From assembly GCA_951406725.2 (NCBI GenBank), contig OX597834.1:31062001-31126000 (forward strand): a stretch of DNA of 64,000 nucleotides, in the 5' to 3' direction. The DNA is from Octopus vulgaris. Lineage: Eukaryota. Both the position numbers and the translations under genes were made by a program. Under the pieces are notes generated by a model. The model made no database searches. It had not been told where the DNA came from and saw only the letters and a program-made list of their open reading frames with translations. This document shows positions 1 through 64,000 of this stretch, piece after piece (the stretch's first letter is position 1; each line of letters begins with the position of its first letter).

Positions 1-23
1 GCAACGCCGGGCGATACTGCTAG
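1..23 (+). mobile_element. 3' end of a non-autonomous Helitron, truncated by the window start
   Basis: GCAACGCCGGGCGATACTGCTAG|T is identical to the 3' termini at 1032-1054 and 15090-15112 (hairpin arm, CTAG end, followed by T). Confidence 0.75.
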
Positions 24-37
24 TATATATATATATA

Positions 38-306
38 ATCAAAATAAGCAACAAGAATGACTCCGGTAATTTGGTACGATCGTTTCGTACTACATCATTT
101 TATTAAACGTTTTAAGTATTACAACAGATTTAAGTTGCTGAGTACTCATCAGCCAATTATAGAGGTTTTCCATTAATACAAAAATTTTCAAATCAGGTGG
201 CAACATTATAGAGAAGGTAGATATATAGACAAAGATGTGGATTTGAATGTTAAGAACATATGAGATAGTAGAGTCCACTGACTGACTAAAATCTGGTTGT
301 TCTGAC
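38..306 (-). mobile_element. Hammerhead-bearing short element (Penelope-like pLTR or retrozyme-like remnant) between (TA)n tracts
   Basis: About 270 bp of non-simple sequence bounded by TA runs on both sides and containing a canonical hammerhead. Family assignment is inferred from known PLE-associated hammerheads. Confidence 0.5.
68..158 (-). ncRNA. Type I hammerhead ribozyme, canonical core
   Basis: Minus strand reads TTGG-CTGATGA-GTACT-[49 nt]-AGTAC-GAAA-CGATCG-TA-CCAA. Stem I TTGG/CCAA, stem II GTACT/AGTAC, palindromic stem III, GUA cleavage triplet (cut between 75 and 74). Confidence 0.85.
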
Positions 307-661
307 TATAATATATATATATTATACACATTATATTATTTTTGTAATTTACTTAATCTTTACTTTTTATTGTTATTTAATTTTAACTTTTCTATTATAT
401 GTAATTTTCTAGATGGTGTAATTTAATTATTCATTTTGAATTGATAAAAGGTGTTTTTTTTTCTTATATTTTATATATATATTGTATTGTGTGGAATTTG
501 ATTTAGTATTTCTTAATTGAATTCTTTTTCCTTGTAAGTTTGGATTTTATTCCCTCAAATAATAATTATATATATATATAATTATAAAGTTAATCCAAAC
601 AAGACAGCACAAAAAACAAAACAAAAACACAACAACGCGAGGACGTGGAACAAATAATATA

Positions 662-1054
662 TCTTTATATATAAAAGTGAAGTTGTGTGTCCTCCTACGA
701 TTTAGATTCCTAACTACTTCCACATTTTGCGGTGCAGTTTAACCAAAACCGGGTATCTTATAGTCGTGATTCATATCGAGCCCTTCTGGGTATTAGCGCG
801 CGTCTACGCTGAGTCTACAATTTAAAGAAAAAATTACCATCATTTTTTTCCATTTTAATGCATTTTTTCGCTATTATATAAGGGAAGTAACTCTCTAAAA
901 TGTCTACGATGAGTCAACGATTTTTAAAAAAATTACCATCATTTTTTCCCCATTTTTAATGCATTCTTTTGCTATTTTTTGGCTATAACTCTCTAAAAAT
1001 GCTTATATAGTTATTTCCCTTACCAACCCGAGCAACGCCGGGCGATACTGCTAG
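662..1054 (+). mobile_element. Non-autonomous Helitron
   Basis: Starts A|TC, ends CTAG|T, subterminal GC hairpin CCCG..CGGG (1027-1042), no TSD. Internal ~100 bp tandem duplication (GTCTACG..TTACCATCATTTTT at ~803 and ~902). Confidence 0.85.
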
Positions 1055-1282
1055 TTATTATATATATTCATACAGACATACTCGGAGTACCGATAGAGAT
1101 TAATCTCAACGAGGTGTGTATGTGTGTATGCATATTGTATATACCGTATTTATTCCTGCATAAGTCACATTATATATTTGATTTTAGCTAAACACAACAA
1201 ACTAGGGTTACCATCTTATTCACAGGGTAAAAGTTAAAACTGGGAAGGGAAAAAAAACTGTACGAAGAATTAATAGTAAATA

Positions 1283-1359
<77 letters not shown>

Positions 1360-1407
1360 CATATATATATGCAAACACTCACACACATATGTACGTATTA
1401 CATGGTA

Positions 1408-1692
1408 TCAGGGTATCGACCAGACTGTCGCATGTTATACATCGCTGGTCACTATGCACTTTGCATTGTTTTAGCTTTCGATTGACGCCACCCCACTGGC
1501 TTAGGTGAACAGGCCAACATTGACTCCTGAGCAAAAAGCCAGTGTATTGCAGGGTGACCCGTTTACAGCTGAGTGGACTGGAGCAATGTGAATTGAAGTG
1601 TCTTGCTCCAAATACACCACGCACCACTTGATCCGAGAATCGAACCCATGATCTAGTGATTGTGCATCCTAACCACAATGCCACGCGCCTTC
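1408..1692 (-). mobile_element. tRNA-derived SINE (head 1, tail 1)
   Basis: Minus strand has an A-box-like TGGCATTGTGG and B-box GGTTCGATTCTC, a core GAGCAAGACACTT..CCAGTCCACTCAGCTG, and a 3' tail shared with 42600-42715. Confidence 0.7.
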
Positions 1693-2369
1693 ACACACAC
1701 ACACACACACAGAGTTATGGGGATGCATATCTATCTCTCTATTTAAAACTAGTCTGAGAAGTGCCAAAAAACGAAACTCTCGGCCCTTGAGTTACTCAGC
1801 TGCTTTTGCTAAATATTAACGTATGTATGTGTGCAAATACTGCTTTTTCTCGTGCGTAAGTTGCACTATTTTATACTTGATTTTAACCGAAAAACCTGGG
1901 GTGCGGCTTATACACGAGTTAATTCAGAAAACATATGTAAATATGTGGATTAGAGAGGTAGAGAGAAAGAGCAGGAAGATATTAAAAAAGGAAAAAAGAG
2001 AAAGAGACGAAAAGTTAGCTAACATGACAGATTTAGATAGATTAGCAGACAGTGATTGATTAAATTGATAGATAGAGAAGTAGGTTAAACGTACGTTTTC
2101 TTTCATAACCCATCTACTATCTATTTGCTTTTAATATTCATTATTCTCTTGCTTTCTTTAACACTCCACCTTCACTCTATCTATCGATCTATTTATCTAT
2201 CTGTCTTTTTTTTTTTTAAACCCTCCCCCTTTTTTGTCCTCTTTCTTTCTTTTTACGATCCCTTTTGATCGAAAACCAACCCGCTTTTTTTTACCCCCAA
2301 AAGAAAAGCTCTACCTTGTAATTTGTTCTGTCTGTGTGCAGCCCTGTGTGGCTAATAAAGAAACATATC

Positions 2370-2525
2370 TGTCTGTATATCTATCTATCTGTCTGCCTGT
2401 CCGTCTATCTATCTATCGATCTATTTATCTATCTGTCTGCCTCTCCGTCTATCTATCTATCTATCTGTCTGTCTATCTATCTATCTTTATCTATCTATCT
2501 GTCTGTCTGTCTGTCTATCTATCTG

Positions 2526-2604
<79 letters not shown>

Positions 2605-2720
2605 GTCTATCTCAATATGTCTGTCCGACTGACTGCCCGTCTATTTATTGATGTATCTGTCCGCTATCTATCATCGAACTGTCTGTCTGTTTATTAGATA
2701 TCTGTCTACCTTCTCATCTC
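2370..2720. repeat. (TCTA)n/(TCTG)n compound microsatellite
   Basis: Read directly. Similar tracts at 7250-7430 and 16860-17085. Confidence 0.95.
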
Positions 2721-3994
2721 TCTTTCTCTCTCTATGTCTATCTTATCTATTTATCCATCTGTTTGTATTTCTCTCTCTCTCTGAATGACACTTGTATCCA
2801 TCGTATATTATCTGCCGCAACAACTGTTACTCTCGAATCAAGTAACAAACATTAGAAGCTTCTCTCTCTCTCTCTCTCACTCACCTCTATTCACAATCGC
2901 TATCACGACGATCCAACGAGTGAGTTTCATAGCGGTCGCATGCGCTACTAGAAATAATTGAGTTTTCCTGAAATCACAGGCCACCCCTCATGTCTTATAT
3001 AATACAAAGAATACATAGGAGAAAATACGGGATAGTTAAAAGTGGAAGGCCTTTGATTTGATCAAAGGTTTACTCAACAAGGCCTGATCTGAAGTTAAAC
3101 ATCATCAACAACATTTATGCTGTCTTTTAATCACATGGTCTTAGGTGCACACTGCCAATGAAAAACAAAATGAGAAGGTCACGAATGGAAGGCTTCTGAT
3201 CCATTCATAGGCATGCTTAGAGTTTATCGGGGACTAAACTAATCATGGGCTACCTGCTGTTCGTGTGGCTTTCTGAATGATGCGCCTAACAACAAAATTA
3301 CTTTCAATTGATGATGTTAAGCCATGCCTAATGTGGCCCGCTTCTCGAGAACGGTTGCCCGTGCTTGGATTAAATAACATCAACATCACGTCGTCGTATT
3401 TTTGTTTTTATTTTTCATCGCTTTCCTCCCTTCTATCATATCTTCATTGCTATGTATCGTATCTTCTGATAATGTTACTATTATTAAACAACGATTTACA
3501 AAGCGAAAAAAAAAAGCTTCGTCCTCTCCGACTTAGCTAAAAAAAACCTTCATCCTTTCATTGCTGCGGCCCACGTCTGAGGTGAACCACAACAGCCCTG
3601 CTGTTTTTAAAAACGACACGTTAATTAATGTGATCCGAGCGGCATATTTTGGGGGGGGGGGGAAACGGGAAGGTCACGAATGGAATACTTCTGATCCATA
3701 GGGCTGCTGCTCTGTTAACAAAGTTTTATCTGGTTCTAAACAATTCATCACTGTTAATTAACTTCGCCGTAATTTTATTCGCTTTCTTTTCTTCCACCAT
3801 CTTTTAATCGCTATGTATTATATCTTGTAATAACGATGTTTCTATTATTATAAACTGACTTAACAAAGTTGCTACCCGACAAAAAAAAGCTAGCTACATC
3901 CTTCACGTCTCATCCACAGCTCACCTCTCTCTCTCTGTGTACACAATAACACGGTACAGGGCACCGGAGACGGCACTGAATACCTATCTCGTCT

Positions 3995-4005
3995 CTGATT
4001 GGTCG
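3995..4005 (-). promoter_or_regulatory. CCAAT box (NF-Y consensus)
   Basis: CTGATTGGTCG is the reverse complement of CGACCAATCAG, in a unique CpG-containing patch about 1.1 kb upstream of the NRF1-type site. Confidence 0.45.
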
Positions 4006-4158
4006 ATTATTATCCACTCCGGGTGAGATAAGGTGGCGAGGGGTGGAATGGTGGTTGCTGAAATACACAAGACAAAACCAGCATTTATGAAAGTTTCCCT
4101 ATTAACACACACACACAGAGACATATATATGTATATATTTATCCATATATATATATAC

Positions 4159-4214
<56 letters not shown>

Positions 4215-5137
4215 TTACATATATGTATATAATATTTACATATATATGTATATAATATTTACATATATATGTATATAATATTTACATATATATATATATA
4301 TAATATTTACATATAAAAGTATTTAAGGTGAAAATGAATAATTCCTCACCTTTTACTGCTTTTTCCAAATTCATTTTTATTTTCTCTAAAATTATATTGA
4401 CTGGAGTTTGAAAGAAATCAACAGTTTCATCTTTCTTATTACATACACACACACACACACACATACACATACACACACACCTATGTACATACAATTATGC
4501 GTGTATTTTTTTAAGGGTCACTATGAGTACGCATATGTTGCTTTCACTGTATGTATGTGTGTGTGTGTATGACAACACGCACACACATATACGTATGAGT
4601 ATGAAGTACATATCTGTATACACATGTATGTGTGTCACATTGAAGTTGTACACACACACACACACATACATACACGCATTCACACACGTGCGTGTGTATA
4701 TATATGAATGTGTATGTATATATGAATGTGTATATGTATATACGTGTGTGTGTTGCTTATATATGTATCAGTATGTACACATCTGTGTGAAGATGTGTCA
4801 CTATAGTACATCATCACTATGAACGGGCGTGTATATAAAAATATATATATGTCTGTGTGTGTGTGTGTCTTTGTTTATTTATCTTAGTGTGTGAAAGTGT
4901 ATGTATGTGTATGAGAAAACGAGAAAGATAGAAAAGAAGAGAGAGAGAGAGAGAGACTGAGCGAGAAAGAGATAGTAAGAGAAAGACAGAGTGAGTGAGT
5001 GTGTCTGCGTGCGTGCGTGTGTGTGTGTGTATGCGTGTATGTGTGTGTGTGTGTATGTGTATCTGTGTGTGCGTATGCATGCGTACGCGTATGTGTTTAC
5101 ATGCATGTATGTGTGAGTGTATGACCTAGATCCAACC

Positions 5138-5150
5138 TGACGCATGCGCA
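5138..5150. promoter_or_regulatory. NRF1/Ewg-type motif overlapping a CRE half-site; likely promoter
   Basis: TGACGCATGCGCA at the transition from (GT)n repeats into unique CpG-rich sequence upstream of the first coding exon. Confidence 0.55.
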
Positions 5151-6980
5151 GTGCAGCCAAGTCTCCCCACTAGTGTGGAGAACAGGTTGTTTGCTGGGCG
5201 GGTTTTCATCGCCAAAGCAAGAAGTTTTTCAACGTTGTTAAGAAGAAACAGAAGCAGGGGGGAAAAAAAAACGGACATATAAACTAATACAATCGCCGAG
5301 AGGAGAGAGAAAAAGGAAGGACACACAACCTACATATATATATATTTATATATACACATAAATATATATATATACACGCGTACATTTACAACGAGGTGGA
5401 ACAGTACTTATTCATACATTTTTATACACCACATATTTCTACATACATATATATTATATATGATTTACCCTTTACATACTGATATATACACGTATATATT
5501 ATACATTTTCAGACACATATATCTTACACGCTCAATTTTATACACGTAGAGTGGATGTTGGAAGCTGCTCTTTATGGCAACCCTCCATCAACCATCACCA
5601 CGATCGCTATATTTCTTCAAAGCCTTTCTATTGCCCTGACACTCTAGGTGTGTGTATGTGTGTATATATTTACGATCTGTATGTATATCTGTCTATCTAT
5701 GTGTATATAAGTGTGTAGTAGTGGTTCGTGGTAGCTTGTGTTTGTGTTTGTGTGGTGTTATTATCATGTGTACAGTTGTGTGTGCTGCGTGGTGTCGCCA
5801 GTGCGTGCGGGCGCGAGACTGCGTGTTGTTGTGCGTCGATGTGTGAGTCTTGCGTGCCCCCGTGTTTTGTGCCCCACTCTATATGTATGTGTGTGTGTGT
5901 GCGTATGTGTCTCCGTGTGTGTGTGTGTGACTGTGGTATGAATATGCGTGGTGCGGTGCGGTGCATGTGTGTGTGACAGCGCACGTGTCCATGTATGTGT
6001 GTGTGCGCGCGGTTGTGTGTGTGGAACCAGACAGCAGAAAGGAGTATAAACAAACCGACCCTCCTCCTTAGTGACACTACTACTACTACTACTACCACCA
6101 CAACAACAACAATATATGCACACATACTACTACTACTACTACAAGAAACACCTCTACTTTCAACCTGAAAACCCCCTGCCAGTAGTTCGATGCATTGGTG
6201 GAGGGGGTTTCTATTTGGATCACTCGGTACCGTTTAAAATCTTTTATATTTTTGGCTACACACACACACATACAAACACATATATAAATCGCATATCTAT
6301 ACCCCATCTCCCTCTCTCTCTCTATATATATACATATATTATTATCTTGATATATATATTTTTGGATCTTCCCCGACCTCTGCTCTCTGTGTGTTTTATT
6401 TTTCTGTTGCTATCGGAGGAAAAGGAAGACTTATTTTTTTTTGCATATAATTCTTCAAAGACGGGAGATTAATTAATAGCGGAAGGAAGGAAGAAAGGAA
6501 TAAGACGACTACATACAACAGCAAAAAAAAAAAAAAAAAAACGTGATTGCACAACAACAACAACAACAACAGTAGCAGCAACAACAATAATTGTACTATA
6601 AAAAAAAAAGAAGGAGGTGTTTAAGGAAACAAGATTGGATCCAACGCCCGTGGTGTCTTCGGGTGTATTTACCGATTCCCACGGCTCCGAAGAAATTCTC
6701 TTACATTCTCGATCCATCATCATCAGCAGTCATCCAGCCTTCCACCTTCGTCCTCCTTCATCATCGTTCGTTTCTACATCACCTTTATAAATCTTCTTCA
6801 CCTTATATCGTCGTTGCTGTTGTTGTTAATGTTGCTATTAACGTCGTTAACGTTATCACTATCATCATCTTCATCGTTATTATTATCACCACAACCACGA
6901 TCATCATCATCATCATCATCATCATCATTGTCGTCGTCTTCGTCTTCGTCGTCGTTTTCATCGACGTTGTTATCATCATC

Positions 6981-7122
6981 ATGATTCAGCATTCGGAAAA
7001 ACTGGATTCCATGAACGGATTGGTGCCTGTATCTTCTCCGACGTCGGCAGCTGCCGCGGCCGCTGCTGCTGTTGTCGCAGCCGCCACCGCCGCCGAACCC
7101 TCTCTAGCTGACACTGTCGAAG
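6981..7122 (+). CDS. Probable first coding exon of an unidentified gene (MIQHSEKLDSMNGLVPVSSPTSAAAAAAAAVVAAATAAEPSLADTVE; phase-1 donor)
   Basis: ATG with A at -3, abrupt GC/CpG-rich codon-like sequence, mixed-codon poly-Ala tract, and a consensus donor AAG|GTAAGT at 7122/7123. No recognisable domain. Confidence 0.7.
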
Positions 7123-7249
7123 GTAAGTGTGATCATTGATTATATATATATATATATACACACACACATATATATATATATATATAAATAAATATATATA
7201 AAGTTCTATGTTTCTATATCTTGCTATATATATTAATCGATATATCTAT

Positions 7250-7251
7250 GC

Positions 7252-7304
<53 letters not shown>

Positions 7305-7329
7305 ATGCCGAACTATATATTTGTTTGCT

Positions 7330-7374
<45 letters not shown>

Positions 7375-7397
7375 TTGTACCGACTATACAATATCTT

Positions 7398-7431
<34 letters not shown>

Positions 7432-7455
7432 ATGCCGAACTATATATTTGTTTGC

Positions 7456-7510
<55 letters not shown>

Positions 7511-7518
7511 TGTACCGA
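7250..7518. repeat. Tandem duplication (~130 bp unit) of a microsatellite-embedded segment
   Basis: ATGCCGAACTATATATTTGTTTGC..(TA)n(CA)n..CTTGTACCGA occurs twice. Confidence 0.85.
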
Positions 7519-8325
7519 TATACACAAATATCTATACAAACATACATACACACACAGTTCATGTGTATACCTATAAGATCCAATCGTTTTCCACTTACAC
7601 TGCGTGAGATAACTGTTACATCACACTCACCCGTATATACATCCATCTACACATGCATTTAATGCGCACATACACACATTTAATCAGACGAAACACAGTC
7701 GTTATCACATGTATAAGAAAAGTATTGCTACATGAATTATGTATCACATGTATTCTACACTCATCTGTATGTATACATACAGCTACACGCCTATATACAC
7801 AGGCATGTTTATAATCCTTTTATACCGTTATAGTATATAAAAATATATATATATACACACCAAATGGAAGCAATTAAATGTCTTACGAGGCACCTGCTAT
7901 CGTGTATATATATATATATATACACGCGTGTGATATATGTATGTGTTGTATATCTCAGTGTATGAAATATGCAACTGAACTAAGTGTGGAGGGATAAAAC
8001 ACATATAGGTGTCTCTGTGTATATATACAGACAATCGCATATATATATATATATATATATATATAAACACATGCTTTTATGTATCACACGCTTGTATACC
8101 CACGCGCGCGCGCACACATCTTTTGACAGGAAATCAGACATTTCATATCCTCCAGACATTTGCTTCTTGAAGGATTTATCGATCCTGTTCGAAGAGTTTA
8201 TCGGCCCTTATTTACCTATTTCTACCTCTTTGCTCTTGTGCCGAACCCCGCTAAAGTTGCAGGGGGGTCATTAAAGGGAGCCGCAGACATAAACAAGGGC
8301 ATACACATACATGCTTCATTATGTA

Positions 8326-8382
<57 letters not shown>

Positions 8383-8544
8383 GTATGTATGGATGGATGG
8401 ATAATACGTGATGTTGCTAATGATAATTATAAATAAATATCTAATGATGGTGTAGCTGTAAGCTAGTAGATGAGTAAAATTTATCAAATCCTGTCATAGT
8501 TAATTGGGACTAGTGGAATAAATCAACTAGTGATATTGTGTGCG

Positions 8545-8580
<36 letters not shown>

Positions 8581-9678
8581 CATTACAGTGTTGGCTTTTG
8601 TACATTGTTTCGTTACCCAATTCTACTCACATGAAGCTATGGTAGCAAACGTTTAGCCAAGGTGACCTGCCGTGGTATTGAACCCGGAAACACAACGTTG
8701 CGAGACGAGCTCCTTGTACCACACAACCACAGCCAGACCTAATATGTATGTATGTGCTTGGCTGCGTGTGTGTGTACACACAAATACATACACACACACA
8801 CATATATATACATGCTCACGCATACTCACTATACCTACTCGCATACCTCTCATCACACAAATGTGTATGTGTATATATATATATATATATCTTTGTGTGT
8901 GTGTATGTATATATACATACATACATACACGCACCTACACATACACCTGATATTACATAATTCTCCCCACCTGTCTGTCTATATACCCTTCGCGCAAAAA
9001 TCAGCTTATCAGAGTTATACACACTTATCTGTCTGCTTGTTTATCTAAATATATATATATACACACACACACACACCACCGCCACTATTCCACAGAATGA
9101 CACATCATAGATTACACTATCTCTCTCTCTCTCTCTCTCTCTCTCCACACACACACCTTTATATATCTATATATACACGTGTACTACTTATACATACACC
9201 CTTTAGTTTTTGGGCTGTTTGTAAATGTTAGTAAATAAAAGAAAACATAAAACCATTGACATATATATATATATGTGGAGTTGGCTCCATTTAGCTGTTT
9301 GAATACTGCCCATTAACCATTTGTCCTCTGGGTTGTGCTTTGGACATTTATCTATATCTCCGTTATGATATTATATATATATATAATCAATAAAAGTTAT
9401 GATATTATATATATATATATTATAGTCAATATATTTATAGTCAATATCAGAAAAGATGTGTGTATGTAATGCACATGTACGTGTAGGTGATGTGTGTGTG
9501 TATAATATATATATATAGGCTGAATGTCTGTGATGTGTATTTATATATATATTGGTAATCTGCGTGTGTGTGTGTGATGTATGTGTGTATGTATATCTCT
9601 AAGTATATTATATATATATATAAAGTGTTTAGTTAACTAGAAATTGTGTTGAAAAGTGCCGTTCAAAAGGAAAAGATC

Positions 9679-9724
<46 letters not shown>

Positions 9725-9739
9725 AAAGAATACATATGA

Positions 9740-9804
<65 letters not shown>

Positions 9805-10163
9805 ATAGTTGTATGGATCTTTATATAGGTGACTGGATATGAGTGTGTAAACTTGTTTAAATATGTCTTTAGATATACGCGTGTATCAGCGTATATAACA
9901 TCAGTATGTCGAAAGTCTACTTTTGAAACAACTGTACATATACGCACAAATACTGTGAGTATACACAAACGTATATACCATGTATAAGCCCATTTCTATA
10001 TATACTATATGTTTGTATATATGTATATAAACTGTGTCTGTACACATGTATTTATATATACTGTAAGCGGACACATGTATATATTGAGTGTATATTTACA
10101 GGTATGTACTATGTAAATATACATATGCATACGTACATACGAATATATATATATACACATACG

Positions 10164-10196
<33 letters not shown>

Positions 10197-10489
10197 ATGC
10201 AATTTCTATACGTATACCTATATATGTATATATACTCGTACGTACATACATACTATGTAATCAGTAAAATCTAGGTGTCTGATGGAGGCTGACATGTTTG
10301 TTTTACAGGTGAAACTACCGTGATTATTGTAGTGTGAATAATTGTCTGCAGCTATTGTAATGCCTTGTTATTTAGTGTACCCGGGAAGTGTGTGTGTGTA
10401 TGTGTATACATATAAAATGTCTTGCATAAACTTTCAATAAATGTAATCTGCGTTTTATGGTTGTTGAGTTTAATGTAATCTTTGAGTGA

Positions 10490-11740
10490 TCCAGCTGACC
10501 AAACGATTTTAGTCAGTGGGTAATCCAGGGTTGATTCTGCTAATCTGACCTGCCTTTATTGAAAAGACAGTCAGGTGTGATTTGAGGGAGATTTAGTTAC
10601 TGTTTCGAATGTAAACTTTTGGCGGAGGTAAAGAATACGCACACCACCCGTTTTCGGCCTAACCCTTAAACCCTAACCACCAGGTTTTAACAGATCTGTG
10701 TTGGTTTTTAGCTCCAGCTTAAACATAATCCAGCTGACCATCCTGTTTCCTTTTAGGAAAGTACAGGACCACATTATCTAATGTGTTCCTGTCCTTGTTT
10801 AAGGCAGTAAAGTCATTTATTTGAGGGAGATTTGACTGCTGTTTCTAATGTAACTTTTTAGAAGCTCTGTGTTGGTTTTTAGCACCAGTTGAAACGTCAT
10901 CTCACAGGCAAGCCTGATTTTTTTTTAGGGGTAATGTAGGACTGATTTATCTGTTGTGACTTACAGGCTTGTCCTACACTTACAGGTGCCGGTATCACAT
11001 AAAAAGTACCCATGCCGGTGCTGCGTAAACGCACCCAGCACAGTGTTAAGTTGTTGGGATTAGGAAGGGCACCCAGCAATAGAAACCATGTCACAGAAAC
11101 AGACAATTGGAGTCTGGATAGCGCCAAGTTCAAACCGTCCAACCCATGCCAGCATGGAAAACGGACGTTAAACGATGATGAGGATGGTTTAAAAGCTGGC
11201 TAGATGTAAACGTAAGGGAGATTTGGTCGCTATTTCAGCGTAATCTCTTAAGACTTCCGTGTTGATTTTTTTAGTATCAGCTTAACTGAATCAGCTGATC
11301 ATCTTGTGTTTTATACAGGAGTCTTGCAAAAGTTCACATTATCTAATGTCATGCTCCTATTTAAAAGACAGTCAAGTGTGATGTGAAAGGAGATTTGGTT
11401 GTTATTTCTAATGCGTTGCTTTTTAACACCAGGTTAAACGTGATCCAACTGATCGTCTTGTTTTCATTTAGGGGTGTTCCTCCTTCACGTATTTAAGACA
11501 GGTGTTATTTAAGGGAAATTTGGTTGCTATTTCTAGCATAGTCTTTTAGGAGGTCTGTGTTTGTTTCTAGCACCAGGTGAACTCTGATCCACCGGACCAT
11601 CTTGTTTTTTTAGGAGTATGATTGAATTTGATGTACCCTATTTATTTCTATTTCATTTAAGGCGGTAGGAAGGTACGATTTGAGGGAGATTTGGTCGCTA
11701 TTTCTACAACGTCGGACGACCGCTAAGAAGTTTTCTCTTT
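10490..11740 (+). repeat. Degenerate tandem array of about 6 units of a dispersed repeat, interrupted by a SINE at ~10985-11182
   Basis: GGGAGATTTGG(T/C)..TATTTCTA-like motif recurs at ~10586, 10825, 11216, 11389, 11513 and 11683, alternating with a GATCCAGCTGA(C/T)CATC-like motif. Confidence 0.75.
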
Positions 11741-11864
11741 GACTCGTTATAGAGTTCTATTATTTTTTTTTTTATTGGTTTCATGACTTATGTATTGTAC
11801 GTAAAGGTAGCTACGATAAAGTGGACAGATATACGAGGTCTCTCTTTCTCTTTACACACCTCTT

Positions 11865-11919
<55 letters not shown>

Positions 11920-12094
11920 TGGACAATCGAAAGAAGAGGGCACTCAACACATTTAGTAAGAGTTACATGTATTATTTAAAACAGTTTCAGTTCCGTGCTA
12001 CTTCAAGTTTTGCAGTCCCATAACGGGAACCTGACTCCTTCGGGACTGAAAGAGTCTAGCTCCCGTTAGTGGCTTGCATACATACACACACACA

Positions 12095-12401
12095 CAGGGC
12101 CAGATTCAGACCGAGTGGGCTCCTACTATTTTTGCTAATTTAAAACAGGATAACAAGGAAGGCCCTATGAAATCTAAAAGGGTCCAGTAAATTAAAAGAG
12201 GGCTCAGTAATTTTAAAAGAACTTTACTCGATTAAGAATAATTCAAACAAGTTAGAAAACTATTACAGATTATTAATTTGATTGCTGTAAATATATTTTG
12301 AAATTAACTCCAAGCTTTAGACTTCTCTGAGTTAAAGGAGCCCCTTCAATGTTTGGGGGTGGGTGCCTCTGGAATATAGCCTATACATATATCCGGCCGT
12401 G
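12095..12401. mobile_element. hAT-type MITE
   Basis: Imperfect TIRs CAGGGCCAGAT / ATCCGGCCGTG. Confidence 0.5.
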
Positions 12402-14324
12402 TGTGTGTGTGTATGTATGTATGTACGTACGTACACTCATACACACGCACACAAAACCTGCCAGTTTTCATGTAAGGTCTTGTAGTGGTAATTATTGTTT
12501 AGTCCCAGCTCAGTGAATAGAGATCGAATCTTAGCAAAGGCAATCCAAAAATGATAATGATTTTTTTTTTCTTCTTTCGTTTGTATTCCTCGGACTACAT
12601 TATCCAATGTGTCCTTTCATCTCTCTCCGTTTCTTTAAAACTGTAATAATGCATGATTTGAAGGAGATTTTACTGAGATTTTCAATCAGGTCAAAGCGAC
12701 TGTGTAGTCGCCTCTGTCATGTTGTGTAGCTAGATTTGCAGTGTTTGTGTTTAATATCATTTTTGTGCATCTTTCTCGGTGTCTTGGAGTATTAAAAGCA
12801 CTGGGAATTACCAGGACTCTAAAAAAAAAAAAAAAATTAGTGAAATTTCTAAGGCAGAAGTGTTTCTGAATAGTTGTTCCTCAAATTCCCGTATTTCATG
12901 GGAAAAAAGGTAGTTTTTTTCCCCTCAGTTTCCAGAATCGTTAGCGCGCCGGACAAAATGCTTGGCGGTATGTCTTCCGGTTTTACGTTGTGAGTTCAGA
13001 TTCCGTCGAGGTTGAATTTGTCTTTCATCCTTTCGGGATCAATGAAATATATACCAATTAAACATAGGGATCAATCTAATCCATACACCCTCCTCAAATT
13101 TCAGGCCTTGTGCCTATAATAAGAAGGATTATTAGAGTATTGGGTGGGGGTGAAGGCTCTGGAGTATTTTTTTCTGGTTCTTTACGTTCTCAGTTCAAGA
13201 CCCATCGAGGTCAACTTTGCCTTTCATTCCTCCGAGATCGGTATAATAAAAGTACCAGTCAAATGTTGCGATCGATCTTACCTCCCCTCAAATTTTTGCG
13301 AGCCTTGTGTCTAAACTAGAAATCCTTAGTATTATTATTTAGTATTCCCGAATTTCATTCACCGGAAATTACTATTCTAAAGAATCCCCCCCCCCACACA
13401 CACACAATTCTTCTTTCTTCGCAAAGGTGCCAAATAGAACCTTGGCGCGATTTGAACTCAAAACTTCAAGAACCGGAACAGATGCTTGCAAAGCCATTTT
13501 ATCCGGCGCTCTAACGGTTCTGCCATAGTAATCGCTTTTGTATTTCATACAACTGCGACGGATGAAGGAATATTTAGTGCGTACAGCCGGTATGGGTTCC
13601 CATAAAATCACTTGTGAGAAAACACACACATAAAACAACAGTAAAATAAAAGGAAATGAAATTAAAACCCCCCCATTAGGGGGCAGCAGGATTGGAGCCA
13701 ACCCAGGAAGTTTGCAGTTCGTGTATGAAAGATACGGGAATATTGTCAACGTCGTATGGCAGTTGAGCATAGTGGATGGACCAAATTATCGGAAGGGTTA
13801 CAATTTGTTATTGCACCGCTTTCTGTAAGTCTATATAAGTGGTTTATAATTTTCCGGTGTCGTTGGTACTATCGCTAGAGTCAGTTGTTGCTGTTGATTA
13901 TCCCCAGGTCAGCCCCTCTCCCCTCCGTCCTATTAGTAAAAAGAATAAAATTCTAGCCGTGCCAGTTCCGTCTGTTTTGCGAGTATCTAGGTCTGCATTT
14001 TCTTGCGTATCTTTCCACCTCATCTTTCTTACCACAACCATTATCATCATCTCCGTCATCATCAACATCGTTTTAACATGCTTCATCCACGTAAGCTTAG
14101 GTGATTCTTTAACTCCAGGTCAGCTGCAATCAAGTGAGACCTACGGCAATTCATTATCATCCTTTTTTTTTTTTTTTTTGACATATATCTAGGATTACAT
14201 CAAATGTGTCCTTACCTTTTTTTTTTAAAAAAGTAAAAGACTTGGCTGCTATTTCTAGCAGTTTGAGCAACTCTTTGGAGACTTCATCTTTAACTTGTTG
14301 GGAGTGTGCATATAAGTATATATA

Positions 14325-14727
14325 TTCTTTTATTTGTTTTAGTCATTTTCACTGCGGCCATGCTGGAGCACCGCCTTTAGTCGAACAAATCGACCTTGGG
14401 ATTTATTCTTTGTAAGCTTAATACTTATTCTATAAGTCTCTTTTGCTGAACCGCTAAGTTACGGGGACGTAAATACACCAACATCGGTTGTCAAGGTGGG
14501 GGACAAAGACAGGCACACACACACACACACGCACACATATATATATATACATACACACATGTATATACGACGGGCTTTTTTCAGTTTCCATCTACCAAAT
14601 CCACTCACAAGGCTTTGGCCCAAGGCTGTAGCATAAGACACTTGCCCAAGGTGCTACGCAGTGGGACTGAACCTGGAACCATGCAGTTGGTAAGCATTCT
14701 ACTTACCACATAGCCACTCTTGCACCA
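14325..14727 (-). mobile_element. tRNA-derived SINE family B
   Basis: Head GAGTGGCTATGTGGTAAG..GGTTCAGTCCC, core CCTTGGGCAAGTGTCTT..GCCTTGTGAGTGGATTTGGTAGA. Related copies at 29190-29585, 37025-37400, 41835-42085, 47970-48290, 59440-59720 and 63065-63420. Confidence 0.8.
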
Positions 14728-14729
14728 TA

Positions 14730-15112
14730 TCTCTCTATATATAAACGGCAGTTTGTCTGTCTGCGTGTCTGTGTGTCTGTTAGGTTGTACCCTCACCCTG
14801 ACCACGGCTTTCAACCGATTCTGATGAAACTTGACACACACATAGCCCAATGTCATAATTCAAAACTAATGCAGCGAAAATTTTGAAAAGTTCCCCCAGT
14901 TCTGAAAAAAATCGATAAATTCGACATGGGGTCGAGAATCAGAAACACAAACCACAGACTGTCTAGGTGATGCAACTCGACCTTTTTAACTCTCAAAAAA
15001 ATTTACCATCATTTCTTTTCCATTTTTTTGCTATTTTTTGGCTATAACTCTCTAAAAATGCTTTATAGTTATTTCCCTTACAAACCCGAGCAACGCCGGG
15101 CGATACTGCTAG
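14730..15112 (+). mobile_element. Non-autonomous Helitron inserted at A|T
   Basis: Starts A|TCTCTCTATATATAAA, ends with hairpin plus CTAG|T. The opposite arm of the palindrome shows the empty site with no TSD. Confidence 0.9.
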
Positions 15113-15190
15113 TATATATATAAAAGAAGAAAAAGAAAATGGAGATTGGAAAGATAATGATTGTTTATTATTTATAGCAAATTAATCATC

Positions 15191-15280
15191 TTTCCTTACA
15201 GCTGTTTCAATTAATACTTAATGAATACCAAGTAAATATTAAATTTATATGACCTGGGTGTACTATCTTCAGAGTGGGAA
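15191..15280 (-). ncRNA. Degenerate hammerhead motif, left arm of palindrome
   Basis: CTGAAGA-TAGTAC..GTATTA-ATT-GAAA-CAGCTG-TA-AGGAAA. Core and palindromic stem III intact; stems I and II imperfect. Confidence 0.5.
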
Positions 15281-15372
15281 AAAAAATATACCCTTGGGTG
15301 TTTTATATGTGTTTATGGATTCAGTCTGCTATAATGAATCCATAAACACATATAAAACATCCAAGGGTATAT

Positions 15373-15466
15373 TTTTCCCCCTCTCTGAAGATATTACACC
15401 CAGGTCATATAAATTTAATATTTACTTAGTATTCATTGAGTATTCATTGAAACAGCTGTAAGGAAA
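15373..15466 (+). ncRNA. Degenerate hammerhead motif, right arm of palindrome
   Basis: CTGAAGA (15385-91), 57 nt, GAAA (15449-52), CAGCTG-TA-AGGAAA. Stems I and II eroded. Confidence 0.5.
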
Positions 15467-15547
15467 GATGATTAATTTGCTATAAATAATAAACAATTAT
15501 TATCTTTCCAATCTCCATTTTCTTTTTCTTCTTTTATATATATATAT

Positions 15548-15823
15548 GGTGCAAGAGTGGCTATGTGGTAAGTAGAATGCTTACCAACTGCATGGTTCCA
15601 GGTTCAGTCCCACCGCCTAGCACCTTGGGCAAGTGTCTTATGCTACAGCCTTGGGCCAAAGCCTTGTGAGTGGATTTGGTAGATGGAAACTGAAAAAAGC
15701 CCGTCGTATATACATGTGTGTATGTATATATATATATGTGTGTGTGTGTGTGCCTGTCTTTGTCCCCCGCCTTGACAACCGATGTTGGTGTATTTACGTC
15801 CCCGTAACTTAGCGGTTCAGCAA
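15548..15823 (+). mobile_element. Partial SINE family B copy produced by inverted duplication of 14443-14727
   Basis: Shares private variants with the 14.5 kb copy (GTAGAATGCTTACC, GTGTCTTATGCTACAG) not seen in the other family B copies examined. Confidence 0.85.
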
Positions 15824-16244
15824 TCTTTCCAATCTCCATTTTCTTCATCTTCCTATATATATATATAAGACCACCTCGGATCTTATATGTGAAATTGGAC
15901 TTGTTATAAGCTAAACCATTTTAACCCACTGAACATGCACTGTTGAAATTGGGGTACGTCTTATATAGCTGTATGTCTTGTTTACCATCAAATATGGTAT
16001 ATAAAATAGAACCATTTTTTTTTCAATATTTATAATTTTTACTCTATTAAATTTTTTACTACTTTTAATTAGGGCAACCGGAAAAGAAAGCTAATTTTGT
16101 ACACCCTTTTATTCATTAAAAAGGAAAATCTGTGGGTCTTCGATTTAGCTGTACCTTCTGCACTATGATAGTATAAACCCTCCGTTAACCCATATCCCAC
16201 GGGGCTCAAAGCACGTGGTTATTTAGCTTAAGGGTTAATATAGT

Positions 16245-16620
16245 CCTGGGTATAGTTTGGTAGTAATGTGTTGAGATTGTAGTTAGTTGTATGGATTAGG
16301 TGCAAGTATAATAGTGTCTGTAGTAGTTTGCAGTGATATAGTTTGGTTTTAGTATTATGGTGTGATTCTAGTCAGTGAAGTGGTTTTGATGGTGGTAGCT
16401 GTATAGTGTAGTATTATTGCAGCGAATGGTATAGTCGTGTAATGTGATTGTATTCAGTGATACGGTTTGGGTGCTAGTATAGTGTAATGTAACTGTAGCC
16501 AGTTTGGTGGTGTGATGTGATAGTACCGTGCGAGTTGTGAGTGAAATAGTTTTGGTGGTGGTAGTAGCATTGTATTTGTAGTCAGTGGTATAGTTTTGGT
16601 GGTGTGGTTAGTGTGTGCTA
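16245..16620. repeat. Degenerate G/T-rich minisatellite
   Basis: Recurrent TGTAGTCAGTG(A/G)TATAGTTT(T)GGT-like motif with strong strand skew. Confidence 0.6.
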
Positions 16621-16868
16621 AATGTGTGAGATCCTCATGACTAAAAGCAACATGGAGTCTGCTGCCAGTTGTAAACACACTAAACTCACTTTGTACCATT
16701 AAGTAGGGGAGAGAGAGAAAGAGTGAGAGAGAGAGAGTATGTGTGTGTGTTTCTTTTTTCCTCTTCCTCGCCTTACACATCACTCCCTTTTGCTTCTTGT
16801 CTCTCTATCTTACACATCTGAGAGAAATCTCTTACTGTGTCTAGAAATATGTTGTCTGTCTGTCTATG

Positions 16869-16943
<75 letters not shown>

Positions 16944-16955
16944 TTGTCTGCCTAT

Positions 16956-16993
<38 letters not shown>

Positions 16994-17010
16994 GTCTGTC
17001 TGTCTGTCTA

Positions 17011-17065
<55 letters not shown>

Positions 17066-17145
17066 GCCTATCTATCTATCTATCTAAGTTATAACCACAA
17101 CACACATTTTATAACTACATCCAGTTTTACAACCGCCCCTCCCCC

Positions 17146-17180
<35 letters not shown>

Positions 17181-17519
17181 ATTATCTATCTTATACATAT
17201 ATATATCCAGTTATCTATCATACACACACATACACACACTTTACTACATTACACAACACGCCACTCACGCAACCATCTCCTTCCCCTCCAACACAATCTC
17301 ACAACTGTACAGCTATGCGCGCACACGCATACGCACGCCACCATCACCGCCGCCACCACCACCACCACCACCATCATAGTTACAAGTCGTTGTTGCTTTT
17401 TTCTCCAACAACCACAGCATCTGCTAATTCCTTCGTAGCAAAAAAGCTTCATATTTCCCTACTGACAAAAACCTTCTCTCTCTCTTCCAATACCCTTCAA
17501 CACCCCCATCTCCCAGCTG

Positions 17520-17885
17520 ATGTGTTTTCTTTTGAGGTTCCTTCTTCTCCTCCTCCTCTTCCCCCCTTCTTCATCCGTTTTTTTTTTTTCTCCTCTTCTT
17601 TTTCTTTTTCTTCCTTTTCTTTTTCATCTTCTTCCTTCCTTCCTCCTTCATAGTTTCTTTCTTCGTTCGTTTTTCTGTTTTTTTTAATTCTCTTGTTCTC
17701 TGCATTTTTCTGTTTTTTTTCTTCTTCTTCTTTCTCGTTGTTGCTCTTCTTCTTCCCCTTCTTCTTCTTCTTCTTCTTCCCCTTCTTCTTCTTCTTCTTC
17801 TTCTTCTTCTTCTTCTTCTTCCTTCTTCTTCTTCTTCTTCTTCTTCTTCTTCTTCTTCTACCACCACCACCACTTCTCCTCCTCA
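17520..17885. repeat. Polypyrimidine/(CTT)n tract
   Basis: Read directly. Explains the poly-K/R/E/F ORFs at 17497-18064. Confidence 0.9.
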
Positions 17886-18929
17886 TCCCACCTCTATCTC
17901 TTACGTCTTTTCTCTACAAAAACCTCCTTTCTGACCCACTCCTGTTATTATTAAATTCACTGCTCCCCCGTCCGTCCGTCCGTCTTCTGTGTCACTGCAA
18001 CTGGTTCTTTCTTATTCTGGCATCTTACACTTTGCCGTTACAGAAAATCCTTGCGCTTTCATAATCTTCTTTTAAATAACCCCCTTTTTTTCCCCCCATA
18101 TATATATATATATGTTTGATTATTGTTTTAAAGATCGCTGGGTGTTTAAGCGCAAAGAAGGCCGCCCTACCCTCACGTTACAGATTCATCGCATTCTACC
18201 AAACTAGCCCTTTAGAATATTAGCTACGTTGAGTATGTATGTGTTATAACTAAATGTGCCTATAGTTGGAGTGTGACTCTGTGTGTGTGTATACTTATTT
18301 ATTTATTTATTTATTCATATACACACACACATAAGGCGGTAACGCGAAACTCTTGGTGATCAAGGGGTGTATAATGTTTTAAATTCTGTTGTTAATTCCG
18401 CGATTGAAATAAAATACCAATCATGCACTAGGGTCGATTAAATCGAATAACCCGACTTCTCCCTCGAATTTCTGGCATTGTACCTTTTGTAAGACACAAT
18501 TACCAATTTTACTCGAGTACTTTTCCCCCGTTTTGTATTAAACACACAACACGCACATACACATATGTCATTGCAACGTGGTTGGCAACACACGAAACTC
18601 TTGGCCCCCGAGTCACTAACTTATGCCGATTATTAATAAGGACCTCTATTTACTCATGTTTTTGAGTTCTATTTTCATGTTTGCATCACCATATACACAC
18701 ACACACACGCACGCGCGTTTATACATCAGACATTATCGCAATCGAGGAGGCCTGTATATAATATGGTTGCTCGGTTTGCTAGAAATAGGTGTCAAATCTC
18801 TCCCCGATCACGTCTATTTCTTGTCTTTGAAAAAACACAAGGAAAGAAGGCCACAAATCGAACACGTATGTAAAATAACTACAAGTGCAACAATACACCT
18901 ACAATCTATCTTTCTCTCTCTCTCTCTCG

Positions 18930-18972
<43 letters not shown>

Positions 18973-20168
18973 TACACACATGTGTATATTTTGTGTGTCT
19001 GATAACGTAAAGTGGGTTGAATATGGTCGTAATGTTTTTTCGAGGTTGGATCCATTTTGATCAAGCGATTCTGACTGACGTGGACGACCGGGTCATTCTA
19101 GCGTGGATGGTTTGGTTATTCTGACGGAGCCACGACGCGGCGGCTATCTATCTATCTATCTATCTATCTATATATATATATACATATAGATATGGACCGG
19201 GCCAACTGACTTCCATTTTTAACCTTTTGCCTGTCCTGCTTATGACATGTGATACCCAGGACATATTATCCCTGGCATCCATGTATCATCATATAAAGGG
19301 CCGTCTTAAGACATGAGCACACTGGGCTGTTGTCTGGAAGCCTCACGGATTTAGGGGCCCAATTCTGATCTATGTATCCTGTCAATCAATAAACACTATA
19401 TCGCCCAGTGCATTGATTTCCTTGGGGGGCGTATGATGCTGCTAAGATGTCTCTCATCGTATATGAGACATGCTTCCCAATTATTTTTTTTTCAACCACC
19501 GGATTAATTTGGGACTTAAAAAGGGAAAGCTTCATTTTACTAAGAACATATGAAGCAAGGCCTAACTAAAAGACTGAAAACAATCACGGACGTTTAGGAC
19601 AAGCTTATGGAAATGTTTTGACGGGCAAAGAGTTAAGCTACCCCCTAATTCATTGTTTGCCATTCATTTCGCAAGGGCCATTCTGGCTGCTACGAGGAAA
19701 TTTTCAATAACACTGCTGTTGCTACGGACCGAAAACAATACTCCTTCGGGTTTTCTCATCCCACTAACCCCGCTCCTTGCCTCGCCCTTTACTCTAGGGG
19801 GTCAATTCTTTGAATTACGTAGGAATCAGCTTGTAGCACAGCAGCTTCTTCGGATGTCGTTCGTTAAACGTGTGGTGTAAAAAACTCAAAATAAATTAGT
19901 AGTAATAGTAATGATAATGATCGTCGTCATCATCATAATATTTACTGTTGTTATTCTTGCTTGTCAGTTTGTTTATCTGCGTATTTGTTATAACTTTCTG
20001 CCTCTGACCTTTGCGGCTAATAATAATAATAATAATAATAATAGTAATAACAACAACGATGATGATTTTTTTTTATCAGCCACAGGGGTATAGATACGGG
20101 AAAGGAAAGGGCAAAGACGGTGAAATACATAATATACAATAATAATGATGGCAGTAGTAGTAGTAGTA

Positions 20169-20213
<45 letters not shown>

Positions 20214-21645
20214 TTTCTAAAGTGAGGGCCAACGATTTAGGGTGAATTGGTGCTTTCTGCTGATTTCTAACATAAACACAAACCCTCCTCTGCAGGTTTA
20301 GGACATAGAAAAAAGGTGGCGGGGACTCTGGCAAATTGAATCGATTCAGTTACAGCAGCATTGATATTTATTTTATTGACACCGGAAGCAGCAGAAAAAA
20401 AAAAATAATAAAAGGTAAAGAATGACTCCGGCGGCATTTGAGCTTAGAAGGAAAATAAATACGGTCGTTTGTACTTAGGTCCCGAGGTGAAAACCCCGTC
20501 CAGTGTCGAGTTGACCTTTCATGTATACCAAGGGGTCAATACACTTAAAGCGCCCCGGCATTTAATGCTGGTCGTGGCTCGATGTTGTAGACTTAATAAG
20601 TTAGTTTTTTTGTCTTCTAAAATTCATGACTTGTGGCTTCGCGTCGAGCGAGCGAGCTTGGCAGAATTATTAGAACGAAATGCTTAGCGGCATTTCTTCT
20701 TGCTTTAGGTTCTGAGTTCGAATCCCCCCCAGGTCGACTTTTGCTTTTCGTCCTTTCCGGGTCTATTAAGTAAGAACCAGTTGAGCATTGGCGGGGTCGA
20801 TGTAATCCACTAGTCACCTCCCCGCAAATTTCATACCTTGCACCTACCTATACTAAAAGCCATTATTTGTTAATCTCTGACACTGTCGAGTGTTGAACGG
20901 AATAAAATGCATCGTTTTTTGGGGGTTTTTTTCTCCCACTTTTTTTTTAAAAAAAGATTACGTTCGGCTTTCGAATCCCGCTACAGGCAACTTTATCGTC
21001 TTTCTAAATGTCGACATCGACTTTACAAAGTACCAAGTCAATAGGTCAACCACTGGTATCGATACAATCAATATATCTGTCATATTCACAAGCTTCTGCC
21101 TGTGTGTTTAAGGACTGTAAACCTACCAACACCGTTTCTCTATTCTTTCCCCCTTTTTTCCTTTTTGTAATTTGCCCTTACATGTGTCCTTGTTCAACAC
21201 CCTTGTGGCAAAAACCAAAAAAAGTTGTAGTAGTAGTAGTAGTAGTAGTAGTAATGATGATGATAGTGATGGTGGTGGTGGTGGTAATATTATATAAGAA
21301 AGGTTTTATCTGAGCTTATATATATATATATATTTTGTTCATAGCTTTGCTTAGGCTAAGCCAAGCTAGTTATCTGCTTGTCAGCATGTCGGTTGTGTCA
21401 GTCAGTCAGTCAGTCTAATATGTACAAACACACACACACACACACACACACGTGCGTATGCATTATATACGTTTTGATAATGATCGGTGTTCGGCTGTAT
21501 ATCTGTGTTTAGATATTTAATCCTCGACGTTGACGTTGATACAACACAGAGGATATACAATGAATTCGCATGGTGGTTCCACGTAACGTATCAACTAAGC
21601 AGGCGTCGTCGTGCGTTCAATTCATACACGGTATTCGCTTTCCAC

Positions 21646-21880
21646 AAGGCGGCGAGCTTGGCAGAAACGTTAGCACGCCGGGCGAAATGCTTAGCGGCAT
21701 TTCGTCTGCCGTTGCGTTGTGAGTTCAAATTCCGCCGAGGTCGACTTTGCCTTTGATCCTTTAGGGGGTCGATACATTAAGTGCCAGTTACGCACTGGAG
21801 TCGATATAATCGACTTAATACCTATGTCTGTCTTTGTTTGTCCCCTCTGTGGTTAGCCCCTTGTGGGTAGTAAAGAAATA
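21646..21880 (+). mobile_element. Young SINE family A (Nin-like core) with 16-bp TSD
   Basis: AAGGCGGCGAGC..GAGTTCAAATTCCGCCGAGGTCGACTTTGCCTTT..CCCCTTGTGGGTAGTAAAGAAATA. TSD GGTATTCGCTTT(C/T)CAC at 21630-45 and 21881-96. Confidence 0.9.
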
Positions 21881-22299
21881 GGTATTCGCTTTTCACACAC
21901 ACCCACACGCTTTATAATAAATGCCTTAGTTTTAAATATCTATCTGTGTGTGTATCTTTGTGTGTTGGAAGAAAGTTAGCTTCAAGCGATCAGTAGTAAA
22001 AATAAGAAACAACTTTCAGAGACAAATGTGGTTTATTGAGACGGAAGGTTGTGGATGTTTTTCATATCGAAGTTCCATGAACTAAAAAAAGTTCTTTTTA
22101 TATTTCACGGTAGGCGACCCGGGTTGCATAGCGAGCGGAACCTCAGAACTGGTAAATATCCAAGCGAAGTGTATACGGCAGGTTACTCTTCAGGCCAAGG
22201 GTATCTTGATTAAATGAAAGTTCACATTGCCATAAGGAGGTACATGTTAACACATGGAAGGTTATACATGTTTAAAGAATGTTAGATATGGCCGGTTCA

Positions 22300-22349
22300 T
22301 AGGGTTACCCAAGGTTTCGCGTCCATAAAGCGCATCGCGTCAGACCCTA
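22300..22349 (-). ncRNA. Type I hammerhead variant embedded in a ~41-bp hairpin
   Basis: Minus strand TAGGGT-CTGA(CGC)GA-T-GCG-CTTTATGGA-CGC-GAAA-CC-TTG-GG-TA-ACCCTA. 6-bp stem I, 3-bp stem II, GUA triplet. Confidence 0.65.
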
Positions 22350-25300
22350 ATGGGCAACTCTATGAACCGGTCATAACTAAACATTCTCTAAATACCCTTA
22401 CTGGTCTATAACTTAGAGTGTGCTTCTCTTTCGGATTTATGATTTACTAACAATACGCACACACACATAAACACACACACACCTCGTTAAAAAGAAAGTT
22501 TCTTGGACTTCCTCCCTCACTCCAGTTTACGATTTGGTGGTATATAAAGTTAGTAGGCAGCCTCTTACACCATCCCCTTATTCTCTCTCTCTCTCACACG
22601 CATAATCATCCCCGCCTTATATATACTGTACACACACATATCCACTACTACCATCATCATCATATCATCAGTCGTAATCTTTATATTAATGCACTTGAAG
22701 TTGGCAAACTGAAAGCTGTTGAATCAGCATCGCTGCTGCTACCATCCCCATCATTTTTACTCTTGTGCGCCAACAAGGGAGCCCTCTTTGATGCAGTTAC
22801 TCAACCCTGTAAGAACAGAGTAAAATTTCTTATCAAATGACACCCTGTTGTCTTAAGACAAAAAGGATATGTTTGACAAGGTTTAAGAAAGAAAAAACTT
22901 TAATGTGAGTCTAAACAAAAACGCTTTAATCTAGACACACAGATAAAGATGGTTAACTACAAACTTTGGAAATATTTCATAAGATTCAATAAATATATTT
23001 CTTTAATAATCATAAATGGTAAAAGATTTATCAAATTTTTAACCCTTTAGTGTTCAGATTATTCAATCAAACATAATGCCTATTGATTCCCATTGATTTG
23101 AATTAATCATGCATTATCTCATATCTTCAAGATCTTGATGGTGTAATTACCTAATGTAGAATAACATTGTAGGGTAGGTGTGAGAGCCTGGATCTGGTCA
23201 GTTTGAACATAAAACAGATTAGCTATTTTGGCCTGATCTTATTATGCTTGTATGCGTGCGTTTGCACATCATCATCATCATCATCATTTGAACTTTCACT
23301 TTTCTATGCTTGCATGGATCAGACAGTGTACTGAGGTAGATTTCCTATGCCTGGATGCCCTTCCTGTCACCAACCCTCACCTCTTTCCAAGCAAGGTAAT
23401 ATTTCCCCACGGCCAGACATGTTTTCGCAGCATACTGGAAATGAACGACCCTGCTTGTATGACAGTGACACTCATTTACAACTATCACATGATGTCAAGA
23501 CACATGTATAAACAATAGGCTTCATTCAGTTTCCCTTCTACCAAATCCAATCACAAGACTTTAGCTGGGTTGCTGCTATAGATGAAGACATTTACCCAAG
23601 GTGGTACACTGTGACTGAACTCAAAACATCATGGTTGGGAAGCAAGCTTCTTAACCACAAGTCCACCTGCACCTGTCTATGTGTATCTACTTGTCTAAAT
23701 ATATATACATACACACATATATATACACACATGCACATGCCTGTCTATGGATATGTTTATATATGTGTGTGTATATACATGTGTGTGTTGTATATATATA
23801 TATATGTATGTGTATATATATATATGTGTATGTATGTATTAATCAGTATCTTGGTCATCTTATTGAAAACCAATGATGCTGGGACTATATGTATTGATAA
23901 TATTGATTTATCTAGGACCTCAAGTTTCACCTTTAACGGCTGATTGAATAAGCCATTAAAGGTGAAACTATAGGTGTGTGTGTGTTTGTATTGATGTGAT
24001 AAGAATTTATAAACTTGGAGAACGTGAAATAATTCTTTTTTTTTTTTGGAACAGTGAATCTTGATGCAGATAAAACTATAAATAATATGGGAGGTGACAT
24101 GTGGGATGGAGGGTCGCTGAAGAGGACACAGGTGTGTGACAAAAGATTTCCAGATAATGGACATAGAATAAGAACAATAATAAGCAAGTGAAGAACTAAT
24201 ATATAGTCTGTGTTTTTATTTGGCACCGAAATGCAACGGTACTACTATGGAAATATTGGTTTAAAAAGAGAAACATTGCGATACTAAAAGTCAAAGACTG
24301 TTTTCAACTTTTTAGCCCATTCCAAAGGGTTTCTTAACCCATTCCAAAAACGAATTATATCCGTGTGTGTGTTCTCATTCTCTTTTTAATTTATAATAAA
24401 TTTTGACCAGCCTCCTACTTGGTAGCCAGGCTGTGAAGGAAAGTATCTTGTTTTAACCATCATCCTTCTGCCAAAATTAATGCTTTTCCATCCACATTGT
24501 TTTGAACTAATCATGCATCATCTTGTAGCTATGAGATTTTGATGAGGTAGCTGTTAATTTTTAAAACGATATTGTAGGGTTGGTCTGAGAGACCAGATCT
24601 GGCCAGTTTGAACATAAAACAAGCAGAATAGTTTTGGCCGGATATGGCCGGTTTAAATGCTAAAGGGTTAAATTTTAAGGTTTTGCAGATATTTATTTTC
24701 CATGCTATGGTGGTCATTTGTATTGTAATGAATTAAGGGTTTGTGTTCTTTCCCAAAGATCCTAAGTTCAGCCATACCCCAGACAGGTTGCAATGTAACC
24801 TGTTGCTCCAATAGGTATGAAATTGTGTTTCTTGGGTTCTGGATTTGCAAATTCCTTATCAATGGTTCATAGATGTTCTCTTTCTCTTGTAATTTTCTAA
24901 ACACTTTGGTGTCCCGAGGGCAGCTGATTTCCACAACGTGTGCACATACGTATGTATATTGTTAATATCGTAAGAATTTAGAAAGTTTGAGAGTTATGGA
25001 TTAAATCATTTCCAAAGTAGATGATGCTATAAATAATAGCTGTTATTATGAGCTATAACGAGTGAGCCCTCTAAGCAGTTCATCAACCCAGTAAAAACAG
25101 CAGCCAAATGTCTGTCAAATCACATGCCCTGTTGTTTAACAAAAAAAGTAAGAAAAATAAGATTTATTCCATACGCATGTATGTGAATAGTCCTCATTTT
25201 ACATCCCAAGTTGTAAACCAGTGGTTCCCAACCTAGGATCCACGGGCCCCTGGTGGTCCTTTGCGTGATAATATTACGCTGTTGGTTGTTGGTGATTTTA

Positions 25301-28062
25301 GGCTGGTCGATATCGAAATGAGTAAACAAGGGTTTGGTCACAAATACAGGAGAATGTGGGACTAAATTCTTTTGCTGTGATACAGGTGCAACACTGATTT
25401 TCTGGCAACTGATTGTCTGACACCTCCTTTAATCCAGATAAAGAGAGGGAACTTGAAATTCCTGTGGCCACCAGTCGAGATCATTTCATAATTAGAGGTG
25501 ATGTTGTGTATATCATGGGTTTATGTGCAGTATTTACACTGCACTTGTTCGTTAGCAATACCACCAACATTTTGAGACTTGCTCTGCTAATTTAGCTTAA
25601 AGTTAGCTTTAGCTGTGGCTGTTGAAGGTAAGAGAGCTGAGTGTGTTAGTGAAAGTGTTAAACACCTGCCTGTATCAACCATGGATAAAGGAGAGCTTTT
25701 AACATAAATGGACCATGATGGTTTAGCACATGAGCTGCGTACTATAATTAGTGACTAGTACATAATTATTAGGTTAGAGGTGTATTGATGAATTATTATT
25801 TTGTGACCATCAATTGTCTAGCAAAATGATTGTGTGTGCATGCACACACACACACAAACACACAGGTATTTGTGTATGACAAGTTTCCACACAGTTTCCA
25901 TCTGCCAAATTCTCTCGCAAGACATTGGTCACTTAAGGTACCACACAGTAGGACTGAAACTGGAACCACGTGATTGCAGAACAAGCTTTGCTACTGGTCT
26001 GTCCCAACCTTCAAAATCCTTCTGGCCCAAAAGCGTTGTTGATCTCTGTACCCGTTTTTCTAGGCATCTTTATTCCTAGTGCTGCTACTGCTCTGTCGAA
26101 GCCCCTTATATCTTACAGGGCCAAATGTGTTTGTCTACATATTCTATTCTTTTCCTTTTCACTGGTTTCTGTCATAGGACTGTGGCCATTCTGGAGTGCA
26201 ACCTTTAAGGATCTAAAAATCTATATCGTCAACCCTGGCACACATTGGTATCTCAATTTATTTATTGGCAACACAAAGATCAAAGGCAAAATTATCGTTT
26301 GGAAAGGCAGGAACCAAATAGCCCAAAGTATATTTTTGCATTTGAATCAACGATCATGTCATCTCTTGCTAATACACTTCGGAACACCTGATGGGCTTCT
26401 GTACAAGATTCCATCTAGCAAATTTCATTCACAAGATTTTGGTCAACTCCAGGCTAAGATGGAAGACATTAAAGCAAAGTGCTGCATGGGGAGAATTGAA
26501 GCCGAAAACCCTTTGGCTAGGAAGCAAACTTCTGAACCACACAACCGCGATTTGTGTCGAGGAAATTAGGCAGACACTTAAGCATTATCAAGGTAACGTC
26601 TTGTTCTATGCTGCTTCCTTTAATGGAGTTCTTATGTTGAATGTCAACACAGATCCATACCACACACACAGATATGCTGCTAGCACGGGTCTATTTCATG
26701 CATGTCTGTCTGTGTGTATGCATTATTCATGTGTTTGTCAGTTTCTCTCTCTCTCTCTCTCTCCATCTATCTATCAATGTGTATATAGACATAAATTCAA
26801 CAATTCAGTATACAAACAGATATACAAGCACCCAAGTGCACCACTAGCAGAGCTTTATTCCATGTATGTATGACGGCATGACTATGCATCTGTGTGTACA
26901 TCTCTTTATCTCTCTATGTAGTATATATAATACATATGCATATGAGTGTATATAAACAAGCTTGTAAACATGTGTGTGTGTTTGTGTGCACACTCACATC
27001 AATTTTATAAGCGATTTCTGTCTGTCTGTCTCTCTTTAGGCATCAATTCCTGATATGGAAGATATAGTTTCTCCTCAAATAAACTCCTCATACATTCACA
27101 CTATCTTCTTAGACAAACTCCTTATATACTATTTCTCTCTCTCTCTCTCTCTCTTTCTCTTCCCCCTCTCTTTCTCTCTCTCTCTCTCTATCTATGTGTG
27201 TGTGTGTGTGTATACATGGATGCTGTTACCATGGGAACTTAGTGACATTTAACAACTCTTTACAGACATCTGCTGTGTCAGACCTGCTGTTGTCATGGCT
27301 ACATGTGTTGCAACCTGCTTTTGCACAGCTGTTTTCTATCCGACAACTTCCTTCTCCTGCTCATCACCATCATCATCATAACCTTTGTCAGCATCATCAT
27401 CATCATCATCATCATCATAACCACTGCTATCATCACTTTTGTTATGAATATGTGTTGTTGCCACAACAGCCTCCAATATCATCGCCACCACCACCACCAC
27501 TGCTGTCTTCATCACCATCACCATCATTTTTATCAGCATCCTCATCATCATCATCATCATCTGTGCTGTCATTTTTGCAGTGTCGATGTTGATCGTTATT
27601 TGTATTGACAGTTCTGATTGTCATCATCTCATAAACAAGATGCTGTCATCACTGCCATCCCCCCCACCACAACCACCGCATCATCACTGCCATCATTATC
27701 CTCATTATTCATGCAATACCCTCTGTGGACAACTGCTACCACCACCATCACCACCACCACCACCAACACCACCACCACCACCTCAACCTCAGCTATCACC
27801 ATTGCTCTTACTACTACAACAGCCATGTCCACTCTTAGTAGTATTCTCATAAATAACCCTGACCACTGTTGCACCACTACCAAGGGCATTCCCCACAATC
27901 ACCACACACACACACACACACACATATATATGTTGTATGCACATTTTAATGCATGCATTTATATGTATGAATGTGTATTTGCGCATGTATGTTTGTTTGT
28001 ATATTTCTCTCTCTAATATATATGTGTGTGTGCGTGTATGCATATATATATCTTTATGTATA

Positions 28063-28286
28063 CAGTAATCCCTCGCCATATCGCGGTTCACCTATTGCAG
28101 TTTATTATTCAAGCTTACGTTGATGCCTCTGAGGTGTTTTGCATTTATAATAATGTAAATATATGCAAATTAAAAAAAAGAATTTAAAAAAATATACAAT
28201 ACAGTACTGTTTCTACTTCACGGATTTTCACCTATCGCGGGGGGGGGCTTTGGAACGTAACACCTGTGGTAGTCAAGGGATTGCTG
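28063..28286. mobile_element. Tigger/pogo-type MITE
   Basis: TA|CAGTAATCCCTCG ... CAAGGGATTGCTG terminal inverted repeats. Confidence 0.7.
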
Positions 28287-28492
28287 TGCACTAAAGTACT
28301 CAATTCATCAAGTAGAGCGTATATTGATTTATTTTATGACAACAGGTGACTCTTACAGAACTTGTGCTGTAGCACTCCTGGTGAATTCATCATCTATAGG
28401 TATATGTATATATATATATATATTTATGTGTGTATGTATGTGTATATATATATGTGTATATATATGTATATATATATATGTATATATATGTG

Positions 28493-28525
<33 letters not shown>

Positions 28526-29189
28526 ATATATGTGTATATATATATATGTGTGTGTGTGTGTGTATATATGTGTATATATATATATGTGTGTGTGTGTGTG
28601 TATATATGTATATATATGTATATGTATATATATGTGTATATATATGCGTATATGTATATATATATGTATATATGCATATATATGTGTGTGTGAATTTGTG
28701 TATATTAACACACAAGAAGCTTGCTTCCCGGATGCAGGCGTGGTTCTGTAGTAAGGAGTTTGCTTTGCAGCCACATGGTTCTGGTTCAGTCCCTGGGCCA
28801 ACCAAATCCTTGTGAACAGATTTGGTAGACAGAAACTGAAAAAAAAAACCAGTGTATATACCTTATATGTATATGTTGGTATAGGTGTCTGAGTGCGTGT
28901 ATGTTTGTGTCTCCTTGCCTTGACATCATGTGATAGTTGTAAATGAGTGTCACTGTCATACAAGCAGTGTCGTTCATTTCCAATATGCTGCGAAAACATG
29001 TCTGGCTGTGGGGAAATATTACCTTGCTTGGAAAGAGGTGAGGGTTGGTGACAGGAAAGGCATCCAGACATAGAAAATCTACCTCAGTACACTGTCTGAT
29101 CCATGCAAGCTTGGAAAAGTAAATGTTAAAGTGGTGGTGGTGGTGGTCATGATGATGATTTCTAAATGTGTGTAACCTCTCTCTTTACT

Positions 29190-29585
29190 CTTTACTCTCT
29201 ATTACTTGTTTCAGTCATTTGACTGTGGCCATGCTGGAGCACCACCTTTAATCGATCAACTCGACCCCGGGACTTATTCTTTTGTAAGCCCAGTACTTAT
29301 TCTATCGGTTTCTTTTGCCGAACCGCTAAGTAACGGGGACATAAACACACCAGCATCGGTTGTCAAGCAATGCTAAGGGGACAAACACACACACACAAAC
29401 ACACACACGCATATATATACATATATATGACGGGCTTCTTTCAGTTTCCGTCTACCAAATCCACTCACAAGGCTTTGGTCGGCCCGAGGCTATAGTAGAA
29501 GACACTTGCCTAAGGTGCCATGCAGTGGGACTGAACCCGGAACCATGTGGTTGGTAAACAAGCTACTTACCACACAGCCACTCCT
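29190..29585 (-). mobile_element. Full-length SINE family B
   Basis: Complete head-core-(CA)n-tail organisation ending in TTTACTCT repeats on the plus strand. Confidence 0.85.
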
Positions 29586-31163
29586 GTGACTATGTGTAAT
29601 TATTTTCTGATCTGATGCATGCATATCTTTCTCAAATATAACACCTACATACAGATTTGGAACACTTGGAGTAAGCAGATTGCTTCAAGAACACACAGCT
29701 TGGATTTTAACCCCATCTACAGAATCATTGTGCAGCCCCCAACACTAAAGCGTTTATTGGTACCTTACCAATATGGTACTACCCTACCAATACATTACTT
29801 TAAATTTAGTTTAAATGAAAAACTTGTAAGTTTACAAATTCTTGGAGTTCTTTAAAAATTTGAATCTTCAACTGTTAGCATTTAACAAATCCTCATCCAG
29901 ACCTGATCCCAATACTGGATGTTGAAGAACAAAATGAAGGTCAGATTTTCAATGCTGGGATCATCCTGATTCCAAAAAGGTATGTCTATCTAGAGCAAAT
30001 GAAGACTAGGGCACAGGAGACCCCCATTCATATATGTCTTAGTCATCTGCAGAGGAAACCATAACATTTTCATGTCGTCATTTTTCCCATGCAAAATAGA
30101 ATTGGTTGGCTGCAAATCTTTGCGGAATGGTTTTTTTCAGAGATTTCCATCTCTTGGATGAATTATCTTCACTAAAGCCCAACCGTTCTCCTCACCGTGG
30201 TGCTGGGGGTGGCAACAGCATGTGGTAAGTATGCTGGCTAAACGGCTCTTGGCCTGGGGAAAGACCTGGCCACCTACCTCAGTATCCTGGCCAATATACT
30301 CTATGGATCAAAAGATCATAACTGGTCAACACCATCTATCCTAGGCTATATTGTGTGGTCATTGACTCTCCCGAGTTCTTCCACCCTTTCACAGCCCTTG
30401 TTTCTCATCCTGCAGGATGTCCAAAAATCACTCTCCTCACTGAGCAAGCTTGGGTGGGGGTTGCTGGTTCAGTCACCAATGGCCCGACTATGCTGCAGGT
30501 TGTACTGGATTACTTGTTACCAGGAGCACAAGAGCAACCCTGCATATTATATATGATGTAATTATTATTATAAGACAAGGCAGCGAGCTGGCAGTACCGT
30601 TAACATGCCAGGGGAAATACTTAGCGGTATTTCACCCATCGCTATGTTCTGTGTTCAGATTCTGCTGAGGTCGACTTGCTTTTCATCCTTTCGGGGGTCG
30701 ATGTAATCAACTATCCCCCGCCCCCAAATTTAAGGCTTTGTGCCTATAATAGAAAGGATTATTATAATATAAGATATATATGATGTAATACACACATGTG
30801 TGAATGCCCCTTTGGACCCCCAACATTGAAACGTGTCACCAGACTCCCTCTCTTGTCTCTCTCTGTTGGATGGATTACAGCGATGTAAGTTCATTGACCC
30901 TCTTACTGTGTGGTCAGAACCAGATACCTCCCTCCTCCAGTCAGTAGCATTGTCACCCCGCATCCAGGTTGCTTCTAGAATTTAGAGCTTGGAACATAAG
31001 ATACAGTACTTGAATGGGTCATCTACATAGAATTAGGTGTCACTAGGTGATGTTCTCTCTTTCAGTGAGAGGGAAGACAATATAAAATGATAGTCACTCT
31101 CTCTCGCTCTCAATGTGTGTGTGTGTGTTAGTCCCTTGGCTACTGGAGATAAGGTAGATAATT

Positions 31164-31204
31164 TTGATGCTGATGTTGCTTATTCAAGGAGAAACGTCTG
31201 TCAA
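31164..31204 (+). ncRNA. Decayed minimal hammerhead motif
   Basis: TTGATG-CTGATGT-TGCTT-ATTC-AAGGA-GAAA-CG-TC-TGTCAA. A9 mutated and one mismatch in stem II. Confidence 0.4.
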
Positions 31205-31558
31205 TGATTGGCTTCTTCTTTCCAGACATTAATCCTGTCTTTCTCCTTAATGGCATGTCATCGATCGATCCATCAGTCATCTCCACCCACTATTTCTAGG
31301 AAGGTTGTTGAGGGTAGAGTCCTTAGGCACCTCCATAGGGTCTTGTCAGAGGCAACCATCATTACACTCTTCCTTGTTCGCTTTTTCCTTCTCTCTGCTC
31401 TGCTGCTGTTCTTCTCAGGAAAGACCAATATCCAAAATTTTGAGAATCTTCTCCCAGCATTAGGCTAATCTAATATTTGTTAAAACTTGCCCTTCTTGTA
31501 TTGTTTTTTTTTCTGTCATTTTATTTTTTCATTGCCTTTGCAATACACACACACACAC

Positions 31559-31772
31559 ATGAGGGGGTGCTGAAATGTTCTTGGTTTTAATGGTATCATG
31601 AAAGGCCTGGTTGGAGGCCAAAACTTCCGAGTTCTTTAACAGGGCTTCAAAAAACTGAAGGACTGCTGCAATAAGCGTGTGAACCTGAGAAGGGAATATA
31701 TTGAATAAAATCATAACCGATCCTCCTGTATTTTCTTTTACACTAAGCCAAGAACTTTTTAGCACTGCCTTG
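31559..31772 (+). mobile_element. Internally deleted mariner element (MITE)
   Basis: TIRs GAGGGGGTGCTGAAATGTTCTTGG / CCAAGAACTTTTTAGCACTGCCTTG|TA. Internal remnant WLEAKTSEFFNR../FKKLKDCCNKRVNLRREYIE resembles the mariner transposase C-terminus. Confidence 0.75.
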
Positions 31773-32010
31773 TATTTATATATGTATACACACATGCACC
31801 TGGCTTATTTCAGTTTCTGTCTACTAAATCCACCCATAAGGTTTTGTTGGCCCAAGGTTATAGTTGAAGACACTTGTCCAAGGTGCCATGCAGTAGGACT
31901 GAATCCAAAACCATGTGAGATACACACACACACACACACACACATGGAAAAATGGTTGACAAATGAGCAGCAAATGTATACACTTGTGAAGTCCATATAG
32001 GTCTGGCTCA

Positions 32011-32243
32011 GAAGGCGGCGAGCTGGCAGAAACGTTAGCATGCCGGGCGAAATGCGTAGCCGTATTTCGTCTGCTGTTACGTTCTGAGTTCAAATTCTGC
32101 CGAGGTCGACTTTGCCTTTCATCCTTTCGGGGTCGATAAATAAAGTACCAGTTACGCACTGGGGTCGATATAATCAACTTAATCCGTTTGTCTGTCCTTG
32201 TTTGTCCCCTCTGTGTTTAGTCCCTTGTGGGTAGTAAAGAAAT
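32011..32243 (+). mobile_element. Young SINE family A with 16-bp TSD
   Basis: TSD ATATAGGTCTGGCTCA at 31995-32010 and 32244-32259. Confidence 0.9.
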
Positions 32244-32724
32244 ATATAGGTCTGGCTCACCAAGGACTATTCCTCTGCCCTAGGGTCAATGCCACAAGGA
32301 AATGGAAATGCTTGCAGTACATTCTGTTGGCAGTTAGAAGGGGATCTGGCTGTAGAAACCAAGCTAAATGGAATGTATGAATGCCAATTCTATGGTTGTA
32401 GCAGCTCTCGTTAACAGATAAATTAGATAGTGGATGATCCATCCAATCATTGCCAGTGCAGATAGCAGGTGTAAGTTGATGGTAATGGTGGTATGTGTAT
32501 ACGTGTGTCCAAAACTTTGGGGTACTTGTTAATTGTGTGAGTTGCCATGGAAAAAAATTGCTAAAATGTAGAAATAGTCGTGTTCGCGTGATGCACACAC
32601 TGATATTATATTAATATTTAAAAACAATTATTGTTATATTATTTCAATCTTTGTGAATTTATAAGCATTGTGTGTGTGTTTGTTTATTCGATACATATTT
32701 TTTTGTCTCTCTTGTCTCGCTCAC

Positions 32725-32781
<57 letters not shown>

Positions 32782-33132
32782 CACACATACATGTATATAT
32801 ACACATATATGCAAACACACACACTCGTGTATCTGCAGACCTCTCTAGCTATAATAGGTGTATATATATGTATGTATAGATAAGCAGGACCTCACAAACA
32901 CATGGCTCTCTCTCTCTTCATCTATCAATCTATCCATCTCTTTCTATCTACACCACACACAAACACACATACATGCATCTAAGTATATTATATGTTTGTA
33001 TATTCATGTGTATATATATATATCTGTGTGTGTGTATATGCAATCACTGTACTAACGACAAGCTTGTGACAGGTGGATCTATAACAGTCACAGCTACACC
33101 AACCACCACCACCACCACCACCACCACCACCA

Positions 33133-33199
<67 letters not shown>

Positions 33200-33206
33200 C
33201 AGCACC

Positions 33207-33259
<53 letters not shown>

Positions 33260-33812
33260 GTATGTGTAAACAGATATTTTGTCATGTTTGACAGCAAGTG
33301 TCACATTTTGATTCTCATCCCCCTCCCCGCCATCTCTCGTGCACTGTCATCTACCACCACCACCACCACCACCATCGCTATCAGCCCTCATTTCTGCTAC
33401 CTGTGGTAATGGTAATGGTGGTGGTGTAGGTGGGTGGGTGGGTGGTGGGTGGGGGGTAGACTAACTAGCAGAGCTTCTCTATTCCTTCTGAATCCCCTCG
33501 TCCCTGTCCTCATTGTCATTTCGCACCCCCCTCCCTACTTCCATCTCTCTTATCCCCTCTCTACCCCCCCCCCACGCTCACGGCGTCCACCACGCTATCT
33601 TTCTTCTCATATTTTTTTCCACCCCCTGCCTGAAAGTCCCCCCACCGTTGTTGTTGTTGTTGTTGTTAATTGACATGCAACCAACCCACCAACCAACCAA
33701 CCAACCAGCCAGCCTACCAGTTCTCTATGGAAAAAAAAATGGATGATTTGTTGGTTTTGACTTATTTTGTTTTTTAACTTATTAGCGATATGCAAAATAC
33801 ATGCTAATAATA

Positions 33813-33848
<36 letters not shown>

Positions 33849-33949
33849 GAGCATCATAGCCATGAAGGCATATAGGGTTGTTTAAGGATGTTGAAAGAAA
33901 CAGCCATGTTTCCAGAGGTGAATTATTCAAACCCCAAAGAATTCCTATC

Positions 33950-34115
33950 GGCACGTAAAAAGCACCCACTACACTCGCGGAGTGGTTGGCGTTAGGAAGG
34001 GCATCCAGCTGTAGAAACTCTGCCAGATCAGACTGGAGCCTGGTGCAGCCCCTGGCTTCCCAGACCCCGGTCAAACCATCCAACCCGTGCTAGCACGGAA
34101 AACGGATGTTAAACA

Positions 34116-34144
<29 letters not shown>
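33950..34144 (+). mobile_element. Family C retroposon (RTE-type tail, (GAT)n end)
   Basis: GGCACGTAAAAAGCACCCAC..GGCGTTAGGAAGGGCATCCAGCTGTAG..CCAACCCGTGCTAGCACGGAAAACGG + (GAT)n. Copies at 10985-11182, 40008-40345 (minus), 44553-44800 and 62697-62943. Confidence 0.8.
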
Positions 34145-34147
<3 letters not shown>

Positions 34148-34371
34148 AGGAATTCTTTGGGGTTTGAATAATTCACCTCTAGAAACATGGCTGTTTCTTT
34201 CAACATCCTTAAACAATGCTTATTCAGGGATCTTTTGAGCGGGATGGGTTACTTGGGACAAGGCCAGCATTTTTAAGAGGGGGAAAGTCGACCCCAGTAC
34301 TTGACTGATACTGTATTGTATTGAAAGGCAAAGTGAACCTCTGCAGAATAATAATAATAATAATGATTATT

Positions 34372-34730
34372 CTTTCATTAGTCACAAGGACTTACATACA
34401 AAACATTAAAAGACATACAACAACATAAAAAACAAAAATGGGACGATACAATGGGTTTACATGTGTACACAATGTAATAATAAGAATTGAACAAATTAAA
34501 ACTCCCAATAGGGGAGGTGTTTTAAGGTCCTTGTAGAAAACCCCGCAAAGGCCATGGATGCCTGAACAACAGGGCAAGAGCCCTTTTCCTTTTTTTTTTT
34601 TTACAGGTGCACACTCAGAATCAGTCCTTTCACACTGGCCATTCTTCCAACATTCACCCACCTCTCGGCAAACTTCCTGCAAGGCAACTCTTGAAAAAGT
34701 TGATGAGGGCTGGGCCAAAGTGGAAAGTGC
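34372..34730 (-). mobile_element. Decayed 3' end of an L1/Tx1-like LINE
   Basis: Minus-strand remnants GPALINFFK.. and ..ERWVNVGRMASVKG.. resemble a Tx1 ORF2 C-terminus as recalled; 3' end is CCTTGTGACTAATGAAAGAAT. Confidence 0.45.
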
Positions 34731-34952
34731 CTATCTTTAGCCCTTTCAAAAGGGTCCAGCGTAAGGCCAGCAGTTCCAAGGGAGGATGTAAATCAATTAC
34801 ATGAACCCCAGATTTCAACTGGTACTTATTTTATCGACCCTGGGAGGATGAAAGGTAAAGTTGACTTCAGTGGCATTTGAACTCAGTAAAGACAGACAAA
34901 ATGCCACTGAGCATCTTGTCCTCTGTGCTAACATTCCTGCTAGCTCACTGCC

Positions 34953-34984
<32 letters not shown>

Positions 34985-34985
<1 letters not shown>

Positions 34986-35335
34986 GCATCATAGCCGTGT
35001 GCGGGGAGCATTATAGCCGTGTGTTGAGAGGGATTCTTTGGGGTTTGAATAATTCACCTCTGGAAACATGGATGTTCCATTTAACATCCTTAAACAACCC
35101 TTATTCAGGGATCTTTTGAGCGGGATGGGTTACTCGACCAGAAGAAAATTCTAACTGGGCCCCACCTGCAAGGTCTTGCGCTGTTTATCTTGATATGAGA
35201 TCACCATGTCGCGCACATATGGTTGTGATGCATGTGCCTGGTGTACCCTTATCAGATGGGTAGTCATGATGGGTATATTGGGCTTCGTATACTTTACCCC
35301 AGTATCACTTTGATGGCATGCACTGCTCTCTCTCT
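34985..35335 (-). mobile_element. Family D repeat inserted in (TAA)n
   Basis: Reverse complement of 58800-59117. Both copies are flanked by TAA/ATT microsatellites on both sides. Confidence 0.8.
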
Positions 35336-36440
35336 CTCAATAATATAATAATAATAATAACAATAATAATAATAATGATGATGATAATAATAATAATAAT
35401 AATAATAATGATGATGATGATAATTTCTCAGCCAGGAAGAGAACCTGGCATCTTCCTCTTCCCCTCTCTTTTTCTCTCTAACTTTGAGTCTCACTTTGTC
35501 TCTCAATCACCTTTCTCTCTATTTTACCTTTCTCTCTTTTTGTCTGTCTTCTTATGTCTCTCTAACCTGCTCTTTCTCTCTTTCTGTCTGACACTTTCTC
35601 TCTCTCTCTCTCTCTCTCACTTCCTCTCCGTCTCTCTCCCTCTCTTTCTGTCACTTCCTCTCTGTCTGTCTGTCTGTCTGTCTATCTCTCTTGCTCAGCT
35701 GTTGCTACTGCTACCATCACAATCAATGCAGGTGTCTCATTTACAACTTACCTGTGTCTTTGATTACCTGAGCCGAACAAATTTCAGTCACTCTAGTTGT
35801 TCCATGAGTTTGTGTGTGTATGTCTGTATATGTACATGTATATGTATGCATTTGTGGTGCTTTGTGTGTACCCGTCTCTGTATTTATGTATGTGTTTATG
35901 ACTTTGTGTGTGTGTGTGTGTCTGTGTGTATGTACACATGTATGCATTTATGGCATATATATGCATGTGTGTATGCCTTTGTGACATATTGTCTGTCTTT
36001 GTCTTCACACACACATACACACACACACACACGTGACATTGTCTGACTTTATCTGTCTGTTACCAACACAGACATGTACATACTCTCACTAATATACACA
36101 CACAAGCACACACTTGTACATAGAAAGCTTAAGCACACACACACACTCACACACACACACATACAGTCATCTTGACAGTGTTTGACTTTCAGTCTGTCAC
36201 CTAATATACACACACACACACACACACATTTACACACATACACACTGGTGTACAGATGCATACATGTATAGAGACAAACATACATGGAGATATATATGTG
36301 CATACACATACACAGACACAAGCACAGTCACATACGCTCAAATACACTCTTACAGACATATACTACTCACATAGATTTATATACACTCACACAAACACAT
36401 ACACAGTCAGATACATACATGTATATATAACAGCTCATGA

Positions 36441-36493
<53 letters not shown>

Positions 36494-37185
36494 TATATAT
36501 ATATGCAGGCAAGCTCTTGCAGCTACATAAACACACATACAAATACACATCTATACACACACACACATACAAACTTTCTCTCTCTTTCATGCACACACAC
36601 AACACACACATGTGGAACAGACTCAACTGCTCCTGACAGTATTGAAGCAGACCTCATTGACTTTTCCTTCCTAATACAACAACAACAACAACAAACAAAC
36701 AACAACTGCATCTCTACTTGGCTGCATGGTTAAGAAGCTTTGCATTCGTGCAATCATGTGGATCCTGGTTCAATCCCCTTGCATGGCATTTTGGGGGGTG
36801 CTAGTGTCTCTTACTAAAAGTCTCAGGCTACAAGTGGAATTTTATTGATGGAATTATTAGGAGAGGCCTGTTTTGCATGTAGTTATCTCCCTTGTTTTTT
36901 TTTTGTTTTTTTAGCTTTTGAACCCCCTCCTCCCCCATAAAAAGGATTCTTGTCTTCAAATTGCAAGGAAAGTCGTCTCAGTAATAACAGCTTTTCCACT
37001 CCCTACACTTCATATATGAGTCTAGGCACAGATGTGGCTCTATGGTAAGCAGTTTGCTTGCCAACCTTATGGTTTCAGGTTCAGTCCCACTGTGTGGCAC
37101 CTTGGGTAAGTCTCTTCTTTTACAGCTTTGGGCTGACCAAACCCTTGTGAGTGGATTTTGTAGACAGGAACTGAAAGAAGCCCAT

Positions 37186-37216
<31 letters not shown>

Positions 37217-37404
37217 TATGTACACACTCTTTAACTTGTTTCAGTCATTTGACTGTGGCCATACTGGAGCACCACCTTTAGTTGAATAAATCAACCCCAG
37301 GACTTATTCTTTGTAAGCCTGGTAGTTATTCTATTGGTCGCTTTTACTGACCGGGATTTAAACACACCAACATCAGTTGCCAAGCGATGGTGAGGGGGAC
37401 AAAT

Positions 37405-37461
<57 letters not shown>

Positions 37462-37499
37462 TCATCATCATCATATATAGACATGTATACATATACATA

Positions 37500-38216
37500 C
37501 AGTGAATTCCCTCCTGTCTAGTGCCCCTAGGTTGCTGTGGTAACTGAATTTTCCAGGTATTTGATCATCACTTTTTGAATTACCATGGCACCTTAAAAAA
37601 CCCTCATTAAACTCTGTGTATACACCAGTGTTATCATTAATATTCTGAATATTGTAGAAATTAGTAAAATAAGCAGCAGCTCAGAATGGCCGAAGCATCG
37701 GCTAAACTACCAGCATTATTTGTTAGCTGTTGGGGCACTACATCCTTCAAAATTTCTCCGTTTCCTGAAGTTCAACTACACCTGGTGCCTCCCTGTTTAT
37801 TTTCAGAAATTTCTGAAAAACTTTTCAGATGACTCATTTGCTGTTCATTTCCTGCACATTATTCTATGTCCTGTTCATGCACTTTTGGCTGTTTTTTCTG
37901 ATGAGTTGCAGTGCACCTGAGAACTGTGTGTGATAAGTTCATTATTATTATTATTAGTGAAGAACAACTTTTGTTCAACTTATAGAGCACAGGTGTGGTA
38001 AACAGTCAAGTAAAACATACTGTATTGTACTTTGAGAAGCAACAATTCATTTTAGATACAGTAGAAACTTACTTTTAATGACAATTAATTAACACAAATT
38101 AGCACAAGTTCTCTTGACTTTAATTAACAACATAATTAAAAGGAAAATATTTCCCCAGTGCTGGTTGCTTGAGTATTTTAGTTGTTTGAGTGCTGGACAA
38201 AGGGAAGTTTACTCTG
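37500..38216. mobile_element. Old Tigger/pogo-like deletion derivative
   Basis: TA|CAGTGAATTCCCTCCTGTCTAG ... CTGGACAAAGGGAAGTTTACTCTG degenerate TIRs. Confidence 0.45.
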
Positions 38217-38345
38217 TGTGTGTGTGATGTTGGTAGACAGGTGTCCTATCCATGAGAAGATTTATCTCTCATCATTGGGTGTCTGTGGTGGTACAACCTA
38301 ATTATCTGGGGGCATTGCCTGAAGTCAGCTGGTGTCACTCTAAGG

Positions 38346-38599
38346 GAGGCATTCTCAACCAGGTCCCATGTGAGCCTTGGGGGTTCATAGATTTTGATAA
38401 ACTTCATCTGCAATAAAACAGTTATACTTCAACAATACACAACATATTTAAGCCTTTTTTTAAAAATACAATTCCTAATAACATTTAATTGTAAAAATAT
38501 AATAGTTTTTGGACATCAGATGACAAGGAAGTTCCCCATCAGCTGTGAGTAAATAGGGATCAAAGGGGTCCATAGGCAACAAATGCTTGAGAATCACTG
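38346..38599. mobile_element. hAT MITE with perfect 8-bp TSD
   Basis: TSD CTCTAAGG at 38338-45 and 38600-07; TIR cores ATTCTCAA / TTGAGAAT. Confidence 0.8.
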
Positions 38600-38689
38600 C
38601 TCTAAGGAGAGGTTTCGTCTCCCACCCCAGGGTCCCGGTAAATTCTACATTACCTCAATCCATACCCCCTCTCAGTAGTAACAGTTTAC

Positions 38690-39225
38690 TACCAACATCA
38701 AATCCTCTGGGAATCGTTCCTGTGCTTGACTGGCTTTTTATCCAGAGAGATCTCTCTCTCTAATCGTAGTGTCACCATACTAGTATGCTACTTTACCTCA
38801 GTACACTTAGCTGACAATAGGTACCACCAGGTCATAAGGAAGATGTTACCCATGTGAGACTTATGTCATATCCAGAAGAGATCTCTTTCATTACAATATC
38901 TCTGTAGTGGTATGCGATATTCTTCATTACCTCATATATCCTATATGTCAGTAGTTATCACACAATCATCTGAGAAGTGTTTGTGCTAGCCTGGTGTCAT
39001 ATCCGGGGAGATATTTATCTCGCATCTCAGTGTCTCTTGTATGGTGCACCATATTCTCCTTTACCTCAGTACGCTCAAGCTGTCAGTATCATCAGATCAT
39101 TTGGCAAGGTTATCTGTATCAGACTGTTGTCATATCTTGGCAGATATTTATGTTTCATCATAGTTTCTCTGTAGTTGTACGCCGGAGTCTATATCACCTC
39201 AGTACATTTCAATGTGTCACTCTCA
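38690..39225. repeat. Highly degenerate ~131-bp tandem repeat, about 4 units
   Basis: TATCC..GAGAT(C/A)T-like motif at ~38739, 38868, 38999, 39132 and ACCTCA(G/T)(T/A) motif at ~38796, 38929, 39063, 39196. Confidence 0.65.
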
Positions 39226-39237
39226 ATATGCTTAAAT

Positions 39238-39473
39238 CAGGGGTTCTCAACCACAACTCTCAGCATCGCATGTGGCACTCAAGCATCCTTCGGGCAGCCC
39301 TAAAGCATCCTCCCAGTGGCCCTCAGCATCCTTCTGGTGGCCTTCTATGGTCTTCCTTCTATAAATATAAATTTTTCTTTGACTTGTTTTTTGACTTTTT
39401 ATTTTGTTGTGGACCCCTAAAAAAATCCAGATTTTGAATCTGGCTCAGATATTGAAAAGGTTGAGAGCCACTG
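39238..39473. mobile_element. hAT (Charlie-like) MITE
   Basis: CAGGGGTTCTCAACC ... GGTTGAGAGCCACTG, with imperfect TSD GCTTAAAT/GTCTAAAT. Confidence 0.75.
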
Positions 39474-40501
39474 GTCTAAATTTTAATGTCTGGCAGTTTG
39501 TGTCTGTGTTGGGTCTTTGGTAGGAACTGGTTTTTATGTTTATTGCAGAAATTTTTGAATTTCTTCCACTAAAACCCTTCAAGACGGTGCTCCAGCATGG
39601 CTGCAGTCAAATGACTGAAACAAGTAAAAGCATAAAAGAATAAAACATCTCAAGAAACAAATGATGGCATGCATGTTCATTGTTAACAGGTGACACAGGG
39701 TGACAGAATCACTACAGCGTCAGGCAAACTGCTGAGCCACGTTTCTTTTGACCCTTTACATTCTGAGTTCAAATCCCTGAGGCTGGACTTTGACTTTTTG
39801 CTCTTCAAGGTCAATAAAATAAGTACCAGTTGAGTACTGGGGTTCATGTAATCAACTTAACTCCGTCTCTTACTTTTTTTGCTGAAGTATGTAGACACAC
39901 ACACACATCATATGACTGCATGCAAACATACACATATAGATACATGTGAATGTGGGTGTTTATATATATACCCCTCTCTCTCTGTATATGTGTGTGTATA
40001 TATATATCATCATCATCATTGTTTAACGTCCGCTTTCCATGCTAGCATGGGTTGGATGGTTCAAATGGGGTCTGGGCAGCCAGAAGGCTGCACCAGGCCA
40101 GTCATATCTGGTGGTGTTTCTACAGCTGGATGCCTTTCCTAATGCCAACCACTCCGTGAGTGTAGTGGGTGCTTTTTATGTACCACCAACACAGGTGCCA
40201 GACGAGGCTGGTGAACGGCCATGCTCGGACGGTGCTTTTTACGTGCCACCAGCACAGAGGCCAGGCAAGGTTGGCACGGCCATGATCGGATGGTGTTTGT
40301 TACGTGCCACCAGCACAGAGGCCAATCGATGCGGTGCTATATGCCGGCATAAAAAATTAGATGTTAAATGATGAGGATATTGGTGCATTTGCAGCTACAC
40401 ATATAGGTATGCACACACATACACACACACACTCAAGTCTGTGTATACTCATACATACCCATACCCTCAATTGTAAACCTCCTGGTGACCTGTGAGACAG
40501 C

Positions 40502-40540
<39 letters not shown>

Positions 40541-42222
40541 CTTATGTAAGATAGTGCATTTCAGATCAGTTTGTAGTAACTATGGGAAGAATGTTTATAT
40601 TCATATTGTTGTTTGTTTGTTGGCCTAACTATCTCTACAGGACAATAGCATCTCATTTTCTTTTAGTTTCCTTCTCGTCTGAGGTCTAGGACTGTCACCA
40701 TGTTTCTTAGAGACCTTAGTCGCCCTGCCTCCCTTGCTTTTTACACTTTCTTAACATAATGCTAATTACATTCTATAAATTATAGCTGCCAAAACTTTTT
40801 AATGTAAGTGGTATCAGACAGAACAAGTACCAATTTGGGATGGGGGAATCCTGCCCTCACCCATACATGCACATACGCATGCACCTGCACACACACCACT
40901 GTTGGGATTCTAGATCTACCTATCTGTTACTTGCTGGGTTATTATTTACTGATTACCCTATATCAGGGGTCAGCTAACTTCTTGTATCGTCGACCCCTTT
41001 ATGGAATCATTGAAAACTTAATGACCCCTATCATGTCAATCGTGTCAATAGCATTAAGAAGTGTAATTAACAAAGAAAATACTTCTTGATTTAAAAACAA
41101 TAAGTCATTCATTCTCTTGAGTAATTAACACTTTTTAATAAGAAATAATTAAAGAAATTTCATTAAAAGTATTTAACATTTAATGAAAAACATTACAAAA
41201 TTCAATCATATTATATTGTTATAGTTGGAATATTTGATGTGTGTTTATTGAATGTTAGTTAACATTACATCAATATTTAGATGAAAATTATTAAGTTTTT
41301 GCCTTAAATTACCCTTGCTCTTCCAAATTCAGTTTGCTACTAATCTCATCACCCTTAATGCTCAAAATCATTTCTGGTATTTATCCACCCCTTGGTTAGC
41401 CACGAAGACCCCTAGGGATCAGTATTGGCCACTTTACCAATGTCTACCTTATACAGTTAAATTAATTACCAGGAATTGTTTCAGATATTGTTGTGGGTTT
41501 AGACCTTAATCCATAGCGTGATTTGATCTCCACTGCTTGGTCCTTGGATGTCTTTAGACGAGTTTTGTTTTGTTGCAGGTATTCAGGCTGTGTCTCTGGC
41601 TTTGAGAGCAAATTTCTCCCACCCATTACAGAAGCCCTGCAAAGGGTCTGAAGCCACAGCCCTTTTTACCTCTGACTAATGCCATTAAAGGTAGTATCAA
41701 CAAGGACTAAATACTTGGTCTATTTTGGAGGGCTTTTGAGCTGAAAACTATTTAGCATAGCTTCCAGGAACTCTCTGCCCTTGAGACACTCTCTAACTTC
41801 TGCTGATTATTTATAAAAAGTAAAAAACATATTAGGTGTGGCTGTGCTGTAAGAAGTTTGTTTCCCAACTATGTGGTTTCCGGTTCAGTCCCACAGTGTG
41901 GCACCTTGGGCAAGTGTATTCTGCTATAACTTTGTGCTACCCAAAGCCTTGTGAGTGGATTTGGTAGACGGAAACTGAAAGAAGCCTTTTGTATATATAT
42001 ATATTTATGTGTGTGTGTCTATCTGTCTGTCTTTGTCCACCCCATCATCGTTTGACAACAGAGGGTGTTGTGTTTATGTCCCCTGACCTGTCTTTGTCTT
42101 TTGTTTTTCATAAATTTGAACTATACATACATGCATACTTACATACATATATCTATATATATATAGATGAGCTCTAATGGTGAAGTCAATCCAATATGTG
42201 TATATACATGCATGTATGTATT

Positions 42223-42272
<50 letters not shown>

Positions 42273-42275
<3 letters not shown>

Positions 42276-42515
42276 GGAGTTAAACCAGGTGTTATTCAAA
42301 TTCTTTTACTTCCGACATATGTTTCGAAGATATCACTGATAGTATTCCAAAGGAATAAAATGGTGTAAAACAATGTAATCTTCTCTTCAGAGAAGTGAAG
42401 AAATGAAACTCGTCAATAAGTCTGATTGAAACAAATAATAACAGACAAAAGATGCAAGCGAGCAAGGGATTGTATCAGACACCCTTATGCCTCTACAAGG
42501 GAAAAAATACACACA
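42273..42515 (-). mobile_element. Hammerhead-bearing short element between (TA)n tracts
   Basis: About 240 bp unique segment bounded by TA-rich microsatellites and containing a canonical hammerhead. Confidence 0.5.
42308..42396 (-). ncRNA. Type I hammerhead ribozyme, canonical core
   Basis: Minus strand ACTTCT-CTGAAGA-GAAGAT-[46 nt]-ATCTTC-GAAA-CATATG-TC-GGAAGT. 6-bp stems I and II, palindromic stem III, GUC triplet (cut between 42314 and 42313). Confidence 0.88.
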
Positions 42516-42545
42516 TCTATATCTATCTATCTATCTATCTAGCTA

Positions 42546-42599
<54 letters not shown>

Positions 42600-42605
<6 letters not shown>

Positions 42606-42893
42606 AGATCGACCAGACCATCAGATGTTGTTACACATTGCTGGTCACAATGCGTTCGCATTGTTTTAGCCTTCGAATGACGCCACCCTGCTGGCTAAGC
42701 GAGCAGGCCAAACAGAAGAAAGAGTGGTGAAAGAGTACAGCAGGGATCACCACCCCTTGCCAGGAGCATCGTGGAGCTTTTTAGGTGTTTTCGCTCAATA
42801 AACACTCACAACGCCCGGTCTGGGAATCGAATCGAAACCGCGATCCTGCGACCGCGAGTCCGCTGCCCTAACCACTAGGCCATTGCACCTCCA
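42600..42893 (-). mobile_element. tRNA-derived SINE (head 2, tail 1)
   Basis: Head GGAGGTGCAATGGCCTAGTGGTTAGGGCAGCGGACTC..GTTTCGATTC shared with 53637; tail shared with 1410-1520. Confidence 0.8.
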
Positions 42894-42904
42894 CATATAT
42901 ATAT

Positions 42905-43237
<333 letters not shown>

Positions 43238-45742
43238 TATTGTAGTATTGGTCTTAAAACACCCATATGTTTTGTAGTTGTGGCAGTAGCTATTTGATGG
43301 TGACTGATAACGTAGTAGTAGTAGTAGTAGTAGTGGTAGTAGTAGTAGTAAATTATTAGCCAACTGCAGGACAGACTCAGAAATAGGCCAGATCCAACAG
43401 CCATCAACACCCACACCCTCCCACTGCCGCCTTTTCACTATCATTGTTTTATTATAACTATAATAATATTATGTTTTATCTCGGCTATTATCAGCTCCTC
43501 CTACTCCACCACCGCCACCACCATGTTTACCCATTCAACTCTTCCTCCGCCTTCTCCTTCTTCCCCCTCTTTTCTGATGTAATCTATGTCAGACCACAGT
43601 AGTAACATCCGCTGACCCCTGACCCCTGTGCTCATATTTTATGAGTGTCATGTATAAATAGCTGGGGGGTAGGGGCTATCCTCCTCCTCTATGTTGTTGT
43701 TAGTTACTGTGCCCTAACATGGTATTGTTGTTGTTTAGCCACAGGTCTGTCTCACTTGTGGCAGGCATAGGATTCAAAGGTATTCTTGTAGAGGCATAAG
43801 GGTGTCAGATACAATCCCTTGCTTGCTTGCATCTTTTGTCTGTCATCATTCGTTTCAATCATTAGACTGTGGCCATGCTGGGGCGCCACCATGACAAATT
43901 ATTAGTCAAATGTGTCGACCCCAGCACTTCTTTTTTTCTTTTTAAGCCTGGTACTTTTTATCAGTCTATTTTGCTGAACCGCAAAGTTACGGGAATGTAA
44001 ACACCACACACACACACACACACACATACGCGCGTGTATGTGTGTGTTTGTCCCCCATGTTTACTTCACAACTAGTGTTGGTTTGTTTATGACCCTGTAA
44101 CTTAGTGGTTTGGCAAAGAAAGACTGATAGAGTAAGTACCACACTACAAAGAACCAGTTCTCTGTTGGTAAAATGCTTCTTTAATCCAGGGTAATTCCTC
44201 GGTGGCACAATCTGAATATAGGGTCAGATTCATTGTGCTATTTGTTCTGACACTCTAGTGTCTGAGTTCAAATTCTGCTGAGGTCAGCTTGGCATCTGTC
44301 TTTTCAGGGACAAAAATGATAGAATGGTGAGAATATTGAACCAGATTCTGTGTGATATTAGTCTAATTCTCTGTGATTTGAGTTCAACTCCCACTGAGGT
44401 CAACATTGTCTTTTAGACTTTCTGGGACAAATAAATAAAAAAAAAGTTAAGAATTAACCCAGGTTGGTGGAAGGGTGAAAATATTGGTTTAGATTCAATA
44501 TTGGTTCAATATTCAATATTCAAATATTGGTTTAGATTTATTTTACGTGCCAGTGGCACGTAAAATGCACCATCTGATTGTGGCCGTTGCTAGCTCATCT
44601 GACCCCTGTGCCGGTGGCATGTAAAAAGCACCATCCGATCGTGGCCGTTTGGTTGGCGTTAGGAAGGGCATCCAGCTGTAGAAACATTGCCAGATCAGAC
44701 TGCGCCTGACGCAGCCTTCTGGTTTCCCAGACTCCAGTTTAACTGTCCAACCCATGCTATCATGGAAAACGGATGTTAAACGAATGATGATGATGATGAT
44801 TCAATGTTGTATTTGTTCTGATTCTCTCCATTCTAAGTTCAAATTTCTCAGGGGTAACTTAGACTTCCATTTTTCATGGACACAAAGAAAGAAAAATCAC
44901 CAAAGACTGCATCCAGAGGAAAAGATTGATTAACATGAAGTGACTGACCCTCGTACTCTGACCTTTGGTCCACCACCCCCACAGATCCGCTGTCCCCTAT
45001 CTCTGTCTAATTTATTGCTAGGGTTCAGGACAAGACTGTACTTAACTCAGTCTAACTCTTCAGAGTTGAGGCAGTCTTGTGTCATCTCCTTTCAGGTAGG
45101 TATTCCTGACACAGTCACTCATCCTTCCTTTTTTTTCATCACCCGTACTCCATCTCCACTCAGTTGAGGGTAGGGTCTTCTCTTGTGAGTCACTTGTGTC
45201 ATTGCCATGGGAAAACACCCAGTGCATTCTGTGAAGTGGTTGGCATTAGGAAGGGCATCCATCTGCAGAAACCATGCCGAAGCAGACATTGGAGCTTGGC
45301 ACAGTCCTCTACCTTGTCAGTTCCAGTTGAAATGTCCAACCCATGCCCGGACCTTGTGGTTGCAAAATGAACTTCTTGCTCATTATTGCATCACATTCTG
45401 TAATGATAGTATTATAGTGGGACAAGATTGTGACCTCCACAAATACCGTTAGGCATCCAGCAAAAGTGTCTGCCTGGCTTTAGAAACCTTGCCAGAGCAG
45501 AGATTGGAGTTCAGTGCAGTTCTTGAAGCCATTGGAGCCTATCTAACCATCCAATCCACCTTAGCATGGAACAGCAGGGATGTGAAACAATGATGATGTA
45601 TTGAGTAACATATTGAAGAGTTCTCTTGATAGTTACGAAGCTCAAGACTATCTATCTATCTCCCTCTCAAGTATCTATTATAAATGCATGCATGCATAAA
45701 CTTACATGCTCATACCTACACACACGTATGTGTATGTATGTA

Positions 45743-45791
<49 letters not shown>

Positions 45792-45952
45792 ATATATATA
45801 TACACGTATATGTATGTATGTATATATATATATACACGTATATGTATGTATGTATATATATATATACACATATATGTATGTGTATATATATATACATACA
45901 CACACACACACACGTGTATGTGTGTATATATATATATATACACGAATATGTA

Positions 45953-45993
<41 letters not shown>

Positions 45994-47125
45994 ACGTGTG
46001 TGTGTGTGTGTATGTATATATATATATATATGTATTTGTGCTATCAGTGAACTTTTGTATCTCAGCAAGAGAGAACTTTCATTCTAGCACTATATATCAG
46101 CCTATATCTTGGCATCCAATTTGTCTATTAATAGTTTTCATTAATTAATTAATTAATTTGTAATCAAATAAGTGATGACTACAATGACAGCCCTCCTGTG
46201 TGTGGGGGAAACCGGTGCAATTGGTAGATGTGGTTTTGCTATCTTCTGTAGATCTGTGTTGCTTTCATGTTTGTTGTTCTAGATTTCAGGCCCTGCTGGA
46301 GTCCACCCTGTTTAGCCATCCGTAGTATTGGTGCAAAGAGGCAGGGCTCTTTATGTTTATTTGTATTACTGCTAGAGTTACCTTTAATCTTTTAGGGATT
46401 GGTTACCGTATTTGAAGGCATATAAAACACATTTTCTTTTCTCCAAAAAAATGTCTCAGATAAAAATCACCCCCCTGGGGCTTTTATATGATGTTTGGCC
46501 TCCTACAAGCTTTCATGCACTAAAGACTTTTTCACCTGAATATGTGCTACTGAAATCGGGGTGCATCTGAAATGGTCCAGGCACGTTTATGGCATCAAAT
46601 ACAGTAAATATTAATGGGTACAGGCATAGCTATGTGGTTAGGAAGTTTGCTTCTGGATTCAGTTCCACTGGATGGTCATTTTAGTAAATGTCTTCTGGCA
46701 GAGCATCAGAGTGGCAGCAGCAATACTGTTATCATCATCATCATCATCATCATTGTCATTTTAACATCCACTTTTCCATGGATGGGGTTTACTGAAGCAG
46801 ATGTTCACAGCTGGAGGCCATTCCTGTCATCAATCCTCACCTGTTTCCAGATAAGGTAATAATTCCCTGTGGCCAAACAATGGTCTGTCTGGTGGTGGTG
46901 ATGGTGGTGGTGGTGGTGGTCGTGGCAGGGACAACCACAAAAACACACACAATATACACACATATGCATACACACAGAGACATTATCTATCTATCTATCC
47001 ATCTATCCTACAGGCTTCCATTCAGTTTCCATCTGTGAAATTCACTCACAAGCCATTGGTCAATATTGGTCAGAGACACCTGTCCAGTTCCCATCATGGT
47101 CCTTTTCTTCTCTCACTGTCCCTTA

Positions 47126-47160
<35 letters not shown>

Positions 47161-50100
47161 ATTGACTGCTTATCAGCTCTTCTCCTTTTTTAATTCCCTC
47201 TAACGTTCTGGTCTACTCCCTCTCTTTCTCACCTTTCCTCTTTCTTCCACTCTCCCTATTCTCACTAAATGTCCTACTGTTTAGCTCTCTCCCCCTTTCA
47301 TCTGTTTCTTTGTCTGTGTGTCTTTCTCTTTCTCAATTCTCTCTTCCTCTCTCTCCCCCTCTCTCCCCTAGCCTGCTCCTCTCTTTCTAGTCTCATCTCT
47401 CCGCTTCACTGTTCTTCTTGTCCTTTAATATCTCACTGTCTGTCCCTCTTTCCATCCATCCACCCACCTACCAACCCTGTTTACTACTGAGTGAGGAAAT
47501 ATCAACAAACACACACACACACACACACACGCACAGAGTCTATATTTGTCTGTTGCCCTGCAACTATGCTATTTAAAAAAGCATGTTTCAATCTTCTTCA
47601 TTGGATGACAGGTGAAAGGAAACCTAGCCCCGCCTGGAGGTTAAATTAAAAGCCATGTCGGAGCAAATCGAGAAGGGGAAAAACCCATTATAACTGATGT
47701 ATGTGTTATGTAAGGATTTGAGAGATAGAGAGAGAAGTCTGGTGTGAAACTCATCTCTTGGTCTATGTATGTCTCTATATATGTGTGTGTTTGTGAGTGA
47801 GAGAGAGAGAGAGAGAGGATGGTTGTAAGTTAAAACCATTATTGTTAAAGACAGATGATGATGGTGATGCTAATGATTGGATAGGATATGAAATGATATT
47901 TTATTTAAATTTATTTATTCATCTCTAGTTTTTTTTTTTTTTTTTTTTTCAAATTGGTTTCTAAAGGCCATGATGTGGTTAAGAAGCTTGGTTTTGCAGC
48001 CATGTGGCTTCGGGTTCCGCCCCCCGCTGCATGACACCTTGAGCAAGTGTCTCTTCTATTCTAGCTCAGGGCTGACCAATGCCTTGTGAGTGAAACTGGG
48101 AAATGGAAACTGTGTGGAAAACTATTGTGTATGTGTGTTTGTATGAATGTTTGTGCATATGTATGTCATTGTGCGTTTGTGCATATCCCTCTTGGGAACC
48201 AACCGGTGTTGGTTTGTTTATGTCCCCATAACTTGGTAGTTGAGCAAAAGAGAACCAATACACTATGTCCCAGTCTTAAAGTACTGTGCTTCGAGCATTT
48301 AAACCGACCACACCCAGTCCAAACATTCTACCTGTTCTATGTTCAAACCAACCAGATCCAGCTTTTCACACCTACCCTACAATGTCATTTCAAAATTAAC
48401 CTATCACATCATTGGAAGCTTGAAGCTATGAGATGATGCGTGATTAACTGAAAATGATGTGAAAAAATAAGTTTCACATTTGTCAGAGTAATCTGAACCT
48501 AATTTAGACTTACAAAAAAAACAACCATTTCTCATGTTAATGACCAAACTCTTCTTTCCATGCCAAAATTTCTGTCCAAAAGCCACTGTGTCCAAAAGCT
48601 AATGATGGTTGGGCCTCTCTGTAGTTGGTTAACCTGCTAGAAATAGCAGTCACATGGCATTCAAGTCTTACCCCACCGTCTTCATCCTTTAGCATTTAAA
48701 TCAGTCAGATCCGGTGCCAAATGTTCTACCTGTTTTAAACTCAAACCAGCCAGATCTGCCCTCTCACACCAACCCTACAATGTCATTCTGAAAAATAAAC
48801 AGTCATATCATCAAAATCTCAGAGCTATGAAATTACCTGGTGACCTCACGAGCGTGGGTACCAAGAAAAAAGCATCCAGTAACACACTGTAATGTGGTTG
48901 GCATTGTGAAGGGCATCCAGCTGTAGAAGGACATTACGAAGGGCATCCAGCTGTAGGACATTATGAAGGGCATCCAGTTGTATAAACCATGCCAAAGCAG
49001 CAGACATTGGAGCTTAGTGCATCGTCTGATACATTGGTTCCTCTCAAACTGTCCAATCCATTCCTGCATGGACAAAGGTGTGTTAAATAATAATGCTGGC
49101 AGTTTCTTTGTGTCCACAGATCATGAGGGAGAGTGACACACCCTCAAGTTGCTATTTAAACCAAATCTCAACACTGCAAAGCTTTGCTTCTTTCCTGTGT
49201 TTTATAGTTTTAAAGTGAAAGTTAATCCATGCAATCTGATCCCACTCTTTAGACGTGAAGGTTTGACCACAGTGGCTTAACAAACTCAGATAGCTGTGGT
49301 GACCAGCAAACTGTAGGCTTTGCATTGGAGTGGCCTTCTTCTAAGTGGATTGTCTTACAGGGCTGGAGAGCTCCACCTAGCCAGGAATTGCTGGAAGAAT
49401 ATCTAAGAGGATACCAGACTCTCTGAAGAATTCTGTTCCTTGATTTGCTGTTAAAGTTCTCCCCTGTAGTTTTTTCCTTTCCCAAGACACTTGTAAGGCA
49501 AAGAGCATTTGTGCTTGGAATTTTTTCTATAATATGCTAATTGACTGATAGCTGGGAGCCTGACAGATGCCACTACTCTAGGTCAGAGCAAACCTGGGGA
49601 CAATAGTGGATAAGAGCTGGTGCCACACCCATCAAAGCCCTGGAACACCAGAGCCAGGCTCCACTATTGGATGCTCAGGACAATGATGATAATGATGATG
49701 GTCTAAATATATAGAACATTGATCTCACTCAGTAGTACACTCTCATAATCATACAAGTATCATGCAGTTAAATTTACTATTGATATCAATGACATAGTTT
49801 TATCATAAAAAGTTGTGATATTTCAGGGTGGGTCAGATCTTATCTGTTTTCTGTTTTTTTTTTTTTTTTAGTTTAATTTTATTTTATTTAAGTTCACTTT
49901 TCTAGTAAGTGAGGCAGTGGTGTATGTAGCAGTTGCTGTGCCAATGACCTTTACAGGCCCTATTAGATTGGTTAAGACCGACCGACAGATACAGATGTGG
50001 TCAATGCCCTGCCAGAACATTTACCGGTCGACGTCCAGAGGAGGAGAAAAAAAGACAAACAAAAGAAAACAGAATGAAAGGTGTGTGGTAAATCAGGGTG

Positions 50101-50485
50101 AGAGTGGGGTGTGGTGGGGCAGGGTGTTGAAGGTACTTCCAAGTGTCAGCTTCTTGGTAAAAATTTCTGAAGGACTAAGATGGAGTATTTTAAAATGAAA
50201 AGAACAGGTATAGAAGCTTGTCTGTTTATTTCACTTACTGTTACTGTTATTTTTTTGTTGGTTTTAGTTGAACACTAGACTCCAGGGCTTATTATTTTTT
50301 AAGCCTAGTAATTATTCTATCGCTCTCTTTTGACGAACTGTTTTGTTACAGGGACATAAACACACCAACACCAGTTATCAAGTGGTTTTGGGAGGGCGAA
50401 CACAAAGACACACACACTTATACAAGTTAAATATACAAATTTTTCCTTTCCTGGAGTGTGCATTAATTTGTTTTGGTGGACTTTG

Positions 50486-50527
<42 letters not shown>

Positions 50528-50685
50528 AAAATTTACTGTGGACAAGACTGTGTGGTGTTCAATTATAAATAAAAAATAAATAAATAAAATAGATAAAAAA
50601 TACACATTAAGTACAGGACATCACCATGATAGAACGCTAGCCACTACACATTCTTTATTTTCTCTCCTTGTTTCTTTCTGTGTTC

Positions 50686-50721
50686 CTTTCTGTGGAAGAG
50701 CGTAGGCTCGAAACGTTAAAG
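50686..50721 (+). ncRNA. Minimal hammerhead motif with non-canonical core
   Basis: CTTT-CTGTGGA-A-GAGC-GTAG-GCTC-GAAA-CG-TT-AAAG. All three stems are correctly placed, with U at position 6. Lies in a TA-flanked element at ~50526-50810. Confidence 0.6.
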
Positions 50722-50889
50722 ACCCTTTCACTTCCTGAGTGTTATACTAATACATCTGTTTGTTGTCTACACCACCTGTCTTTATCTTTTGTTTTTTTGT
50801 GAATTCTCCCTATATATATATATACATATACATAGTAGTTCTGCTACTGTTGAAGTTTCCTGGTTTTCTACTATAATATTCAAGGGGAC

Positions 50890-51122
50890 CATTTGGTTTT
50901 ACCCCCAAAGCTCCACCGATCACAGGTACAGTTGCCTCACCCAGATGCCACGTTTTTGAGATCTCTGTTTCAATGTTCTTGTATTTACTTAGCTTTTTAA
51001 ACGTTTTTCTCAGAGGTTTTGTGGTCTGCTGGGATTAACATATCTATGAGCAAACATGTTTAGTCAGTGCGATTTTTCACTACAATATCTGCTTGGTTAT
51101 TCTGAATGGCTTGATCTGTTTG
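50890..51122 (-). pseudogene. Fragment of an R4/Dong-like non-LTR retrotransposon restriction-like endonuclease domain
   Basis: QTDQAIQNNQADIVVKNRTD*TCLLIDMLIPADH / KLSKYKNIETEISKTWHLGEATVPVIGGALG resembles the PD..D/K..KY..GALG RLE motif. One stop, one frameshift, abuts (TAA)n. Confidence 0.8.
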
Positions 51123-51175
<53 letters not shown>

Positions 51176-51478
51176 GTTTTTTTTTTCCTATGAGTTTCGA
51201 CAACAATAGAAGTAGACAAGTGTTTCTGCATCTTATCTCTTGTAATTTCATACTTGAAAGGAATCTTTGGTTGCTTCCTCAGCCAATTCACACGAGATTT
51301 TCACCATTTTATTGTTTATTTTTTTCCTTTTTGTTTTTTCCTTTCTTCACATGGAGCAAGCAAATAGCACCAAAGATTATCACACACACACACACATACA
51401 TACGTTCTGCTCACACACACATATATACATGCATACATGTGTGGAACACGAACCTCTCCGTTGATCCTTCTTACTATA

Positions 51479-51718
51479 TATTTCTTTACTGCCCACAAGG
51501 GGCTAAACATAGGGGGGACAAACAAGGACAGACAAACAAGGACAGACAAAGGGATTGAGTCGATTATATCGACCCCAGTGCAAAACTGGTACTTTATTTA
51601 TTGACCCCGAAAGGATGAAAGACAAAGTTGACCTCGGCGGAATTTGAACTCAGAACGTAACGACAGACGAAATACCACTAAGCATTTCGCCCGGCGCGCT
51701 AACGTGTCTGCCAGCTCG
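51479..51718 (-). mobile_element. SINE family A
   Basis: Reverse complement of the 21646/32011 family. Confidence 0.85.
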
Positions 51719-52447
51719 AGACACAAATATTTGTGGCACATCCTGTGACCACCACCACCCAAACATTATTGTGCCACTGTGATTCTTCTCCTTGTTACCA
51801 ATATTTTTAACTCCTCAAGCTCACCAATTTACGAAACAGTTATCGTATTCAGTGATGTCCCTCTTTGTAACTGAAGTGTAGGGGTCAGAACTTTAGTATT
51901 GTCACTGTCTGAGACATATGAACACACACGCAAACACATAGACATGCAGGTAAAAACACACACGAACACACACACACATCAAAAACTCACATGTAAAAAA
52001 AGATACACACACACACACACACAGAAGCATATGCAAAACCATCGAGACAGACACACAATAACATACACACACACACACATTCAAAAATACACATGTAGCA
52101 ACACACATGAAGCAACACACACAGGCATACACATACACACACACACATTCAAAAATACACATGTAGCAACACACATGTAGCAACGCACACACACACACAC
52201 ACACACACACAAAAAAAAAGACCCCAAATCTCCCCCAATTTCTGTTGGATTATGAATGAACTCAACTGCACATACATCATGGAAGCAGTTCTAACGAATA
52301 TATTTTCATTGTAGAAACCCCGAATCACAAACTCACCCTTGTCTCTCATCTGTTTAATACTCCATATCTTGTGTTATGATTCTCAGCACCACACCCATAA
52401 CAAGTAGAACAAGAACAACAACAGTTGAAAATGACATTATTGTTATA

Positions 52448-52497
<50 letters not shown>

Positions 52498-53142
52498 CAC
52501 ACACATATATATACGTACATATATGTTTATGCTTACACACATGCACATACAAGTATATATGTGTGTATATATATATATATACACACACACACAGAAATTC
52601 ATATATATCATGTAGGTATTTCAATTGTCTCGCTATTTGTGTGTGTGTGTGTGATTACCAAAAACTACTTTATAGTGACTTATGTTTTTTATCACACACA
52701 CACACACACACACTGTGAACCTGTTTCATGTTATTTCCAAAGTTTTGTCAGAAAGACAAAACAAAGCATTTTTTTTTCTTCTTTTTATTTCTTCCCCTTT
52801 TTTTTTTTACTTTCTGCTTTCTTTTTATTTATTTTATTTTTTTTTTTACTAACGGCACAGTTCGTTTATAGTTTTTTCTCATTTTTTTTATTTGCTTTTT
52901 TTTTATTTTATTTACTTAAACAATTCCCTGGGAACTCTGCAAGCTTTGGCCTGTCCGAATAGAGAGTAAGTACAGAGACAAAAGGAAAAGAAATTGTTAA
53001 AATATAAATAATAATAATAATAATAACAAAATAACTGAAAATTTCTAAATGAAAAAGAAAACGATACTTTCTCATTCAAACCTGTATTTGTGGCATTCTT
53101 TAAGTTATTTTTAAATATACATATATATACATACATACATAC

Positions 53143-53184
<42 letters not shown>

Positions 53185-53636
53185 ATATGTATGTATGTTT
53201 GTATGTACATATGTATGTATGTATGTACATATGTATGTTTGTGCCGGTATATGTATATATGTGTATAGATACATATCTATACATATCTGTCTATCTGTCA
53301 TCCTCTCTTTCTCCCATCTATCAGTCTATCTATCTATCTATCATTGGTTATGTAATGTTGTTGAACTCCTTGTTAGTCTTGGTTGAACAATCCTGTGATC
53401 AAAGAAATTCCTAGTAGTGACCAGCACTGCCTTTTGTCTATCTTGGACTACATTGTCAAAAGTGACCTTCCTTTATTTTCTATTTTCTCTTCATTTGCTG
53501 GTTTTCGGTGCTAGGGCATGTGATTTGATACAGATTTAAGCTGTCAGTTCTAGTAGATCAAGTGACTACATAAAAGAGCCTGTGTCTGGCTTTGTGTAAT
53601 GAATATGTTTGGCACTATATATGTATATATGTGTGT

Positions 53637-54015
53637 GGAGGCGCAATGGCCCAGTGGTTAGGGCAGCGGACTCATGGTCGTAGGATCGCGGTTTCGATTC
53701 CCAGACTGGGCGTTGTGAGTGTTTATCGAGCGAAAACACCTAAAGCTCCACGAGGCTCCGGCAGGGATGGTGGTGATCCCTGCTGTACTCTTTCACCACA
53801 ACTTTCTCTCACTCTTACTTCCTGTTTCTGTTGTACCTGTATTTCAAAGGGCCGGCCTTGTCACTCTCTGTGTCACGCTGAATATCCCCGAGAACTACGT
53901 TAAGGGTACACGTGTCTGTGGAGTGCTCAGCCACTTACATGTTAATTTCACGAGCAGGCTGTTCCGTTGATCGGATCAATCGGAACCCTCGTCATCGTAA
54001 CCGATGGAGTGCTTC
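53637..54015 (+). mobile_element. tRNA-derived SINE (head 2, tail 2)
   Basis: A box TGGCCCAGTGG, B box GTTTCGATTCC. First ~170 bp match 42720-42893, then the sequences diverge. Confidence 0.8.
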
Positions 54016-54089
54016 CCCCCATATGTGTGTGAGTGTCGATGAAATTATCCTGTTCTGTTTATCTATTTGGGGGGCAGGTTACCCAGACC

Positions 54090-54330
54090 AATGCAGCTTT
54101 TCCATGCTAGATTTCCCTATCTTCCAGAACAGTCTTCATATCCTCAACTGATATCCAGTGACTTCTACAAGTGGATCCAGTTCTGCCCTTCTCTGTCTGC
54201 TAATTCCTACATGTCCATGTGTGGATTTCTAGAAAAGGAGACCCATAGATATTTCTTCCTTGTTTCTCCAGCTGTGTTCTCCATCCTGTGTTCCTCTTGC
54301 TTTGATTAACCAAATTGATGGCAAGAAGAC
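54090..54330 (-). mobile_element. Decayed RTE/RTE-X LINE 3' fragment
   Basis: Minus translation ..GEHSWRNKEEISMGLLF*KSTHGHVGISRQRRAELDPLVEVTG.. resembles the RTE ORF C-terminus (GH.WR..E....LL.W.P.HG...GRP....D). Confidence 0.5.
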
Positions 54331-54677
54331 TTGCCATACAGTTGCAGCTTCGTAGGGTGCTGCTGCCAAGACAGATCGAGAACTGCATGACACATTGTCA
54401 CGTATGCACTGCCAAGCTTCATTTCAAGTCTCTTGTTCAGTGTTCTTGCAGGAGAACCTCAGAGAAGTACTGATCCGATGAATGATTTGAAGAAACACCA
54501 CTTCATGTTTTCAGCAATTGGGTGGAGCTTCTATTTTATTTCTATGTATAAAAATAGAATCCAGGAGTTGGAAATTGGCATAAATTGTTATTGTTCCTTA
54601 TTGTATACTGTCCACTTTCTGTTCTCTCTACCTTTGACTCACAGCTTACCTACTTTGTAATTCTGAGCCTATATATA

Positions 54678-55250
54678 CAGGGTGCGGTGAATATATTGCT
54701 GTCTAAATTACACAAAAATGAAAATAATGCTGACATCTCATTTTAACAGATATATTTACCAAAATTACAGAAAAACATCTTGAAATACTAAAGCTTCAAC
54801 CACAGCCTCCAGACGACTTCAGAATCTCCTGCAACTCTTCTGGATGCTCTTGTTTAAATTGGTGAATGCTGCCATAATCCTTGCCTTCAGTTCATCTTTG
54901 GTGTTACAAGGAGTTTTGTTGGTCTCTCACTCGACTCCGACCCACACATAATAGTCAAGGGGTTTGCAGTCTGGGGAGTTAGGTGGCCAGATGTTAGGGG
55001 TAATGTGGTTGCAGGAATTGTTTGACAGCTATGACTAGGTTCTCCTGCTTGTGCGGTATGGTGCAGAGTCCTGTTGCCAGACATAGGGTCTCCCAGCAGC
55101 CACCCTCTTGACCCAGGGCAGCACTACCTCCTTCAGGAACTTGATGTAGGCTTCTGTGTTGAGTCTGAGGCCATGTAGGAAGGTGAATGAAGGCATAGTG
55201 TCATCACTAGTGATCACTCCAAACACCATGATATTGACTGGATGTTTGAT
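54678..55250 (-). pseudogene. DD37D (maT/Bmmar1-like) Tc1-mariner transposase relic with one TIR
   Basis: MVFGVITSD..YVWQQDSAP..WPPNSPDCKPLDYYVW..LKARIMAAF. 37 residues between the second and third catalytic D, four in-frame stops, TA|CAGGGTG terminus at 54678. Confidence 0.9.
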
Positions 55251-55467
55251 ATTTATCCCTATTGGTACATGTCCTCAGATTGCACTGTCCTCAAATTGAC
55301 ACCCAAATACTCTGACACGCTAACCACTGAGCCAATACACTTTCACATGAGTCAGATACACACACACACACATATGAGTACTGTAGTTTGCTTAAAGCAT
55401 TGTAATATCAAGGAATGTAAAAAGAGAGAAAATAGAAAGCTTCTGACAATGTAGAAGGTTTAATAAA

Positions 55468-55507
55468 ACCTTTATATTTCAGGCACAAAGGCCCACCTTC
55501 AGAAGAA
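55468..55507 (-). ncRNA. Minimal hammerhead motif (A9G)
   Basis: TCTT-CTGAAGG-T-GGGC-CTTTGT-GCCT-GAAA-TA-TA-AAGG. Confidence 0.5.
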
Positions 55508-55631
55508 AAGAAGGGTCTGAGAAAAGTCCAGTTATGTAAGTTCCATTGAAATTCCCTAATGTTGCATAACATTAGAGAATTTCAGTGGGTTAACAGAACC
55601 TACATGACTGGACTTTTCTCAGACTCTTCTT

Positions 55632-55671
55632 GTCTTCTGAAGGTGGGCCTTTGTGCCTGAAATATTAAGGT
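55632..55671 (+). ncRNA. Minimal hammerhead motif (A9G)
   Basis: GTCTT-CTGAAGG-T-GGGC-CTTTGT-GCCT-GAAA-TA-TT-AAGGT. Confidence 0.5.
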
Positions 55672-55835
55672 CTTCTTAAACTTTCTGCATTGTCAGAAGC
55701 TTTCTATTTTCCCTTTTTTACATACCTCGATATATCTATCTCTCTATATATTCAGAATTATATATTCACTTTTACTTGTTTTAGGCATTCAAATGTGGCC
55801 ATGCTGAGGCCCTGCCTTGATAAGGACATTTGCTT

Positions 55836-56056
55836 AGGGGGTACAAATCCAGGTCCAAAATTTTTTTACAAACAAGGTTGATGTTTTCAATCTTAATATC
55901 TCAACAAACAAAAATTTGTACATCAATGAAACCAGATAAATCCCAAAATGGGAAAAATCCTGTTTCAAATCAGTCCAAGAACATTTCTAGGCTTATTTGT
56001 TTTGGTGATGAAGTTCTTCAGGAGGGATGTTCAAAGTGTTTGATTTGTACCCCTTC
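55836..56056. mobile_element. Small MITE with 12-bp TIRs
   Basis: GGGGTACAAATC (55838-49) / GATTTGTACCCC (56042-53). Confidence 0.55.
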
Positions 56057-56832
56057 TTACTAAAATAAAAAAAAAAATTTAGGTGGTGCGTTGATACCCC
56101 TTGTACCCCTGTTCCCAAGGCTGTGGCCATGCCTGTTCCTATACAACCAAGGAAGAGAAATCCCAATCCATATAGTAGCTTATTAAACTTACTCAAAAGG
56201 TTAAGCTTTGCTCTGTTGTTAATCTCCATATTTCTCTCTGTTCTCCGAGGTAAGAAAAAGTTGAAGAGTAACAGCTGTCTGTGTGTAGAAAGCTACATTA
56301 GCTGACAACTCGCTCACTATGAACCACTGGAGTGAGTAGAGCGGAGCTAGTTACTAAGCACTTAACCAACTGTCTAGCCCTTTCACCCCCCTCTCTCAAC
56401 ACCACAAACCATGTCTTGTCTTATTCCATAAAATATTTTATCTGTTTTTTTATTATTCTTTTTACCGTTATTTTTTTTTGTCTTGAAGCAAAAAAAAAAG
56501 AACTCAACCAAAAACAAACACATTTTAGCTGGGTTGACTGAAAAGCATCAAGAAAGTGTCTGTTAGTAGTAGTGGTGGTGGTGGTGGTGATACTAATAAT
56601 AATAATTACTTGGGAATAACACAATGTGTCGTCTTGTAGGATTGAACCTAGTGACCTACAATTGAAAGTGATTCCGACTTCTTAATCGCACTCAATCAGT
56701 GGAGCTCACCTAAATGGTAGGTTTGGATTTAACGAGTGACACAGAGAGAAAGTGAGAAAGAAACTATATATATCTATATATATACATATATATATATATA
56801 TATCTATATATATACATATATGTATATATATG

Positions 56833-56898
<66 letters not shown>

Positions 56899-57160
56899 AT
56901 ACATATATATATATACACACATACATACATATATATATATATACATATATCTACACACATAAATGCCAATATATACATGCCTTTATATATATATATATAT
57001 ATATATAAATGTATTTAGAGAGAGAGAGAAAGAGTGTATATAATCATACACATATATGTATATGTGTATGTATGTGTGTGTATATATATATATATGTATA
57101 TATGTATGTGTGTGTGTATATATATATATGTATGTATTTATGTATGTATGTGTGTGTGTG

Positions 57161-57207
<47 letters not shown>

Positions 57208-58255
57208 GTATATGACAGCCAGACACAGACTGTGCACTGAAAACCATTTGATGGAATGTCTTGGAGTGTTCTAAACCAACCAACTTAGTTCTATTTGGTA
57301 GGAATTTTGACCAGAAGACAGCCACTTTTCTCCTTCGCTCTCCCACCCCCCACAAACAGCTGACTCAGCTGTTTACCTCACCATCTTTCATTTCTTCTTT
57401 CTCCTTTCTATCTTCCTCTCTTCTCTTTCTTCTTGCTTTTCTGTTTTTTTTCTTTCTTCTTCCTTCTCCCTTCCCTTTTTTTCTTTCTTTCTTTCTCTGT
57501 TTTCTTTTTTATTTCTTTTTTTCTTGCTCGCTTACTCCTTCCCTCTTTCTTTATCTCTCCCCACCACTCTCTCTCTTCCGCTTTTTCTCTTTCCTTCCCT
57601 TCTTTCTCTATATCTCCCATCCTCTCTCTCTTTCCTTCTCTCCTTTTTTCTTTATCTTTCTTTCTCATCCTCTCTCTCTTTAACTCTCCCTCATTCGTTT
57701 TCTCTTTTTCTTTTCCGTTTTATCCCCCCCCCCCCCCTTCATCTCCCCACCCCCGGACCAGTGTTTAAGGACCTTGGGCTCATAATCATAAAAATGACGA
57801 GTTTGATCCCAAGGATTGCGTGGTGCACGGTCCTTGAGCAAGGCCCTTCATTTCACATCGCTTCAGTTGACTCAGCTATTACTCAGAGTGGTGACACAGT
57901 CCTCCTTTCCCCCCTACCTCCACCTCAACTCCAGCTTTCACATCCGGCTGTTCTTTTGGCTCATGGATGGTGGGGGCAGCTGACAGGTTGCCTACGTCAT
58001 CTTCCCACAAAGTACACAGGCACTCATGGCAGTCACAGAAATCATAGAATGGTGCTATGAAGACGTACTTGCTTGTGAGTGATGACTGTTTGTTGTTGGA
58101 GATGATAGTGTTGCTTAGACCATTGGTAAAAAAAAATGCTTTGCACCCTTTGATGTGGGTCTTTATGTCCTGAGCTCAAATCCTGCTGAGGTTATCATGG
58201 CATTTTATCATTTTTGGTTCGGTAAAAAAAAAAAAGTAGCTGTCAAGGACAAAAG

Positions 58256-58488
58256 AAGGTGGCGAGCTGGCAGAAACGTTAGCACGCCGGGCGAAATGTG
58301 TTGCCGTATTTCGTCTGCCGTTACGTTCCGAGTTCAAATTCCGCCGAGGTCAACATTGCCTTTCATCCTTTCAGGGTCGATAAATTAAGTACAAGTTACG
58401 CACTGAGGTCGATATAATCAACTTAATCCGTTTGTCTGTCCTTGTTTGTCTCTTCTGTGTTTAGCCCCTTGTGGGTAGTAAAGAAATA
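58256..58488 (+). mobile_element. SINE family A
   Basis: Full-length match to the 21646/32011 copies. Confidence 0.85.
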
Positions 58489-58799
58489 TATTTCCCTTCT
58501 TGCTCTTCTGCCTTACTCAGAAACCATTATTATTAAGGCAAGAACCTTCAGCAGAATCTTTAGCAAACCAGGCAAAACCCTTTGTGGCATTTCTTCCAGC
58601 TCTTTACATTCTGAGTTCAAATTTCACTGAAGTTGACTTCCATCTTTTTGGGGGTCAATGAAATAAGTACCTGTTGAATACTAGGGTCGATATAACAAAC
58701 TAGCTCTACCTTCCCCCCCACCCCCACCACCAACCCACCAAAATTTCAGGCCTTGTGTTTATACTAGAAAGGATTATTATTATTATTATTATTATTGAG

Positions 58800-59116
58800 T
58801 GGGAGAGCTGTGCATGCCATCAAAGTGACACTGGGATAAAATATACAAAGCCCAATATACCCATCATGACCACCCGTTTGATAAGGGTGCACTAGGCACA
58901 TGCATCACAACCATATGTGCACAACATGGTGATCTCATATCAAGATAAACAGCACATGGCATTGCAGGTAGGGCCCAGTTAGAATTTTCTTCTGGTCAAG
59001 TAATCCATCCCGCTCAAAAGGTCCCTGAATAAGGGTTGTTTAAGGATGTTGAACGAAACAGCCATGTTTCCAGAGGTGAATTATTCAAACTCCAAAGAAT
59101 CCCTCTCAACACATGG

Positions 59117-59117
<1 letters not shown>
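58800..59117 (+). mobile_element. Family D repeat inserted in (ATT)n
   Basis: Matches the reverse complement of 34985-35335; ATT runs on both sides. Confidence 0.8.
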
Positions 59118-59158
<41 letters not shown>

Positions 59159-59656
59159 TGTGTGCAGATTACTTGACAGTTGTGAGTGCAACCCTCATAC
59201 AAGCTGTGTCGTTTGTTTCTAATATTCTACAGAAGCCAGTCTGGCCATTGGGAAATATTGCCTTGCTTGGAAACAGGTGAGGATTGGAGACAGGAATGGC
59301 ATCTGGCCTTAGAAAATCTGCTTCAACAAATTTTCTCTGAGCCATGCAAGCATGGAAAAGGGGGCATTAAAATGATGATGATGACGTGTTTGTGTGTAGG
59401 TGCAATCCCATGGTCATTCCTGACTGAAGGGAGTCCTTATATATATTCTTTTATTCTTTTATTCATATGACTGCCATGCTGGGGCACCACCTTTAGTCGA
59501 ACAAATCGACCCTAGGACTTACTCTTTGTAAGCCTAGTACTTATTCTATTAGTCTCTTTTGCCAAAGTGCTAAGTTACGGGGACATAAACACACCAACAT
59601 TGGTTGTAAAGCGATAGTGTGGGGACAAACATAGACACAAATAACAAACACACATA

Positions 59657-59699
<43 letters not shown>

Positions 59700-59748
59700 C
59701 GGGCTTCTTTCAGTTTCCGTCTGATATATACATCATCATCATCCATGT

Positions 59749-59853
59749 TGTTGCCTGATGAGTTGGTAGCTTATCTAACATATTACACAATCTAATTAAT
59801 TGTATTCTGCTTACATCAAAATGAAAACTCCTAACGAAACAACTGTAGCAATA
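59749..59853 (+). ncRNA. Type I hammerhead ribozyme, canonical core, sense to the putative host intron
   Basis: TGTTGC-CTGATGA-GTTGG-[64 nt]-CTAAC-GAAA-CAACTG-TA-GCAATA. 6-bp stem I, 5-bp stem II, GUA triplet (cut after 59847). Confidence 0.82.
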
Positions 59854-59881
59854 CTGAGTATATAAGTGCATGTATGTATAT

Positions 59882-59927
<46 letters not shown>

Positions 59928-60690
59928 ACACACACACATGCACACACATATATTACACTCACACACACATTTTCTCTCCACAGTATCAAGTTCCTCAAAT
60001 TTGGTTTGTGAGGCGTTTATCGATCTGCAGCCATGGTGGAAGACACCGACACCCACCATCAGCTGCACACTCCACCCCAGCCCCCCAGTGGGACTGAACC
60101 TAGATTCCCACAGTCGTAAAGCAGGACCTCCTAACCACACACCCAAGTAACCTTATAACTTTATCTCCACATCCAATAGTCTTACCTCAGCATTTGCTGC
60201 TCTTCTCCTTACATGAGTGGCTTACATAAATCTAACCTTATTATTATCTGGTTTCCCCCTCCCCCCCCATTCTAATCTCCAAAATGTTGTAGTGTTGTTG
60301 TTGTTGTTGTTTTGTTGTGGTGTTATTTTCCCTCCCACCTTTGTTTGTTCGACTGTTTGTTTTCGATTTAGTATTGTTATTGTTGTTTTTTTTATAAACT
60401 ATACTTCATACCTATAAATATTTCTTTTATCTCGTAATATTTGATTGAAATCTAGTTCAAATTTGACTTGGTTGTGTGTGTATGTGTGTGTGTGTAAGAG
60501 AGAGATAGAGAGAGGGTACGTGTGTGTGTGTTTGAGGGAGAGTGTGAGAAAGAGATAGTGTTTGTGTGTGTAGGTATGTGTGTGTTTGAAAGAGTGTGTC
60601 TGTGTGAGAGAGAGAAAGAGAGTGTGTATGTGTGGGGAAAGAAAAAGTGTAAGTTTATATGTGACAGAGAGAGCCGGATGTATGTGTCTG

Positions 60691-60734
<44 letters not shown>

Positions 60735-62696
60735 AGGTTTTGTGTGTGTGTTTTTGTGTATGCAAGGGTAAAGAGAGAGGGAGCATGTGTGTTTAATCTA
60801 TTTTAAGATTCCTCCTATTTTTAACTCGTTAAGGGGTTAATACAAATGTTTACTCGGATCTAAGTTTTACTTATCAAAAACAATAATAATAATCCTTTCT
60901 ATTAAAGGTACAAGGCCTGAAATTTATGGGTGGAGGGCAAGTTGATTCCATCGACCTCAGTGTTTCACAGGTACTTAATTTATTGACCCCGAAAGGATGA
61001 AAGGCAAAGTCAACCTCTGGTGGTATTTGAACTCAGAACGTGAAAATGCTGCTAAGCATTTTGTCTGGCATGCTAACGATTCTGCCAGCTTGGTGCCTAA
61101 TAATAATAATTCTTTCTACTAAAGGCACAAAGTCTAAAATATCAAAATAAAAATTAAATGGAAATTGTAGTTAAGATACCCGTTCCGGTGGCATGTAAAA
61201 AAACACCATTCGAACGTGGCCGATGCCAGTGCCGCCTTGACTGGAGTCCATGCTGACCCCCAGTGCTCAACCAGTACTTATTTTATTGACCCCCCCCAAA
61301 AGAATGAACGGCAAAGTTGACCTCGGCAGAATTTGAACTAGGAATGTAGCAATGAGTGAAATACTGTTAAGCGTTATTATAATAAAAACAATAATAACAA
61401 TTTCAAATTTTACCACAAGGGCAGCAATTTTGGGGAAGGGGTTGAGTCAATCACATCGACCCTCAATGTTCAACTGGTTCTTATTTTATCGACCCCGAAA
61501 GGATGAAAGGCAAAGTTGACCTCAGCAGAATTTGAACTCAGAACATAAAGACAGAAACAATACTGCTGTTTTGTTTGGTGTGCTAATGATTCTGCCCTGC
61601 ACAAACCAACCATGTTGAGGAAATGGCTAAGTCAATTACATTGACCCCTTCCGATTCCTATTCTATTCGGGTGGACCCTCATAGCCATTCAATGTTGAAA
61701 AAAAAATCTAATTATATTTTATTAGAATTGAATATTATTCAGAATTGTATTGCAAAATGCAGAAATATTTTGTGTGTTGTAGAAGCGCAACCAGTTTTGG
61801 ATTGGGTTTGATTGCCTCTGTTCTTTCAGCCCATTGAAGGACGAAGGCCTCAGCACGTTCTCTCTACCCAACCACAGTCTGATGTGGAGGTCATGAATTT
61901 TTGAGCTTAAGATCCTACTGGATTGCTCAGCCTGCTCTGCAACACTGTCTCAACATTACTTCATAGAGGACAACCTGTTGGGTGCACATAAATTCTAACA
62001 GCAAAATCTTATGTGGACCCCCACCTAGGGTCATATGGGTTCCAGGTGAAAATCACTACTAGAGATAGACAGACAGACAGACAAGTGATGTTAATGATGA
62101 TGATGGGGGTGGTGTTAATGATGAAGTTGAATAGAGAGGAAAACATAAAAGGGGAAGGATGTGGGCCTGTTCTATTGCATCATTCAAGTTTGTCTCTTTT
62201 TTCCTACCCCTCTTCACACCTCCCACCCCACTCACTCACCCACAGTTGGATCGACCCACCCCTTCCACCTCCACTCGCCACCAATCACCTACATATAATA
62301 TAATGATATAAAATACGCTCTCCAACCACTTCAAGTGGAGGTCATATTGTTTCTCAAGTGCCCCTGAGTCTGAAATGCCAAAAACAAAAGAAAGAAAGAA
62401 AAGAAAGGAAGAGAAGAACTAAGATCAAATATGATTATTTGATGCCATATAAAAGGTATTATTTATTTATTTATTTATTTGTAGCAGATGTGGGAATTGT
62501 GAATCTGAGGGGCAGACAAGAATGTCATAAATGAGGCTTCAAAAAAATAAACAAAACAAAAAACCTATTGAAGTCCCCCTCCCCCACAAAGCTACACCTC
62601 TCCTCTCTCTCTTTCTCTCTCTCCCCATTTCTCCCTTTTTACTTGCTTCTCTCTCTCCTCTTATTATCCTTTAATCTTAAACTTATATTCATATGC

Positions 62697-62943
62697 GTGG
62701 CACGTAAAAAGCACCATCCGATCGTGGCCGTTTGCCAGCCTTGTCTGGCACCTGTGCAGGTGGCACGTAAAAAGCACCCACTACACTCACCGAGTGGTTG
62801 GCGTTAGGAAGGGCATCCAGCCGTAGAAACACTGCCAGATCAGACTGGAGCCTGGTGCAGCCTTCTGGCTTCCCAGACCCCAGTTGAACCGTCCAACCCA
62901 TGCTAGCATGGAAAACGGACGTTAAACGAATGATGATGATGAT
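62697..62943 (+). mobile_element. Family C retroposon
   Basis: Two GGCACGTAAAAAGCACC units followed by the RTE-type tail and (GAT)n. Confidence 0.8.
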
Positions 62944-63064
62944 TCCTGAGCTTAAACTTTGCTATGGTTAATGTTTCCTTTTCAGATATTAGGGGTCGCT
63001 TTAGTCAATCAGCCCCCTGCTATCAATTCTGTGACCTTCATGCCAAAGTTAGAAATACATTCTG

Positions 63065-63420
63065 TGCTTGTATTGCTGTGCGATTAATAAGCTTGCTTTG
63101 CAGCCATGTGATTTTCGTTTCAGTCCCACTGTGTGGCACCTTGTGCAAGTATCTTCTACTATAGCCCTGGGCCAACCAATACCTTGTAAGCGTGGATTTG
63201 ATTGCCCATTGTGTATGTATGCTTTTATGTTTGCCCCCACCCCCAATTTAATGATGTTGGTTTATTTCAGTCCCCATAACTTAGTGGTTCAGCCAGAGAT
63301 ACTGACAGAGTACGCACCAGACTTAAAAATAAGTACTGGGGTTCGCTTATTCAACTAAAACCCTTCAAGGTTCTGCCCCAGCATGACCACAGTCCAGTAA
63401 CTAAAACAAGTAAAAGATGG
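63065..63420 (+). mobile_element. Old SINE family B copy
   Basis: Diverged head, core and tail (CAGTCCCACTGTGTGGCACCTTG..CCCCATAACTTAGTGGTTCAG..AACAAGTAAAAGA). Confidence 0.7.
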
Positions 63421-63677
63421 AAGATAGTGTGTGTATATGTGTGTGTATATATCTACATATAATGGTGTATATAAAACACTATTATTGTATAGCATTTTAA
63501 ACACATTACATCGTGTCACTGTACTATTTGCACTCTTATCTATACATCATGTAATATGACAGTCCTGTTATGTATACATTGAAGTACAGTGACTTTGCTG
63601 TTGTATATACATTATATACACAGACCTTGTGCTCTTATATGGCTATTATACATAGTGTCACTATATTATAAACACAC

Positions 63678-63917
63678 AAGGTGGCGAGCTGGCAGAATCG
63701 TTAGCACACCGGGCAAAATGCTTAGCAGTATTTCATCTGCCGTTATGTCCTGAGTTCAAATTCCGCCGAGGTCGACTTTGCCTTTCATCCTTTCGGGGTC
63801 GATTAAATAAGTACCAGTTACGCACTGGGGTCAATGTAATCGACTTAATCTCTTTGTCTGTCCTTGTTTGTCCCCTTTATGCTTAGCCCCCCCTGCCCCG
63901 TGGGCAATAAAGAAATA
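63678..63917 (+). mobile_element. SINE family A with TSD
   Basis: Full-length copy with TSD TATAA(A/G)CACAC. Confidence 0.85.
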
Positions 63918-64000
63918 TATAAGCACACACATACACACACACACACACATACACATCATCACTATAAGTGCTGCAGTGTGTGCATGTGTGAAGGTGCTTG

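What the first reader, a model, noticed from the sequence alone, without database searches (positions are those of the whole stretch)
68..158. Hammerhead architecture with a giant stem II loop and 8-nt palindromic stem III
Seen: this motif and those at 42308, 59749 and 15.2-15.5 kb share a canonical core, a 46-64 nt AU-rich insertion in domain II, and stem III as an 8-nt (near-)palindrome (ACGATCGT, ACATATGT, ACAACTGT, ACAGCTGT), with no other sequence similarity. Typical PLE minimal hammerheads have short stem II loops, so standard models may miss these. Inference: the palindrome is weak in cis and should favour dimeric cleavage, while the large loop could carry cargo or make tertiary contacts.
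Basis: partly seen in the sequence, partly recalled or inferred. Interest (0 to 1): 0.8.

Follow-up and report, generated by a model that had tools for sequence, protein, structure and literature searches.

The report
Octopus retroelement hammerheads with long arm
The motif is a complete hammerhead (self-cutting RNA) pattern at the tail of a Penelope-like jumping gene in what is likely an octopus genome; its 'giant loop' is predicted to be a long folded arm, kept by paired base changes and missed by standard searches, and it likely cuts only when two copies pair up.

Summary
Window 156-71 (minus strand) has an intact type I hammerhead core, a 59-nt domain II and a palindromic 8-nt stem III. 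Three of the five named motifs pass a descriptor that no shuffle passed in its strict form. The motif lies in a 274-bp, 5'-truncated copy of a Hydra-clade-like Penelope element inserted in (TA)n, with about 1,800 candidate relatives in this probably octopus genome.

Hammerheads in these elements, and dimer cleavage through a palindromic stem III, are known; this scan saw short-stem forms on other DNA.

What is new is domain II. It is not a loop but a long irregular hairpin with compensatory changes across 25 copies spanning the subfamilies; the window copy is decayed. Such arms (42-70 nt) make up 17 of 48 hammerheads in a random 1 Mb. The published descriptor (loop 2 at most 10 nt) and Rfam's threshold miss them. 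In two lineages the arm carries a conserved A(A/U)UAAA about 24 nt before the cut site, possibly a poly(A) signal; this is untested. Cleavage is untested. Side lead: octopus Naiad tails hold a permuted, pseudoknotted hammerhead pattern.

The parts
34..307 (-). 5'-truncated copy (family A) of a Hydra-clade-like Penelope element: 3' UTR / pseudo-LTR end, flanked by (TA)n on both sides
   Evidence: 46 matches, 45 others at 92-96% identity; contiguous with a GIY-YIG endonuclease end about 570-1350 nt upstream in longer copies
153..156 (-). stem I 5' strand (pairs with 74-71)
   Evidence: 3 of 4 pairs change on both sides across subfamilies
146..152 (-). core CUGAUGA (C3-A9)
87..145 (-). domain II, 59 nt: basal stem II, internal loop, middle helix, A-rich bulge, terminal hairpin
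108..126 (-). terminal 7-8 bp hairpin with a 3-nt loop; broken in this copy by substitutions at 112 and 108
   Evidence: (table 3)
99..104 (-). AAUAAA hexamer, 24 nt before the predicted cut (candidate poly(A) signal)
   Evidence: 91 of 97 copies; 23 of 24 rows
76..86 (-). GAAA core plus 8-nt palindromic stem III segment (83-76)
74..75 (-). predicted scissile bond after GUA
   Evidence: hammerhead consensus; not tested
71..74 (-). stem I 3' strand
40..60 (-). U/GU-rich tract conserved across subfamilies, between the cut site and the insertion end
   Evidence: 6-mers kept in 19-22 of 24 rows
42272..42420 (-). family B tail fragment with long-arm hammerhead (core 42390, cut 42314|42313, domain II 58 nt); Hydra-type, young intact relatives have a 778-aa ORF
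59749..59853 (+). family C tail fragment with long-arm hammerhead (core 59755, cut 59847|59848, domain II 74 nt); old family, Hydra-type endonuclease upstream in one locus
15122..15535 (.). family D inverted pair of tail fragments; cores at 15385-15460 (+) and 15272-15197 (-), domain II 57 nt, stem II decayed here; clade not assigned

Best explanation
The motif is the type I hammerhead pattern in the 3' tail (pseudo-LTR) of a Hydra-type Penelope-like retroelement, here in a short decayed insertion; its domain II is predicted to fold as one long irregular hairpin that the element lineage has kept by compensatory changes, and it likely cuts only when two copies pair through the palindromic stem III. 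Shown: core, element context, covariation, and two hammerheads 4.2 kb apart in a full pLTR-ORF-pLTR copy. Inferred: dimer cleavage between the two pLTR copies of one transcript, probably helped by the element's protein as in the anole Poseidon element. Uncut (or re-joined) RNA serves as the reverse-transcription template, because insertions end beyond the cut site. The arm leaves the catalytic core alone and serves as a platform; in lineages A and C it likely carries a poly(A) signal that would set the mRNA end near the cut site. The copy at 68-158 is most likely a passive relic.
For: Descriptor against shuffles. Contiguous Hydra-type endonuclease upstream of the motif, with no microsatellite between, in many loci. 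Full copy L240 has RWK, DKT, RT and C-terminal endonuclease, with hammerheads at 775 and 4974. On 25 subfamily-spanning rows, 92.2% of cells pair, 10 of 21 pairs change on both sides, 48 such cells against 13.5 (0 of 500 shuffles), and slid controls pair 25-54%. RNAalifold on its own predicts basal stem II and the terminal hairpin, 7 of 13 pairs compensatory. Fold z-scores -3.6 to -4.6 for 4 of 4 other A-lineage copies and -4.6 for a D copy. The dimer model beats two monomer hammerheads in 4 of 4 sequences. Of 97 copies, 55 end 25-55 nt and 35 end 115-165 nt past the cut, 7 have no end found, and none ends at the cut. This matches Frangieh 2024: internal RT starts, uncut template, protein-assisted hammerhead.
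Against: No cleavage or RNA-end data. The named structure was drawn from these sequences and the rows are related, so the shuffle counts overstate significance. For the terminal hairpin alone only 2 of 8 pairs covary (227 of 500 shuffles reach that), though cell counts exceed all shuffles. RNAalifold predicted neither stem I nor stem III. The hammerhead fold is not the monomer MFE in 4 of 4 sequences, and for the window copy the dimer beats two MFE monomers by only 1.6 kcal/mol. The youngest intact B subfamily has a U4C core in 9 of 9 copies viewed, which may mean relaxed catalysis. The hexamer is absent from domain II in families B and D and in most other long arms, is partly paired in predicted folds, and no poly(A)-tailed genomic copy was found (0 matches).
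Confidence: 0.75

Rival explanations
1. The arm is a regulatory switch. It half-hides a poly(A) signal inside the ribozyme, so that polyadenylation near the cut site (mRNA for translation) competes with ribozyme folding and with read-through RNA that carries the RT start sites.
For: A(A/U)UAAA lies 23-29 nt before the cut in 91 of 97 A-lineage copies and toggles between the two canonical variants (83 and 8). It is kept in 23 of 24 rows, a level reached among about 190 6-mers only by four core 6-mers and one hairpin 6-mer. A U/GU-rich tract is conserved downstream. The hexamer is present in 13 of 25 old family C copies. B-lineage relatives carry one just after the cut. A distant Hydra-type element has the hexamer as its short loop II (L382, one case, read by eye).
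Against: The sequence is AU-rich. The hexamer is absent from domain II of B, D and most unassigned long arms. No A-tailed copy was found. Conservation could equally reflect a protein-binding or A-minor motif. No RNA 3'-end data.
Confidence: 0.3
2. The arm is a binding platform for the element's RT-endonuclease protein (or a host double-stranded-RNA protein) that licenses ribozyme folding; cleavage is secondary.
For: Arm length clusters at 54-59 nt across unrelated sequences (11 of 17 long arms), which suggests a size constraint. Invariant unpaired positions exist. The Poseidon hammerhead needs its protein.
Against: No binding test. In the Poseidon element the binding region was placed in the ORF start. 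Other Hydra and Neptune elements manage with domains of about 9-25 nt.
Confidence: 0.25
3. The arm is a tolerated, functionless expansion; selection only keeps it folded so that it does not disturb the core.
For: Stem II is the variable arm of hammerheads. Arms of different families share no sequence. Loops of 29-35 nt are listed for two spike-moss PLE-X elements.
Against: Narrow length range; conserved architecture and sequence motifs over endonuclease divergence down to 63% identity; no shrinking by deletion except single copies (1 of 40 listed, L261).
Confidence: 0.25
4. The motif is a vestigial, non-cleaving hammerhead kept for another structural role.
For: Low or no in vitro activity is reported for metazoan PLE hammerheads. 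The U4C core is fixed in the youngest B subfamily. The hammerhead fold is not the monomer MFE.
Against: Core positions are invariant or nearly so across 25 rows, with free variation at N7. Stem III changes keep self-complementarity (pair 84-87 changes on both sides in 4 rows).
Confidence: 0.15

Closest known systems
Hammerheads of Hydra-clade Penelope-like elements (Craig et al. 2021, PMC8557442, File S2), including Hydra-1_Obim of Octopus bimaculoides
   Same: Type I hammerhead near the 3' end, sense strand, near-palindromic stem III, often an extra nucleotide after A9, (TA)n targets, RWK/DKT motifs, C-terminal endonuclease without CCHH
   Different: Listed Hydra loop 2 is 3-10 nt (8 nt in Hydra-1_Obim); here domain II is 54-74 nt and folds as a long hairpin; stem III segment is 8 nt rather than mostly 9-10; family A unit is 4.2 kb with an Asn-rich insert
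Minimal hammerheads of metazoan PLE pseudo-LTRs (Cervera and de la Pena 2014, PMC4209133)
   Same: Location in both pLTRs, palindromic helix III, dimer model, many dispersed truncated copies and inverted pairs
   Different: Their descriptor allows stem II of 3-7 bp and loop 2 of 3-10 nt, so it excludes this form; the 'larger than usual' helix II there is 7-8 bp
PLE-X1 hammerheads of spike mosses (Craig 2021, File S2)
   Same: PLE hammerheads with a long loop 2 (29 and 35 nt), marked as deviating
   Different: Other clade and kingdom, endonuclease-less, shorter, no 8-nt palindrome, no structure analysis of the loop seen
Poseidon element of Anolis (Frangieh et al. 2024, PMC11167929)
   Same: RT starts at two sites beyond the hammerhead, which fits the two clusters of insertion ends here
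   Different: Other clade; the ORF starts inside the hammerhead there, about 300 nt downstream here; the two ends here lie about 100 nt apart
Rfam RF00163 Hammerhead_1
   Same: All 45 model positions align, core intact
   Different: 51-nt insert; 19.6 bits, below the gathering score of 34

Membership tests
Type I hammerhead ribozyme | CUGANGA / GAAA / NUH core in order, with stems I-III | tested here: met
Type I hammerhead ribozyme | Covariation in stems I and II | tested here: met
   3 of 4 and 4 of 5 pairs change on both sides
Type I hammerhead ribozyme | Site-specific self-cleavage | not testable with these tools
   only assembled contigs could be laid
Type I hammerhead ribozyme | Loop I - loop II tertiary contact | tested here: inconclusive
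   extended alignment shows no covarying contact
Rfam RF00163 | Score at or above the gathering threshold (34 bits) | tested here: not met
   19.6 bits; 0 hits in 4 loci
min-HHR of Cervera 2014 | Stem II 3-7 bp with loop 2 of 3-10 nt | tested here: not met
   descriptor read; domain II is 59 nt
min-HHR of Cervera 2014 | Palindromic 15.2-16.2 / loop 3, located in both pLTRs | tested here: met
Hydra clade of PLEs | Single ORF with RT and C-terminal GIY-YIG endonuclease | tested here: met
   Pfam GIY-YIG 22.8 bits, RVT_1 E 5e-4 below cut-off, intact 778-aa ORF in family B; family A copies seen were broken
Hydra clade of PLEs | RWK motif and DKG changed to DKT | tested here: met
   read by eye: L240 has RWK and DKT; L351 has RWL and DKT
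Hydra clade of PLEs | CxCX5C linker; CxxC and CxH; no CCHH | tested here: met
   family A, read by eye; family B lacks the CxCX5C linker
Hydra clade of PLEs | Insertion into (TA)n | tested here: met
   90 of 97 copies end in a TA run within 200 nt
Hydra clade of PLEs | Generally shorter than 3 kb | tested here: not met
   family A unit 4.2 kb (L240); family B about 2.9 kb meets it
Hydra clade of PLEs | Placement with named Hydra families in an RT tree | not tested
   named reference proteins were not available to the tools; the endonuclease tree of unnamed relatives is unresolved
Non-LTR retrozymes | Tandem non-coding repeats of about 300 bp, each with a hammerhead | tested here: not met
   copies are single or inverted tail fragments contiguous with coding PLE sequence
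Naiad clade of PLEs | N-terminal endonuclease, no canonical hammerhead | tested here: not met
   endonuclease is C-terminal and the core is canonical

The most novel reading that the evidence does not exclude
Octopus Hydra-type retroelements have evolved an overlooked, abundant class of hammerheads (tens of thousands of copies) whose extended stem II embeds a poly(A) signal, so that polyadenylation and self-cleavage aim at the same spot and switch the RNA between mRNA and retrotransposition template. Together with a permuted, pseudoknotted hammerhead in Naiad tails, this would mean that PLE ribozymes are far more varied than catalogued and that the Naiads said to lack them may not.
Probability: 0.3. 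Interest if true: 0.75.

Novelty: new variant of a known kind. Interest (0 to 1): 0.5.

Why it matters
What hammerheads do in Penelope-like elements is still open (in vitro they are dispensable for insertion in the one element tested). A natural, covarying 55-70 nt extension of stem II is invisible to the published descriptor and to Rfam's threshold, so hammerhead censuses of such genomes undercount: about 17 per Mb here, roughly 48,000 by extrapolation. Young intact elements carry the arm in both pseudo-LTRs and give a direct test system. The embedded hexamer offers a testable link between ribozyme and 3'-end processing.

Tried and rejected
Expression and cleavage: no RNA holder was listed on record; the 4 runs laid were contigs, with no end pile-ups or joints. 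This is no evidence either way.

Poly(A)-tailed genomic copies: 0 exact matches for one family A pattern.

Neptune origin of families C and D: suspected from nearby ORFs and rejected. The L077 endonuclease is on the other strand and the L102 RT lies beyond a TA run. D stays unassigned after extension.

Host-wide trait of all PLEs: rejected. A very young Neptune-like family has a 9-nt domain II with a U3-A8 core (27 of 29 loci), and Hydra-1_Obim has an 8-nt loop.

Single origin of the arm: unresolved. The tree had three rows out of frame and was discarded; one search has 3 of 20 branches well supported.

Two other young Hydra-type families (L386, L387): the stretches held show no hammerhead and probably end too early.

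Census: first versions (12 and 26 hits) left out U3-A8 and U4C cores and overstated the long share; the final count is. Six of 48 hits (83-94 nt, one repeat family, weak stems) are not counted as long-arm hammerheads.

Metagenome relatives: none for the family A RT; 10 loci for a distant protein, of which I read the 3' ends of 2 and found one hammerhead.

Copy-level selection: 3 of 384 changes at core positions against 77 of 3390 in the upstream UTR; weak, and biased by choice of best hits.

One fold (15387-15441) was shifted by a few bases; it was redone.

Literature searches that found no description of this long-arm class. Arkhipova 2017 and Lunse 2017 are not held and could describe such variants.

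Full report
**Observation.** The minus strand of 156-71 holds every hammerhead core element in type I order, with a 59-nt domain II and a self-complementary 8-nt stem III; the predicted cut is 75|74. A descriptor run over both strands found this motif and those at 42390 (-) and 59755 (+). The strict form gave 3 hits against 0 in 200 shuffles, the loose form 3 against a mean of 0.075. The 15.2-15.5 kb site is an inverted pair with intact cores but decayed stem II, and fails the descriptor. Rfam misses the class: RF00163 scores 19.6 bits against a threshold of 34, and four loci gave no hit at threshold.

**Context.** The window lies in a 2.8-Gb genome of 227 contigs. I infer an octopus: a 22-nt motif from the published Naiad_Ovul tail has 175 exact matches. 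The motif sits in a 274-bp element (34-307) bounded by (TA)n, with 1,809 first-look candidates, 40 of them scored. Longer copies run upstream without a break into a GIY-YIG endonuclease end. A nearly full copy (L240) shows pseudo-LTR, ORF, pseudo-LTR, with the hammerhead in both repeats 4.2 kb apart, and carries RWK, DKT, CxCX5C, CxxC and CxH without CCHH (motifs read by eye). These are the marks of the Hydra clade as defined in Craig 2021. Family B (42308) is also Hydra-type and has young copies with an open 778-aa frame and the long arm in both repeats. Family C (59749) follows a Hydra-type endonuclease in one locus. Family D could not be assigned.

**The 'loop' is a helix.** I aligned 25 rows: the window copy, 21 chosen from the 40 endonuclease-linked motifs listed (endonucleases 63-94% identical to the query) and 3 from the random sample. 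RNAalifold predicts basal stem II and a terminal 7-bp hairpin; 7 of 13 pairs show compensatory change. For the named hammerhead structure, 92.2% of cells pair and 10 of 21 pairs change on both sides, against 25-54% pairing in slid controls. Caveats: the rows are related and the structure was drawn from them; the terminal hairpin alone has only 2 of 8 covarying pairs; stems I and III were not predicted by RNAalifold. Domain II of four sister copies folds at z -3.6 to -4.6, the window copy at -1.1. Three substitutions (135, 112, 108) separate the window copy from the common form in this domain, which is why it looked like an open loop.

**How common.** In 100 evenly placed 10-kb stretches (1 Mb) a descriptor with four core spellings found 48 motifs against 0-2 per shuffled Mb. 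Seventeen have a domain II of 42-70 nt (15 of them with an 8-nt stem III segment), 25 have 9-38 nt, and 6 (83-94 nt, weak stems, one repeat family) are doubtful. That extrapolates to roughly 48,000 long-arm motifs, a lower bound because decayed copies fail. The trait is not host-wide: a very young Neptune-like family has a 9-nt domain II (27 of 29 loci), and the published Hydra-1_Obim has an 8-nt loop. Whether the arm arose once is unresolved.

**Mechanism.** Shown: anatomy, context, covariation. Predicted: stem III gives no stability in cis, while a dimer joined by two 8-bp palindromic helices beats two monomer hammerheads in 4 of 4 sequences; for the window copy it is only 1.6 kcal/mol below two alternative monomer folds. 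Inferred: pairing of the two pseudo-LTR copies of one transcript, probably aided by protein. Insertion ends lie 25-55 nt (55 of 97) or 115-165 nt (35 of 97) past the cut and never at it, so the RT template was intact across the scissile bond. This agrees with the anole Poseidon element. The window copy has no partner of its family in the window and is most likely a relic.

**Possible cargo.** A(A/U)UAAA lies 23-29 nt before the cut in 91 of 97 A-lineage copies with a readable core (17 of 114 were dropped for a damaged core). It is kept in 23 of 24 rows, on a par with core 6-mers, and a U/GU-rich tract follows the cut. That is the layout of a poly(A) site (established knowledge, recalled). Against it: the hexamer is absent from domain II in B, D and most other long arms; it is present in 13 of 25 C copies; it is partly paired in predicted folds; and no A-tailed copy was found. 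I put this at about 0.3.

**Known versus new.** PLE hammerheads, palindromic stem III and dimer cleavage are published. The long structured arm was not found in print in searches. The nearest cases are 29-35 nt loops in two spike-moss elements. The 'long helix II' of viral type I hammerheads is 6-8 bp. The Cervera descriptor caps loop 2 at 10 nt.

**What I saw of each paper.** Craig 2021: abstract, passages, sections 6 and 11, supplement parts 2 and 24, and term searches. Cervera 2014: parts 1-2 of 4 and supplement passages (one file not searchable). Li 2026 preprint: part 1 of 5, supplements not seen. Cervera 2020, Perreault 2011 and Weinberg 2019 (PMC6765202): passages. Lopez-Galiano 2026 and Frangieh 2024: abstract and passages. 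Eckert 2023: passages and section 13. Arkhipova 2017 and Lunse 2017: not held, nothing seen; they may bear on novelty.

**Side lead.** Octopus Naiad tails, flagged only as 'half core' by Craig, hold all hammerhead parts in a pseudoknotted order: stem II 5' strand, then stem III 3' strand with the cut site and stem I 3' strand, then stem II 3' strand with GAAA and stem III 5' strand, then stem I 5' strand with CUGAUGA. A descriptor for this order hit 11 of 15 Naiad loci, and 7 places in the random Mb against 0-3 in five shuffles; 6 of the 7 have 6-bp stem I and 5-6 bp stem III in different sequences. It resembles type SGC of Eckert 2023 but is open between A9 and stem II, which that paper assumed fixed. 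No copy lies in this window, and cleavage is untested.

**Verdict.** A real feature and a new structural variant of a known kind. Interest 0.5.

Noticed in passing
L361-L375 (e.g. L364:1478-1555 +); L115:6426-6500 +, L162:9389-9478 +, L180:2751-2835 +, L187:5988-6068 + and a second L187 hit on -, L203 on -; Naiad records in the Craig 2021 supplement: Permuted, pseudoknotted hammerhead pattern (order of type SGC but open between A9 and stem II) at Naiad 3' ends, with stems I-III kept in different sequences and G10.1-C11.1 conserved; 7 hits per random Mb against 0-3 in shuffles. By eye, similar tails occur in other Naiads of the supplement. Only the L361-L375 family is tied to Naiad. Not found in print in searches. 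Possibly more novel than the assigned finding.
   Followed up: partly
L277-L305 (e.g. L285, L294, L299): Very young Neptune-like PLE family with many identical copies and open frames of 811 aa; its hammerhead has a U3-A8 core and a 9-nt domain II (27 of 29 loci).
   Followed up: partly
L351-L359: Youngest intact family B elements (778-aa ORF) carry a fixed U4C core in 9 of 9 copies viewed, and lack the cysteine linker before the endonuclease.
   Followed up: partly
L386 (G000:C1:64220540-64221500), L387 (G000:C2:201958055-201959000): Two further young Hydra-type families, one with open frames of 727 aa; their hammerheads were not reached.
   Followed up: partly
L114:7095-7227 +, L142, L144, L204, L126, L192: High-copy repeat (6 per Mb) with a hammerhead-like core, an 83-94 nt two-hairpin middle and weak stems I and II; perhaps a degenerate ribozyme in a SINE-like element.
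   Followed up: no
L236-L243 ORFs: Family A proteins carry long Asn-rich low-complexity inserts between RT thumb and endonuclease, and 3' UTRs of about 570-1350 nt before the hammerhead.
   Followed up: no
L382:1146-1190 +: Hydra-type element from a metagenome record with a short domain II whose loop holds AAUAAA (read by eye).
   Followed up: no
window 1-23 and 15090-15112: The same short repeat end abuts the TA run beside both the family A copy and the family D pair; it belongs to another dispersed repeat that also sits next to TA runs.
   Followed up: no
window 6591-7139 +: Open frame with a poly-Ala stretch near its end that may include a host exon.
   Followed up: no
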